In this document: positions 1-64,000 of the stretch, in pieces
Layout: every line of letters starts with the position of its first letter
Numbering within the stretch: the stretch's first letter is position 1
DNA from: Podarcis vaucheri
Lineage: Eukaryota
Assembly: GCA_965113315.1 (NCBI GenBank)
Contig: OZ220365.1
Strand: one strand, 5' to 3'
Length of the DNA stretch: 64,000 nt
Made by a program: the position numbers and the translations under genes
Notes under the pieces: generated by a model
Databases searched by the model: none
What the model was told of the DNA's origin: nothing
Seen by the model: the letters and a program-made list of their open reading frames with translations, nothing else

Positions 1-964
1 TTGCAGATCAGGTGGCAGATCTGGAGCCTGAGGAGGGCGCTGTGCCCCTGCCTCCACCACTGCCACACCCCTACGGCTGGTGCGTGCTGCTGCAGTGGCT
101 GTCTTTCCTGCTGCTGTTTGTGAAGGCTGCTGTGAAGTGGGTGCACTTAGAGCAAAGGGCCTAACTTGGCAACGATGGCAGCAGTATAGGGCATGCCCAG
201 CAGTGGGGTGTGTGACAGCAGCGTGGCATGTCCATGGAGGAAGAGGAGGGGGCATGGCATGCCCGTGGCAGAGGAGGTTGAGGGGCGGTGGTTGTTTGTT
301 TGGAGGTTTTTTTGCCTCAAGCACCAATACCTCCTGGGTCAGCCCTGACCCCCACAGCTTCTCTGGGGAGAGTCTTGCTACTGTAATAGACTGAACACTT
401 TCCATCTTGATTGTGGAAATACCTACTGATTGAGGAGGATCCACAGAGAATCCACTTCACAATAGATATTCTTTTTGTGCCTACGTTTAAAGAGATGCTT
501 GGGAAGCATCACACAGACAAAATGGATCCCTTCAATTTTCTCTTACCTTATAATAGTTGTGTTTGAGGCTACAGTTGTTACAACAGTACTGTATATTACT
601 TTAATCCTTACATTCTATTCTTAAAGAGGAGGATGAGTTTGATCCTGTCTCTGCCTTTCCCAGAGGCACTACTTTTCATTATGATGGTTTTATTGTGCCC
701 AGACACACACTATTACTTGGCACATTACCATCTAGCTCCATTGCACTTTAAAATTCCTAATATATCTATCAGTTTATCATCACGGTTTACCGGAATGTGT
801 GGATTGAACTCTTAATAACAACCCTCTCCTTTTTTATTTTACACAAAATACAAGATAGTTTCATTATTCTTTGTTTTTGAAGCAATGAGAATTCATGAAA
901 ATCCCGAGACGATATCCAGATCTTTTCACTTCTGCAGTAAATGCTTTTCTGGTTTTTGAAACAG

Positions 965-1427
965 GGTTGCAAAACTGCGAGATGACCTTATGGCCTTAAG
1001 AGCAGAGTGCTCCTCAATCTACAGCAAGGGGAGGACACTGACTACAGAACAGACCAAGATGATGATATCAGGAATAACACAAAGCTTAAACTCAGGATTT
1101 GCACCAAACTTCAGCCCCAGCTTAAACTCTGGACTGAGCCAGGGCTTATCACCCTCCTTGACATCATCGAGTCTAACATCAGGTTTATCATCGGGTCTTT
1201 CTTCAAGAATGACTCCAGCCATCACCCCAGCATACACCCCAGGTTTCCCACCACGGTTAATTCAAAGCTACATAACAGGAGTTGACTCTGGTGCACTGCA
1301 AACACTCAAATTGATGCAGATCCGAAAACCTCTGATGAAATCGGCATTTATCGATCAGAATTTAACAGAGGAGGAAGTCAACATGAAGTTTGTTCAGGAT
1401 CTTCTCAGATGGGTAGATGAAATGCAG
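965..1427 (+). CDS. DST: Dystonin exon, plakin region with Ser/Gly/Thr/Pro-rich linker ([17 protein letters not shown]...DEMQ)
   Basis: acag|G acceptor, CAG|gtaac donor; translation closely matches remembered human DST/BPAG1 (ALRNECSSVYSKGR...[15 protein letters not shown]). Confidence 0.95.
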
Positions 1428-1533
1428 GTAACATCTTTACATGTACATTTTTTAAAAAAAATTCAGACTGTGCCTGATCATTTTCCTCACCCGCTTGAGG
1501 GCTCGACTTTAATTTTCAACTTCTGCTTTCAAG

Positions 1534-1662
1534 GTGCAACTTGATCGAGCTGAATGGGGTTCGGATTTGCCAAGCGTTGAAAGCCATTTAGAAAATCACA
1601 AGAATGTCCACAAAGCTATTGAAGAATTTGAGTCAAGCCTTAAAGAAGCAAAAATCAGTGAG
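1534..1662 (+). CDS. DST: Dystonin exon ([43 protein letters not shown])
   Basis: aag|GTG ... GAG|gtaca; 129 bp, phase 0/0; plakin WGxDLPSVE motif. Confidence 0.95.
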
Positions 1663-1788
1663 GTACAGCTTTGGGGGTGGGGAGTGTTGTGGTTATATTA
1701 AGTGTGCAGGGATTTTGTATATTAAGCAGCATATAAAAATTAGAAATATACCATATACCCCACATATACACATGTGTGCAATGTGCTT

Positions 1789-1793
<5 letters not shown>

Positions 1794-1848
<55 letters not shown>
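1794..1848. repeat. (TA)n microsatellite, resuming at 2101-2120
   Basis: Direct reading. Confidence 0.95.
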
Positions 1849-1851
<3 letters not shown>

Positions 1852-2100
1852 GGTTTTGGTGTCTTCGGGTGTCTTCCCGTGTAAGAGTCGGGGTGTCTGT
1901 GCGACGTTTCGACGAGGTCTCACTCGTCATCTTCAGGCTGGTGCTTTCGGCTTCTTGTTAAGAAGCCGAAAGCACCAGCCTGAAGATGACGAGTGAGACC
2001 TCGTCGAAACGTCGCACAGACACCCCGACTCTTACACGGGAAGACACCCGAAGTCACCAAAACCTGCATTCCTGTACCCGTGAAAATCTACGAAAGCAAA
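1847..2100. mobile_element. Penelope-like element terminal fragment: inverted pseudo-LTR pair plus 31-nt tail, inserted in (TA)n
   Basis: Arms 1847-1956 and 1960-2069 are reverse complements with one mismatch; CpG-rich; hammerhead-like core in each arm; TA repeats on both sides. Confidence 0.7.
1980..2013 (+). ncRNA. Minimal type-I hammerhead-ribozyme-like motif (mirror copy on - strand at 1903-1936)
   Basis: CTGAAGA-T-GACGAG[TGAGAC]CTCGTC-GAAA-CGTC: CUGANGA box, 6-bp stem II, GAAA box; helix I and III support is weak. Confidence 0.55.
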
Positions 2101-2151
2101 TATATATATATATATATATATTTTTTCTTTGAACCAATTTGTTCTTTACAG

Positions 2152-2229
2152 ATCCAGATGACTGCTCCCCTTAAACTCAGCTATGCAGACAAATTGCACA
2201 AACTGGAGAGCCAATATGCAAAACTCTTG
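2152..2229 (+). CDS. DST: Dystonin exon ([26 protein letters not shown])
   Basis: cag|ATC ... TTG|gtaag; 78 bp in frame. Confidence 0.95.
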
Positions 2230-2335
2230 GTAAGATTGCTGATTGGCAGTCCCACCTTTTATTTGGTTGCCACTTTGATGACAAAAGGTTTAAAGTAAAA
2301 AAAAATAATGGATTTCTTTTACTATCTTTTTCAAG

Positions 2336-2497
2336 AACACCTCAAGAAATCAGGAAAGACACCTTGATACCCTTCACAATTTTGTATCTCGCGCTACCAG
2401 AGAACTCATATGGTTGAATGAGAAAGAAGAGGAGGAGGTTGCATATGACTGGAGTGAAAGAAATACAAATATAGCACGGAAAAAGGACTACCATGCA
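2336..2497 (+). CDS. DST: Dystonin exon ([43 protein letters not shown]...DYHA)
   Basis: aag|AAC ... GCA|gtaag; 162 bp; plakin [12 protein letters not shown] motif. Confidence 0.95.
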
Positions 2498-2600
2498 GTA
2501 AGCATTGTTAAAATAGTCAAAAATAAGTATTGAATGTGACCTTTTTTTTTTTTTTAATTTGCTCCTGGCTTCTAAAGCTAATTGTCTTTTTATTTGGAAG

Positions 2601-2705
2601 GAACTGATGAGAGAACTTGATCAGAAGGAAGAAATTATCAAATCTGTTCAGGAAATAGCAGAACAATTGCTATTTGAAAACCACCCTGCAAGGCTAACTA
2701 TTGAG
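2601..2705 (+). CDS. DST: Dystonin exon ([35 protein letters not shown])
   Basis: aag|GAA ... GAG|gtagg; 105 bp. Confidence 0.95.
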
Positions 2706-3005
2706 GTAGGTTGTTAAACATAACTTAGGAATAGAAACAGAGTCTCTCAAGGCTCTTTTTATGGGCTGCTGAAACAGAATATAGACTTGTTTTCTGGGTG
2801 CAGTCTGTAGTCCCCATGCTTCATTTCCAGAAAATGTTCAGTAAAATAAGACTATTTGATTTCACAGTCAGGCTCTACATAGACATGTCATAAACCCACT
2901 GCCCCAATTGTACAACGGGGAGGGGGTTATAGCTTGGTTGGCTTTGCTCTTGTTTTTGATCATGTATTTTGTGCTTTTATATTGAAGGGTGGTATACAGT
3001 GCAAC

Positions 3006-3007
<2 letters not shown>

Positions 3008-3042
<35 letters not shown>
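3008..3042. repeat. (TAA)n microsatellite
   Basis: Direct reading. Confidence 0.95.
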
Positions 3043-3044
<2 letters not shown>

Positions 3045-3916
3045 GGAAAAATGAGAAATTGACAGAAACTGAAACAGACAGATTCATCAATCCCTACATG
3101 CATTTGTTGCAGTGTATTGCAGTTCACAAAAGCTTATGTCAGAACAAATGTGTTTATCTTTAAAGTGCAACAGCATACACTTAATTTTGACATGACATGA
3201 CAATGACATGAAATAAATGGGACCACAACAAAATGTAGCAGTTGTGGAGGGCTGCTGTTCCAAGGGCTGGCCAGCCATACATTCTTGCCAGTTCCAGTGT
3301 TCAGCCAGCCAACCATACCCTGTTGCAAGATACTCCATTTCTTTCCATTCCTTTCCTTCTCCTCCTTGGCCCCATCCCAGATTTCTGTTGTTAATGCTTT
3401 TGTCCATCAGACACTCAGCCTTAGACACTTTACTGAGAGCTATGTTACATCAGTTCCCATTAATATTCCAGTGAGGCTGAGTTTTGTAACCTGCGACAGG
3501 GCAGTGGTTCTGTGTTTTCATTTGACATGGAACTTCTGTTTCATTACATTGCTTCCATTTAAGGTGTGAAGTTCAGGCACTTGCTGTTGCTCATAAACTC
3601 CAGATATTGTTTGGACATTGAATTTATTTCAGACTGGCATCATGTCGTGTGCCTACAATGTGTGACTTGATTCTAGTCCAAAATGCATCTAACGTCCAAA
3701 CAACACCTGGAAATTTATGAGTGCTTCTGTTTTGGTTTTAAAATGCATGCTAACTACCACAGGTGCCTTCAGACTTCCAAATGTGATCACACGGTTGTCA
3801 GTTAGGAAACTAGGATGTGTACAAAGCAGATAGTCATGCAGGGTTTGTGCTCTGAAGCAATAAGGCTTTAATGCAAGAAGATAAGCTCTATGATATTTTC
3901 AGGCTATTAAGCAGTA

Positions 3917-4147
3917 CAGTGGTACCTCGGGTTACATACGCTTCAGGTTACATATACTGAAGGTTACAGACTCCACTAACCCAGAAATAGTGCTTCAGGT
4001 TAAGAACTTTGCTTCAGTATGAGAACAGAAACCGTGCTCCGGCGGCAGGAGGCCCCATTAGCTAAAGTGGTGCTTCAGGTTAAGAACAGTTTCAGGTTAA
4101 GTACAGACCTCCGGAACGAAATAAGTACTTAACCTGAGGTACCGCTG
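3917..4147. mobile_element. Tc1/mariner(pogo/Tigger)-type MITE, family A copy 1
   Basis: TIRs CAGTGGTACCTCGGGTTA / TAACCTGAGGTACCGCTG, TA on both flanks; internal TTCAGGTTAAG repeats; homologous copies at 48754 and 56919. Confidence 0.85.
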
Positions 4148-5112
4148 TACTGTTGGGGCTGATGCTGCAAGGGTTGTTTCTATGTAAATTAATACTAGAT
4201 ATATCCTATTGGTACCTCCTAAAAAGTTTGCATTTATAGACAAATTCAGACAGCATTCAGATGTCACAGTGCACCATCATTTATCTAGAGAAGGAACTAG
4301 CTGGAACAAATCTTGGACCTACACACTTCCTCTTCCACCTCTGTGGAGAGCTATGAGGAGATTGGAAACTTTCACTTTTGATTAACCACAATTTAGTCTG
4401 ATGTCTGAGCCCTAGACGGAAGTTAACTTTTAACTATGGTTTGATGACATAAGGTAGCTTGATGACTCCATGATTTGTGCTCGACTTGTTTCAAACAAGC
4501 CATGGGAAAGGTTAGCTCCAGGTGGAACGATAAGCTGCAAGTAATAAAAAAAAGAAGAGAAAGCTTTCAGAAACCTTCTTGCAGCTACAGCAGAGGTGGA
4601 GAGGTGAGGGGGGAGCGTGCAAGCTTTATTGTGGCTTGTTTTCATAATGCTAAAACAGATCAATTTCACTATCTGTAGGGTATTTAGCAAATTGAGTTGA
4701 AATACGTCTTCTAACAGAGAACAAGGCACCCACTGGTTTCCATGGGAGATGCTTGGGGAGAATTCTAAATCTAAAGTATTTAGAGCAGCCTCTGCTGGCC
4801 AACAGTATTACTGTTCTACCATAGCAGGGATAGAGCAAATACTGCATTCAAGAAATTCAAGTTATAAATAACAGTTATTCTAATAAGTAAATTGTTCAGA
4901 GAGTTTTATTGCTTTTTGTAGAGAAATGCACTTGATCTTTTCAGAGGCTGGTGTGATTTCTTTTCCTACTGTTATAACAAGTCGAAGGCATTTGAGTAGG
5001 AAAATTGGGCAGGGGGGGGGGCTTCAATTCCTCAAATCTCCCCCCTTCCTCATTTGAATTGCTTCTGTTGCACAGCAAAACATGACTTCTTTCCTCTGCC
5101 TGTATCCCTAAG

Positions 5113-5208
5113 GCCTACCGAGCTGCAATGCAAACACAGTGGAGCTGGATTTTGCAGCTTTGCCAATGTGTTGAACAGCATCTGAGAGAAAACACTGCAT
5201 ATTTTGAG
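5113..5208 (+). CDS. DST: Dystonin exon ([32 protein letters not shown])
   Basis: aag|GCC ... GAG|gtacg; 96 bp; plakin AMQTQWSW motif. Confidence 0.95.
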
Positions 5209-6103
5209 GTACGTAACACATGGGTATTATTGTAGAGTAACCACAGATTTAACTCTTAACAGCAGCAAGAAGAAAAGGATTTTTAAATGCTTTTTTATGC
5301 CAAATAATAGCATATTGACCCTCAGTAAATCTAAAGCTGAATTTTCACATTTCACAGGACTTCCTATTTTACGACTGCAGATGTCTGTAAAAAGTGCTGT
5401 TCTGCTTTTATTATGAGTTTTGTTGCATATTTTTTCAGAGTGGATGTGAACTAAAGGGCTTAAGCTACTTTTTTTCACACCAATATTTTCATGTGGTTCA
5501 AATGGGCCAAGAAATTGAGTAACCTTTCCCACTTGGTTTTAGAAGCAATTATTATTTTGCTGCATGTTCTGAATTCTCCATTCAAACAATACAAACCACA
5601 CCACAATCATCAATGAGGAAAAACATCTGTGAGTGGAGGGAGAGGGACAGGAAAGGAAAGAAGAAACTTACCCAGGTTGCACTGGAAAGAAAGTCCTTGT
5701 ACAGGAATTATTATTTTTCCCAACTGCAAAGAAGTAATGCATATACAGCTCATTAAAGGGGTACCCAGTTAACTTCATAAGTATCTAGTAGGCATTGCAG
5801 ACTGTTGTAAGCAGCATGTTTGAAGGCAGAGAGAGTTGTTAACTTTGCAGCCCAGTTGGTAAAGAGGACTGGTGGTTTTATCCCCTTTGGTGCTGGGATA
5901 CCCTGGGGTGAATGGGCTCATTTAGTTTTCTAACTGATTTTAGAAACTTACCGGTATGTCTCCTTCATCTAATAAGAAAGTATACCACACTCTTGGATTA
6001 TCAGCCTGGGCTTCAGACTGCTGTACTGACTACTCTCTTGAGGACAGAGCTTGCAATGGTGTATTTTTTAAATCAAAAGTGGTTGTTGTTTTTTTCATTT
6101 TAG

Positions 6104-6229
6104 TTTTTCAACGATGCCAAAGAGGCCATAGATTACTTGAAGAATTTAAGAGATGCTGTTCATCGAAAATACAGCTGTGATAGGTCCAGCAGTATTCATA
6201 AACTGGAAGATCTGATCCAAGAGTCGATG
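6104..6229 (+). CDS. DST: Dystonin exon ([42 protein letters not shown])
   Basis: tag|TTT ... ATG|gtagg; 126 bp. Confidence 0.95.
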
Positions 6230-7130
6230 GTAGGTATCTTCCATACATACTCGGCTAAAGCCATTTGTGCTCTACTAGCAGAGTACTAAAGGTAGACAGT
6301 TAACCCAAAAGTAAAGGAAATCTCATCACAAATTGTTCTTTCTTAAGGGGAACTAATTTTATCACCATTATTTTCACAATTCTGGCTTCAAAAATAATAA
6401 TTCAAGAAGCTCATTATCTTAAACAATGTCAGTGAATTATATGGATGAGATGTTTCTCATAATTCCAGATGACCGTTTTTGGCAATATTCTGTACCTTTC
6501 TGTTTCCACCACTGAAGAAGAGCAGTAATTGCAGCTCTTGATTGATTTGGGGCTTTTGGACAACCTACAGACTGGCTTTTAGTTTCAACAGATTGCACAG
6601 TGACCACAAGCCAGTAAACTGGTTAGGACATGCCCAGATATAGAAACTATCCTGTTCTTTTTATTATTATTATTAGCAACTGGCTAACAGCCAGGGAACA
6701 TCTTCAGCTTGCAAAGCATGCAGTTACATAAAATAAAAATGTAATCCTCTTCACAAACAGAATCTTAGGTCATGGACATGAATTTTTACCACTGCTTCTC
6801 AATGTGGTTGGTAAGCAGTGCACAGGAATTCAGCTCTGCCCCTCATAGCCCTTACTATTGAAAATGGGACATACATTGCTGCCCCCAATTATTTCGTGGT
6901 GAATTACACAAATGGACCATCGCCATCTAGGGCTGTTGACCTAATAAACAATGGTTGTTAGAGAGTACTAATAGCACCATAGATGCCATTCTGGTTTATG
7001 TGAACAATGCTTTGTACAATATCACAAACAGCAGAAAATATATATTTAAGTTTCAAAGAAGAACACATTTAATTTGCAGCTGCTTCTAATGTTTCCCCTC
7101 CTCTTGTTTTGTTTATAAATTGGCTTTTAG

Positions 7131-7283
7131 GAAGAGAAAGAACAGCTCCTGCAGTACAAGAACACAGTGGCTGGCCTTGTGGGGAGAGCAAAGACAATAG
7201 TTCAGCTGAAGCCGAGGAATCCAGATAATCCACTGAAAACATCCATCCCAATCAAAGCCATCTGTGACTATAGACAAATTGAG
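7131..7283 (+). CDS. DST: Dystonin exon, start of plakin SH3 ([10 protein letters not shown]...[27 protein letters not shown])
   Basis: tag|GAA ... GAG|gttgg; 153 bp; AICDY SH3 motif. Confidence 0.95.
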
Positions 7284-7547
7284 GTTGGAACCTTAGATTT
7301 CTTCAAATCAATTATGGGCAGTTAATGAAGACAGTTAATGGCATGTTCTTGGAATTCTCTTCCCTATCAAACGAAACAAGTCCCTGCCTTCCCAATTGGG
7401 GCTTAAGTTGTTGGGTCCTGCCCCCCACCCCCCAATTTTGCTCCCCTGTCACTTTCCTAGTGGCACATGTTCAAGGGAGTGCACTGTAAGAACAATATAT
7501 GTATATTAGACTCGTTCAGATTTTCTGATCTTTCTGTTGAAAACCAG

Positions 7548-7702
7548 ATAACCATTTACAGAGATGATGAATGTGTGCTGGCAAGCAACTCCCATCGGGC
7601 AAAATGGAAAGTGATTAGTCCAAGCGGTAATGAGGCCATGGTTCCCTCCGTCTGTTTTACTGTTCCTCCACCCAACAAAGAAGCAATAGACACTGCAAAC
7701 AG
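7548..7702 (+). CDS. DST: Dystonin exon, SH3 ([46 protein letters not shown]...)
   Basis: cag|ATA ... AG|gtaag; phase 0/2. Confidence 0.95.
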
Positions 7703-7879
7703 GTAAGTGCTGGCATAGCGTGCACAAAACATGGAAATCCTTATTGATCTTATTTGCCTTCCAGGAGCTTTTATATGCACAGCGTACAGGAAATTTATAA
7801 CATGTACCCTTTCGACTGCCACTTGACAAATCATTAATTTAGACTCGGTCATTCCCCACCCCCTCTTTGTGCATTTCAG

Positions 7880-8006
7880 AATTGAACAGCAATATCAGAA
7901 TGTCCTGGCCCTGTGGCATGAATCACATGTAAACATGAAGAGTGTGGTCTCCTGGCACTATTTGACAAATGAAATTGAAACTGTTCGAGCCAGTAATGTT
8001 GCTTCG
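7880..8006 (+). CDS. DST: Dystonin exon ([28 protein letters not shown]...NVAS)
   Basis: cag|A ... TCG|gtaag; phase 2/0. Confidence 0.95.
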
Positions 8007-8652
8007 GTAAGTTCTGTGCCTGTTCCAGCACTCATAACAAAATATACCTAGCCTAATATTCCATGATTCGGAAGCAGTTATCTGTAGTGGCTAAAGCTGA
8101 GTGTAGCCACGCACAGTTCCTGAATATTTGGTTCTGTAACGTGTCGTATTCCTGTGTTATATCTGTGCAACAACAGTTTGCTGGTTGCATTCAGAAGCTA
8201 TAACCTTCCTTTATGGCATGATTGGCTAAGATTGTGGGAAGCTCCATGTTTTCCATAGTGGGCATCATTGCTGAAGGTATGTCAGTGTTGTATTGGTGTT
8301 TCTTATACTAAGAACTTAAAATATGCATATGTCAATGTCTGTAAACACCCAGAGCATGTTGTGTGGTCTCATTGGAGTGTCCAGGACATTTATGTGGGTT
8401 TTTAACTTGTATGTATTTGAAAGTTGCTCATTGAAATGAGTCATTGCAATTGACTTTTCTTCTAGTTACTAAAGAGCAATTCCTCTACAGGGATCTTCCG
8501 ATGTGCTGCCCTCACAAAGCAACATGTGTATTACCTTTTTGGAACATTAAAATACTGCCTTAAGAAACTGACAAAACAGTATGTGGTTTATAAAATGGTG
8601 CCCAACATTAGAAAGACTTTAATTACCCCTCCTGATTTTTAATATTTCCTAG

Positions 8653-8836
8653 ATAAAGACACTCTTGCCAGGTGAACACCAGCAGGTTTTAAGCAACTTG
8701 CAGTCCCGCTTTGATGACTTCCTTGAAGACAGCCAGGAGTCCAAAGCCTTTTCAGTTGCTGACATTGCTCAGCTGGAAAGGGAGGTGAATGTGTGCAAGC
8801 AGTACTACCAAGAGCTCCTTAAGTCTGCAGAGAGAG
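8653..8836 (+). CDS. DST: Dystonin exon ([30 protein letters not shown]...KSAER)
   Basis: tag|ATA ... G|gtaaa; phase 0/1. Confidence 0.95.
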
Positions 8837-9154
8837 GTAAATATAGCACATCAACTGTGCAGAAGTCTCCCATACAAGATGCTTATGGTATTGACTACCC
8901 TTTCAATGTTACATATGTGAACTATACTGCTGTGGCTCTTTCACAGCGGTGCTCATTTCAGAAACAGAGAGGGAAATAGATACCAGTAGAAGACATGAGT
9001 TGGGAAAGTCCAAAGGCTCATTCTTTTTAACAGTGTCAAATGGAAAAAATGAGCAGCTTGCATGAGTATTTGTTATTTTTTCTACAGTTGCTGCTGCAGT
9101 GTTGTCAAAACAGACACACACTTTGGCATGTATGCTTTTGGCATGAATATGTAG

Positions 9155-9497
9155 TAAAAAGGTAAAAGGACCCCTGACCATTAGGTCCAGTTGTGACCGA
9201 CTCTGGGGTTGCAGTGCTCATCTTGTTTTATTGGCCGAGGGAGCCGGCATACAGCTTCCAGGTCATGTGGCCAGCAGGACTAAGCCGCTTCTGGTGAACC
9301 AGAGCAGCACACGGGAAATGCCGTTTACTTTCCCGCCGGAGCGGTACCTATTTATCTACTTGCACTTTGACGTGCTTTTGAACTGCTAGGTTGGCAGGAG
9401 CAGGGACTGAGCAACGGGAGCTCACCCCGTTGCAGGGATTTGAACTGCCGACCTTCTGATTGGCAAGTCCTAGGCTCTGTGGTTTAACCCACAGCAC
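9155..9497 (-). mobile_element. Sauria SINE (Squam1-type)
   Basis: Reverse complement has a tRNA-like head, the CCTGCCAACCTAGCAGTTC / AGTAGATAAATAGGTACCGC body and an ACCTTT-type tail; homologous to the copy at 18261. Confidence 0.88.
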
Positions 9498-11340
9498 GTA
9501 AGCAGTTACATAGGTCTAACAGTGAGCACTCAGAGCCAATTCAGACATTAAGATGTTGCTTTTCAAATAGCAGAAGAGGAAGTGTGATATTCTGTGTCCT
9601 GCGTCCCACATGGTCAGCTGACTGTAACTCTCTATACTTGTTTTTTGTCTGTATGAAATCAGTGAGCTGTCATTAACACAGATGCTCCTGAGAAAATCAC
9701 TTATAAAACGGGAAGGAAAAAGAAGAGCTGATCTCCCCATGACTCTCCTTCTGTTTGTTTTGTTGTTCATAACACTCAGAACTGATTCAAATATTGAAAT
9801 GCTATATTACAGATAAAAGAACTTGTGCCCTTGCATAATTGCTGAAAATGTAATATGTATTTTACTGGCACACAATCTGAGATCTCAATTGGGTTCCTAA
9901 AATGAGCTGGTAATAATTTGTGTGAGTAAATAGAACAATTATTTTGGCAGGTTGCACAATAAGAGGAAGAACATCTGTTACTGTTACACACAAATGTACA
10001 AGGAACATATTTTTCCTCTCAAAATAAAATACCAGGAGTATCATACCACATCACTTACATTTGTTTACTTACTGTCCTTAAAAAATAAATAAATCTGCAA
10101 GTATGTCATAAATGGACCCTATATCCTTTGGAAAAACAGTATCTGCTTAAAAGAAAGTCTTTGAAGTTCTTCCTTGCTGTTGTAAATAGTCCATCTCCAT
10201 TCTGAAAATATATGATATCACTGAGCCTTAAATGCTTCCATAAAGCTGAATAGATGTATTATATTATGCATTCAGGCTGATGCTGATATAGAAAGGAATG
10301 CAATAGCAGATGAAAGCTGATTAAAGTAAATATATAAGTACGGAGCAGAGATATACTGTGCTTGACTGTGTATCTGGAGAAAATGATAAGGGATTCATTT
10401 CTATAGATTTAATACCATCTTATTATGAAATCATCTCTGGACGAACCATAAACAATCCAATTAATCACTGTGCATACACAAATGGGATGATAATACCTAT
10501 GACTAAAGTGATGTGCATATTAGTTTTTTGGGGGATGCCCATATTTAGACATGATGATGATGATACATGGCAAGCAAGAAGTTGATTTTGTGTCCTGCTG
10601 TTATGATGTTTACATTTCTCCACTTGAGAAGATGCTCAAGGTGACCCCAATTTGTGAACTTCCACATTTCCCCTTGGGGAGAAAATCTGTTTGAAATGGG
10701 GGGGGGCGGTTTGCTAGATTTGTTTATGCTTGTTATTGCAAATGTACAGAGGTACCTTTGAAATATGATTGACTGGGGAAATTGTGAGTCTAAATTAACA
10801 ACAATCTGATCTGAAAATTTTCAAATGCATTCAAACTGGTTATTAAAATATATCTTTTTTGTGGTAAAGAACATTCTTTACTGGCTTTTGACCAATCTGA
10901 ATGGTGAAACTACATAGTGGGCAATATTCTGCCTGTTTAAAATGTATATTATTTTATGGAAAGGTGAGTTTTATATTATTTATTTATTGAATTTATATAC
11001 TGCCCTACACCTGCAGGTCTCACTATAAGTGGAGTGTAAGTTTCAGTTTTTGTATATTTTAATAGTTGTAGCAAACATATTAGCTTTTAAAAAAAGAGAG
11101 ATGGAGAACCATGGAAACAAGAATTTGAAGATATGCTTCCTCTTCTCCCTACATTGTTAGCACATCCCTTTCTCCTCTTGACCACTTTCCATTAATGTTA
11201 ATTGCACATTTCCTTTAGATGAAGCAGAGACACTGCAGACAAGGTTATAGCACTGTGACTTTAGAATATCTGTTGTGTGATGGCAGAAGAACATTAAATA
11301 TACTTGGTTTTACTTGAATTCTTCCATTTCCTTCCAACAG

Positions 11341-11498
11341 AGGAGCATGAAGAATCCATTTACAACCTATACATCTCAGAAGTTCGAAACATGAGACTTC
11401 GTTTGGAGAATTGTGAAGATCGTTTGATTAGGCAGATTCGAACCCCACTGGAGAGAGATGACTTACATGAAAGTGTATTTCGGATCTCTGAACAAGAG
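11341..11498 (+). CDS. DST: Dystonin exon ([40 protein letters not shown]...EQE)
   Basis: cag|AG ... GAG|gtgag; phase 1/0. Confidence 0.95.
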
Positions 11499-12386
11499 GT
11501 GAGTCTTCTGAGCTTCTCTGTGGGCTCTCCAAAGCTCATGAAATGTAACAGTCGTATTACATGAGCTCATAAAAAGCTTATTCAGAAGGGACCGCTACAA
11601 TTATCTGCATGGTTGCATCTACAAATTAAAACGAGTAATGTGCATTTGTAGAGCTAATTAAAGTGAAGTAAACATTTGAGCCACCAGTTGGTTTGGGGCA
11701 GTTTGTTTACAAATGCCTTCATTTTGGAATTCCCAGACCAAGCAGGTGAGCTTTACTGGTTCTTTGAAGATAAAAGTGAGCAAGGATCTTATCAAAGAAG
11801 TCTTTTGGTTTTGTGTGGCAGTGGTTACGACTTTGGAGTTCTAGCTTGGATTACCTAATTTTGCTTCTACTGGCTTGAACCCTAGCTAGTCCTCAACAAA
11901 TGGAAGGGCAAACAAACAATGGAAGGACACAACACCCCTTTACACTAAGAATAGGCAATAGAATGAAAGAATGATCTCCCCATCTCTCTCCCCACCTCGC
12001 CTTTACCCCAACTGCAAGATGTCTATGACAAAAATGTCTCTCACCAAACGTAAACGAACTGAAAAACACAAAGAATTAAAAGTGGAGACAATAGATGTAC
12101 CGTTCACTGTTTATCTGTTTGCTTTGTAACACAAAACCCCCAATAAAAAGTAATTTAGAAAAATGGAAGGGCTCATTTCAATTTCGGAAGGAGCTGAGAT
12201 TCAGTGGAGGTTTCCCACAGGGGTACAAAGGCAGGGCCTCTCATGCTGCTCCAAAGGGTCCTATAACCCTTTGCTCATATTATCTTCTATAGTGTTAGTG
12301 TCTCTTGACCCAAGGATGCTTATTATGATTGTTTGAGAACTGCTGCTTGCTATAGGGGGGAAAACATTTCATCTTTGGTTCTGTAG

Positions 12387-12565
12387 AAACTGAAGAAGGA
12401 TCTGGATCGACTCAAGGAGGACTTGGAAACAATCACAGACAAATGCGATGATTTTTTCAGTCAAGCCGCTGGTTCGCCCTCAGTTCCTACTCTGCGGTCG
12501 GAGCTTAACCTAGTAATTCAAAATATGAATCAGGTTTACTCCATGTCTTCCATTTACATAGAAAA
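12387..12565 (+). CDS. DST: Dystonin exon ([41 protein letters not shown]...SIYIE)
   Basis: tag|AAA ... AA|gtaag; phase 0/2; not in the ORF track, translated by hand. Confidence 0.95.
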
Positions 12566-12902
12566 GTAAGTAAGCCATCAAGTCATTCACATTTTATTAC
12601 ACTTTTTCATCATCATCATCATCACATGTGACAGGTTTGATAGGATGATGTAGCATGTGTTTGGAGGGGAAGCTGAGTATATTCACAGTTTTAAATATAT
12701 TTTGTTGAATTGAATAATAGATACAGAATTTCATATGGCCACCTTGAAAGTGTTTATAAAGTTGAAAGGCCAGAAATAAATTTAAACAAACAAACAAATA
12801 GAAGAATGATCTTAGTCGTATAGTCATCATATACTAAAACAAGTTTTAAAACTTTAGAGCTATTTGGAAATTATGAATGACAAGTGATCCCTTTTGTTTC
12901 AG

Positions 12903-13041
12903 GTTAAAAACTATAAATTTGGTGCTGAAAAACACTCAAGGAGCTGAAGCACTGGTAAAACTCTACGAGACTAAACTATGTGAGGAAGAACCATTAACTG
13001 CCGACAAGAGCAATATTGAGAACCTTATGGCTACGTTGAAG
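12903..13041 (+). CDS. DST: Dystonin exon ([46 protein letters not shown])
   Basis: cag|G ... AAG|gtatt; phase 2/0. Confidence 0.95.
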
Positions 13042-13130
13042 GTATTCTTATGATGTACAGAAAAATAATAATGAGAAATAGGTGTGCTTTTAAGTAATAT
13101 AAAGAAGTAAAGGAGATTGATATATACTGT

Positions 13131-13435
13131 CATAAGAACATAAGAACAGCAGCATCCTCTTCTCTCATTGGCCAGCCATATGCCTATGGGAAACTTGCAA
13201 CAGGACTGAGCACAAGAGCACACTCTCTCCTGTGGCTTTCAGAAACTGGTATAGAGAAGCGTTACTGTCTCAGACCTTGGAGACAGAGCATAGCCATCAA
13301 TAGCCCTCTCTTCCATGAATTTGTCTACACTTCCTGTATCCAAGTTGGTGGCCTTCATTGCTTCCTGTGGGAGCAAATTCCATAGTTTAACAAGGTAGTA
13401 CTTTAGAAGAAGTACTTTATTTTATCTGTCTTGAC
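13131..13435 (-). mobile_element. CR1 LINE 3' fragment
   Basis: (CATAAGAA)n tail on the + strand followed by typical squamate CR1 3' sequence (TCCATGAATTTGTC...AAATTCCATAGTTTAAC...GAAGAAGTACTTT). Confidence 0.7.
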
Positions 13436-13661
13436 TCGCCTGCCTTCTGTTTGGCCTTTAGAAGAATGGAAATGAAGTAACATGAGTGGCGTTGAGATGT
13501 GGCCAGTTGACTGGTCAAATATTGTGCATTAGGAATGAATGCTGATTATTACGTCATTTCCCAGTAACACTTAGCTAAGAGCTGAGCTGCATATTACACC
13601 ATCATGTGGAAAGAAGACCAGACGTTTAGAATCCTGAGGTTTTCCTCCCATCCCTATAGGG

Positions 13662-13791
13662 CAGGGATTGGGAACCTGTCCTCCTCCAGATGTTGCTGGA
13701 CTCTAACTCCCATCAGCCTCAGCCAGCATGGCCAATGGTTAGGGATGATGGGTGTTGTAGTCCAACAACATTTGGAGGTTCTCTATGCCTG
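13662..13791. mobile_element. Short hAT-type MITE (CCAGATGTT...ACTCCCATCA family)
   Basis: CAGG...CCTG ends, near-8-bp TSD ctataggg/ttataggc, internally palindromic; relatives near 34160, 45768, 46677, 58453, 62009. Confidence 0.7.
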
Positions 13792-14211
13792 TTATAGGCA
13801 ACAAAAGACGGAGGATCCTGAAGCAGTCACTGGTCCTTTTCCTTCCCGTATGCTTCTTCAGAAAAGAAAAGCACAGCCAAATTATACCAGGAAAGAATGC
13901 AACCTTTTCCCTTCCTTCTTATGCAGCTAATTTTCCTTAGCTGCTGAGAAGAGGAATATCAGGGAAGATTAGCCACATGAGAGATAAACTTAGGTATGCC
14001 TATAATTAGCAAAGTATTCCTCTTCATTATAGTTACAGAAGCAGTAATGGTGCAAATACAAAACCATTTTTTATAGCATTTCACTGAAAATTTGGGTGCT
14101 TTGTTTGTTTCCCACATGGATACCCTATTACTAGTTAGTAATATGATGCATATTGATTTGAAACAGCAGCATTAGGATCTGTATTGAGATGTCACATATT
14201 TTGTGTACCAG

Positions 14212-14405
14212 CAATGGAGATCAGAGGTTGATGTAAAAAGAGAAGTATTCCATGCTCTAGAAGACGAACTCCAGAAAGCTAAAGCAATTAGTGATCAGAT
14301 GTTTAAAACACACAAGGAACGTGATCTCGACTTCGACTGGCACAAAGAGAAAGCAGATCAGCTGACCGAGAGATGGCAGAATGTTCATTCTCAGATTGAG
14401 AACAG
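14212..14405 (+). CDS. DST: Dystonin exon ([24 protein letters not shown]...[10 protein letters not shown])
   Basis: cag|CAA ... AG|gttag; phase 0/2. Confidence 0.95.
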
Positions 14406-16209
14406 GTTAGTACTCCTTTCTTTTCAGAAACTTCAGAGTGAAACCTTTCTTTTGGTGTGTGTGGGGTTACCTTATGTTGGTCTTGGAGTTTTGGCAGAGT
14501 GTCCAAATGTTAATTTTAGGTGTTTTCAGGTAATTTCCTTCAGGAGGTCTCAACCATCATGTACAGCGTAACTGAGGAGAGAAAGAAATAAAGAAGATAA
14601 AACTTCTCTGGTTTGGTCATTTTGACAGGAGGGCTTCTTCCAAGACAGTTCCCATAACATATATATGAAGGAACACTGAGCAGTGAATATGGTTCCTTCA
14701 TGCATACGCAAGGCTATCCCTAGGGAAGTGTGTGGAGCCGGACAAATCTCACTGTTTGGGCTCCTTGTTGCCTTCACCTACCCCCTGCCTGGCCCAGTGG
14801 TGGCCGTGGCTCCATTTCAGTCTCCCTGTGGAGAGTCGCCACTTAATATGTGGGAAACCAGCTACTGGTTCACCAAGCGTGTGGAGGTATTCCTGTTTTA
14901 CACTCAATTCCACCATTGTACAAATCCATTCAACTGCTACCAGTGCATTGATAGTAAACTTACACACTGCATATGAAGCAAACCCTCAGCAAGCACATTT
15001 CTCTGCACCTCCTCCTAAGGCTTACTTTTTGTTGTTTTGCAGCTTCTGTTAGTAGCAACAGTCTCTCCTCTCCTTTCTTTCCCTCTTGCTTAATTTTTAC
15101 TTTCTTTTGCTGCGTCTTTAGTATTGGCACTGGGATTCTTTGCCTCCACCTCCCTGCTTTTCTCTAAGAGTGAAGGAGATGGAAAGATTTGCCCGGTGGG
15201 CAAGAAGCTGCAGGGCCAACTAAACCCAGGGCTGTCACCTCCATGTGGCCCCCTCAATGACCCTGCGCACACGTTGCTGCTGCGATGTGGAAAGAAGCCA
15301 CAGGGAAGCAACTTCCACACTGTGGCTTCTGCAAGATACATACTGCATGTCTGTGATTCCCTTGGTTCAATCCTTGCTATCTTCAGGAAAGCATGCCTGT
15401 CTTAGAAGCACTGGGTTCGCAATAGGCAGCACTGTGTGGGTAGTCTTCTGTCCTGACAGTTTAAGGTACCCTTATTTATGGCAAATGAGAATGCTTCTGC
15501 GTGCTTGTGAGATAAACATGAAACAAATGCTGCCTCTCTCGGACAGCTTAATTGACTGTGCTGGCAGTTCACCATCAACATTTTGTGTCGACTGCCGCTT
15601 GTAACTGTAAACAGACTGTTCCCTACAAATGTTCACCCTCCTTAAAAATAAAACCCTGGCTAGTTATCAGTATAATTTTTCTTCAGCTGTATAAAACTTA
15701 GCCATTTTAACTATTGCCCACATTATTTACTAATTGCTACTCACAGAACAAGAGGGGCCATAGAGAGGTATGGAGGTGTGGGTTCTATTACCTCACAGCC
15801 TCAGCCAGGCCAGGCCAAGCCAGAAGGTTGGTGAAGGAGCGCGTGTGTGTTTTTATTCTTCCTGCTGCACCAGTATCAGGCTGGCCCAGGCTGGGGAAAT
15901 GGATTGAGGTAGGACTGAGCAGGTCCATGGCCCCAGCTCTCAAGGTGCTCTGTTTCAGTGTCTTAACTGGGTACTGCTGTTGGGAGCACTGATGGCAACA
16001 GTATTTCCACTGCCTCACTTTCCACAGTTCAGCTTTCTGCGGGGGTGTCCCAAGTGGTAGACAACAGTAGACAGGGGAATCCCTTCAATCTTAACACCCT
16101 TCAACACCACGGGTCAGTTTTTAGGATTGCAGTTATCGTAATTACCACACAATGTTTCACTTTTCTTCTTCTCTTTCTGCCTCAAACTTGAAAACTGCAG
16201 GAAAAAAGT

Positions 16210-16211
<2 letters not shown>

Positions 16212-16256
<45 letters not shown>
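16212..16256. repeat. (ATT)n microsatellite
   Basis: Direct reading. Confidence 0.95.
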
Positions 16257-16257
<1 letters not shown>

Positions 16258-16984
16258 CTGTGGATTGCAAGGCCCTTTTCTATAAAGACTTTTGTAATAG
16301 ACTAGGTACCTGTTTTTCCCTAACGACCATGGATTTAGTGAGCATATGAAGAATTGGGAATTTATTCTAAAGTGAGTCTTTTCTCCACATTCTAATCCTG
16401 AAGTTTTGCAACTGAGGAATACTGTTTCAGGACATGGAATGTGACTGCTCCGTTTTTCTTTTTGTTTTTTTAAGCTTCTGCTGAATTCTACATACGGTAA
16501 CTTCCCTCTAGTGGTCACCCTGAGTAGCTTTTTATGTCTAAAATACACTGGTACATGTAAGCATCCTTGTCTGAATCTGGAGGTTATTGTGGCAGGGGAT
16601 TCACTTATTTTTCAATGCCTGGCATTTGAAATGAGGAACTTGTAGATAGAGACAGAGAGAGACAAAGCCCTTTGAAATAAGGAACACAGGGAGAGACATC
16701 TGGCTTCCTATAAAGATGAAGGGGTGTTTGATAGAGAGATAGAAGGTTGCCTGGAGCTTTATGAACCCAGGAATGTGTGTTCTTTGGCATGTATTCCTCA
16801 GAACTAATACATTTCTTGATAACTGTGAGCTCCTCAAAAAAGGCATGGAAATTAAAAAGAACCCAGAGAGTTCCTTTTTTATGAAATTGGCAAAGCCTTT
16901 CATTCTGAAGGTTTGCAGGAGAAACCCTGAGAAAAGGACATCTAGCCGAATGATGGCTTCTGACAGCCAGCTGTTTATGAAGTG

Positions 16985-17170
16985 GTGTAGCCTAGAGCTT
17001 GGCTACAAACCAGAAATTTCTAATTTCACCTTTGCCCTGGACTTACTGTGTAGCCTTAGGCAATCTCTGTTCTGTTTCAGACTTAGCACCCACCCCAAAG
17101 ATCTTTATTATGGGGGGGGGGGAGAATAATAATACTGACTTGCCCTTACAAGGTTATTGTAAGGTTGCTG
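16985..17170 (+). mobile_element. Degraded MIR/CORE-like SINE
   Basis: ACTGTGTAGCCTTAGGCAA...GGGAGAATAATAATACTGAC...ACAAGGTTATTGTAAGG resembles the MIR core. Confidence 0.5.
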
Positions 17171-17249
17171 GTGGTGATGATGGTTCTTTATTGTCATTGC
17201 TACTAGTTTGTTCTTCCTCACTGAAACAGCTTGCTTTTCACTCAACCAG

Positions 17250-17412
17250 GTTGCGTGACTTAGAAGCTATCAATAAATCCCTAAAGTACTACAGGGATAC
17301 ATACGGTGCACTGGATAACTGGATCAAGCAAGTCGAAGAAACTCAGCAGAGGTTCCAGGAAAACCCACCTCAAAACAGTAAAGCTCTGGCCAAACAGCTA
17401 AACCAGCAAAAG
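17250..17412 (+). CDS. DST: Dystonin exon ([54 protein letters not shown])
   Basis: cag|G ... AAG|gtaaa; phase 2/0. Confidence 0.95.
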
Positions 17413-17887
17413 GTAAAAGCTTGATTGATTGATTGATTTAATTTGTTTATACGCCACCTTTCTGTAGTGAGCTGATAACAAATATCCACTTATAACATGC
17501 AGGTTTTGTTCTAGGGCTTAGATGTAAAGAATTAATAACTAAGCTAAAGACAGCCAGTTTCAGTTCAGCTAATAAGAAATTTTCCCTTTAAAGCAGTGTA
17601 CTGGATATACCTCTGTATCTTACATTATTAATAATCTAGTGTGTTTCTGCATATGTTGGTTGAGGGGCAACATTCCCCCCCTTCCATTTTTCTTGTAGAG
17701 CCAAAGGTAATTTATAAAGAGGACCACAGGGAAACAGACTTTCATGCTAAGTTTTTATACATAAACACAACTTTCAAGTTTTCAGTCTAGTATGTTTCAA
17801 AAACAAGTAGAACACCAGCCTTTAGGATGGGGAAAGTTGCATAGGTTGATACTGTTACATACTAAAATTCTCTTGTTTATTTTACAG

Positions 17888-17971
17888 GTGCTAGTATCGG
17901 AAATAGAGACGAAACAAAACAAGCTAGATGAATGCCAGAAGCACTCAGAGCAGTATTCAGCTGCAGTAAAG
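17888..17971 (+). CDS. DST: Dystonin exon ([28 protein letters not shown])
   Basis: cag|GTG ... AAG|gtaaa; 84 bp. Confidence 0.95.
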
Positions 17972-18260
17972 GTAAAACTATAACTTCTGTGCACAGTTAT
18001 TATTCTTTTTTAATTTCTTTGTGGAAATGTGAGCATTGTTCAGCATCATGTTCTTCACATGTTGCTGTTCCTGCCACAGCTGCTGCTCCAATCCACATTG
18101 TTAGGCTGCATTGTGTCAGTGGGCGCTGGCAGCAGTAGTGGGCCAGGGTGGCGGCTCTCAGCTGACCTCTAGCATAGGGAATCCAGTGCTCCTTCCAGTG
18201 CGTTTGCAAAATGCTGACCTTGCTGCCACCTCACTTCACCTTGCCCCTATATCTTGTAGT

Positions 18261-18628
18261 AGCGCTGTGGTCTAAACCACTGAGCCTCTTGGGCTTGCCG
18301 ATCAGAAGGTCAGTGGTTTGAATCCCCGCGACAGGGTGAGCTCCCATTGCTCTGTTCCAGCTCCTGCCAACCTAGCAGTTCAAAAGCATGCCAGTGTAAG
18401 TAGATAAATAGGTACCGCTCTGGTGGGAAGGTAAACAGCGTTTCCGTGTGCTCTGGTTTCCGTCGCAGTATTCCATTGCGCAAGAAGCAGTTTAGTCCTG
18501 CTGCCCACATGACCCAGAAAGCTATCTGTGGATGAACACCGGCTCCCTCAGCCTGAAAGTGAGATGAGCACTGCATCCCATAGTCGCCTTTGATTGGACT
18601 TAACCGTCATGGGGTCCTTTACCTTTTT
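18261..18628 (+). mobile_element. Sauria SINE (Squam1-type)
   Basis: GCGCTGTGGTCTAAACCACTGAGCC head, B-box-like GGTTTGAATCCC, same body as the 9.2-kb copy, CCTTTACCTTT tail. Confidence 0.88.
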
Positions 18629-19355
18629 TTATCTTAAACTGCAACAGCACCACGGAACAGTGGTCAGGTGAACAGTGCCACCCCACCATCCATCCTCTCC
18701 TGTGCTGCAGGGTGTAGTCTGTAATCAGACAATCCAACCTACCCACTTGAGTGGCAGCTTTACCTGTCACCAAAGCAACAGAGAAAAGCCAAGAGAAATC
18801 TCCTGTAGTCCTGTTCAGCTGTGTGCAGGCATTCTTCCTATCTCCACCTCTGTTTCCAGAGTGACAGGTTTTGTATGGAAAACCATCAATGAAACCTGCC
18901 AGTTGAGCTGAAGGAAGTTGCTGTTTCCCAGTCCAGTTCTAATGTGAGTTCCATAGCAGCTGCATTGTCTTCTTTTACACTCCAGCTTCACTGCCCTAGT
19001 GTCACAGGATATCCAGGATATCTTCTGGTGACTCAGCTGACAGGAGGTAATCTTTCCCTCCCAATACCTTGCATCCCCTCCCCCTCAAAATCTGTTCTGG
19101 AAGGTGTTCCCCACCTTCCAACTCTCCAGATCTAGAGGGGGATCTAGAACTGTCCAGATCGTATGCTATAGGGGGATTGCCTAAAAGTGCCTCCTTCCCA
19201 GTTCTCCTGACAGATTCCCTTCTGTCAGCAGACCAGTCGCCATTGGATATCACCCATAGTCTTTAGTACTCAGATGAATTTATGCGGCACTTGAAAGACT
19301 CCTAGTATGGAACAAGTAGCTTACAGGTTTACCTATTTCCATTTATTTTCTGCAG

Positions 19356-19463
19356 GACTACGAGTTGCAAACGATGACATACAGAGCCATGGTTGACTCC
19401 CAGCAAAAATCTCCAGTGAAACGCCGAAGAATGCAGAGCTCCTCTGATTTCATTATCCAAGAG
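19356..19463 (+). CDS. DST: Dystonin exon ([36 protein letters not shown])
   Basis: cag|GAC ... GAG|gtagc; 108 bp. Confidence 0.95.
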
Positions 19464-19832
19464 GTAGCTGGACGTGCCTTAATATATAATGCTTTATAAT
19501 GGCCCACATTCCACTTTTGCATTGTGAAAGCTTTTGAGCCACGTTCATGAAATACTTTCAGTATAAATATACAAAGCTAGTAATTGATCATGTTACACCC
19601 TGCTGCTTCATTTTGGGTGCGGCTAGTCTGGCTACAGCTACTTGGACAATATATCCAGCCAGAGAGCCCAATGTGGCAAACATTAGTCACCTGAAGTTGC
19701 CAGTGTTACATAGATTAGTTTACCACATTATTCCAGGGTACAGTTTCACCAGTTTCCATATCATCAACTTCAGTGGAATGTGCAAACGTGCAGTTGTGGA
19801 ATGGACTGTGGCCAGTGCCCGTGATTCTGGAG

Positions 19833-20042
19833 AGAGGTGGTTGCTCAGAGGTAGAGTACATGATTTGCATGAAGAAGGTTCCAGGTTCAACTACTGGCAT
19901 CTCTAGCAAGAGGAATCACAGGTTGCATGACAAGGAACATCTGGTGGATGGTATCTTGGAGAGCTTTTACTCATCAGCATAGATAGTACTGAACTGGCCG
20001 GAACAGTTGGTCTGATTCAGTATAAGGTAGATTAGTGTGTCC
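19833..20042 (+). mobile_element. Degraded tRNA-derived SINE (Squam3-like)
   Basis: GCTCAGAGGTAGAGTACATGATTTGCATGAAGAAGGTTCCAGGTTCAA head and TGGTCTGATTCAGTATAAGG tail. Confidence 0.7.
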
Positions 20043-20845
20043 AAAAGAGTTAATGAGGGTTTGTAAATGGAAAACCCCAAATCACGGCAATTTAGAAGTT
20101 CAGTGTAGGTAGGGAGTTCTTTAGATTTAAAGGATCTAAAGAACTTAGATTAAAATGGATACTGGTGACCATAGGGTAAAAGTACAACAAACTGACCAGC
20201 GTTTGGAACCTATCCCTGGCTGTTAATGAAATGAGGCTGCAAATTGACATTTCTTTGTTCTAGAGTTTGCAAGCTCACCCATCAGCAAGCTAGAGATTAA
20301 GTGCAATCGAGACTGAATATAATCACAGACTCTGTGAATGATAGCCAGAACACAAAGAGTTACAGAATGATATATGAAGGGTTATGTTCCTTTATATGGC
20401 TGTAACCCTCATGACTTTTCGGGACCCTGAAGCATCCTTTTCTACTGAATGATGTCCCTGCTTCATACAGAAAAATGTGTTGGGATTCATTGCATTCAAT
20501 AATTCATAAAATAAATGATTTAAGGCGTGAGGGGTTAGGAGGTTAATCCCATGATGAATTTGGTCCTTCATCTTTCATTCTTAAGAGCACCTCCACACCC
20601 GCTACCCCCAAAGCAGACAGAAGTCAACTCCTCTCAACACTCTGTTTGTTACACTGATTCTTCTAAGAATCTGTTGGACTCAGGGTAATCTTTCTAATGT
20701 GTTTTGTATATTATGATTTAGGAAGACGCAGTGCATTTTTATTTCAGAAATCATCTTGTAACTTTATTTGTTCTATATAAAAGTAAATAAATTTAAGACA
20801 CTCCATTTCAGCATGAATCAGTACTGTTCATCTGTTTCATTGCAG

Positions 20846-20944
20846 TTTATGGACTTACGAACACGCTACACAGCTTTGGTGACCTTGATGACTCAGTATA
20901 TAAAGTTTGCTGGTGACTCTCTCAAAAGGCTGGAGGAGGAAGAG
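20846..20944 (+). CDS. DST: Dystonin exon, end of plakin domain ([33 protein letters not shown]); last exon shared by a/b/e isoforms
   Basis: cag|TTT ... GAG|gtaag; 99 bp; the phase-0 donor can join either 23566 or 30827. Confidence 0.95.
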
Positions 20945-21270
20945 GTAAGTCAGCAGATAACTTTCAAAGGGATGGTAAAACCACTAAGACAGCTATACTT
21001 TTTAAAGTATAAGGATAGATGATGTGAACTCCTTACGTACTCTCTAGATATAAAATGAAGGTTGACATCACGTATCCAGTGAACACCAAGACTGACCTGA
21101 AATTATCCACTCTCATTGTCCTTACTATTTTTACTACTTTAGTTTGCTAAAATTCTATTGCAGGATATTGGTTCTATATGAGAATTTCCCTAAGTTACTG
21201 AGAAACTTGTAAAATACCTTTATATTTATTGGCTTATAAGCTCTCTCACACTGCCGTGCTTTCAACTTAG

Positions 21271-22593
21271 CAGCTGGATTTGATAGTAGTCTAAGTAGTG
21301 ATGACAGGATGGACAGGGTTGGGAAGTATGGCAAAGGGAGGCATCTGCATGCAAGCAAAGATATCTCAATAGTTCCTGTGATGTCTAGTATTGAACAAGG
21401 CCAATTCAGAAAAGAGTTTTCTATTCAGTCTGCAAATAAAAATGGCAGGCAGACAAAGCTGCCAGTGGAGGCAGTGCATGTGGCTGATGAAACGGAGGAG
21501 AAATTTAAATGGTCTATTTCACTGAAGGAGAGAGCAAGAGTACATGGGAAAACTAATTCTGAGCCTGTGATGAGAATAAAGAATAGAAGTCTGAAGGCAG
21601 GGCATTATCCCATGGGAATCAGCCCAATTCAACAACCCACTTGCCTTTCAGAAAGGTTGCACCCTGAGAACCTGAATAAAGACTTTGAAAAATATTCTCA
21701 CAGTGTACTGATAAAGGTGGAAGAGAATATTCAAACAGGTGAATTGTTAGCCATTGTTGCAAAACTGCCCTAAGCAATTTAAAACCAAGGAAGGAATCAG
21801 TAAGACAATGCAGCAACAATTAAGACACGTGTCCTTCTGACAGGTGAATACTACGAATACATTACATAATATGTCTCTAGATAGCAGCAATTTTAGAACA
21901 GCTACCCCACAAGAAAGACTGTACAAATTCCAAAGAAAATAAATGTTGAAGGCCAAGGAAGCACAACTTGTTTCTGTTCTGTTTCAAAGGTTTGCACAGT
22001 AGAAAACACAGTTATACAGCATAGTCTAAAAGTGTATGAACTAAATTGTGGTATGATGCAAAGCAACATCAACCAAAATATGAATTCAGTATTGTTATGT
22101 TATTCAAATAAATAGTGATGTAGTGCTGGCCAGTTCCCAAAGCAAAATAATTTTGAGGAAGGGTAATTTGGACATGAACCAAGAAAGGAAAAATTTGAAG
22201 ATACCCTTTCTTGCAATCTTCAAATGCTGAGAGTTTGACACAGAATGTTGTCTGTGCTTTGACCACTCTATTCACTGGTGTTCACAAAGAAAATGTAGAG
22301 ATGGAAGTGGATATGTTTTTTTAAAAAAGGAAGGGTTTTTTCTAGCTGAGTCAGTGCTGCATAAAGATGTACATGACCATTCAAAGCTACTCGAAGAAGA
22401 CAAAAATCATAAACTGAGAGAGGATGTCAGGAGAACAAAGTATGGAAACACAGGAAACGAACAGCCAGTTTTTGAATCGAGAATGTGCAGAGAAAGCATA
22501 GGCCAAAAGGAAGAAATAAAAAATAAAGAGGTACATAGTTGTATTGAAAATCAGAGGCAATCATAACGAATATAATAGTATTATAGAAATAAA
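21271..22593 (+). pseudogene. Putative decayed (fossil) coding exon within a DST intron
   Basis: Purine-rich, protein-like + strand frames (154-aa ORF 21309-21773, 70-aa ORF 22354-22566) joined by segments with stops and frameshifts; AG acceptor near 21270; AATAAA at 22588; no repeat identity recognised. Confidence 0.35.
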
Positions 22594-23565
22594 TACAACT
22601 TCAAAATCATTCCTAATCATCACTTGAAACTTAAATATGTCTTTGTGTGGTGCGAAAATTGATTTAAAACTGATTCAATGGAGTTGCAATATTTAAACAA
22701 ACTGCTAAGCTGTTGATTTGCATAATCATTCCTTTTATTCATTTATGTAGCAACATCAGCTACAGAAACCTCCCAGCTGACAACTTGTTTTGCTGATCAG
22801 GATTAGTGGGCGGGGAGATAATTAAATTATTACATTTTAATGATCTTTAGCATTGGTGTTTCCAAGTATCTTGTGGTTTGTGTTATATACCAGTAGATGT
22901 TGCATTTATTGGTGTAATGGGACATCTACTGGAAAATAAAATCTCATTTAACAGCAATAGTTAGAAAGAATTAAATTCAATCCAGAAGGAAATAAAGCTG
23001 CCTTTGCATTAGTATGTCTTGGTGAGTTAATGATACTGTAACATTGTGCTAGTCTTTTGTTAAAAGAAAGAGCATTATATTCAGAGTCTAAATAACTATT
23101 GTTGAAGGACATGGCTAATTAAATGTGGTTTCTTGCTACTTGTATCATGTTTTACACTAAAACGCTCTCCTCTTCTTATTCAACTAACCATCAAATGAGG
23201 AAGTGCTTTTTTCTTGCATGGTGTGTTTTGCTGAGAAGTTGCTCTGTAGCTTTTAAGCAAGGACTCATGCAAGTGAGCTTCTGGGCATCACCTTCAACCT
23301 ATGAAACAACTCTTATCCTGAAAGCAAAGGGATTTTTCTTGAGGACTTCAGCTGGTGGATTCCTTCATGCAGCTTTCTCTTTACTCTAACTAATGGTCCC
23401 TTTCTGATGGTGACAGTGGTGGTGGGAATCCCTCAGTCTGTGCTGCTGACATGCTGTAGTTGAAGTTTGTAAGTATTTTCAACTGTGCATTTTAACATTA
23501 CAACATTACCTAACGTTTTAAAAGAATGGATTTCAATGTTTCTTGTTGCCTTATTTTTTTGGCAG

Positions 23566-26253
23566 ATCCTGAAGAATAAGGAGGCACTAGTACGTGGTGA
23601 ATATTCTGATCTGGAGCAGCAGCAAAAAGAAGTAATGAGTGAGAACAGAAAACTTATGGAGAGAATAAACGAGCTTGAGGAGATGTTGGATGAGTTGAGG
23701 AAACAGAAGTTCCAGTTGGAAGTAGAACTTCCAAAAGCAAAGGCCGATGCAGAGAAAGAAATGAAGAAGCAGCAGACAAAAATGGAGGAGATTTCTCTCC
23801 AGAAAGCCAAGGCTGAGCAAGAAGCAAAGCGCTATCGCATGGAACTAGAAGATGCTCTTAAAGAGAAAGAAGACGCAGAGCAGGAATTGGAGCGTGTGAA
23901 GCAGCTCGCTTTGAAGACTGAGGCTCAGAGAAGTATGGTTGAAGAAAAGTTCAGAGCTTTCAGAATGCAGCTAGAGGAAACTGCTGTGGCTAGAGATGCT
24001 CTTGAAGATAAGTTAAGAAGGAAGGACACCAATCTTCAAGATTTAGAGCAGCAAAAGAAAGCACTGATGGAGGAGCTGAGGAAGAAGACTGCTGAAGAAG
24101 AGAAGCTTGTGAAACTCATTAAGGAAATGGAACAAGACATGGAGTTTCAAGGTAGCCTGGTGAAAAGCAAGTGCAGAGAAAAGGAAATAACCGAAGTCAG
24201 AAGGCAAATTACTATAATAGGACAAGAAACTCTGTTGCCAACAGGTTCAGACATTTTCAGAGAAAAGCAAGAACTGAAAAACATTGAGGAATTCCAGCAA
24301 CTGGTGGATGAGCTAACATTTGCCAACAAAAAGTCCGAGAAAACCATCAAAGACCTAAAATACGAACTGTGTGAACTTGAACTGCAGAATGCGTCTGCTG
24401 AAGAAAAGGCTCGCTTACTAAAAGAAAAACTGGATGATGCCAATAATTCTCTCAGGCGCCTTAAAGTAGAGCTGGATCAGAAAGAGCTGGTAGAGCAAGG
24501 ATACTTGGAGCAGCTGAAGGAGCTTGACAGGCAGCTGCAGAAAACCACAGGCAAAGCTGAAGAGGTAATGCAAGAAGCCATGGATCTGAAGAAAATAAAT
24601 ATGAAGTATCAAGAAGAGCTGAGGTCACTTCAGAAGGAGAAGGCACTGTTAAAGATGGAGCTGGAAGAGTTGGCTAGGACACACACACACACTGGAATTA
24701 CTATTCAGCAATTGCATTCCCAAATCACTTCTCTTCAGCAAGAAAAAATGGCAGCTGAACAGAGAACTGTTTCAAGCAGAGGGGAAGCAACCAGCCTACA
24801 AGAACAGTTAAAAAAAATGCAGGAACAATTCCTTCAAAAGACAAGAGAAGAAAAAGAAAACCAGCTGAAAATTCAAAGACTGAAAGATGATTTAGCAGAT
24901 AGCAATCACTTAGTGGAAAAGTTAAAACAGAAGGTTGAGGAGCTTTCTAGATGGAACAGCGAGACCAAAATAATGATGACTGAAGTCCGGACCGATTCAG
25001 AGAAGATAATTCTTGAAAGACAAATTATTGACAGAAAAAATGATGAATTAAAAGCCCTGGCTGAAGGTTTCAAAGAGCAACTACGTATCACAAACGAACA
25101 ACTGCACAAACAGATAATACTTGAGCAGGAGCACTTGGATCACATCAAGAGATTAGAAGATGAGCTAATAAAAGCAAAAGAATTAGCCGGTGAATTTAAG
25201 CAGAAATGTGACAGGGACAATGCTTATAACATGAATGCAGAGATGGAAATAAGAAACCTACGTACTCAGATGAGCACATTCACTATGGAAATGAAGATGA
25301 ACGAGCAGAAGGTCCAGCAGCAGCAGTCCCATATTCATGAGCTCAATAGCAAGATGAAGAAGCTGCAAGATGACTTGCATCAGAAGACCATGGAGGAACA
25401 AATGGCACGCCAAAATGTGGCTTTACTTCAGGAAGAATCAATTGCGTTCAAGCATTCTGCGGAAGAGTTTAGGAAGAAATTTGAAAAACTCTTGGAAACT
25501 CACAACATAGCGGAAAATGACATATCTGGTATCAGGATGGAATGCATCACCCTGCAGCAAGAAAACCACATGGCTCAAGACAACATTAGAATGTATAAAC
25601 TTCAAATTGAAGACCTGCAAGACAGACTTCAGAAATCCCGTGAGCAGCTTCAGCAAGGCAAGCATGCAGAAATGGAGTATGTGCAGAAATACCGCAAAAT
25701 GGAAGAAGAATTGCAAGTGCAGAGGCGGACAGTAGAGAACTTGAAGCACCAAATAGACCTGCAGAAAAGAGATCACGGCAATCAGCTGCGTTGGTTTCAG
25801 AATGAGATAAACAAAAGGAACATCCAGTTAGACTTTGGGTGGAAGGGAAATGGGTTTAGTTACTTGGGAGACACCTCCCCAAGAGATTTTGAACATATTA
25901 ACCTCTGTACGACCACATCTCCTTTATTAAGAAGGAGACACCTAAGTGGCTCAAGTTGCAAATCTGAACCGCTGGTTGCACAGAAGTTGCAAACAGTTGC
26001 CACTGATTCATTGCAACGAGAGAAGCCATTCCAGTTGTCCGGAGTAACCCACCAACTGGAAAATGGAATAAGTCAACAGTCCTATGCCGAATATGTTTCC
26101 CAGACAAGCACAGAGTTTGAGATAACGGTTGATAAGAGCAACCCTATCACAAGAATTTCAGAAATAGATAAATTGAGAGACGGCAAACTCCTCAGTTCCA
26201 GGCTTGAAGAGAGTTATGAAGTGGGCTTAGGGAAGCGCCTGCATCCATTGGAG
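23566..26253 (+). CDS. DST: BPAG1e/BP230-specific coiled-coil rod exon (896 codons)
   Basis: ggcag|ATC ... GAG|gtaca; heptad-rich E/K/Q/L sequence that follows the remembered human BPAG1e rod through ...SQTSTE...NPITR...PLE. Confidence 0.95.
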
Positions 26254-27355
26254 GTACATGGCACATTTGATGGCGTTTGATATTGCTTGGGTGGTGTTGT
26301 TACAACTTTCTGTTCTCCTGTAATCTTCATTGCTTTTCTGTTCTATTTCTATGTTTTCATCTTATCTGATATCGTACACTTTCTTAACATCTGGCATGCA
26401 TTAATCCGCATTATAACCCCAAGACTTTTGTGCAGATGCAGAAGTTGCTTGCATGTGTGGAAGCAAAAATTTCACCCACCAACACCCACCAAAAGGTTCC
26501 CCATTTGTTTAAAAGAGGGAGCCCTACATACCAAAGAGCACACTTCTCTGCAAAATGGTGTTTGCCGGATAAAAGCAGCAGGCAGAATGATGTGTCTTTA
26601 CACCATTCTCTGCCCACAGTTGTCCCCACACCCTATGATTTCAACAAGACATGAGGTGGAGGCAAAAAGTGCACTTCTAACCTTAAAAGCTCCCCATCCA
26701 ACTGCCAAATGATTTTTTGTGGCCTACAGAAGTCCAAGATCTCTCTTAAGTATTGTACTGCACATACAACAGGCCTGGCTTCGTAGAATGAAAAAAGAAA
26801 TTCACAAATCCAAGTTGTTCACATCCGCATTAGATTTTTTAAAGTGGCACTTGGAGCAAGAAGGTGCAGTCTCTTATTTCTCCCAAAGGAGCGACCCTGC
26901 TCAGGGTTCTCTCAGCAGTTCCCTCCAAACTGGCCATTCCTGTGTTTTGTTTTTCTTTCCCAGCTGCACTCTGTATTCCATAGCTACTGAGCATGCTCTG
27001 AGCATTGTCTCCTTTGAGGGTTTGTTTGGTTTTGCCCCCTTAGGTTTTAATATATAGTGCTTCTGTGAATCTTGGGGATTTCCTGCCTTCATTCACCACC
27101 TGAGTTTGCAATTAGAAGGGTGATGATATTGCTAAGAGATAGTTTCTCTTTTTACACTTTGCTGTCATTCCATCCCACTTTCCTTCTCAAACCAAATTCC
27201 ATATTGCCAGGGTTAATAAAGTTTGCTGATTCTTAGTGTTTGCTGTTCAGATTCTGCATCTCTCCCCCTCTCCCTGTTTATGGGCTAGATTAATAACTTG
27301 ATGCTATTTTCTAAGTACAGTATCCTTCATTATGTCAAACAATTCCTATTTACAG

Positions 27356-29146
27356 AATCTCCAAAATGAAGATTTATCAAAGATCAGTGCCATCTTAGAG
27401 GAAAAGCAAGCCAAGGAGGTTGCTCTGATCCCCTCTGAATATGATAATATCAAATTTCAAGGTCTCCGGCATGATGTAACTGCCAAGCAGTTGATTGAAG
27501 TTAAACTTCTAGACCTGAGCACAGCTGAACAGCTTCATTCAGGAAAGAAGGCCATTGCTGAGGTTCAAAAAAATCTCGAGAATTTTTTGACTAAGCCTAC
27601 TGCAATAGCTGGGTTGTATATTGAATCTAGTAAAGGGAAGGTCTCATTTGCTTCTGCAGCTAAGCAGAGAATAATTGAAAAAGCATCTGTGTTAGCACTG
27701 CTTGAAGCCCAGGCCGCCACTGGTTTTATCATTGACCCCACAGCAGGTCAGAAATACTCTGTTGATGATTCAGTTGCCAAGGGACTTGTAGATCATGAAT
27801 ACAAAAGCAGGCTTCTTGAGGCAGAAAAGGCAGTTTTAGGATATCTATTTTCTGGGAAAAAGCTGTCTGTTTATCAAGCAATTGAAACCAGAATCCTTGA
27901 AAGGCAGAAAGGCAAAAGTTTTATTGAAGCTCAGATAGCAAGTGGGGGTATTATTGACCCTGTGAGAAGTGTCCGTGTGCGTCCTGAAGTTGCGGTCCAG
28001 CTGGGCTTGCTGAACAACACCGTTCTGAAATTTATATATGAACATTCCAGTAATAAAAAAGTCTTCCAGAACCCAAATAATAGGCAAGCCATGTATTATA
28101 ATGATTTGCTGAAGCTGTGTTTACTTGATATCGGAAGCAAATGCTTCCTGCTCCCTGTTGGGGAGAGAAAAATAACCACCCCATCTGCTGAAAAAATTCA
28201 TAAAATATCAGTGGTAGATATTACAACTGGAGCAGAAATGACCTCCTATGAGGCTTATAAAAAGTCCCTGATAGACAAAAGTACCTACCTCCAGCTGTCA
28301 GGGCAAGAATTTCAGTGGAAAGAATCCACATGCTTTGATCACCATGGAAATTCTTACCTTGTGCTGACAGACCTAAAAACTGGAATGCAGTTCAACATTG
28401 ACGAGGCATTAACTGATGGCAAAGTTGATAGAATGCTGGTCAGTCAATACAAGGAAGGGCAAATCACAGCCAGCGAGCTTGCGGATGTTTTGTTGAGCAA
28501 TTCTAAACCACGCACAGATGTCAACAGCCCCATTGCTGGTGTCTGGCTGCCCGAGACAAATGAGAGAATGCCTCTTCTGAAAGCTGCTCGCAAAAACCTA
28601 GTGGAGAGAACCACAGCGCTGAGGTGCCTTGAAGCACAAGCAAGTACAGGAGGTATAATTGATCCCTTTACTGGGAAGAGATATAGTGTGGCAGAGGCCT
28701 TGCAAAGGGAGCTGATTGATGAGGCGTCTGCTAAGCACGTCCAGCAGTGTGAACTGGTCTTTACTGGGATTATTCACCCTGTAACAAAGAGTGTTCTGTC
28801 AGCCGTTGAAGCAATGAACACAAATGTCCTAGAGAAAGAAATGGGCACTCGCTGCCTAGAATATCAACATCTGACTGGTGGATTGATAGATCCCAAGTCT
28901 CATTGCAGATTATCGATGGAAGAAGCTATTAAAAGGGGCATTATTGATGCCGTCACTGCTACAAAGATGAAAAATGACAAATTCTACTTAAAAGGTATTA
29001 CGTGTCCCAAGACAAAGAAGAAATTGACGTATAAAGAAGCCCTTGATAATGCAGTTTTTGACTGCCACACAGGGCTACGATTGCTAGAAGCAGCTGAGCT
29101 CATTTCCTCAGGAATTTCTAGTCTGTATTTTTCCTCACAGTCATAA
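27356..29146 (+). CDS. DST: BPAG1e terminal exon: two plectin-repeat domains (B, C) with linker, ends GISSLYFSSQS*
   Basis: tacag|AAT in frame with the rod exon; plectin-repeat motifs LLEAQAATGFIIDP, LEAQASTGGIIDP, LEYQHLTGGLIDP; TAA at 29144-29146. Confidence 0.95.
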   Translation, partial: NLQNEDLSKISAILEEKQAKEVALIPSEYDNIKFQGLRHDVTAKQLIEVKLLDLSTAEQLHSGKKAIAEVQKNLENFLTKPTAIAGLYIESSKGKVSFASAAKQRIIEKASVLALLEAQAATGFIIDPTAGQKYSVDDSVAKGLVDHEYKSRLLEAEKAVLGYLFSGKKLSVYQAIETRILERQKGKSFIEAQIASGGIIDPVRSVRVRPEVAVQLGLLNNTVLKFIYEHSSNKKVFQNPNNRQAMYYNDLLKLCLLDIGSKCFLLPVGERKITTPSAEKIHKISVVDITTGAEMTSYEAYKKSLIDKSTYLQLSGQEFQWKESTCFDHHGNSYLVLTDLKTGMQFNIDEALTDGKVDRMLVSQYKEGQITASELADVLLSNSKPRTDVNSPIAGVWLPETNERMPLLKAARKNLVERTTALRCLEAQASTGGIIDPFTGKRYSVAEALQRELIDEASAKHVQQCELVFTGIIHPVTKSVLSAVEAMNTNVLEKEMGTRCLEYQHLTGGLIDPKSHCRLSMEEAIKRGIIDAVTATKMKNDKFYLKGITCPKTKKKLTYKEALDNAVFDCHTGLRLLEAAELISSGISSLYFSSQS

Positions 29147-30300
29147 TTTAACAATGGAAGTTATTAAATTGGCCTGCAGTAATTTAAACCATCTGGCTCA
29201 TGGAAATGATTCCCTATGATTTAATTGGGTTGTAAAATAGGGTTCCTGGCTGATTTCTTAGCAGAACAAAGCATTTTGAGTTTGCTTATGTATAGTTTTC
29301 AGTGTACAGTAGATTTAACGTTGCTCCATGCTTGTAATTATGATGCACAATTTGATAAGAGTTAAGCACTTCTATGCCCCATTGATTTTGGTGGAAATTT
29401 AAGCTAATGCTTTAGTTCTCCTTGAAATCATTAGGACCTGAATGTACTTAAAACTATCCCTGAATTGTTCCTCTATGTTGTATAAATGGCATTAGCAGCT
29501 TGCTAACTGGGATCACTGTGGTAGCAATGTGTTGCAGAGTTGTTGTTTTTGCCATTCCAGCTGCTCTTGGGAAATTTTCAGAAGTGAAACAATATGCCCT
29601 GTTGCATTTATATCAGTGTATGATGCAATACTATCCTGCAAATATATATATAAAAATCTAGAGTTGGAAGGGACCACAAGTGTCATCTAGTCGAACCCCC
29701 TGCAATGCAGGAATATTTTGCCCAACGCGGGGCTCAGACCCATGACCCTGAGGTTAAGAGTCTCATGCTCCACTGACTGCGCTATCTCCATTGATTCCGC
29801 CAAAGTTAAACAGGGAGCTAAGTATGTAAACCCTCCCATTGAAGTCAATGGCACTTGAATATTTGTGTAGAACTTAATATGCAATATCATAAATAGATTT
29901 GACAGGATGCTTGCTTGCCGGTGCAAAGTTTACTGTGGTGTGGGTTCTGTCATAAAGACTGGATATTCTTCTAATGGCATGTTTACATGGAAGCAAGCCT
30001 CTCTGTGTTAGGTGGCGGTTACGCCTTTGTAACAGCACAGTGCTCCCCATGTCTACTCAGAAGAAAGTCCTCCTGAATTTAATGGGTTGTAGTCCTTAAG
30101 TGGGGATAGTATTGCAGCCCAAGTTCCATGGAGATAAGATTCTCAGTGACACTGGAAATTTCAGAGAAAATGATAGACTTCTGTTACATGATTATTATTT
30201 TTCTGGTTTTCCTTCTACTACATAATTCTTTACATTAAAAAAAACAACCATATTAAACTTAAACCTGAAATCGACAATAAAGTTGGCTACAAAATTAGTA
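29147..30300 (+). other. DST: BPAG1e 3'UTR with candidate intronic polyadenylation signal (AATAAA 30276-30281; alternatives near 30690 and 30719)
   Basis: Follows the stop codon of the isoform-specific terminal exon; exact cleavage site cannot be determined from sequence. Confidence 0.55.
29656..29786 (-). mobile_element. tRNA-Lys(CTT)-derived SINE with CR1-like 3' tail, in the BPAG1e 3'UTR
   Basis: Reverse complement TAGCGCAGTCAGTGGAGCATGAGACTCTTAACCTCAGGGTCATGGGTCTGAGCCCCGCGTTGGGC resembles tRNA-Lys; tail TTCCTGCATTGCAGGGGGTT.GACTAGATGAC is shared with the CR1 end near 46976. Confidence 0.85.
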
Positions 30301-30826
30301 ATTTTCCTTCTCAGGAGAAACATGTAAGATGCTATATTAATTGCACAGGATTGAAGTATGTTACTGAATTTCATTGTCTTCTTCAACAACATGATAATCT
30401 AGAACTGGGTGTACATCTAATGCAAAGGCTGAGATTTAGAGTGTTTTTCCTGGCAAACCCTTGCTTAGATTTGACTTGTGCAGTGGTGGCTGGGAGGTTT
30501 CTGTAATGTGAGTTCCATCATCTATGTATATGAATGTGTTTATATGTATCATAATGGCTATCTTAGTTTTTTCAGATGTTTTGAATTAATTACTTCAATT
30601 ACTTTTTTTATTATTGTTTACCTTTTTTTTAAAAAAAAGCATGCATAAGAATGACTGTGGTAATGGGGATAAAAAAGAAAGAAAGTAAAAATAAAGCTCA
30701 TTATCTGGCATCTTCCACAATAAAATTTTTGACGGTGTAACTGTTTTTCGGGTTGGCTGTAACCTTAATATACCTACAATTTTAAATATATATATATATA
30801 TATTTGCAATGCTCATTGTTCATCAG

Positions 30827-30961
30827 AAGTCAGTGGAAGAGGAGAAGAAAGAACACGTCGAAAAAGCTGGGGACTTACTGAAATGGGTTTCAAACATCAC
30901 CAAGAGCCTCGGCAAAGGCGGAGGAGAAAAGTCTGAAAAAGCAGATTCTCCTAAGAAACAG
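30827..30961 (+). CDS. DST: BPAG1a/b exon ([45 protein letters not shown])
   Basis: cag|AAG ... CAG|gtatt; 135 bp; resembles remembered human [24 protein letters not shown]. Confidence 0.93.
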
Positions 30962-33900
30962 GTATTAAAACACTGCTTGAGAATAGATGCTGCCAGATGC
31001 ATGACACAGTGTTGTTTTGTCTTTAAAGTGCCAAATGTGGCACAAGAACATTTCATTGTATTCAGCTTACATTTTACTGAAAGAAAACCCGTTGAACTTC
31101 CTGGACCTAAGTCAGTCACGCCTATTGATATCAATGGGTCTGCTCAGAGTAGGGCTGGCACTGGATACAACCTTCACTTTAAAGTGCTTAAGAACAAATA
31201 TAATTTACATACTAGTGTTTTTATTTAAATTCACCAGACTACATAACTGATACATGGGTGTTTTTTCCTGAAAGACTACATTCAAGACAAAAAGGAGAAA
31301 CAGTGTTTGGACAATAATATTCCCTACTTATGATGGGAAATGATAATACCTTCATTCCTTTCCCACCAGCTGTTTCTGGCTAGTCCTCTGGATGTTAATA
31401 TGGAGGTATAATTTTTTTATAAGTTACAGGAGTTGTCAACCTTTGAGGCCCATTCAGAATTCACAGAGTGTGTACCATGGGTATGATCCATTTGGTTTTT
31501 TAATCTCTTCCAGGTCAGCACATGCTAACCCCCCCGCTAAGTTCTTTTACATGGGTTCTAGGTAAAAGTTTGTCTGGTAGAATAGAAACAATCCTCTTGA
31601 ATTTGCATGAGTTTACATGGGATGCTGCCCACAAAAACCTATTAGATGAAAGCTTACAGAAATAGACTATATTAAAAATCACAAATCTGGCGTTTGCTAA
31701 TATCACAGAAATCTGGATCCAAAGCACCGCTCTTCATATATTTTCACAGTTTTTACAGAGGATCATAGCAAAACTATCAGAGTAGACGAAGAGGTGGCAC
31801 ACGATTTAGTGATGGTTTTACAGGGATCTCCTGCAGTTGGCAGCCACAAAGCTCTGTTGTTCGCATCCATCGCAAATGGCACCAGATCCATGATTTTCAT
31901 GGTTTAGTCAATGGCAACAGATGTGACATGTGATTTGATGGTGGTTAGGTAGGAGAAATTTAAAAACCGTTTGGAAGGGATCATTCCCCCCTTCCTGACT
32001 CCTGTAGGCTCCCCACTTTCTCCCACTGGCCACTCCCATTTTCTTACTTTCAGCCATCCCCGTTTCCCACCTAATCAGGTGCTGAATTGAGCCTGTAGAA
32101 CTAACAGAGGAAATGGAAAAGAGAATGACTTATTGTTTCCTCCTTCAACTCCACTGATGTTTCAAGAGGTGACCTCATGATGAAGGGGGCAGTGAGACAG
32201 GGTGTGTATCAGATTCTTCATGGGGACAAGGGGGCATTCTCAAGGCCACTACTACCTTGGAAACTCCAGGGACTTCATAAAACCCAATGATTATAGGCCC
32301 AAATCACATTGCTTCCCCCAATTTATTAGGGAGTATCAATCACACAATTTAAGTTTATTATATTTACCCCCCACACCCCATTTCCAAATGTCACACTGTA
32401 TTCAAATAAGGGGTGGGGGTGGGGGGCATATTGGAGGCTGAGTAGGAACCTGAAATCTCACATCCGCCAAGAGTTAATGTCCGAACCAAACCCTTGAAAT
32501 CTGCAGTCAGCCCTGTACCAGCAAGTAATTTGAAGAACTTAAATGATACAATATTTTACTGGTCCCATTGCATGATACCAAGAAACTCTTCAGTCTTTCA
32601 TACTTGTGTTGTGCCTAATATAACTGGAAATGCATGTGTCCACATGCATATTAAACACATGGAGAAAATGCTACACATGACATTACTCAGCGTAGTTTGT
32701 CCTTGAGTGCAAGCTGCTGCTTCCAAAAAGTGCCAGGACTATCGGTGGGCAATCTAGATCTGGAACCCAGGCTGTGGGTGGCGTTTAACCTGTTGCCCCT
32801 CCTATGTTCCTGATCTTGGGGGACCCCCAGTATGTGGAATTTGCATTGGAGGAAAAGATCTCCCATTGTTACAGACAGATGTTCCCCCCCTCTGCAAATT
32901 GTAGACACGTGGTGAGATCCAAATCAGGGTCCCAGCATGAGACAAAGGGTTAAAGACTGCCCCTCCCCCCCTATCCACCTCACCACGATCCCATTCTGAA
33001 TTGGGCTTCCTGTCCTGGCAATTTGTGAAAGAAAAAGCTTGCAGACGAGTACAAACTGCCTGGGAAATTGACACGGAAATTGACACGTATCTTTTGGTGC
33101 ATTTAATTGTATGATTTCCAGAGAAAATTAGCACCAAACAACGAAACACTTTTATATTTTCATTAGAAAAACCCTTGCTTGCAGTTTTTTATAGATACAA
33201 AAAAGCCACTTACTGAAATCCGCCTCATCGTCATAATGTACAGTTACCAAGAAGCAGTTTTAAACCACTGGGTTTGCATTCCCTCTTCACCATGAGGTTA
33301 AAATGGGCCACCTGTATCACATGGCAATCTTTTTCTTTCTGTCTAGTTTCTGTAAATTGTGGCTTACCTAGTATGCTAAATAGCATTTGTAAGGGGAGTA
33401 TCTTGAATATCTGTATCCATCGTAGTATATAGTAGCTCCAAGGTGCAGAGATTGTGTGCACCAGCAGAACATTTTCACGTGACTTCTGTGAGCAGTTATT
33501 GGGTGGTGCTCACAATGAGTAAGATTTCCTTCTTCCAGTACTCAGAACAATTTTGGAACTATTATAACAAGGTGACTGTTGCATTTTAATTTAGTATATG
33601 AAAGCATGGTTCCATGCCCTGTATCCATATACTATGCACCCCATGTAGGACTTTCAAAAAAGAAATATGAAATAGACTAGACCAGAATTGATCTGATTAG
33701 TTTCACTTCTGTCAGTTCTATGGGATAAGAGAAAGCAGGGGTACACTTAAGAATTGGGAACCCTCATGGTTGAAAAATGGGTTGTGTGTGTATAAGGCTC
33801 ATCCACATTTTCAGCTCTGGTTAGAGTTGGCAAGCTATAACTTTTTCCTTGATATATGGAGAGTTGCATTTAATATTGTTTGAGAACTCCTGGTTTGGAA

Positions 33901-34931
33901 ATACTTGAGAATAAAAGATCAGTATCTTGTGTAACTATACCATTCACACAAAATCCACAAAGGAAGTTAAGTGAGGTAGTTGATTTCACTTATTAAAATA
34001 CTGAAAACCATAGCTTGGAAATTGCCTAGACATCTTTGGTTGCAAGACATCCTGCGAGGGAGTAATGTCAGACCTTTTGACTTCATGTATCAAGGCTGTT
34101 CTTAATCTAGTAGTTGATTATTTACAAACCGTCTAAAGCAACTTGGTAAGCATTTGGTCCTCCCATATGTTCCTAACTACAACCTCCAGTATCCCTGGCC
34201 ATTATCCATTCCTACTGGAGCTGATGGGAGTTGCAGTTCAGCAACATCTGGTCAGAAACAAAGACTAGAACAGTTTAGACAAAAGTTTTGAAGAAGGTCA
34301 CCTAACAAATATTTTTAGTAGTGTCTGTATTTATACCTGTCCGTATTTATACCTCAAATTAATTATGGTTCTCATGTTCCCAGTAATCTATAAACACAAC
34401 CTTAATGTTTCATAACCAAGCATGTCTTTATGCCTCATTAATAAGGGACAAGTTGGCTAAAAATGGATTTGCAATATAGGCTATTGCTGTTATTAAAGAT
34501 ACATTGGGTTGTACCTGATGCTGCTGTCACACGTGCTCAAAAGACTTCCCGTCATACAATAGGCTATTTTGTGTTTTTATCTTGTATTTTCATACTGTGA
34601 ACTGTCCTGAGATCTATGGATGAAGGGTGGTATGCAAAAGAATAAATAGACTTGCCACCCCCTCTCCCCTGCAACTCCCTGTGCACCCTCAAAATCTGTT
34701 TCAGAGGGTTGGGGGAACATGCAAGGTGAGGAAAGGGAAGTCTCCTTGCACAAGCAGAACACTGTTCATACATCGCTGGATACCACCCATTATGCCCTTG
34801 ATAATGTTCCTGAAATGCTCACTCCTTTCTCAACTTTTTGCTTTACCTTTTATGTTCATTTCTTACCCCCACCCCCTTTTTTATTTTATTTCTAGAATGC
34901 AGTTGTGAACATATTTTCCTCCTTTTTCCAG

Positions 34932-35020
34932 ATATCTTCTGACGAACTGTTAACCAAGAAAGAACAGATATCAGAAGCTTTGCAAACAACACAGACGTTT
35001 TTAGCGAAACATGGTGATAA
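34932..35020 (+). CDS. DST: BPAG1a/b exon ([29 protein letters not shown])
   Basis: cag|ATA ... AA|gtagg; phase 0/2. Confidence 0.93.
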
Positions 35021-35497
35021 GTAGGTTCATTGTGATTATTGCATTTTAAAATTAGTCGTGCCCTTTCAGAATTTGTGTTGAGGACGAGTTTCAGCCATTC
35101 TATATATAAAATCAGTTGCAGGCAACAGATGTCCTCTAGTTTCAGGAGTTCTTATATGAAATCTGAAACAATGGGGTGTGGGTGGGTACTGCCCCTTCTA
35201 CATTATATATGGCACCTCACTTAATTCAACTAAAGCAGAATGTTTGCATTAATTAATGGTGGTACTAATAATTGCACAGCTTGTTAGCAATGTATCCCTG
35301 GGAATAACTGCCCATATGACTTGCCACCACTGCCAAGTTATCAGCTTACAAAGCAAACCTTTTCTCCAGATCTGCTAGAACAGGTCTTCATAGCACGATG
35401 TTGAATTCCACCCTATATGTTTATTACTTGAGAGAACAACTAATGTTTAGAAATTGCTAGCACTTCCATCCACATCTTCTATTCCCCCTCCCAAAAG

Positions 35498-35633
35498 AAT
35501 GACAGATGAAGAGAAAAATGAAATGGAAAACCACGTGAGGTCCCTGCAAGAAGGTTATAAACTGTTGTCCAATGAAGATTTGAAGCAGTTGCAGCAGGAA
35601 CAAGATTCAGATAATGAAAACATGGATGAAAAG
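35498..35633 (+). CDS. DST: BPAG1a/b exon (MTDEEKNEMENHVRSLQEGYKLLSNEDLKQLQQEQDSDNENMDEK)
   Basis: aaaag|A ... AAG|gtagt; phase 2/0. Confidence 0.9.
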
Positions 35634-36741
35634 GTAGTCAACAGTTTGAGTTATGGTGCTGGCTGTAGTATATATGCTTTTCTGAATCTTGCATGGTTTT
35701 GGAATTTTGTATGAATACTAAAAACAAAAACAAAAATCCTCACCGAATTGTGTGTATCACACAAAGAAAATCAGAACTAAATGAATGACAGCTTTCAATC
35801 GGTTTGTGGAATTAGAATTATAGCTGAATGTCTATAAATGGACAAGTGGAAAGTTGTATATGAACAGGCTTTTATACCTTGTGTCTTGCATGAACTAAGA
35901 GCATAGAATCATAACATCACTTAACCCTTCTTTTTAAAAGCCATACTTTGAATTCTGTCAAACGTCTGTACTTCAGAAACATGACACCACGTGGAAGTTC
36001 CATAGCCTCTCTACTCTTCTATATGCTCTCCGATAAGTATTTCAGGAAGTATGCCATATTTCCGAAGTTCATTAAATTTCAACTGGGTACATCGTTTGGA
36101 GTTTATAGTCACATTAACTGTGAGATAATACTTTAAGATCTATTACGTTTGACACTGCCTTTGGAAGGCATTACAAAATGCCTGAGAGTATATGCAAAGA
36201 AAGACTATTCTGCACATACTTCTTAAATGTTGTTCCCAATGGATGACTTTTAATACAACACAGTTGCAGTGCATTTAAGTAGCTACAATACTTGATCCTT
36301 ATGTGTTTGGGTGTCTATGTAAAAGTGCTGTATGCTGTAAACATGAATAGCATGTGTGTTTTTGTACCACATACTGTTTTCTCCATATATGCTAACTTCT
36401 CACAAAGCACATAGATAGCATGACAGTTTGCCTTTCAGGTACGTGTCTTTTTTGCTCACTATGCGGTCATCTACTATTTTATCTTCCACTAACCCTCTTG
36501 ATGTATGCAGAGCATAGACTTTTGGTTTACCGATGCATGTTGTGTTTCAATCTTTTATCACACCGTGTGCTGTTGAATCACTGACATCACTTCTGCATTG
36601 AACTGCTAACATTCACAGTTTGGGTGGAACTCTGGTAAGTAAGTGACTTTATATTGTACATCTATCATATTAAAATTCAAAGTTTTAATCATTTACCATT
36701 CATAAAATGCTGACAATTCTTATTTTTATACTCACTTTTAG

Positions 36742-39700
36742 GAGGATAAAGTCATAGCTGGCATTATTGATCAAACAACTGGAGAGATGTTTTCAGTCTT
36801 GCAATCAATTTATAAAGGCCTCATTGACTATGACACTGGAATTCAGTTACTTCAGAGCCAGCTCATTTTATCAGATATAATTTCACCAGCCCTGGGAAGA
36901 AGTTTTGACCTTGAAGAAGCCAAAGCCCATGAACTTGTCGATGACCAAGCTGTATTGCAACTACAAGGTTTACAGAATGCTAAGATGGTCATTTCAGGAT
37001 TGCAATCAGCAGCACTCCCAGTTGTAGCTGCTTTCGAACAGGGTTTAATTTCAGAACCTCTTGCTATTAAAATTCTTGAGATTCAGCTTTCCAGAGGACA
37101 CCTAATGATACCAGCCACGGGAGAACAGCTGACTTTGCACAGAGCTTTTCAGAAGAATCTGATCTCTGCAGCATTATACACTAAACTCCTGGAAAGACGT
37201 GACATGAGCAAAGACCTTATTGACCCCAACACTGCAGAGAAGATAACCCTTGAGGAATTGCTTGAAAGAACTGTAGTACATAGAGAAACAGGCTTGAGGC
37301 TCTTGCCTGTGACCCCTCAAGAAAGAGGCAAAATAACACTAAAATGTGGAAGGAAGATAACTATTTTGAGAGCAGCTCATGAAGGACTCATAGAGAAGGA
37401 GACCATGTTCAGGCTATTAGGTGCCCAGCTGCTTTCTGGCGGCATAATTCATCCTGATACAGGACACAGAATGACTGTTGAAGAAGCAATGAGAGAAGGG
37501 GTTATTGACCAGGATGCTGCTTGTGCTATTTTGACTCATCAGCTTCAGACAGGTGGGATCTTGTGTCAAAATTCATCAAAACGTTTGTCTGTAGATGAAG
37601 CTGTGCAGTGCAACCTGATCTCTTCTAGTAGTGCCTTGCTGGTACTACAGGCACAACGAGGCTTCATTGGACTCATCTGGCCACATAGTGGGGAAATATT
37701 TCCTGTATCTACATCTTTGCATCAAGGCATGATCACTAATGAGCAGGCCTGCAAAATTCTAAAGGGGCGGCAAAAAATAGCAGCACTCTATATTCCAGAA
37801 ACTTGTGAAGTGATCAGCCTGGATGACGCAGCCCAGCAGGGAGTCATAGAAAGCAACACTTCATCAATTTTGAATAGTGTTACCCTACCTGATGAAATGC
37901 CTAATGTGGAAGATATACCATTGCCTTTGAAAAAAGCGGCAAGATGGCTCTCGTCTTGTGAACTCCAGGCATCCAACCAACATGCTGATGGAAAGGATGT
38001 AAACACTTCTGACACCAGTGAGCCCATACCTTGCCACTCGGAACAAACTCAAAAGCTATTCATGTCTTACCTAATGATAAATAGTTGTATGGATGCAAAC
38101 ACCGGACAGAGGCTTTTGTTGCATTGTGGTGACTTAAATGAAACAGTCAGCCTGTTAATGGGTGGCAGTCGTTCTGAAAATAATACAAATGAGACTGAGG
38201 GGCAATTGTGTTTAAACACAAAAGCACAACATATTGAGCAACAGCCCAAAGGGGCAATGTTTAGTGATATCACTAGCAATGTTTCAGAACAAGATACAAG
38301 TATTCAAAATATATCCAGCAGCAATAAGAGGGAGGCATTTTGTAAAGATCACCAGAAGGACATAGTCTCAGGGAGAAATGGTTTTCATATTGTGGCTCGT
38401 GCTTCAGAGCAGTCAGAATGTGTCACGAATAGATCTGGAAAGGAAATCAATCCAGGTCAAAATCTTGAAAAAGAAAATGCACTTGGAAGTTTACTGAAAC
38501 TTCCAGAACAAATGCCAGTGGAAGTGTATGAAAATTTAACTGACCAAGCAAACGCTGAAAATGCTGAAATGAAAACATCTGTTTCAAACTGTTCACAAGG
38601 ACACCTTCCTCCAATAGTAAATGAAGATAACATTTGCATAGTAGAGGGGGAGAACATTAAGGGGAGTGAAAACGACTCCCCAGGCATCTTCAGTAGTGTT
38701 TTGGATGCAAATTATTCTTCAGCTATTAGGAAAGATGAGAAAGCTCAAGCAAGCACTAACGTTTCACATCTCATGGACAACAGCCTGCAAAAATGCATGC
38801 CTCAGGTTTTGCAGATTGAAGAAGGCATTATGCTAATGAAGAACAATGAGGTGAAAGATGAGGTAAAAGATGACTTTCAGGATAGTTTATACACTAGTAT
38901 AGAACCTGACCAAAAATGTTTAAATGAACGCACTAAGAAAGAATTAGAGACTTGTAATGAGAGTGGAGTATTGCAAGCGGAAACAAATGTCACCCCAATA
39001 TTGCATAACGATGATAGGAATGGCAAGTTGCCATTAGAAGACCACTCCATAATGCATGGTGCATGTCTTCATATGAATGATAGGCCACCACGAGAAGACA
39101 TTACAGATAGCTATGGCAATTCACAATTGGAAGACCATGCTAATAAATTTGCTGGCTGTCTATTGGAAAACTACACCAGCATACAAGATGCATTACCATT
39201 GGAAACTAGAGTGCATACACATGGCAGTCAGTTACTGGAAGATTGCACCAATAACTATAGCATGTCAGCCCTAGAAAATACTTCTAATGGTGATTCCCTC
39301 CTGGAAGACACTGCAAATTTGATCCATGGATTATTACAGGAAGAACAGACTGAAAGTGGGCAACCTGTAGAAAATCAGATGAATATCAGTGATGGAGAAC
39401 AACCCATAGATAAGGCTAATATATGTAGTGTATCTTTGCTTTATGACCATACCAGTTCTGATGGCATTGCACTGTTGGAATATCATACTGTAGATAAATA
39501 TATTGGACCAATTCAGAGAAACGGTGCTATTACTCATGCTGGATGTCCACTCAAGGATTCCATTGATACAAATGCTGGGCTCCCAGTAGAAGGCACTACT
39601 GACACTCTTGATGGATCATCCATTAAAATCAATACTGATAGTGAGTCCACATCACCTCTGGAAGTCAGTGCTAGTATGAAGCATGATGAACCACCTGTGA

Positions 39701-42408
39701 ATGACAGCAAGTCAACATTTGAATGTGGCTCGCTAGTTCTGGAAGGCAAGCAATCTGAGCTGTTGCATAAAAGAGAACATAGTACTCAGTCAGAAGATCC
39801 TTGTGATCCAACTCAACATAAAGATCGCAGTGAAACCTGTGATGCTCCACAAATTGATCATAACAATGGTACAGTTTGTAGCTCAGACAGAATAAACAAA
39901 GGTGACTCCTCTGTTGTTAAAGAAGATGCTACTCCAGAGCTCGTCCACAGTGCAGTAGCCATCAATGGAGTAGCAGACGAGTTGCAAGAAAAAGCAAAAT
40001 CTTCCACGGGCAACCTAAGTAAGGAAGAAGAATGCATTCTGTGCTTTAGTGAAACAAGTGACTCTGATACACTTGAAATTATAAATATGGCAGCATTCAA
40101 TGCAAGGCTACTAGGCACAATTCTAGAAGACAAAGCAGAAAGCAGTAGAGATATAGAAAATAATGGTCAGAAAAAAGAAAGGGAAGAAAGTAAAGAGATT
40201 GACAGCTCCCTGGAAAAGTTAGATGAAGCTAAAATGCAAAGGGGTGAGCACAAGGGCATTAAAACGAAAGAAGATGACTCTGAGAGTGAACATGAAAGCA
40301 TATGTATGGATAATGACAGTGATGATGATGGCAGTGGCAATAGTGATGAGAATGGCAGTAGCGATAATGGTGATAGTGACAGTGGGGATGATTTTGAAGG
40401 TTATGATTATGTGGATTTTGATTATGATACTTACGAAGAGACAGATTATGAAGATGAAGAGGTATTGGAAATGCATTACTCTCAGTGCCATGATAAAAAC
40501 ATTGGGGTCCGGGTGTCTGCACTTTCAGAGGCAACAGGAAACAATGGTTTACGGTGCCCTGAAAGCTACAGTGCTGATGAATATCAAAATTTAGCTGATG
40601 TTGTTAAAGAAAACATTCAGGACCTACCATGTAAAAGTAAAGAGGGAAGCCAGCAAGAAACAGAACAGGCTTCTGACCCTTTCATGCAAGACAACCTTGC
40701 ATTACAGAACAGTCAAACCTCCCAATTAAGCGTAAACAATGGTGCAACATCAGAAGGCGCAATTGGAACAGAAAATATTAGTGCCAAGTCTGATATACCT
40801 TCTCAAAGAAACTTACATGCTGAACACAGGGAAGCTAAAATTACTGATGATATATCAATGCCATGTTTGAATTGTGAGAAAAGACAAGAAGTAGATAATG
40901 GAAAACAAGCATCTACCAGTATGCCACATAGTCAAGTAGAAATTGGTGCGCTGAAACAATATAAAAATGGAGTGTGCCTTCTGAAGGAAGATCATATCCA
41001 GGAATCAAGTGGAAGCCTTAGGGAGCCTTATTCATCAGTTATTAAAAATGGTTATGAAATTACTGCCTCATATGATGAAAAAATAAGTATTGCTCAAACT
41101 TCAAATAAGCCCACATTGGTTACAGACTCCAATGACATTGCTAAAGATGAATCAGTGCACTGTGTAGAGGGGTTTGACCTCTCTACTTATTTAAAGCAAA
41201 GTGCGAAAGATATAATGGCCAAGGATATCTTAGCAATGAGAGAGAATGGTTCATCTTACCTAAAGGAAGGTGAAAGAGACAGTGAAGAGAATAGAGAGGA
41301 ACTAGTGGTATCAGGAAGTGGAAACTGCGAGGGAAAACAGCACCTAAAAGAATTGCACCCCAAACAACAGCTGTTTCCTGCATCAGTTGTATCAGAACCT
41401 ACAAGAGATAAAGTTAGTAAAGAGGCTAGTGCTCATTCCAAGGTGTATCATAATGAAAGCTACAAATGTGATTTCAACAATATGGAGCGTGTTGAAGCTA
41501 TTGGAAAAGTAGGGAGCAAGGCTGATGAAACAGCTTCTGGAGAAGATACATGTGTAATTGGATCTTCTTCTAGTACTTTAGACACCAGAGATAGCCAGAA
41601 TAGCTATGAGCAGAAAGCACATGAAGCAGAGGTCACTCAAAACAGTAGTTTGGGGAAGCCTACGGAAGATGACATTCTAGACCATGAGCCTACTTTCTCT
41701 CAAAATGGCATCCAGATAAAAATGCAACAATCACTAAAAGATGTGATGCTTTCTAATTCTGCCCCAGTCAATGATCAGGAAGTTGTTTTTCCTGAAGTGC
41801 CTCCCACATTACCTGAAAGCTTAACGAAAATACTTAAAGGAAAAATAAAAGATGTTTACTGCAAGCAGGAAGAGGAACCTTTAAGTTATATTGGCACAAA
41901 AGCTTTAATGCAAAATTTACTTAAAATGGTTGATAGCACACACTGGAAAAACGAGGACCCTACCAAATCTGCTGTCCAACATACAAGTGAGGATACTAGA
42001 AGTGCCTCAGTGGCTGCTTCGTTGTGCATACATGCAAACGAACCTAATTCTACCCCACCTATTTGGCTTGATAATAGAAGTCCTGATCTCCTCCTCGATA
42101 TACTGAAACAAGACCATTGCAGTCAAAGAAATGAGAACACCTGTGAGACAAGGGACATGAAGGCCCAGGCAGAAAGAGAACAGGAGAAAAACGCTTCTCA
42201 GAATGACCATGCGTTTCCCATCTCAAGAGAAACTACAAGTTCATCAGGATTAAAAGCAGAAACTGCTGGAGAGAGTACTGAAGCATTCAGTAAGGCTCTT
42301 GGTTTGAAAGGATACCCTCAGCCCGAGAAGCCATACCAGCAACCAAAAAGCTTCTCTGAAACCTTGGAAACAGAGGACTCTGGACCAAGACCTGATTCAA
42401 AGAGCATG
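36742..42408 (+). CDS. DST: BPAG1b-type giant exon (1889 codons): central plectin-repeat domain followed by long low-complexity linker
   Basis: ttttag|GAG GAT AAA GTC ATA GCT GGC ... ATG|gtgag; plectin repeats (LLGAQLLSGGIIHP, GLIWPHSGEIFP) match remembered human BPAG1b. Confidence 0.95.
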
Positions 42409-42730
42409 GTGAGTAGCAACTTACAATTTTTGTCTTAAGTAAAGACACGTAAAACAAATGAAAAATTTATTTAGTTCATTTTGGTGCTTGTGCTTGTTAG
42501 CTTAATCAAAACATGGCACCTATATTACCAGTATGCACTGAATCACCTATCACAAGGAATTGAATGTCCTCTGGTTAACATCATAGTAGAATCACAGATG
42601 AACATTTAAATTGCATCTCTAGGCATATTTTTTTAAAGAAACACACACCATCCTTTTTGTTTTTAAAAGTGTTTTTCTGCTACTGTGTTGATAAGTTCTA
42701 GTTATACTAAAATGACAATAATATTTTCAG

Positions 42731-42865
42731 AAGCAATGCTCTTGGTACTTGGAGAATATGAGGAGACATTTGACAGTGGTTCAAGATATGAAATTTCTCT
42801 TGGATGACCTGCAGCCCATCAGTAATGACCTGGAAGACCTAAAAATACAACTTGAGCAGTTAGAG
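42731..42865 (+). CDS. DST: BPAG1b-block exon (KQCSWYLENMRRHLTVVQDMKFLLDDLQPISNDLEDLKIQLEQLE)
   Basis: cag|AAG ... GAG|gtaag; 135 bp, open frame, phase 0/0. Confidence 0.9.
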
Positions 42866-43799
42866 GTAAGCTTCTTATCTGTAGAGAGAAAGCGAGGTTA
42901 AATAGTGAGGTCAGGTGTCATTAGTACTAAGTCTCTTTATGTGCTGATCTTCCATGCAAAATAATATATTCAAGGTAGCTCATAAGACCCTCAAAACACA
43001 AGTCATCAGAATAAGAGTATAGTTAAATATGTATTATCTTTCATAAATATGCTAAATCTATTTGACAAATCATAAAAAATATACTTAACATTAGCCAGTG
43101 ATCATCACCCCACATTTCTCTCACCGAAAGGCACAGAAATGTGCACCCATTTGTCATCTAATACAAATCAATGGAACGGCACACTCTTGAGTCCTTTCCC
43201 CACCGATCCCATTTACGGGCTTGGGCTACACATTACACTCTCTCCATGGGTGATTCTCTCTCTATGGTGCATGCATTTTGTAGTCCATTCCTGCTAATTT
43301 GTAGGAGGAAGAGAGAAGAGAGCATGATGAGCCTGGCCACAATGTCTAAAGTTAAGGTATCCCTGGATAGATGGATGCTGAGATGAAGGAAAGGGGTGGT
43401 GCAGCAGTGGTTGGAGGAAGAGCTATTGCCATAGTATGGAAAATGATATGAGCAGTGTGGCAGGTGAGTGGGGAATGAGAGATAGCAAAATAAAGAGATG
43501 TGTATCTTGGGTTCTAGGGTTAATTTATCTCATTTGTGTGGCCATTTCCCAAGGTTCCCAGGGCAATTTTAGGTGGGGTGACCCCATTTTATTCTTGCAT
43601 CAGCCCTGTGAGGTGGCTAGTGACTTGTTGAGTGCCCATGAACAGCATGGCTGGGTGGGGATTTCAGGTCTCCCAGCCATCTCTAGGACTAATGGTGCTT
43701 CTCCCTAAAATGCAGAAGTTTCTTTTTCTGTCTTGCACGCAGTGCTACTAGTTTTAGGCAAGACCTTAATGCACCTCATCTGTATTTATTTTTTTGTAG

Positions 43800-44015
43800 T
43801 CATTTGAATCAGGGCTTGCTGGCTTTGCTGTTACTCTACGAAAAGATATGAAGTTAGCAGAAGAGTTTCTAAAATTTCAGCACAAGGATGTTCCCAGAGC
43901 ACAGCTTGTGGATCTAAAAGAAAGCTATGAATGTTTGGAGAAGGATTTCTTTGGGGTCTGCGAAATGTCTTCAAATCGAGCAAAGCAAATAGTCTTGGCA
44001 GTAGACTCTGAAATG
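43800..44015 (+). CDS. DST: BPAG1b-block exon (SFESGLAGFAVTLRKDMKLAEEFLK...QIVLAVDSEM)
   Basis: tag|TCA ... ATG|gtagg; 216 bp; LRKDMKLAEEFLK matches remembered human DST. Confidence 0.92.
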
Positions 44016-44960
44016 GTAGGTTCATAGCCCACATCTATTTTACTTCTATAGATTTTTAACCTATCCAACTCCAAACATAGATTTAGTTCAACCATTTTAA
44101 ACAAAACCAAGTGTAAAATGCAAATAAGTATTGTAAAATGGTTTTGCATACGTGGTGACAAATTTATTGCCTGATACTAGCTAGCTGGAACCCATGCTCT
44201 AAAAGTTTGTTCACAATGAATGATCACTTGCAGCACAATCCTGTGCGTGCCTTCTGTGTTCATTAGGGCTTATTTGTAGGAAAGTGTGTGTAGGATTGCA
44301 GATGCATTCCTTCTGAATCACAGTGAATACAAAAACTTGTGCATCCTTTGATTACTTGAACATAAAATGATGATGATGTGCATGTGTGATTCAGTGATCA
44401 TAGATCAGCACCGCAGGCAAGAGCTTTCTCAAACAATTCATTTTAATGTTTTCATGTTCAGTTGTGTATCCATTGATTGTGGTGGTGGTAGTAGTAGTAG
44501 TAGACTTATAACCCACCCTGCACTAAATGGTCTCAGAGCACATTACAAAAATACCAACCTAAATTGATAAGCGTGTGTACATGAATTTGTTCTTAGTCTC
44601 AATATTTAGTGAGTTTTGAAAGAAAAGGAGTTCCATTATTGTGAAATGGTAACTGGGATTGGAAAGAATTTGCTCTCTCCTAAAGAATTTTTGTTAGATA
44701 AGTGATATAAACCCTTTTGCCCCTTGTTGGAGTGTCAGAATTAAATAGACTTTGCATATGCAAATGGTATCATCAGCAAAGTGTTCTTGTAGATCTAAAA
44801 TATGCCACGTATATAGTGGGAAAAGTATCTCCTTATTTTTCCAATTATGTCAGTAGCTTTGTTTCACTGTCATCTAACTGAAATCTTTTGGTTTGGTTTT
44901 CATTTTAGTTTGGTTTAGGTCTGTTGTCGGACAAATATCTTATTTGAACTTCTTTTCTAG

Positions 44961-45107
44961 GCTAAACTTTCAGTGCTTCATCAGAAACATCTAGTCAAGC
45001 TTCAGGAGTTTACAGGTTGGATTGAGGAGAAGAGTGAAATAATGAATAATCTCAAAGTGGATACAAGTGATATAGAAGATGTGAAGCAAAGGTTTCAGTT
45101 AATCAAG
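44961..45107 (+). CDS. DST: BPAG1b-block exon (AKLSVLHQKHLVKLQEFTGWIEEKS...KQRFQLIK) with GC donor
   Basis: tag|GCT; ends AAG|gcatgt (GC-AG intron inferred from phase and homologous length). Confidence 0.8.
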
Positions 45108-45941
45108 GCATGTATCACTTGGTGCCTAATCTGTCAGTGACTGTTAACTTCTAGATATGATGTTTTGTAGGTGATCTCCACTCTGATTCAGTACTAGTTA
45201 CCGATAACCTACATGTTCAAAAGAAGTGATAGTTTGGGTGATTATTGCTAGTTCGGATAGGCAGTCAGGATTTCTGCAAGTAACACTCATATAGTTTTAA
45301 CAGAATGGTTACATAAGCTCTAAATATCAATAGTAGAAAGTAATTCTTCCTTGAGGTTGGTGCTAGGCTCAACATCAGAAAATGCTGTCAGTAAGTTTAT
45401 GATTTAACTCATTATCAGTCACATATTTTGCACATATGGCCACCAAGACTGTAGCAAACACAGCCTCAGTGTAATTCCCTTCAGTGCAATGATCAAAAAT
45501 AAATGGTGGTTTCAGCAGAAGACTTGAACAACAACTTCTGCTGACACAATGGAGTTTTCCTCCTCTGCTCCCCAACATTACACTTACCATTATGTAGATC
45601 TGATGTTGCGAGTCAATGAATTTGAGGAAGGCTCAACAAACCTAAACGTCTAGTAGTATTCTTTAATAGACTCTGGATTATGAACTGATAGAGTGAATTC
45701 CATATCAGATATTTGAATTATTTAAAAAAACCAGTGAGTGAGCTTAACCTTTTATCAAATGATAGGGCAGGCTTCCTCAATCTGGTGGCCTCTAGATGAT
45801 TTGTAACAATTCCTATTGGCCCATAACCATGCTGACTGAGGCTTATGGAAGCTGCATGCCAAAACATCTTGAGAGAACCAGGTTGGGAAAAGCTGTTACA
45901 GGGGTTTTTTATGCTAACTATTTTTATTACTTAATTTGCAG

Positions 45942-46175
45942 GACCTGGAAAAAGAGTTTGAATGTACAAAAATGCAGTTGGAATCCACAGCACTTGATAT
46001 TCAGTTCTTCATTTCTGAGCATGCCCAAGATCTTTCCCCAAACCAGAGCAAGCAGCTCTTGAGGCACTTGAATACCACACAGAAGCGCTTCCAGGAAATG
46101 CAAGAGACAATAAGATCCCAAGTCGACCATTTTGAAACTCTCTTACAGACAGAACAAGTTCTTGTTGACCAGAAG
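45942..46175 (+). CDS. DST: BPAG1b-block exon ([41 protein letters not shown]...DQK)
   Basis: cag|GAC ... AAG|gtttg; 234 bp. Confidence 0.93.
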
Positions 46176-46676
46176 GTTTGCTTCTGTGTGTGATTGTGTG
46201 CTTAGCATGACACCGAACCCAAGTGGAGACGTGAAAAAATGTTGAAGTGCAGAAACTGTACTCTAGCTGAGATCGAAAGCAAAAGAATACAGTGTGCCTA
46301 TCCTTCAGAATTCTAGAAGCACATGATAAATGTTTGAGGGACCAGTTGTGTGCTTCCTTCAACAGCAAGTTTTGTTTCAACAGCAATATATAGAAATGAT
46401 AAAATGCTTTACCCAACAGTGGGTAATGATTTGACTTTGACTTTAAAGCTGAGTCATAAAGCTGAGGTAGCAGACCTAGGACTGCATGTTAGACTTTGGG
46501 TATCTGTTGAAGAAGGATGCTTTGTCATCTAGTCTGTGCCAGGAAGCAACAATGGATGCTTCTGTGATTTGGGGAAATCACTCTGCGACTTGTGTGCTGC
46601 CCTTTTGTGGGTGAAATAGCCACAGGTGCTTGTTCTGCGTCTCGAGGACCTTCTAAGAGGTCTGATCACTCTAGCA

Positions 46677-46768
46677 CTGGTGTGGGGAACCTTTGGCCTC
46701 CAGATATTGATGAACTAAAACTGCTGGAGTTCAGCAACATCTGGAGGGCCAAAGGTTCCCTACATCTG
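46677..46768. mobile_element. 92-bp palindromic hAT-type MITE
   Basis: GGGAACCTTTGGCCTCCAGAT / ATCTGGAGGGCCAAAGGTTCCC inverted arms; 8-bp TSD ctctagca/ctctagtg. Confidence 0.8.
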
Positions 46769-46856
46769 CTCTAGTGTATGGAAGATAATATACTCAAGAG
46801 CATTGGGAATTTGTTAGCAGTAGGGAATAACAGGGAAAAAGAAAGAAGCAGAGTTC

Positions 46857-47030
46857 TACAGTAAGAGCTGTTTGACAGTGGAACAAACGCCCTCGAGAGG
46901 TTGTGGACTCTCCTTCCTTGGAGGTTTTTAAACAGAGGTTGATTGGCTATCTGTCCTGGACACTTCAGTTGAGATTCCTGCATTGCAGGGGGTTGGACTA
47001 GATGACCCTTGGGGTCCCTCTATGATTATT
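46857..47030 (+). mobile_element. CR1 LINE 3' end fragment
   Basis: ACAGTAAGAGCTGTT...GTGGACTCTCCTTCCTTGGAGGTTTTTAAACAGAGG...GGGGGTTGGACTAGATGACC...CTATGATT, the typical CR1 ORF2 end and 3'UTR. Confidence 0.85.
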
Positions 47031-47610
47031 AGTCTGCAAGCACCAAACAAGATTAACTTTGAAGGACAATTTCTTTTTTAATCAGTTGAGGGAGATGGGA
47101 GAGTCTTCAGCCCAGGAAATGCAGGATTTTAAAAATATGCTTAATAGGGATGAAAGTACCGTTAAGAACAATGAGTGCCATTGCATGTCTGCTTCTGTAT
47201 TGCTTAAAACACAACAGCATTTTATATGCGGGTAATATTACATGTACCAACTGATCTAACACATAGTTTTCGACTAACCTTTGTTTTGCCATCCCCTTTT
47301 CAGAATTAATACCTGTCTGTTACAGGTTTCAAGCCATTCAGAGATTTGGATTTTCACACGCATAATGCATGGCCAGACTTCTGCTGGGCGGTTCCATCCA
47401 AAACCTGGTCTCTTTACTTACAGCATTTGTGAGGTTTATCTCATACCTTCTATATTCAGCTTCTTTAAACTGTGTGCAGCTGCTATCATGTTTACAGCAT
47501 ACTCTCAGAAATAGTGTCTGATGAAAGCTTTGAAATTTGGTTGTTTGAACATTAACCTCTACGAGAGCCTCTGAGCATTTCTATTCAGGTTTCTTCTTAT
47601 TCTAAATTAG

Positions 47611-47763
47611 GACTTGGCAGACCAGCACCAGGATTTCACAGAAAAATTACAGGATATATGTGACCTTCTCACACAGACGGAAAACCAGCTCATCGGCCAC
47701 AAAGAAGCACTTGCTATTGAAGATACCAAGGCAGAGTTGCAGCAATACCAGATCAAACAAGAG
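47611..47763 (+). CDS. DST: Spectrin-rod exon (DLADQHQDFTEKLQDICDLLTQTENQLIGHKE...KQE)
   Basis: tag|GAC ... GAG|gtaca; 153 bp; phase 0 allows a direct join from 35633 (isoform a). Confidence 0.93.
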
Positions 47764-48753
47764 GTACAATGCTTGACTAATCGGCAGCAGCACAGCCAGG
47801 CTGCAATCCTTACAATCACATTGGAGTTACACATTGGAGCAAAAATCTCCCAAGTGGCTCACAAAAAAACATTAATTAAAACATACTGACGAAATCAAAC
47901 TTTAAAAACAAATTGACACCAAATTTATCAAAATATAGTCAGCAGCTTTAAAACAAGTATGCATGGATTGCCGTTTTTTTAAACCTTTGTGTCTGTTTCT
48001 ATATATTTTATTAACTGCTTTAAGTGAATCCTTTTTGGAGCGGAAGGATGTGAAACAGTTTTGGTGTATTAAAAAAGAATACTTTAAAAACGTAAACAAG
48101 TAGTTCAGTCAATATTCTCAGCCTCTGTAAAGAAGTACCTCTTTGCGTTTGGCTTCCAAATGCTCCAATGCATGCAGTTTTGTGTTTATGCCAGTAAACA
48201 GTTCAGGCGAATGCTCACTGCTTAAGTGATACAAGGAGCTAAGTCAGTTGATTTGTTTAGTTATTTACTTATTTATTTGGAATTATTTTTTGCCCTCTCA
48301 GTTAAACAACCATCACTGCAAGCTTCCAAGTGATTGAAATAACAATTCCTTACACAACCCATCAGCTTCATGTCCCTTGGATGGAGTCAGAGTGTGCTTC
48401 CTTTCTGACCTGAAGTTCCTGGATAATTAGCAGTTGGAGCCAAGTTTTCTTTCTTGCAGGGAGAGGGAGAAGCAAATGCCCCACAGCTGCCCCATTTCAG
48501 GCTTTTGCATAATGTCAGGGTGGACTTCCCTTGTGGTGGTGTCCCTTCTGTGGCGGGGGACAGGGGGAGAGAGAGGCAGGAGATGAAGCCTTCCAGAAGC
48601 CCTTTGTTCCCTAGTCAGTGGCAAAGGCCAGAGTGTGTTTACCTTGACTTCCCAGGGCATCTTGTGATGACGTGAGCCATGCAGTTAGCTGTAATGCATG
48701 TGTCAATTTGACCGGTCCATTAGATTTCTAAAACATGCAGAGAATTGTGTATA

Positions 48754-48979
48754 CAGTGGTACCTTGGGTTACATACGCTTCAGGTTACAGACTCTGCTAA
48801 CCCAGAAATAGTACCTCAGGTTAAGAACTTTGCTTCAGGATAAGAACAGAAATCGTGCTCCGGCAGCGTGGCGGCAGCAGGAGGCCCCATTAGCTAAAGT
48901 GGTGCTTCAGGTTAAGAACAGTTTCAGGTTAAGAACGGATCTCCGGAACGAATTAAATACTTAACCCGGGGTACCACTG
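48754..48979. mobile_element. Tc1/mariner-type MITE, family A copy 2
   Basis: TA|CAGTGGTACC...GGTACCACTG|TA; aligns with 3917-4147. Confidence 0.88.
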
Positions 48980-49010
48980 TATTAGCTTTTTGCAGTGCAA
49001 GATGTTAGTA

Positions 49011-49332
49011 CAGTGGTGCCCCGCAAGACGAATGCCTCGCAAGACAGAAAACCCACTAGACGAAAGGGTTTTCCGTTTTTGAGCTGCTTCGCAAGACAAT
49101 TTTCCCTATGGGCTTGCTTTGCAAGACGAAAACGTCTTGTGAGTGTTCCGATTTTTCCCCGCTCCCCCTCCCTTTTTCTAAGTTGCTAATAGCCCTTTAG
49201 CCGCTAATCCGCTAAGCCTTTAATAGCCGCTAATAGTGCTAATCCGCTAATAGGGTTGCTTCGCAAGACGAAAAAACCGCTAGACGAAGAGACTCAAGGA
49301 ACGGATTAATTTCGTCTTGCGAGGCACCACTG
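49011..49332. mobile_element. Tc1/mariner-type MITE, family B
   Basis: TA|CAGTGGTGCCCCGCAAGACGAA...TTCGTCTTGCGAGGCACCACTG|TA; internal GCAAGAC and CCGCTAA repeats; CpG-rich. Confidence 0.85.
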
Positions 49333-49879
49333 TAAACAAAATTATTTTTGAATAATTCCAAAAGGTTAAACTTGCTAGCTTGTGCTGTGGCGGCAGGGCC
49401 ATCTGGTATGCTTGGCTGCTGGAGGCAAAGGACAAGATAGCAAACATAAACACACACACACACACCCCATTCCATGTACAGATGCCAACCAGATTAGCAG
49501 TTGAATCTTACTTCAACTGTGCCAGTGAGATGGCATCCTCCTATTAGAGGTTACCGCTCACACACTTGCACTGCGCTTTTCTGCTAGTGTAGTGGCACCT
49601 CGGTAAAACGACTTCTTACAGTTTGTAGCAGAGTTTTCCCTGGAGGCAGAGGACAAGAACAGGAGTCATACTCAAATTCACAGTCAAGAGCTTTTTATTG
49701 CTTGACTGGTTGCACAAGCATTTCTGTTACTATTATATACAAGCTATTTACATTCTTTCTTTATCTCTCCAGCACGGTATAATCTCAGCCCAGTAATTAA
49801 CAATCCCGACACAGCAAAACTCACAGTATCAGCAGCACTCATTGTCTTACTTCCAACCTTATTGTCAACTTGCGTGCTG

Positions 49880-49883
<4 letters not shown>

Positions 49884-49920
<37 letters not shown>
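49884..49920. repeat. (TG)n microsatellite
   Basis: Direct reading. Confidence 0.95.
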
Positions 49921-49921
<1 letters not shown>

Positions 49922-50548
49922 TGTCTGCTTTTGTCATGCTGAAAATGCAGTTTGCAACTTCCTCCCTTTATTTGCACCTCCAGCTGATACCAGTCAAGCC
50001 TAGAGTGCCACTCCTACACACTAAATTCTGGAACCCTCTTTAAAGCTTCCAGGAACCTTTATCTGTTTCTTTAAGAATGTTTTCCTAACATCTCCACCAT
50101 ACCTTAGGTCAGCAGGCTAGCTTGGGGATACAGGGCAGGCCCTGTGGCACATGCTACCTTGTCCTCCCACAGAGGGGGATTGCCCGAGTGGATCAAATGG
50201 AATGATACTGTGTAATATGAAAACTCTACCCTCTGTATCTGCTGCTTGAAGCGACTGCCTCACATTGCCTCATGGTAGGGTTGGCCCCTGAGTGGTGGGT
50301 CAGTTAGCCTCTAATTGTCAGGGAAGAAATTGTGTTTCAGGAAGTTCCACTCTTTTCCAGTATGGAGCAGAGGTCTCGATCTCAGTCTTGTAGAAATTTA
50401 GCAATTGTTACTCTCTTGTTGCCATTTTTATGAAATGTGAAGGCAAATCCAGCATGTACCTTAGAAAAGGGGCTTTCGAAGTGAAAAAATAAATGGATAA
50501 CTCTTCCTTCTGATTTTTTTATTGTTGATTCCCCACCCCCCTTTCCAG

Positions 50549-50782
50549 GAGCTACAGAAAGATATGCAAGCAAATACACAGGCACTGGCAGAAATTGTGA
50601 AAAATACGGAGATGTTTTTGAAAGAAAATGGAGAAAAGCTGCGACAAGAAGACAAGACTGCTCTTGAAAAGAAGCTTAATGAAGCCAAGACCAAGTGTTT
50701 GCTGCTTAGCCAGAAAGCAGAGGAGTCCAGGAAACAGCTGGATAAAGCCGTGACAACAGCTATTAAGCAAGAAACAGAAAAG
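50549..50782 (+). CDS. DST: Spectrin-rod exon ([31 protein letters not shown]...AIKQETEK)
   Basis: cag|GAG ... AAG|gttct; 234 bp. Confidence 0.95.
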
Positions 50783-50935
50783 GTTCTTTGGCAACCCTTT
50801 AATATTTATTTAAAAATGGCTCATTGCTATAATTTTTCCTTGCATGTGAATGCTGACCATCCCAGACAATGTCTGAATGTCTGACAATGTCTGACAATGT
50901 TTGTGAATGTCTGAAAACTCAAGGAATTGATTGTC

Positions 50936-50937
<2 letters not shown>

Positions 50938-50986
<49 letters not shown>
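50938..50986. repeat. (TAT)n microsatellite
   Basis: Direct reading. Confidence 0.95.
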
Positions 50987-51572
50987 TCACTGTGTGTATT
51001 AAATGTAGGGAAATGCATCTATCTATTTTCAGACATTCACCAAATGCATCTGAAATTGTCAGTATTTGCTTCCCAAAAGAAAGGAACATATAGAGCAATT
51101 CAGTGTAGCACTCAGGAGATAGTTGCTTCAGCATAAACAGTTCTGCTTGCCAGATGTCCCCCCCCCCCCCCGTATTCTGTTCTGAGGGTTCTCCCAACTG
51201 CCCCTAGCCATTTTTTTCCTTTTTCGGGGGCAGAGTGCAGAGAAGGAAAGTCCCATTGCACTAGCTAAAATCCTTGTGCAGACTTTCACTAATGTGAATG
51301 TGGCCTGTAAACATCTGGTTCCATAAGTTTTTCCTCCCAAGGGAGGATCCTTTAAACAATAGGAATAATAATTCATTTTAGTTTTTCCTAAGCATACAGA
51401 AGTGCAGGCACACTGCATCATTCTGCAGATGTTTGCACATGACCAGTAGGATGAAAAGTCCCACTAATCCCCCCCAAATGTATTAGTATACCCTTGTTTG
51501 CAATATCACGAATATCTGCATTTGAACTTTTCATGACTGCGTAAGATTCGAGCTTGAACTATAATTGTGCAG

Positions 51573-51857
51573 GTTGCAGCTAGAGAACAGCTAGAGGAGA
51601 GTAAAAGCACAATAGAGAACCTTCTGGACTGGTTGTCAAAGGTCGACAAGGATGCTGAACATGGGGGCAAGAAAGGCAAGCCATCAATTAAACAGAATGG
51701 CAACCATTTCCAAGAAGGAGAGCTGGAAGAGTTGGCTGGAGAAGACGATGAAGTCAATGGCAACTTGATGGAAATCCAACAACAGAATGAAACTCACGTG
51801 GATGGACAACGGAAGCCCTCAGAAGATAATCTCAACATGCAGTATCAGAAAGCCAAG
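51573..51857 (+). CDS. DST: Spectrin-rod exon (VAAREQLEESKSTIENLLDWLSKVDK...QYQKAK)
   Basis: cag|GTT ... AAG|gtact; 285 bp. Confidence 0.95.
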
Positions 51858-52618
51858 GTACTACACATGTATAATACTAATTGCTTTATCAATTCACGCT
51901 TGTCCTGGAAAAGAAATGAGGGCTGATACAAACTCACCTCATGTGCCGTGGAGCCAGCATTGCCAGCTGTTGTGGTGGCCTTGAAACGTACAAAGCAAAA
52001 GCCAAGTCCACCCCTAGATCTCTGCTTTTCATACCAAGGAATCTCTAGAATGATTTCGTGGGAGGTGATTTCACCACCTCTCCCTGCACTACAAGCCTCA
52101 GAGCATATTTATTTCCTAGCTCTTATCTAATGAACCAGTAGAGCATTTTCATCTTTATCTTCTGTGTTGAAAGTGCTCAAAGCTGTGGAAAATAAAGGCA
52201 GGCCAAAGTGGGAAGAATTGACAAGCACACCCAAACAGCCCAGCCTTAGCACATCTTACATCCATCGGAATGCCAGTGGCCGCACACAGCTCTCTTTAAG
52301 CACAAGGCCTCTCTCAAAAGCCTCAGTGTTATGGGTAGCTCCATGCAGGCACATCCGTGCATAAACGGAACTACCCCTAACATGAAGCCATTGAAGAAGC
52401 CTTTGTGTGTGTATTGGGATATTTTAATGCTGGTGATTTGTTCTTGCGACTGGGAAGTAGGAATGTAGTTGGTTGGTACATCTGCAGCACACAGCATTTT
52501 GATTTGTTTAATGTTTCTGAACCACCGTTAAGTACATTTCCTAAGAATCGGACACATTACAGATTGCACTGCTAGTTATATATGTACGTTTTGATTCCCT
52601 GCCGCTTTCCCCACCCAG

Positions 52619-53164
52619 GCTCAGCATGAGAAAATTATTTCCCAGCAGCAAGCTGTCATAATAGCTACACAGTCAACCCAAGCCCTGCTTGAGAAGCAAG
52701 GACACCATCTTTCTCCAGAGGAAAAGGAGAAGATTCAAAGGAATATGAAGGAACTGAAGGTGCAGTATGAAACTGCCTTAGCGGAGTCGGAGCAGAAGCT
52801 GAAGTTGACCCGCTCTTTGCAGGAGGAGCTTGAGAAGTTTGATGCGGACTATGGCGAGTTTGAAAGCTGGCTCCAGCAGGGAGAGCAGGAACTTGATAAC
52901 CTGGAAACAGGTGCATCTGACTTTAATGGGATTATCATCAAACTGAAAAGGCAGAAGAGTTTTTCGGAAGATGTCATTTCTCACAAAGGGGACTTGCGGT
53001 ACATCACCATTTCTGGACAGAGAGTATTGGATGCTGCTAAATCGTGTAATAAAAGAGAAGGTGTCAAATACGACAAGGAAGGTATTGATACTTCTTCAAC
53101 TTACATTGAGGTACAGAATAAGCTGGATAGTGCAGCTGGTCGCTTCAAATCTCTCTACTCTAAG
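52619..53164 (+). CDS. DST: Spectrin-rod exon ([21 protein letters not shown]...[20 protein letters not shown]...SLYSK)
   Basis: cag|GCT ... AAG|gtaaa; 546 bp. Confidence 0.95.
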
Positions 53165-53444
53165 GTAAATTGAGTGTGAATTCATGTGGAATGTGTATCC
53201 ATGAGATAAACCTTTTAGGTCACTGAATTGTTACAGGAAATTAAAAGCAGAATGCTTTCTGTAGAGGAGGAGCCTGTCTAAGGGTATTTTGTTGCTGCAT
53301 CTCTCTGTATCTTATGTTTTCCCTGTATCAGGCAAAATGTATAACTGAATTGAGGAAGCAGGATTAGGGTTTAGGTTTCTCCCTTTCACTCTCAGTTTGT
53401 GAGTTTCTACAGTCTCTTGTTCCCACTTTTTGTCGTTACTCACT

Positions 53445-53650
53445 TCATTTTTATCTTACACTTTCTCCGTGAGCTCAGGGTGGCAAGCATAGTCTCCACC
53501 CCCACCCAACCCCATTTTATTCTCGCAAGCTGTAAAGTAGGTTAGGCTGTGAGTGAGTGGGACTGGCCCAGGGTCACCCACTGAGCTTCATGGCTAAGCA
53601 GGGATTTCAGCCAGATTCTCTCATGTCCTAGGCTGACATTCCCATGCATC
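53445..53650 (-). mobile_element. MIR-like SINE (related remnants near 43530-43700 and 56240-56890)
   Basis: CCCCATTTTAT...GTAGGTTAGGCTG...GACTGGCCCAGGGTCACCCA.TGAGCTTCATGGC...GGGATTT is the antisense squamate MIR-like pattern. Confidence 0.65.
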
Positions 53651-54284
53651 ACTTGTGAGCATTGACAAACCAATTTACAGCGGAACCAGATATGATCCTA
53701 AAATCACATTCAAAACCTGGATATAATCAGGGTTCTCACAGTGAATTTGTGAGCATAACTGCTGTCATGGTAATTAGACTTGGAAGTATTCCTCATCATC
53801 CCTAAACCATGTTTAAATCTTGCAGTTCAATTCATTGCATGTTTCTTCAGAAGTAAGTCCCGCTGTGTTTAATGGAACTTGCTCCCTAGTAAGTTTGCTT
53901 AGGATTGCAGCTTTAATGTTACTGTACTGGCTTTATTTAATGATATATGGTGGGGGTGGTGTTATGTGAAATACTAAATTGCCCTATTCTGTATATTTTT
54001 CTGTATTGCACAATATTTGATCTTCTCAGGGAATCCCATTTGTTTTCTTACCATTTACTCTGAGGCTTTTAAACATGTACTCTGAGACAACTTAGAACCG
54101 AATTTGGTCTCTGTAGCTATTTAAACAGCCCCTTTAGTGCGTTAAAAAGAGTATCTTTAAGTGCCTGAACACATGAATACAGAAAGTGGGTGGGAGCAGG
54201 GACACACAAACACACACTCCATCCCCAATGTCCTCAGTTGTTGAGCTTTCCTGTGATGTGCTAATAAGCATTCTGCTTAGTAGA

Positions 54285-54903
54285 ATGTACAATGGTGGAG
54301 TTTTAGCTAAAATATGAAGCCCAGCACAATGCAGAGCAGTAGTCAAAGTGGTACCTGCTGATGTCTTAGTAGAATGCTAATAAGCATTCTACTCATGTTC
54401 ACTAGAATTCAAGTAGAACTCTTATAAAGAGTTGAACTCTGATAAAGCAGTGTCCTCAGTTGCATGGAGAGCAGAAGTAGAAGCCCCTGGCACACTTCCT
54501 CTGTGCAACGTGGAAGGCTGGGGACTGCAGTAATGTGATGTATGTGAGGACATTGGGGAGTGGGGCTTGTGTGTGCACCCCTGTCCACACTTTTAACAGT
54601 CCACATGTTTTGGTGAATGCCTGAACACCCCTAAGGCAGCAGTCTGATTGCTTCAATATGTGCCCAAAGCACAGATCAAAGCTTTGCCACTCAGGTGACA
54701 TTCTGTGGTGGTGTGGTAAGCAGAAATCTGGGTGATGCCATAAGATTACCATGTAGCCACGGGTTCAGCCCTTGCCATAAATGATAATCTAGAAATCGAC
54801 TAGAAGTTTCATATGGCTGCCAGACATCAGCAGGTACCACTTTGACTACTGCTCTGCATTGTGCTGGGCTTCATATTTTAGCTAAAACACCACCATTGTA
54901 CAT
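54285..54903. repeat. 82-bp inverted duplication (54285-54366 vs 54822-54903, one mismatch)
   Basis: Direct reverse-complement comparison. Confidence 0.92.
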
Positions 54904-55474
54904 ATGCGGTGATGGAAGAGAGATAAAAACTGAGATACACATTAGCCAACACACAAAATAAATTTATTCTGGAATTCTTATTTTGTTCATTTAACTCAAA
55001 CTTCTAAAACTTAGGACTTCTCAGGATATACAAACTTCCAGGTTATGATTTTGTCTGCAAATCCTACTTGTCTGGCTTTTCAAATTTGACCACTAGATGG
55101 AGCCAATTGCAATAAAAACCTTTCACATGAGTGTCATAAGTTAGTGAGGAGGGAAATTTAAACAACACACGCAACACACACTAAGCCAAACCTTAGCTAT
55201 GCTTGATGCAGTGCAGCAGGAAAAGGGTTTCGTTTAGGGTGTCAGACAAAGCAGGCTTGTGTGTGGTTTCCATGTTCAGCCGTTACTAGAGCGGTATGAA
55301 AAGGCACTGTTATCATTGCATAAATCTATTGCAGTACAAGCTAAGCAGAGTATTTGAATTACCGTTACAAGATGTTTTCAAATTGCCTAAAACTTTTAGC
55401 TAGTAATATTATATACAAATGCTTTAAAATATATTTCCATTATTGAATACCGTTTTCTCTCTGTGCACTTCTAG

Positions 55475-55651
55475 TGCAGTATCCTTGGAAATAACCTCAA
55501 AGATCTGGTAGATAAATACCAGAATTATGAGGACACCTCATCTGGGCTTCTGACAGGACTTCAGGCCTCCGAAGAAGCTGTGAATAAACAGTTGTCTGAG
55601 GCAGTTGCTGTAGATCCAAAAAATCTCCAGAGACAACTAGAAGAAACCAAG
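55475..55651 (+). CDS. DST: Spectrin-rod exon ([26 protein letters not shown]...[14 protein letters not shown])
   Basis: tag|TGC ... AAG|gtaaa; 177 bp. Confidence 0.95.
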
Positions 55652-56331
55652 GTAAACCAAGTGGGAAAAAAATCTCCAGAGCTGTTGTATTTCAAGAAAA
55701 AGCAGTTTATAGAATAAAGGAAGGCCATGTTCCCCTTTGGTGTATGTGTGTTTCCGGGGGGGGGGGGGGAGGTGTACATTAGTTGAACATGTCAGATTTA
55801 GAAAAAAATAATGCTGATTGTTACAAGGGAAACCTGGAAGTGTCCTGTCAATGACTCATTATCTCTTTGACTTCCAACTTGTTCATGGGACCCCAAGTGC
55901 TTATTGAACATTGTGGCTATATGTCAGGGATCCCAAACCTTTTTGAGCCTGGGCGCACATTTGGAAAGCTAAGGAACAGTTGTGGGCCAAAACATCCATC
56001 TCACATGGTGGGGCGGGGGGACCCACCACTCACGCTCGGATCTGATCCAACCACCACACAAATAAAATGGACAAAAAGTGTAAGCAATCCCCCACGCCCC
56101 CCCAAAAAAAACCCTCTCAACAAAATAAATCCCAGTAAATTTAGAAAGGACATTGAAAGGGCAAGTGGCCTCATCAGGGACCAACAGTGTCTGTCTAAGA
56201 GAACCAGAAGTAGAATCAGGACAATGTATATGTTTTTACTCCTTTTTATCCTCACCACACCCCTGCAAGGTAGATTATATTGAGAGATAACGAGTGACTC
56301 AATATAACCTAGAGCATATCATAGTTTAGTA

Positions 56332-56814
56332 CGGTGCTTTTTTTCTAGACGAAAAGGTGTCAGAACGCACCTCCCTCAGAAGGCCACCCCAGAGCCCAAA
56401 GAGGATCTCTTTGGACTTGTGGGGGGTGTCTCCTCATGAGCCAGAGGCTTGTTGAGGATGCTTATCTGAGGTGAGTCTTCCTCGCCTCAGCTGAGCAGCT
56501 TAATGAGTCCCTGCCCCCACCTCTCTGGCTCTTATGAGCAATGGGGCTTGCTCAGCTGAGGCTCGGCTTTCCCACATGTTAGCTGGCAGGGGAAGGAGAC
56601 TCAGCAAAGCACCTCTGTGCCTCCAACTCACCAGGAAACCCTCTCCAGAGCATGAAGCGGATGTCTCCTTTTGGGCTCTGGGGAGAGTCCCCTAATGCGC
56701 TAGAGGTGCAGCAGGGCTTTGCTGAGGTTGGTTGGGCTCCTCCGCACTTCCAGGGCCCAGTTGACATGTGCTGGAACAGCGTTCCAGAATGTTCTGACGG
56801 GGGAAAGTGTCCTA
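56332..56814. mobile_element. Putative hAT-type non-autonomous element nested in a MIR-like SINE
   Basis: 8-bp flanks gtttagta/gtttagaa; MIR-like sequence resumes on both sides; GC-rich interior. Confidence 0.55.
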
Positions 56815-56918
56815 GTTTAGAAGGGATTTGATCTCAGTCTCCTCGGTCCAAGCCCAGCACGCCTACTCAGAGTCACTGCATCACACTGGCATCAGGGGGG
56901 AAAATCACAATTCAAGTA

Positions 56919-57136
56919 CAGTGGTACCTCGATTTACAAACACTTTGGGTTACGGACTCCGCTAATCCAGAAGTAGTACCTCAGGTTAAGAACTTTACCT
57001 CAGGATGAGAACAGAAATCGTGCGAGGGCAGCAGCAGGAGGCCCCATTAGCTAAAGTGGTACCTCAGGTTAAGAACGGTTTCAGGTTAAGAATGGACCTC
57101 CAGAACCGATTGAGTTCTTAACCAGAGGTACCACTG
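56919..57136. mobile_element. Tc1/mariner-type MITE, family A copy 3
   Basis: TA|CAGTGGTACCTC...GAGGTACCACTG|TA; same internal sequence as copies 1 and 2. Confidence 0.88.
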
Positions 57137-57870
57137 TATTTGTGTGGAGGGAGGAAACAACAACAACAACACGGACACTTCTTCATAAGAAGTTTTTTTG
57201 TTTTGTTTTTTTAAAGATAACTGGATTAAGGTAGATGAAACATTCTCTTTATCTGGAGTTCTTTCTTCCAAATCCTCCTGGTTCCCGACAAATGTTATCT
57301 CTTGCGACATAAAGCAGAAGTAGCGCTATAGGCAGAACAGAGAGGGCTCTCCATCTGCAGCCTGCCCACTTTACCACCCCAAAGGCCGACTGACATCACA
57401 GACTGCGTTTTTAATAACAAAACTCTCTTCCCATGGATGGGTAACTGCTTTTATGTGACAGGGAAGCTCTGTTTATGGCAGTTGGTTAGGAGAGCCTGGT
57501 TTTTTTTTTAATGAAATGCTTATCAGAGTGGTAGCCAAGTTGCAATTTTAATGTATAGCATGAAAATAATAGTCATTGTGTTAGTCCCATTGTAGTAAGC
57601 GGGAGCTATGCAAAAAAGGGCAATAAGCAAAATATCTTGGGCTGTAAACTGCGTTTGCTCGTGTCAAGATAAGAAGTGCCTATTTTGGATCAGCTCATGG
57701 TTTCATTTAGTGTAGCTTTCTATCATCCCGAATAGCCAACTGGATTCTGCTCAGAAGTTCCCCAGCAGAGCAAGATGTGTATTGTCATCTGTGAGATGTT
57801 TAATGGTGTCTGCCAAACCAATCTTACTGTTATTGTAACAGTAGAATTGAAAAATTGTACATTTTTACAG

Positions 57871-57994
57871 GTGCTTCAGGGGCAGGTGTCCGGTCACCAG
57901 GTTGCTGTAGAGAAACTGAAAAAAGCTGCTGAAGTGCTTTTTGACACCAGGGGAGAGTTACTGCCAGACAAAGATGAAATCCAGAATACCCTGG
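57871..57994 (+). CDS. DST: Spectrin-rod exon ([41 protein letters not shown])
   Basis: cag|GTG ... G|gtaag; phase 0/1. Confidence 0.95.
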
Positions 57995-58584
57995 GTAAGA
58001 TGAGTAACTGTCTTCTCCATTTCCTTCTTCCATTGCTCATATTTGTAGACTGGAGAAGATACTAAGTGGTGGTTGCCTCCTCGCCTCCTACAACTCAGCT
58101 ATTTTTACCGTTATTATTTTTTAAGGCAAAGGGCATAATTTACTGAATCAGGCGGAGCAGTTGTTTAGCTCTCAGCCCATGAAAATCAGCAGGACTTAGT
58201 AGTGCTCAGGTTTGGCTGGGTCATGTCCCTATAAAGTAGCACCAAACCGTACGTGACAGTGACAGGCCCGTGTCTAAATGCAGGTCTGCTGCAGTCGCAT
58301 GTTACAAATGGAATGAGTGAGCCATTTTCAAGGGCAAAAGGGTGGAGGGGAGATGTGTTGAAGTTGCTTATGTGAGACTCTCAGTAGCTTTCCCATGAGG
58401 CACTGATCAGGTTTCCCCCTGCTTAGCTTCAATAGCTTCAGGTGATCCTAGGGCAGCATTGGGGTTCCTGGGCCCTCCAGTTGCCATCAAATTCCAGCTC
58501 CCATCAGCCCCACCCAGTGGTCAGGGATGATGGGCATTGTGTTCCAGCAACATTTGGAGGACCACGGGTTCCCCATGTCTGTTC

Positions 58585-59515
58585 TCCAGTTTGGAGGTGA
58601 CTGTCGCGTGGATCACAGTGGCCAGGTCAGGGCGAGAGAGGTAAGGAGCCAATTGCTTAGCTTGGCGGAGATGAAAAAATGCCGCCTTTGTTGTAGCTGC
58701 AATCTGCGCCTCCATGGAAAGGGAGGTGTCGAAGATTACACCCAAAATCTTAATGGACGGTGCTGGCAATAATTGCCCCCCCGCAAGAGATGGGAATTGC
58801 CCCCCCAATCCCATATCGTCCCTTCCCAGCCAAAGGACCTCTGTCTTCGAAGGATTTAACTTCAACCGGCTCCCACCAGCCACAGCTTCCAAACATCTGA
58901 TCAATGTGTCTGGGGCCGAGTCAGGATGGCCATCCATCAACAGATAGAGTTGGGTGTCATCAGCATACTGATGGCAGCCCAGCCCAAAACTCTGGGCGAG
59001 GGGGCGCATAAAGATGTTGAAAAGCATTGGGGAGAGTATTGCACCCTGAGGCACTCCACACACCAAGGAGTGGCGCGATGACAGTTCCCCCCCCCAAGCG
59101 CCACCCTCTGTCCCCGGCCAGAGAGAAACGAGCGCAGCCATTGAAGGACTGTGCCCTGGATCTCCACGTCGGCAAGGCGGTGGTCCAGGAGTTCGTGATC
59201 GACCATGTCGAAAGCTGCTGACATATCTAGAAGAATCAGCAGCCCCGACCCGCCTCGATCCAGCTGCCTACGGAGATCATCTGTTAGGGCGACCAGAGCC
59301 GTCTCGGTCCCATGACCAGCGCGGAAGCCGGACTGGAATGGATCCAGGGACGATGTTTCATCCAGAAACACACCAAACTGTTCAGCAACCGCTCTCTCAA
59401 TCACCTTACCCAGGAATGGAAGGTTCAAAACCGGGCAGTAATTGGATAGATCTAAAGGATCTAATGGTGTTTTCTTTAAGAGCGGGCGGACCACTGCCTC
59501 CTTCAATTCCCCTGG
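58585..59515 (-). mobile_element. L2-clade LINE reverse-transcriptase fragment, frameshifted
   Basis: Two overlapping - strand ORFs with RT motifs PLLKK..LDP...NLPFLGK, QSGFR..HGTETAL, LLDMSAAFD, GVPQGAILSP, YADDTQLY, LKLNPSKTE. Confidence 0.9.
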
Positions 59516-61889
59516 GAAGCGCTAATCATATGCAAACATTTATAGTTAAGAAGAGTAGTATCACTTTCCAGTTAATCACATCTATATTTCTTTATACAAA
59601 TATTATTTACCCCTATACCATTTTTTAAAAAATTAAATTAGTTTACTCTCTCTCTCTCTTTCTCTCTCCACACACACACATTAAAAAGTTAAGATCAGAG
59701 GCCATCAACTGTCTATTATTCAAAGGCCAGCATAGGCATTAACTGTGCATGTTCATAATTTGTTTTCCTGTTTCAAGCCGGAAAAGAATTAGGGGAAATG
59801 ACACACAGTTCAGTGATATTTCTACTTGTAATAATAATCAAATATGCTGAAACAGAAACTGTTACCAAGAAGTGCAGAGGTAATGACGGGTTAAACTAAA
59901 CTTTGGATTCAGGGGTGATCTTGTGGTTTCAGTGAGTTAAAAAGACACACATCCTAAGAGTCTGGAGAAGAGGATATCTGAGCTGATTGAGGTTTCTTTT
60001 AAAATTATAACTGTTCTGCCCTAGCAGCCATATGAGATTACTGGAATATGTATAAAGGCCTGCAAGAGAAAGCTGGCTATGCAGTCTTAAGCCTTTAATT
60101 CCCTGGTTCCAACCGTCAAGTATGCGAAGTCCATCTGTTTAACATCCTGCTGTTACAAGTTAATGTATTAAAATATTGCAATACCTCTTTTCATACTCAT
60201 GCCTGGCACTGCTTAACCTGCTAAATTTTTGGTGGTTTGTTTTTCAGTGCTCCGTCTGATATTTTTCTAGCTGCTTTTCTAGCTATTTGTGTTTGATATT
60301 TGATGAATAAAGAATGTGTCAAAAAAAAGCAGGAAACCCGACACTACAGAATTTCTGGGGAACCCCCCCCATTTCAGATCCCCTCACCAGCTACACCCGT
60401 TCTTCGCTTTGCACCCTTCTGGAGGATAGAAAACAGTATGGGAGTGTGTGTAGAGACTAGCCTATTGTACAAAGACAAAATTTACATTCATTACTCTGCT
60501 TGCTTTTGCCTCTGTTACAGCGCACCACTGGCATGTTTTCCCTGGAAGCTTGCCCAGAAAATAATGCTGCCCATAGGCTGAAATGGGTTCCCCATTCCTG
60601 CTGTAAAGAATAAAAGCCAGGTTGTATTTACCTGGCTTGGAGATGTAGGGTAGTTCTGAGCAACTGATAGAGTTGTCCCCTTTATGAGATAGTGATATCA
60701 GTTGCTAAAATCAATCAGCAGGAAGGACAGATTAAATCCTTCTTTTGTAGAATATTACCCTTTGACTTCGGACCTCAGCAGTCTTTTGGGACATTTGCTT
60801 TTTAGATAACCTCTTTCTTTTAGATATTTTGCAATCTGCCTTTTTAAAACCTGTGTCAAGCCATCTGAATCAATTAACTGTTCTATCCAACTGTTTTATC
60901 CACAAGGCTGTCTTCTGTGAGCATGCACTTCAGGCATAGAAGGAATCACATGTTCCCAACTCCCTTGTAAAAGGGAATCACGTGTTCCCAACCCTTTGTT
61001 GTTCTCAGAGTCAAATATGTCGGACTCCAGTCAGCATACTGATGAAGAATCCATAGTATGCTCTCAGAAAAAAATAACTTTTATCTATGGGTCCCCTATG
61101 CTGTGAACTTTTAAGGTTCAGTTTCTAAGGTACAGTTTCACTTGAGAGAACCTCAAGTAGAAAATTCTGCATCCTTCTGGGGCTGCTCAGAGAGCCAAGT
61201 ATTGTTCGCTACTGTGTGCGGCTTGTGTTAACTGGCCTCTTTCCTATATCGTGTGCTATGCTCTTTGTCACAGCTAGTTATTGGTCATATTGGCTAGCTG
61301 TTTGCAAATACTAAATTCTGAAGAATACTCCTTAGGCAAATCTTTAGGTGTGGATTGGGAAAGTTAGTTAGAAGAACTTTTTTGGGGGTGGGGACTGTTC
61401 CTTAAGAGGAGAGAGAGTGTGTTATTTCCCATGAGTGTTCCAGAACATGCGGGATACAGGCAGCTACAGGGATTATTTTTAAAAAGTTGAAACCGGGAGG
61501 GGGGGGGAGACACCCCCACCACTTTGTCTAGTTGCCTGTCCTGCTCCAAAACTTAGGGGAAATTTCTCCTGCCTGTTTTCAAAGGGATTATGTTTTCAAC
61601 TCTCTGTCTTGTGCATGGTTGAAAGAAGCTTGGCCGAAAATAGCGACCCAGCAATACTTTGAATGTGTGTTTTACATGCAAAGTATTGCTTTGCTGGTAT
61701 TTTTGGCTAACCTTTCAGCGTTAAGGCTCTTGTAAAATTGACACTTGCGTAGATAAGAGAATATTGTCAGGTGCAGCTTTTCAAACTCCTGCTGCAGTGT
61801 GCCAAGGCAAGCTACACTTTACAGATTAGCTTCTCTTCTTCCCCAATAACTTGTTTAAGGTACAGGAGCTATCTTTGATGTATTACAAA

Positions 61890-62195
61890 ATTTGAGGTTC
61901 AATTCCATCGACTCCAGTCATAGGGTGTTAGGGAGCAGGGTTGGCAAAGACTTGTGCCTGAGACCCCGAAATGCTGTTCCCAATTGCAGTAAATTATGTT
62001 GTGTTAGCCCTGGGGTAGTGAACCTGTGGGCCTCCAGATGTTGTTTGATTCCAATTTCAGCCCCCATGGCCAGTGGTACCAGGGTGATAGGAATTGTTGT
62101 CCAACCACATCTAGGTGGCTATGGGTTCTCCATCCCTGATTTACCTGGACTATTGGCATAACTTTGCCAAAGGCAGTTGCTTATATTCTAAGATG
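61890..62195 (+). mobile_element. Degraded Squam3-like SINE interrupted by a short hAT-type MITE (~62009-62138)
   Basis: GGTTCAATTCC...GGCAAAGACTTGTGCCTGAGACCC on the left, AAGGCAGTTGCTTATATTC tail on the right, CCTCCAGATGTT-family element in between. Confidence 0.5.
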
Positions 62196-62239
62196 GTTGT
62201 GAACTTATAAACTACCCTTTATCTACTTGTTTCTTTCAG

Positions 62240-62448
62240 ATACTATTGTGGATAAGTATAACCACTTATCCAAAGCAGTGAATGACCGGAATGAGAAACT
62301 TCAGATCACTCTGACACGTTCATTAAGCGTCCAGGATGGATTGGATGAAATGCTTGACTGGATGAATGGTGTTGAGAAGAGTCTTGAGGAGCAAGGTCAA
62401 GTGCCTTTGAATTCTTCTGTAATTCAGGATGTCATTAGTAAAAGTATG
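62240..62448 (+). CDS. DST: Spectrin-rod exon ([41 protein letters not shown]...SKSM)
   Basis: cag|AT ... ATG|gtgag; phase 1/0. Confidence 0.95.
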
Positions 62449-63263
62449 GTGAGTTAGTTTTTAGCAGAGCAAATTTTCCTCCTAATGCCAGGAACTTAAA
62501 GCGCAAAGTGGGGGCGGGGGAAATCAAGATACTGAAAATAAGTTTTCATTAATTCAGATATCTGAAGAAAATTCAGTCTTAAAACAGTGTTTCATTGTGG
62601 CAGACTTCCACAAATCCAAATATACTACCAGGGTCGGCACAGGGGGCTGCACAAAACCATTGGTTGTCACTTCTGCAGCTATTGAGTAATGACTATCTTT
62701 TCTAAGAGTAGCAATAAACAAATCTGTCTCTTTTATTTCTTATTTTTCCAATCTTAAGTTCTGTTTGCCACATTTCTGCATCAGTTCAATTTTTTTTAAA
62801 GAAATCATCACAACAATTCATTAGCATTTTGTATGCCTTTCTCCTAAATGTACACATAGATGTTTTGCCCGATATACACATTTTTGCAAGCAATTTTTGC
62901 CTGTTATGCAGTTTTGTGTGCTACATTCATTAAATTTTTATAAATATTTCATGCTAATATACACAGTTGTGTATAGATTTTTTTGGTTTGAGAACTGCAT
63001 TGGTAAATTTGGAGACGTGCAAAGGATAGCTGTGCTTTTGCTTCACATATTCTTTCATGCTCACCTTTAAATGCAATTCAAATTTCTGCCGCATCTTTAT
63101 CTTTGGGGTTCTTCCTCATTGCCACTTCTTGTTTGTGGATTCCATTGCTTTAGAAACTGACTACAGGAATTGCAGTTATTTACATCAGCTTGCAATCACT
63201 TCATTCACATAGAGATTCACCCATGAGTATGGCTGTCTTCTCAGACTTATCTATTTATCCCAG

Positions 63264-63581
63264 GCTCTAGAACAAGACATTGTGGGTCGGCAAAGTAGCC
63301 TAAATGCCATGAAAGAAAAGTTGAACAAATTCATGGAAACAACAGACCCATCCACTGCATCCTCTTTACAAGCTAAAATGAACGAACTTTCTCAGCGGTT
63401 TTGTGAAGCAAATAATAAACACAGGAAAAAACTTGAAAAGTTGGAGGGATTGAAGACCAAAGTGGAGCTGTTTGAGTGCCTCACTGATAAACTCCAGTCA
63501 TTCTTGGACAAGAAAACTCAGGCTCTTGGTGAGGCTGACATCCCAGGAAAAGACGTTACTGAGATGTCCTTATATGTGCAG
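63264..63581 (+). CDS. DST: Spectrin-rod exon ([39 protein letters not shown]...SLYVQ)
   Basis: cag|GCT ... CAG|gtact; 318 bp. Confidence 0.95.
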
Positions 63582-63757
63582 GTACTGTAGATTTTTACTT
63601 TTGTGAGCCCTACATTGCCCCTTACTGAGCAGTACAATGGCTGGCGTAACTATGCCACCCACAATTATAAGAGAACCTGCTGAGTCCAAGGAATAAATTT
63701 TGAACACCATGCAGTGTGTTCAGGTGTGAAGCAATTACTTTCTTGTCCATTTTAAAG

Positions 63758-63924
63758 GAAACCAACACTGAACTGATGGAGCAGAAAAAAGATCTTGAAA
63801 ATTTGCAACACCTCATTGAAGAACTCTCTCCTCATGCTCTTCCTGGAGACAGGTCATTAGTGTTAGAAAAAGTAAATGCCTTGTCAAAGAAATTCAAGGA
63901 AATGGAAGAGACTATACGAGAAAA
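63758..63924 (+). CDS. DST: Spectrin-rod exon (ETNTELMEQKKDLENLQHLIEELSPHALPGDRSLVLEKVNALSKKFKEMEETIRE); gene continues beyond the window
   Basis: aag|GAA ... AA|gtgag. Confidence 0.93.
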
Positions 63925-64000
63925 GTGAGTATAATCATCAAATTTTAGAATAGTGTGTGCTGCTGGTGGTGGTGGTGATGAAAATAATCAGGGTTGTCAA

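Follow-up and report, generated by a model that had tools for sequence, protein, structure and literature searches.

A young head-to-head pair of Penelope/Poseidon ends in a dystonin intron of Podarcis vaucheri, and the likely origin of its inversion

The palindrome and its intron

The window analysed here is a 64,000-nucleotide stretch of Podarcis vaucheri DNA (contig OZ220365.1, assembly GCA_965113315.1). Near its start lies a 489-nt intron of dystonin (1663-2151, GT..AG), as had been predicted, which is spliced out in 111 RNA reads of a related species. The best match of a neighbouring exon is BPAG1/dystonin (2iak, E 5e-27), with plectin at E 7.7e-17. The intron carries the palindrome under study, which with its (TA)n flanks spans 1794-2121. 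Element coordinates (+/-) are counted from the ATG of the element, which is position 1986 of the window. The features are:

1663-2151, + strand: dystonin (DST/BPAG1) intron, 489 nt, flanked by exons 1534-1662 and 2152-2229
1794-1848, no strand: (TA)n tract, left flank, 27.5 copies; presumed target site
1847-1960, - strand: left arm, a truncated element end (-30 to +84) with the short, tail-less 3' end; includes GTT
1903-1936, - strand: putative left-arm counterpart of the hammerhead core, mirrored and placed by arm symmetry
1960-2100, + strand: right arm, a truncated element end (-26 to +115) with the long 3' end
1980-2013, + strand: candidate minimal hammerhead core, read from the sequence, predicted to cut after C2013 (+28)
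1986-2099, + strand: first 38 codons of the element ORF, interrupted by (TA)n; no protein expected
2070-2100, + strand: 31-nt Penelope "tail", running from one fixed 3' end (+84) to the other (+113/115)
2100-2121, no strand: (TA)n tract, right flank

The original prediction described a near-perfect palindrome with a one-sided tail between TA repeats, and all three parts are confirmed: i) the 110-bp arms (1847-1956 and 1960-2069) are reverse-complementary with a single mismatch, T1862 opposite T2054; ii) the 31-nt tail (2070-2100) is attached to the right arm only; and iii) (TA)n lies on both sides (1794-1848 and 2100-2121). The GTT at the center, previously taken for a 3-nt spacer, is element sequence of the left arm and not a spacer, because the left arm (-30 to +84) and the right arm (-26 to +115) overlap by 1 nt. 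When folded as RNA, the palindrome is stable far beyond chance (z = -38.5, with equal stability in none of 100 shuffles). T2054 occurs once in the genome, is absent from all four sequencing runs compared, and could be a change private to this locus or a base error. The insert has kept its CpGs in a CpG-poor background (observed/expected 1.12, against 0.26 in the window), and its claimed youth is also borne out. The palindrome is a young, ordinary insertion consisting of two 5'-truncated Penelope/Poseidon ends placed head to head.

Element identity

The predicted Penelope-like identity holds, the arm being the start of a reverse transcriptase (RT) plus GIY-YIG ORF and of its pLTR. At locus L031, the arm opens a 906-aa ORF (2674-5391) and is repeated after it, so that the 5' end of the ORF is present at both ORF ends in a unit of 2961 nt. 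The left arm of the window differs from the L031 pLTR at 1 place in 113 nt (-29 to +84), the polymorphic site +31. The ORF matches Pfam RVT_1 at residues 358-536 (E 6.7e-15) and, C-terminally, GIY-YIG (E 3e-4; 21.3 bits, slightly below the curated cut-off of 22.6). The single-ORF order of EN+ Penelope-like elements (PLEs), RT followed by a C-terminal GIY-YIG, is thus that of the parent family, of which the window copy keeps 38 codons only. The GIY-YIG core has an inner CxxC from residue 705 onward and histidines downstream, which is an EN+ PLE feature (PMC8557442). A tail bounded by ends at +84 and +113/115 is also present, with one of each in 31 of 37 arm pairs. The 120 residues preceding the GIY motif of the L031 ORF contain no CX2-5CxxC linker, which speaks against the Neptune clade. 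Together, the RT, the GIY-YIG with inner CxxC and the missing linker point to the Penelope/Poseidon clade by the sequence features given in PMC8557442. A PDB search at E<=1 returned no PLE structure; the matches were prokaryotic RTs only.

The candidate hammerhead consists of CUGAAGA, an extra U, a 6-bp helix II, GAAA and the palindromic ACGU. As read from the sequence, it shares with the minimal hammerhead described in PMC4209133 the extra base after A9, the G10.1-C11.1 pair and the palindromic helix III. Helix I is only 2 bp; helix II folds in prediction, and the ATG of the element sits at its base. An Rfam search of the window sequence gave no hammerhead match, and read ends do not pile up at the predicted cut in the sequencing runs compared with the window. 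The PAc ribozyme of the anole needs protein (PMC11167929). Upstream, a TATA-like TATTTATA at -71 (L031 2603-2612) can be read as a TATA box from either strand; for rotifer Penelope, a bidirectional promoter has been suggested (PMC3846280). A CAG at -33 to -31, by the end of the left arm, was considered as a splice acceptor (cf. Drosophila Penelope, PMC4209133) and rejected, since -30 is not a hotspot of arm ends.

Copy number and insertion sites

A 29-mer of the arm has 10,829 exact matches in the genome (control, 0). A search of the same genome with 1957-2100, the check proposed with the original prediction, gave 73 matches from 37 scored candidates, mostly 97-100% identical. The main sample comprised the first 40 loci on contig C1 in the 29-mer listing, picked by position only. 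Arms were counted if they were at least 95% identical and reached the pLTR end, giving 103 arms. Their 3' ends fall at +83/84 in 50 and at +113/115 in 46; 4 continue into the ORF, and 3 fall short by a few bases.

Targeting of TA microsatellites, another predicted property, is borne out by the (TA)n that directly adjoins 89 of the 103 arms. Genome-wide, exact +84-(TA)n junctions number 5,311, and long-end-(TA)n junctions 3,142 on the forward strand alone, to which that count was limited because the reverse-strand count was doubled. (TA)n is presumably the target, and any target duplication is likewise presumed. The (TA)n left on both sides of each insertion means that these sites may attract further insertions. 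Stacked insertions, tail to tail in a single (TA)n tract, are seen in L046, L055, L072 and L022.

Head-to-head pairs number 37 and occur in 32 of the 40 loci; they are the usual insertion form of this Penelope family here. Genome-wide, 395 palindromes have an inner gap of 30 nt or less and 189 are exact zero-loop palindromes at -42; tight palindromes occupy at least 584 loci. The exact junction of the window recurs at one other locus, on contig C28. The same +84-(TA)n end, with a few fixed differences, was found in three other organisms (runs X3, X7 and X23); the family therefore predates those species or has spread among them. An older subfamily, ~92% identical to L031, lies head to head at L037 4823-7100 with young copies nested around it.

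Structure of the arm pairs

The two arms of a pair usually differ in their 3' ends. Among the 37 pairs, 31 are short+long, 4 long+long and 2 short+short; the short+long excess has p 6e-6 over 36 pairs, L059 being dropped because one of its arms runs into the ORF. In a second set, drawn from 28 distinct best-hit loci, 25 of 27 pairs are short+long. The 6 of 37 pairs that deviate from this pattern count against double priming.

In sequence, the paired arms are nearly identical, differing at 15 of 10,348 positions against 0.96% between loci. At polymorphic site +31, none of 60 pairs is discordant (21.9 expected; 0 of 20000 shuffles as low), and one pair has the rare T in common. At site -46, 1 of 20 pairs is discordant against 9.8 expected. 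Other arm pairs within the same loci differ in 40 of 298 and 30 of 129 site comparisons (67 and 31 expected); neighbours are thus at most partly alike. Against the same-template reading, 6 of 64 pairs (L013, L016, L019, L053, L057 and L060) are discordant at one or more polymorphic sites. The shared alleles are compatible with one RNA, two RNAs of one source copy, or later gene conversion.

The 5' ends are less regular. In the 31 short+long pairs, by values entered by hand, the short arm reaches further in 16, the long arm in 7, and the two are equal in 8; taken by itself, a 16:7 split falls short of significance (two-sided p 0.09). Inner junctions range from +62 to beyond -2600. The arms of 14 of 37 pairs end within 10 nt of each other, against 4.5 in shuffles. 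Many pairs stop far apart (-1054 and -2920 in L037, for example), so the two cDNAs would not be tightly coupled. At the junctions, 24 of 37 pairs overlap, 22 of them by 1-4 nt; the overlap in the window is 1 nt. The interval -47 to -37, ~29 nt after the TATA-like box, holds the 5' ends of 27 of the 103 arms, against 14 in the 100 nt upstream. An apparent hotspot at -26 was a query bias; the unbiased sample places it at -47 to -37.

Junction fillers of 15-46 nt occur in L046 (457-504, 795-842), L007, L009 and L054, and several are short repeats of nearby element sequence. Such repeat-built fillers are expected of polymerase theta end joining. In L046 the identical palindrome with its filler is present twice in tandem.

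Origin of the inversion

The family identity, the copy number, the two fixed 3' ends, the (TA)n flanks, the one short and one long end per pair, the shared alleles and the short junction overlaps are observations that we regard as practically certain. The interpretation that best accommodates them, and which we think probable, is a young Penelope/Poseidon insertion in which both ends of the cut (TA)n primed reverse transcription on one template. Double priming on one template is suggested by the short+long rule, the shared alleles, the 16 pairs in which the short arm leads, the 3' end of each arm facing its own flank, as if each flank had primed a cDNA, and the in vitro cutting and extension of both strands with two start sites.

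In this mechanism, the protein of the element would cut both (TA)n strands. One 3' end would prime at +84 and the other at +113/115, either on a single RNA or on two transcripts of one source copy. After stopping early, the two cDNAs would be linked at their ends through a short microhomology (1 nt in the window), and each joined cDNA would then template the other. Taken jointly, the both-strand cut, the priming at the two sites, the early stop, the microhomology joining and the mutual templating are reasonably likely. Many copies would be as short as this one if copying ran off the RNA 5' end near -42; that transcripts start there is a weaker suggestion, a guess.

An unlikely alternative has the same element invert by fold-back, one strand folding over and copying itself. 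PMC3846280 proposed this for an antisense template; here the endonuclease would subsequently cut the two ends back to +84 and +113/115. Fold-back would account for the shared alleles, the coincident 5' ends (14 of 37 pairs) and the 189 exact zero-loop palindromes. A copy cannot, however, hold what its template lacks, and the tail and the additional 5' sequence of a self-copying cDNA would have to be on one and the same arm. In the window and in 16 of 31 pairs they are split between the two arms. The plain form therefore cannot give these pairs, and fold-back ends would need later cutting. Moreover, the published RT starts on sense RNA already explain both ends (PMC11167929).

It is improbable that each arm was primed separately, on unrelated RNAs of the family, and that gene conversion equalised the two later. 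Palindrome arms can gene-convert each other, and a few pairs do differ at shared sites; yet concordance is near-complete even in kilobase arms (0 of 2041 nt in L039 and 0 of 1442 in L069) of a family ~1% diverged, and the short and long end of each pair would be left unexplained. An assembly fold-back artefact or the terminal inverted repeats (TIRs) of a DNA transposon (MITE) are highly improbable. The site is not spanned by any contig from three DNA-type runs (X1, X3 and X7), whose contigs end in the (TA)n tracts or do not cover the flanks and thus showed no empty site, and its unique mismatch could be a base error. Against these readings, the ends match the two fixed positions of the family, the paired arms face outward towards (TA)n, and contigs of run X1 contain junctions of this kind too. 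A MITE, moreover, requires fixed TIRs, a fixed inner length and no RT, whereas here the inner junctions vary and an RT ORF begins in the arm.

Double priming on one template may, more tentatively, describe Penelope integration as such: double target-primed reverse transcription on one RNA at fixed sites 29-31 nt apart, with the leading cDNA starting at +84 and the trailing one at +113/115, followed by head-to-head joining. If so, the tail would be the spacing of the two RT sites and the inversion a normal product. The shortest palindromes would be run-off copies of the transcript 5' end near -42, and one family would have produced hundreds of tight hairpins, and probably thousands of longer ones, that feed ADAR.

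Relation to known Penelope systems

The closest comparison is PAc, the Poseidon element of Anolis carolinensis (Frangieh et al. 2024, PMC11167929), the likeness being one of features. Its ORF also starts at hammerhead stem II, the hammerhead cut lies 26 nt after the ATG (28 here), and RT starts 111-118 nt into the ORF (ends at +113/115 here). The PAc protein, a predicted dimer, cuts and extends both strands in vitro, and two internal start sites bound its tail; a tail between two start sites and AT-rich targets are both found here. PAc prefers ATT in vitro, in contrast to the strict (TA)n flanks of this family (89 of 103 arms). Inverted pairs, the usual form here, are not treated in the accessible text of that paper.

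In Adineta vaga (Arkhipova et al. 2013, PMC3846280), Penelope likewise has head-to-head inverted pLTRs with a palindrome at the junction, an optional 31-bp tail on one arm, and a TATA-like box and the first codons in the pLTR; unlike here, its copy number is low. Self-priming on an antisense template was proposed there, whereas the counts here favor two primed cDNAs. For EN+ PLEs in general (Craig et al. 2021, PMC8557442), an inverted 5'-truncated copy, microsatellite targets and a tail of 30-40 bp, often at one end only, are described, as here (31 nt). Inverted pLTRs with a one-sided tail are thus already in print (PMC3846280, PMC8557442), and the locus is ordinary. Craig et al. tie the microsatellite bias of Neptune and Naiad to the CX2-5CxxC linker (PMC8557442); the present element lacks it and is nevertheless found in (TA)n, so strict (TA)n targeting occurs without the linker thought responsible.

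In L1 twin priming, a single RNA is primed from both ends of the target, and the two cDNAs join at microhomology. The double priming and joining proposed here are the same; in L1 the parts are different RNA stretches, whereas here the same stretch, copied from two starts 29-31 nt apart, gives a palindrome. Searches of the mostly open-access PLE literature listed no account of inverted pairs made from a single template, which points only weakly to novelty. The origin of inverted Penelope ends is named as an open question in PMC8557442 and PMC3846280. The window locus itself is of little weight, and wider interest attaches only to the counts made across the family: in a young family with ~10,000 ends and shared alleles, such counts can separate models of inversion.

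Family RNA and the host gene

RNA of the family was followed in run X23, from another species, of which ~12 in 100 was read; the strand was fixed by exon reads. In family reads on the arms, 19 of 29 changed places are A>G or T>C. Seventeen of these 19 occur almost exclusively on the strand that reads A>G in RNA (at 1915, 13 of 27 against 0 of 28 reads; at 2032, 12 of 26 against 0 of 50); the remaining two reflect a single fixed difference between species. The 17 places reduce to 14 family sites once mirror positions are merged, six of which rest on reads from only 2 start places. With moderate confidence, the family RNA is edited in an A-to-I pattern, the reads being from other loci of another species and not from the window intron. 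The family is a large source of long intronic dsRNA.

In the pre-mRNA of dystonin, base-pairing between the arms would give a 110-bp stem, a substrate for ADAR, with the hammerhead core hidden inside it. The predicted distance of about 80 nt to the 3' splice site is right for the paired stem, which ends 82 nt away; the insert itself ends 51 nt away. The likeliest effect on dystonin is none, because the stem lies within the intron and leaves both splice sites unbroken. A hairpin selected as a regulator of dystonin splicing, or as a source of small RNA, is very improbable: its favorable points are the position of the stem and the editing-like pattern in family RNA of the related species, and against it this hairpin is one among at least 584 tight palindromes, contig C28 carries the identical junction, the copy is young, and the Rfam miRNA matches are generic hairpin matches under the gathering score. 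A miRNA precursor was rejected on that ground (best score 69 bits against a gathering score of 74), the match being pairing-only and identical on both strands.

Two further inverted repeats lie in the window. A short element at 3912-4150, with inverted ends resembling these and repeats of 16-17 nt inside, looks like a common MITE; sequence like it adjoins family insertions in L005 and L011. A weaker inverted repeat, with 48-nt arms at 75%, lies at 3599-3711.

Follow-up and report, generated by a model that had tools for sequence, protein, structure and literature searches.

Opposed minimal hammerhead cores in a dystonin intron of Podarcis vaucheri: a probable head-to-head fragment of a high-copy Penelope-like element

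An intron of the dystonin gene (DST) of the lizard Podarcis vaucheri most probably holds a short head-to-head fragment of a young, very high-copy Penelope-like element (PLE), at 1847-2103 of the window, by which we mean the whole stretch of 64,000 nucleotides that was analysed (contig OZ220365.1, assembly GCA_965113315.1). We put a probability of about 0.88 on this explanation, as a joint figure for all its parts. Each arm of the fragment carries a minimal hammerhead ribozyme (HHR) core, one on either strand, as an earlier note on this DNA had read from the letters; that note went on to propose that the antisense copy, being transcribed first, masks the sense copy, and that such a self-neutralising arrangement could let insertions of this kind persist in host introns. 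The opposed layout is instead likely to be a routine by-product of the way the element integrates.

Insertion and host intron

The host gene is recognised by two coding exons on the + strand that match consecutive residues of the BPAG1/dystonin chain 2iak_A in phmmer searches. The plakin-region exon of DST (dystonin/BPAG1) at 1534-1662 matches residues 41-83 (E 3.3e-21) and ends before a GT donor at 1663, and the following coding exon at 2152-2229 matches residues 84-109 (E 3.8e-10). Since the two matches abut at residues 83/84, the host is DST, the intron is 1663-2151 on the + strand (489 nt, GT..AG), and the antisense arm of the insertion is transcribed first, just as the earlier note had it. 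To our knowledge, these plakin exons are common to all DST isoforms. The polypyrimidine tract and the acceptor of the intron lie downstream of the insert, which sits within a (TA)n microsatellite whose left portion is at 1794-1848 and whose right portion is at 2100-2121. A 2,929-nt contig with another species label (X9) covers 2134-2520 and continues unbroken beyond 2134 toward the insertion site over some 2,000 letters (or 515 at the least, under the opposite reading of its coordinates), which hints at an empty insertion site there; a second contig (X7) covers the same 2134-2520, stops within about 22 letters of 2134 and is uninformative on the site. Two further runs, X2 and X3, gave no contig over 2070-2520, a negative that may be false.

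The insertion is an almost perfect hairpin with arms at 1847-1956 and 1960-2069 (110 nt, 99% complementary; fold z = -29.7). The left arm, at 1847-1960 on the - strand, is an inverted, 5'-truncated PLE end that runs from -30 to +83/84, counted from the ATG of the element's open reading frame (ORF); it is 100% identical over 114 nt to a full-length copy, L068, and forms the short end, without a tail. The right arm, at 1960-2103 on the + strand, is likewise 5'-truncated, runs from -26 to about +113/+118 and agrees with L068 at 99.3% over 144 nt, with a single private substitution at 2054. This is the long end, and the PLE 'tail' of about 30 nt (2069-2099, + strand) is found on this arm only. Base 1960 is common to both arms, a one-base overlap. 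The right arm also holds the first 39 codons of the PLE ORF (1986-2102, + strand); of these 39 residues, 38 agree with the beginning of the 906-aa ORF at L068:1706-4426.

Long duplexes are typical substrates of ADAR, and a near-perfect duplex of 110 bp lying about 50 nt upstream of an acceptor might act on the host as double-stranded RNA, through ADAR editing, DST splicing or small RNAs, rather than as a ribozyme. We consider such a role unlikely: the splice signals lie outside the insert, the copy is young and one among thousands, and editing could happen without any function. Rfam scans returned the MIR6288 miRNA precursor at 69.1 bits on both strands against a gathering score of 74, which we set aside as a generic long-hairpin match, together with TA-driven miRNA matches that are hairpin noise. 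Elsewhere in the window there are a 241-nt MITE-like element at 3912-4152, which has terminal inverted repeats of 28 nt (86%) as well as repeats in its interior, and a degenerate inverted repeat at 3599-3711 with arms of 48 nt and a complementarity of 75%.

The element family

The exact 34-nt core occurs in 11,140 copies in the 1.61-Gb genome, 5,582 on the + and 5,558 on the - strand (control 0). The full-length copy L068 (C1:2173000-2179500) consists of a 2,961-nt tandem unit, and its ORF of 906 aa starts at an ATG inside the hammerhead core. This ORF has an RVT_1 match at 358-536 (E 6.7e-15), a DKG motif at residue 282, upstream of the reverse transcriptase (RT), and at its C-terminus a GIY-YIG match at 705-744 (E 0.0011; 19.7 bits against a Pfam cut-off of 22.6), for which the copy L007 gives E 0.00059. 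The family thereby combines the features by which endonuclease-bearing (EN+) PLEs are recognised: RT and C-terminal GIY-YIG in a single ORF, the DKG motif, a tandem or inverted pLTR, 5' truncation, a one-sided tail and microsatellite or AT-rich targets. A CX2-5CxxC zinc finger in the linker that joins RT to EN is present in Neptune and Nematis and serves as a criterion for the clade in the available text of PMC8557442; no match to it was found in the 906-aa ORF, and by that criterion the element fits the Penelope/Poseidon clade, as a probable Poseidon-type PLE. A PDB search with the ORF matched only distant RTs. The sampled copies diverge from L068 by 0.6% (251 of 43,231 and 19 of 3,173 bases), a closeness that marks the family as young.

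Poseidon_Ac (PAc) of Anolis carolinensis, a member of the Penelope/Poseidon clade, allows a detailed comparison with the available text of Frangieh et al. 2024 (PMC11167929). As here, the RT is followed by a C-terminal GIY-YIG in one ORF, the ORF begins at stem II with hammerhead C3 and G8 preceding the start codon, the targets are AT-rich, and two 3' ends about 30 nt apart bound the tail, the outer one near +113-118. The two differ in the cut site, reported at 26 bp in PAc and lying 28 nt after the A of the ATG here, a comparison made by description. They also differ in that no RNA-seq reads ending at the HHR site are reported for PAc, whereas genomic 5' ends are enriched there in Podarcis.

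In L068 a pyrimidine tract ending in CAG lies at -45 to -32 before the ATG, about 30 nt upstream of the ORF, and, to judge from its letters, it might serve as acceptor for an intron in the 5' UTR, such as other PLEs have; the arms in the window start downstream of this tract, so no such acceptor was carried into DST. At L007 (C31:11.10 Mb) a truncated element is flanked by an inverted duplication of 1,646 nt (L007:1088-2733 and 5005-6632, 98.8%), of which about 1.3 kb is flank from outside the element. Either host DNA was duplicated here in inverted form in connection with a PLE, or the assembly produced the effect.

Head-to-head integration

The geometry of the family was read from 100 matches, those listed first (C1:1.1-13.7 Mb), whose loci hold 106 cores at up to 3 mismatches; the sample is one region of one contig, and the region was not chosen for genes. 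Head-to-head pairs within 4.5 kb account for 84 of the 106 cores (42 pairs), and 34 of 44 clusters have such a pair, with 8 cores standing solo. TA adjoins 96 of the 104 typed 3' ends. One arm ends at about +83 and its partner at +113-118 in 34 of 41 pairs (50% expected, p 1.3e-5), a count that omits one pair with an odd end; this combination suggests that a single event draws on both internal start sites of RT, with a different one for each strand. The copy in the window, with one short and one long end, has the same form as most of the sampled pairs.

This geometry accords with published descriptions, as far as their available text goes. Opposed minimal-HHR pairs about 100-700 bp apart have already been reported (PMC4209133), and an inverted 5'-truncated copy with a tail at one end is called typical of PLEs by Craig et al. 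2021 (PMC8557442). PLE insertions in general are said there to resemble ours in the inverted 5'-truncated copy at the 5' end, the 30-40 bp tail at one end and the microsatellite targets; they differ in that here both arms are reduced to about 110-145 nt, leaving the hairpin alone. In PAc, both strands of AT-rich DNA are described as cut and extended, with reverse transcription starting at two internal sites, one at either limit of the tail (PMC11167929).

Tandem and inverted PLE structures are reported to trouble assemblies (PMC8557442), and the hairpin might on that account be a false fold-back. We regard such an artefact as extremely improbable: the arms are unequal in their one-sided tail, in one substitution and in their 5' ends, as they are in the 34 of 41 other pairs. 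A second possibility is that the short palindrome spreads as a whole, as a non-autonomous element, given that 16 of the 42 head-to-head pairs are short palindromes and that 5 pairs share a core spacing of 104. This, too, is very unlikely. The junctions are highly diverse among the 50 loci listed, the window's spacing of 77 with its one-base overlap is not repeated among the 42 pairs, and short palindromes carry the same short and long ends as kilobase insertions, as expected if each is made anew.

In the mechanism of integration that we propose from the available account of PAc (PMC11167929) together with the end pattern here, the RT/GIY-YIG protein would cut both strands of the (TA)n site; reverse transcription would begin at internal points of the RNA, +83 for one strand and +113/118 for the other; both cDNAs would stop early, in the window copy at -30 and -26; and the two would be joined via one shared base to give a palindrome with a one-sided tail. 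The role of the hammerhead would be played in the RNA of the element itself, either in dimeric form or together with the protein that the element encodes. The sense core in DST pre-mRNA likely would not cleave alone, and the insert there would likely be an inert 110-bp hairpin that is removed with the intron.

The 5' ends of the sampled arms also cluster. A strong hot spot at -42 takes 13 of 106 arms and another at -37 takes 8, for example in L016, L070, L082, L091 and L107, and 37 of the 106 arms end between -25 and -49. A TATA-like box lies about 30-35 nt upstream of the hot spot, which, judged by this position, is possibly the transcription start of the pLTR promoter.

Hammerhead cores and their masking

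The minimal hammerhead of the right arm spans 1978-2015 on the + strand, with its core at 1980-2013 and a predicted scissile bond at 2013/2014. Its boxes are CUGANGA at 1980-1986, an extra U at 1987, GAAA at 2006-2009 and CGUC at 2010-2013, the last of which contains a palindromic CG (15.2-16.2) at 2010-2011; stem II is a perfect 6 bp (1988-1993/2000-2005). The core has the boxes of a PLE minimal hammerhead, the architecture of which is described in PMC4209133, namely CUGANGA, GAAA, an NUH triplet and a stem II with G10.1-C11.1. The core of the left arm, at 1903-1936 on the - strand and antisense in DST pre-mRNA, is an exact 34-nt match to it (0 mismatches; 0 matches in 100 shuffles), and no third copy was found in the window at up to 3 mismatches. 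The earlier reading of the boxes, the stem and the positions is thus borne out, and so is its attribution to a minimal type-I hammerhead of PLE origin.

The ATG of the PLE ORF (1986-1988) is made up of A9, the extra U and G10.1. The earlier note had taken the extra T as a caveat on activity; it is, however, the middle letter of the PLE start codon, and an extra nucleotide between 9 and 10.1 is described as a conserved feature of minimal HHRs (PMC4209133). The other caveat holds, as helix I has 2 bp only (C1979-G2014 and G1978-C2015), the next pair is A/A, and a search for a longer helix I of the right-arm core found none beyond these 2 bp. This is below the 4-5 bp that is usual in the metazoan PLE minimal hammerheads described by Cervera and de la Pena 2014 (PMC4209133), from which the window also differs in that the cores start 77 nt apart, against about 100-700 bp. 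Folding predictions give helix I a probability of at most 0.006, the isolated arm included. A variant in Penelope of D. virilis is described with a 2-bp helix I (PMC4209133), and by analogy with it splicing of an element intron could lengthen helix I. The earlier note had also proposed a comparison with the Rfam hammerhead models; no hammerhead family matched at E<=10 in window 1-10000 or in 1958-2100, as expected for a core without helix III. Rfam Hammerhead_1 and non-LTR retrozymes share the catalytic boxes and the type I order with our core, and differ from it in that here there is no Rfam hammerhead match, no tandem array and a single sense core.

That the upstream arm would sequester the sense core, as the earlier note foresaw, is reproduced by prediction. 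Equilibrium folding gives stem II a probability of 0.55-0.57 in the arm alone and 0.89-0.90 with the tail, against 0.0 in the palindrome, in the whole intron and in three nascent transcripts, and the hairpin is predicted at -235.6 versus -9.0 kcal/mol; on these models the sense core is likely buried in the hairpin. The masking is uninformative all the same, because a head-to-head pair gives antisense first whichever strand is transcribed, and about three quarters of the clusters have such a pair. There is probably little to neutralise, since a lone minimal HHR is reported not to cleave in vitro (PMC4209133), the HHR of Anolis Poseidon is reported to cleave only with the element's protein (PMC11167929), and a second sense core that might form a dimer was found neither in the window nor in the 10 kb upstream. 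Nor does a family with 0.6% divergence give a basis for claiming long persistence.

It could still be that introns preferentially retain those insertions in which an antisense arm lies upstream, a lone sense hammerhead otherwise cutting the pre-mRNA. The predicted loss of stem II and the stability of the hairpin would suit such selection, as would an excess of 5' ends at the predicted cut site, treated below, that hints at some cleavage in vivo. Tandem retrozymes are, moreover, reported as depleted from Xenopus introns (bioRxiv 10.64898/2026.07.22.740005, in the text available), which implies that a hammerhead in an intron can carry a cost where the formation of dimers is possible. We give selected self-neutralisation only a small chance, and the persistence suggested in the earlier note is not supported: the head-to-head form is the default (34 of 44 clusters), its antisense-first order follows from symmetry, a single minimal HHR is inactive in vitro and that of Poseidon requires protein, and the window and the 10 kb upstream lack a second sense copy. 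The minimal RT template of Poseidon is, in addition, described as needing the first 172 nt of the ORF, of which the window arm has about 115.

5' ends at the predicted cut site

If hammerheads cut PLE RNA before reverse transcription, truncated arms should start at +29, the base that follows the hammerhead's GUC, where RT would run off the cut template. Genome-wide patterns for 5' ends, which required three upstream mismatches, gave 68 matches for 5'-truncated arms that start at +29, against 46 at +33, 16 each at +24 and +30, 12 at +35 and 8 at +25. A null of uniform truncation that weights microhomology and allows for three types of partner, after scaling or fitting to the five controls, expects 20-26 at +29 and reproduces +33 (27-44 with TA flanks included), where starts mostly adjoin TA runs or match letters of the partner arm; this null has several free parameters for five controls. 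Starts at +29 are about 2-2.5 times the microhomology null (genome-wide; loci L109-L138 and L139-L220), with the reservation that the Poisson p-values ignore position-specific hot spots and that duplicated loci are retained in the counts. Strong microhomology weighting alone fails as the cause of the peak, which it predicts at +31 instead.

By eye, twelve pairs form symmetric palindromes in which each arm starts from +29 and the two are joined over GC, and in one further pair (L109/L110) a 10-nt spacer separates two arms that also start at +29; counting each of these 13 insertions once leaves 55-56 events. An independent profile of 92 distinct contexts, after 8 were merged as identical or at a locus edge, has 17 starts at +29, with about 7 expected and a mean of 5.0 and a maximum of 9 elsewhere (100 of 247 matches listed). 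Symmetric GC joins number 2, 1-2 and 1 at three other GC sites (50 of 75 loci listed, by eye) and 7 at +29 in the same contigs. Scaled for the capture of the patterns (about 0.42), the +29 class makes up about 1% of arms, which agrees with uncut RNA as the main template.

The +29 ends may thus be a fossil record of hammerhead cleavage of PLE RNA in vivo, with RT running off the cut template, a reading drawn from genomic end points to which we give slightly less than even odds. The excess suggests that the family's HHR is not dead in vivo. Against cleavage it counts that RT pausing where the core is folded would leave a comparable signal, and that the position -42, likewise a GC but with no ribozyme there, collects far more ends (13 of 106 arms). 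The available text of PMC11167929 reports that HHR mutants leave PAc insertion unaffected. We found no published account of 5' ends at a PLE hammerhead cut site in a search that covered few subscription journals.

The copies of this family are too alike for covariation of stem II to be read within it. A pattern that forces a different stem II matched 51 times genome-wide against 40 in a reversed control. By eye, 31 of the 51 matches form a single second family that retains the boxes and the extra T, in which stem II pairs 2-5 are changed on both sides, GC replaces CG at 15.2/16.2 and helix I has 4 bp. A PLE endonuclease match (E 1.3e-6) lies upstream in 1 of 30 fetched loci, and the second family is probably another PLE. 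Its loci include L039-L065, with head-to-head copies in L039, L051 and L052. The change of pairs 2-5 on both sides of the stem supports, by one comparison between two families only, a hammerhead fold that is kept across families.

Implications

The locus in DST is one of thousands of like insertions and adds nothing beyond published PLE biology; it does carry a warning: in head-to-head repeats, 'antisense first' comes about automatically. What hammerheads do in EN+ PLEs is described as unclear (PMC8557442, available text). If the reading of the +29 ends is true, minimal hammerheads of PLEs would cut their template in the germ line and yield dead mini-insertions. More than 11,000 near-identical young cores let the end points of cDNAs be read genome-wide, which makes cleavage in vivo and the two-primer model of integration directly testable from assemblies.
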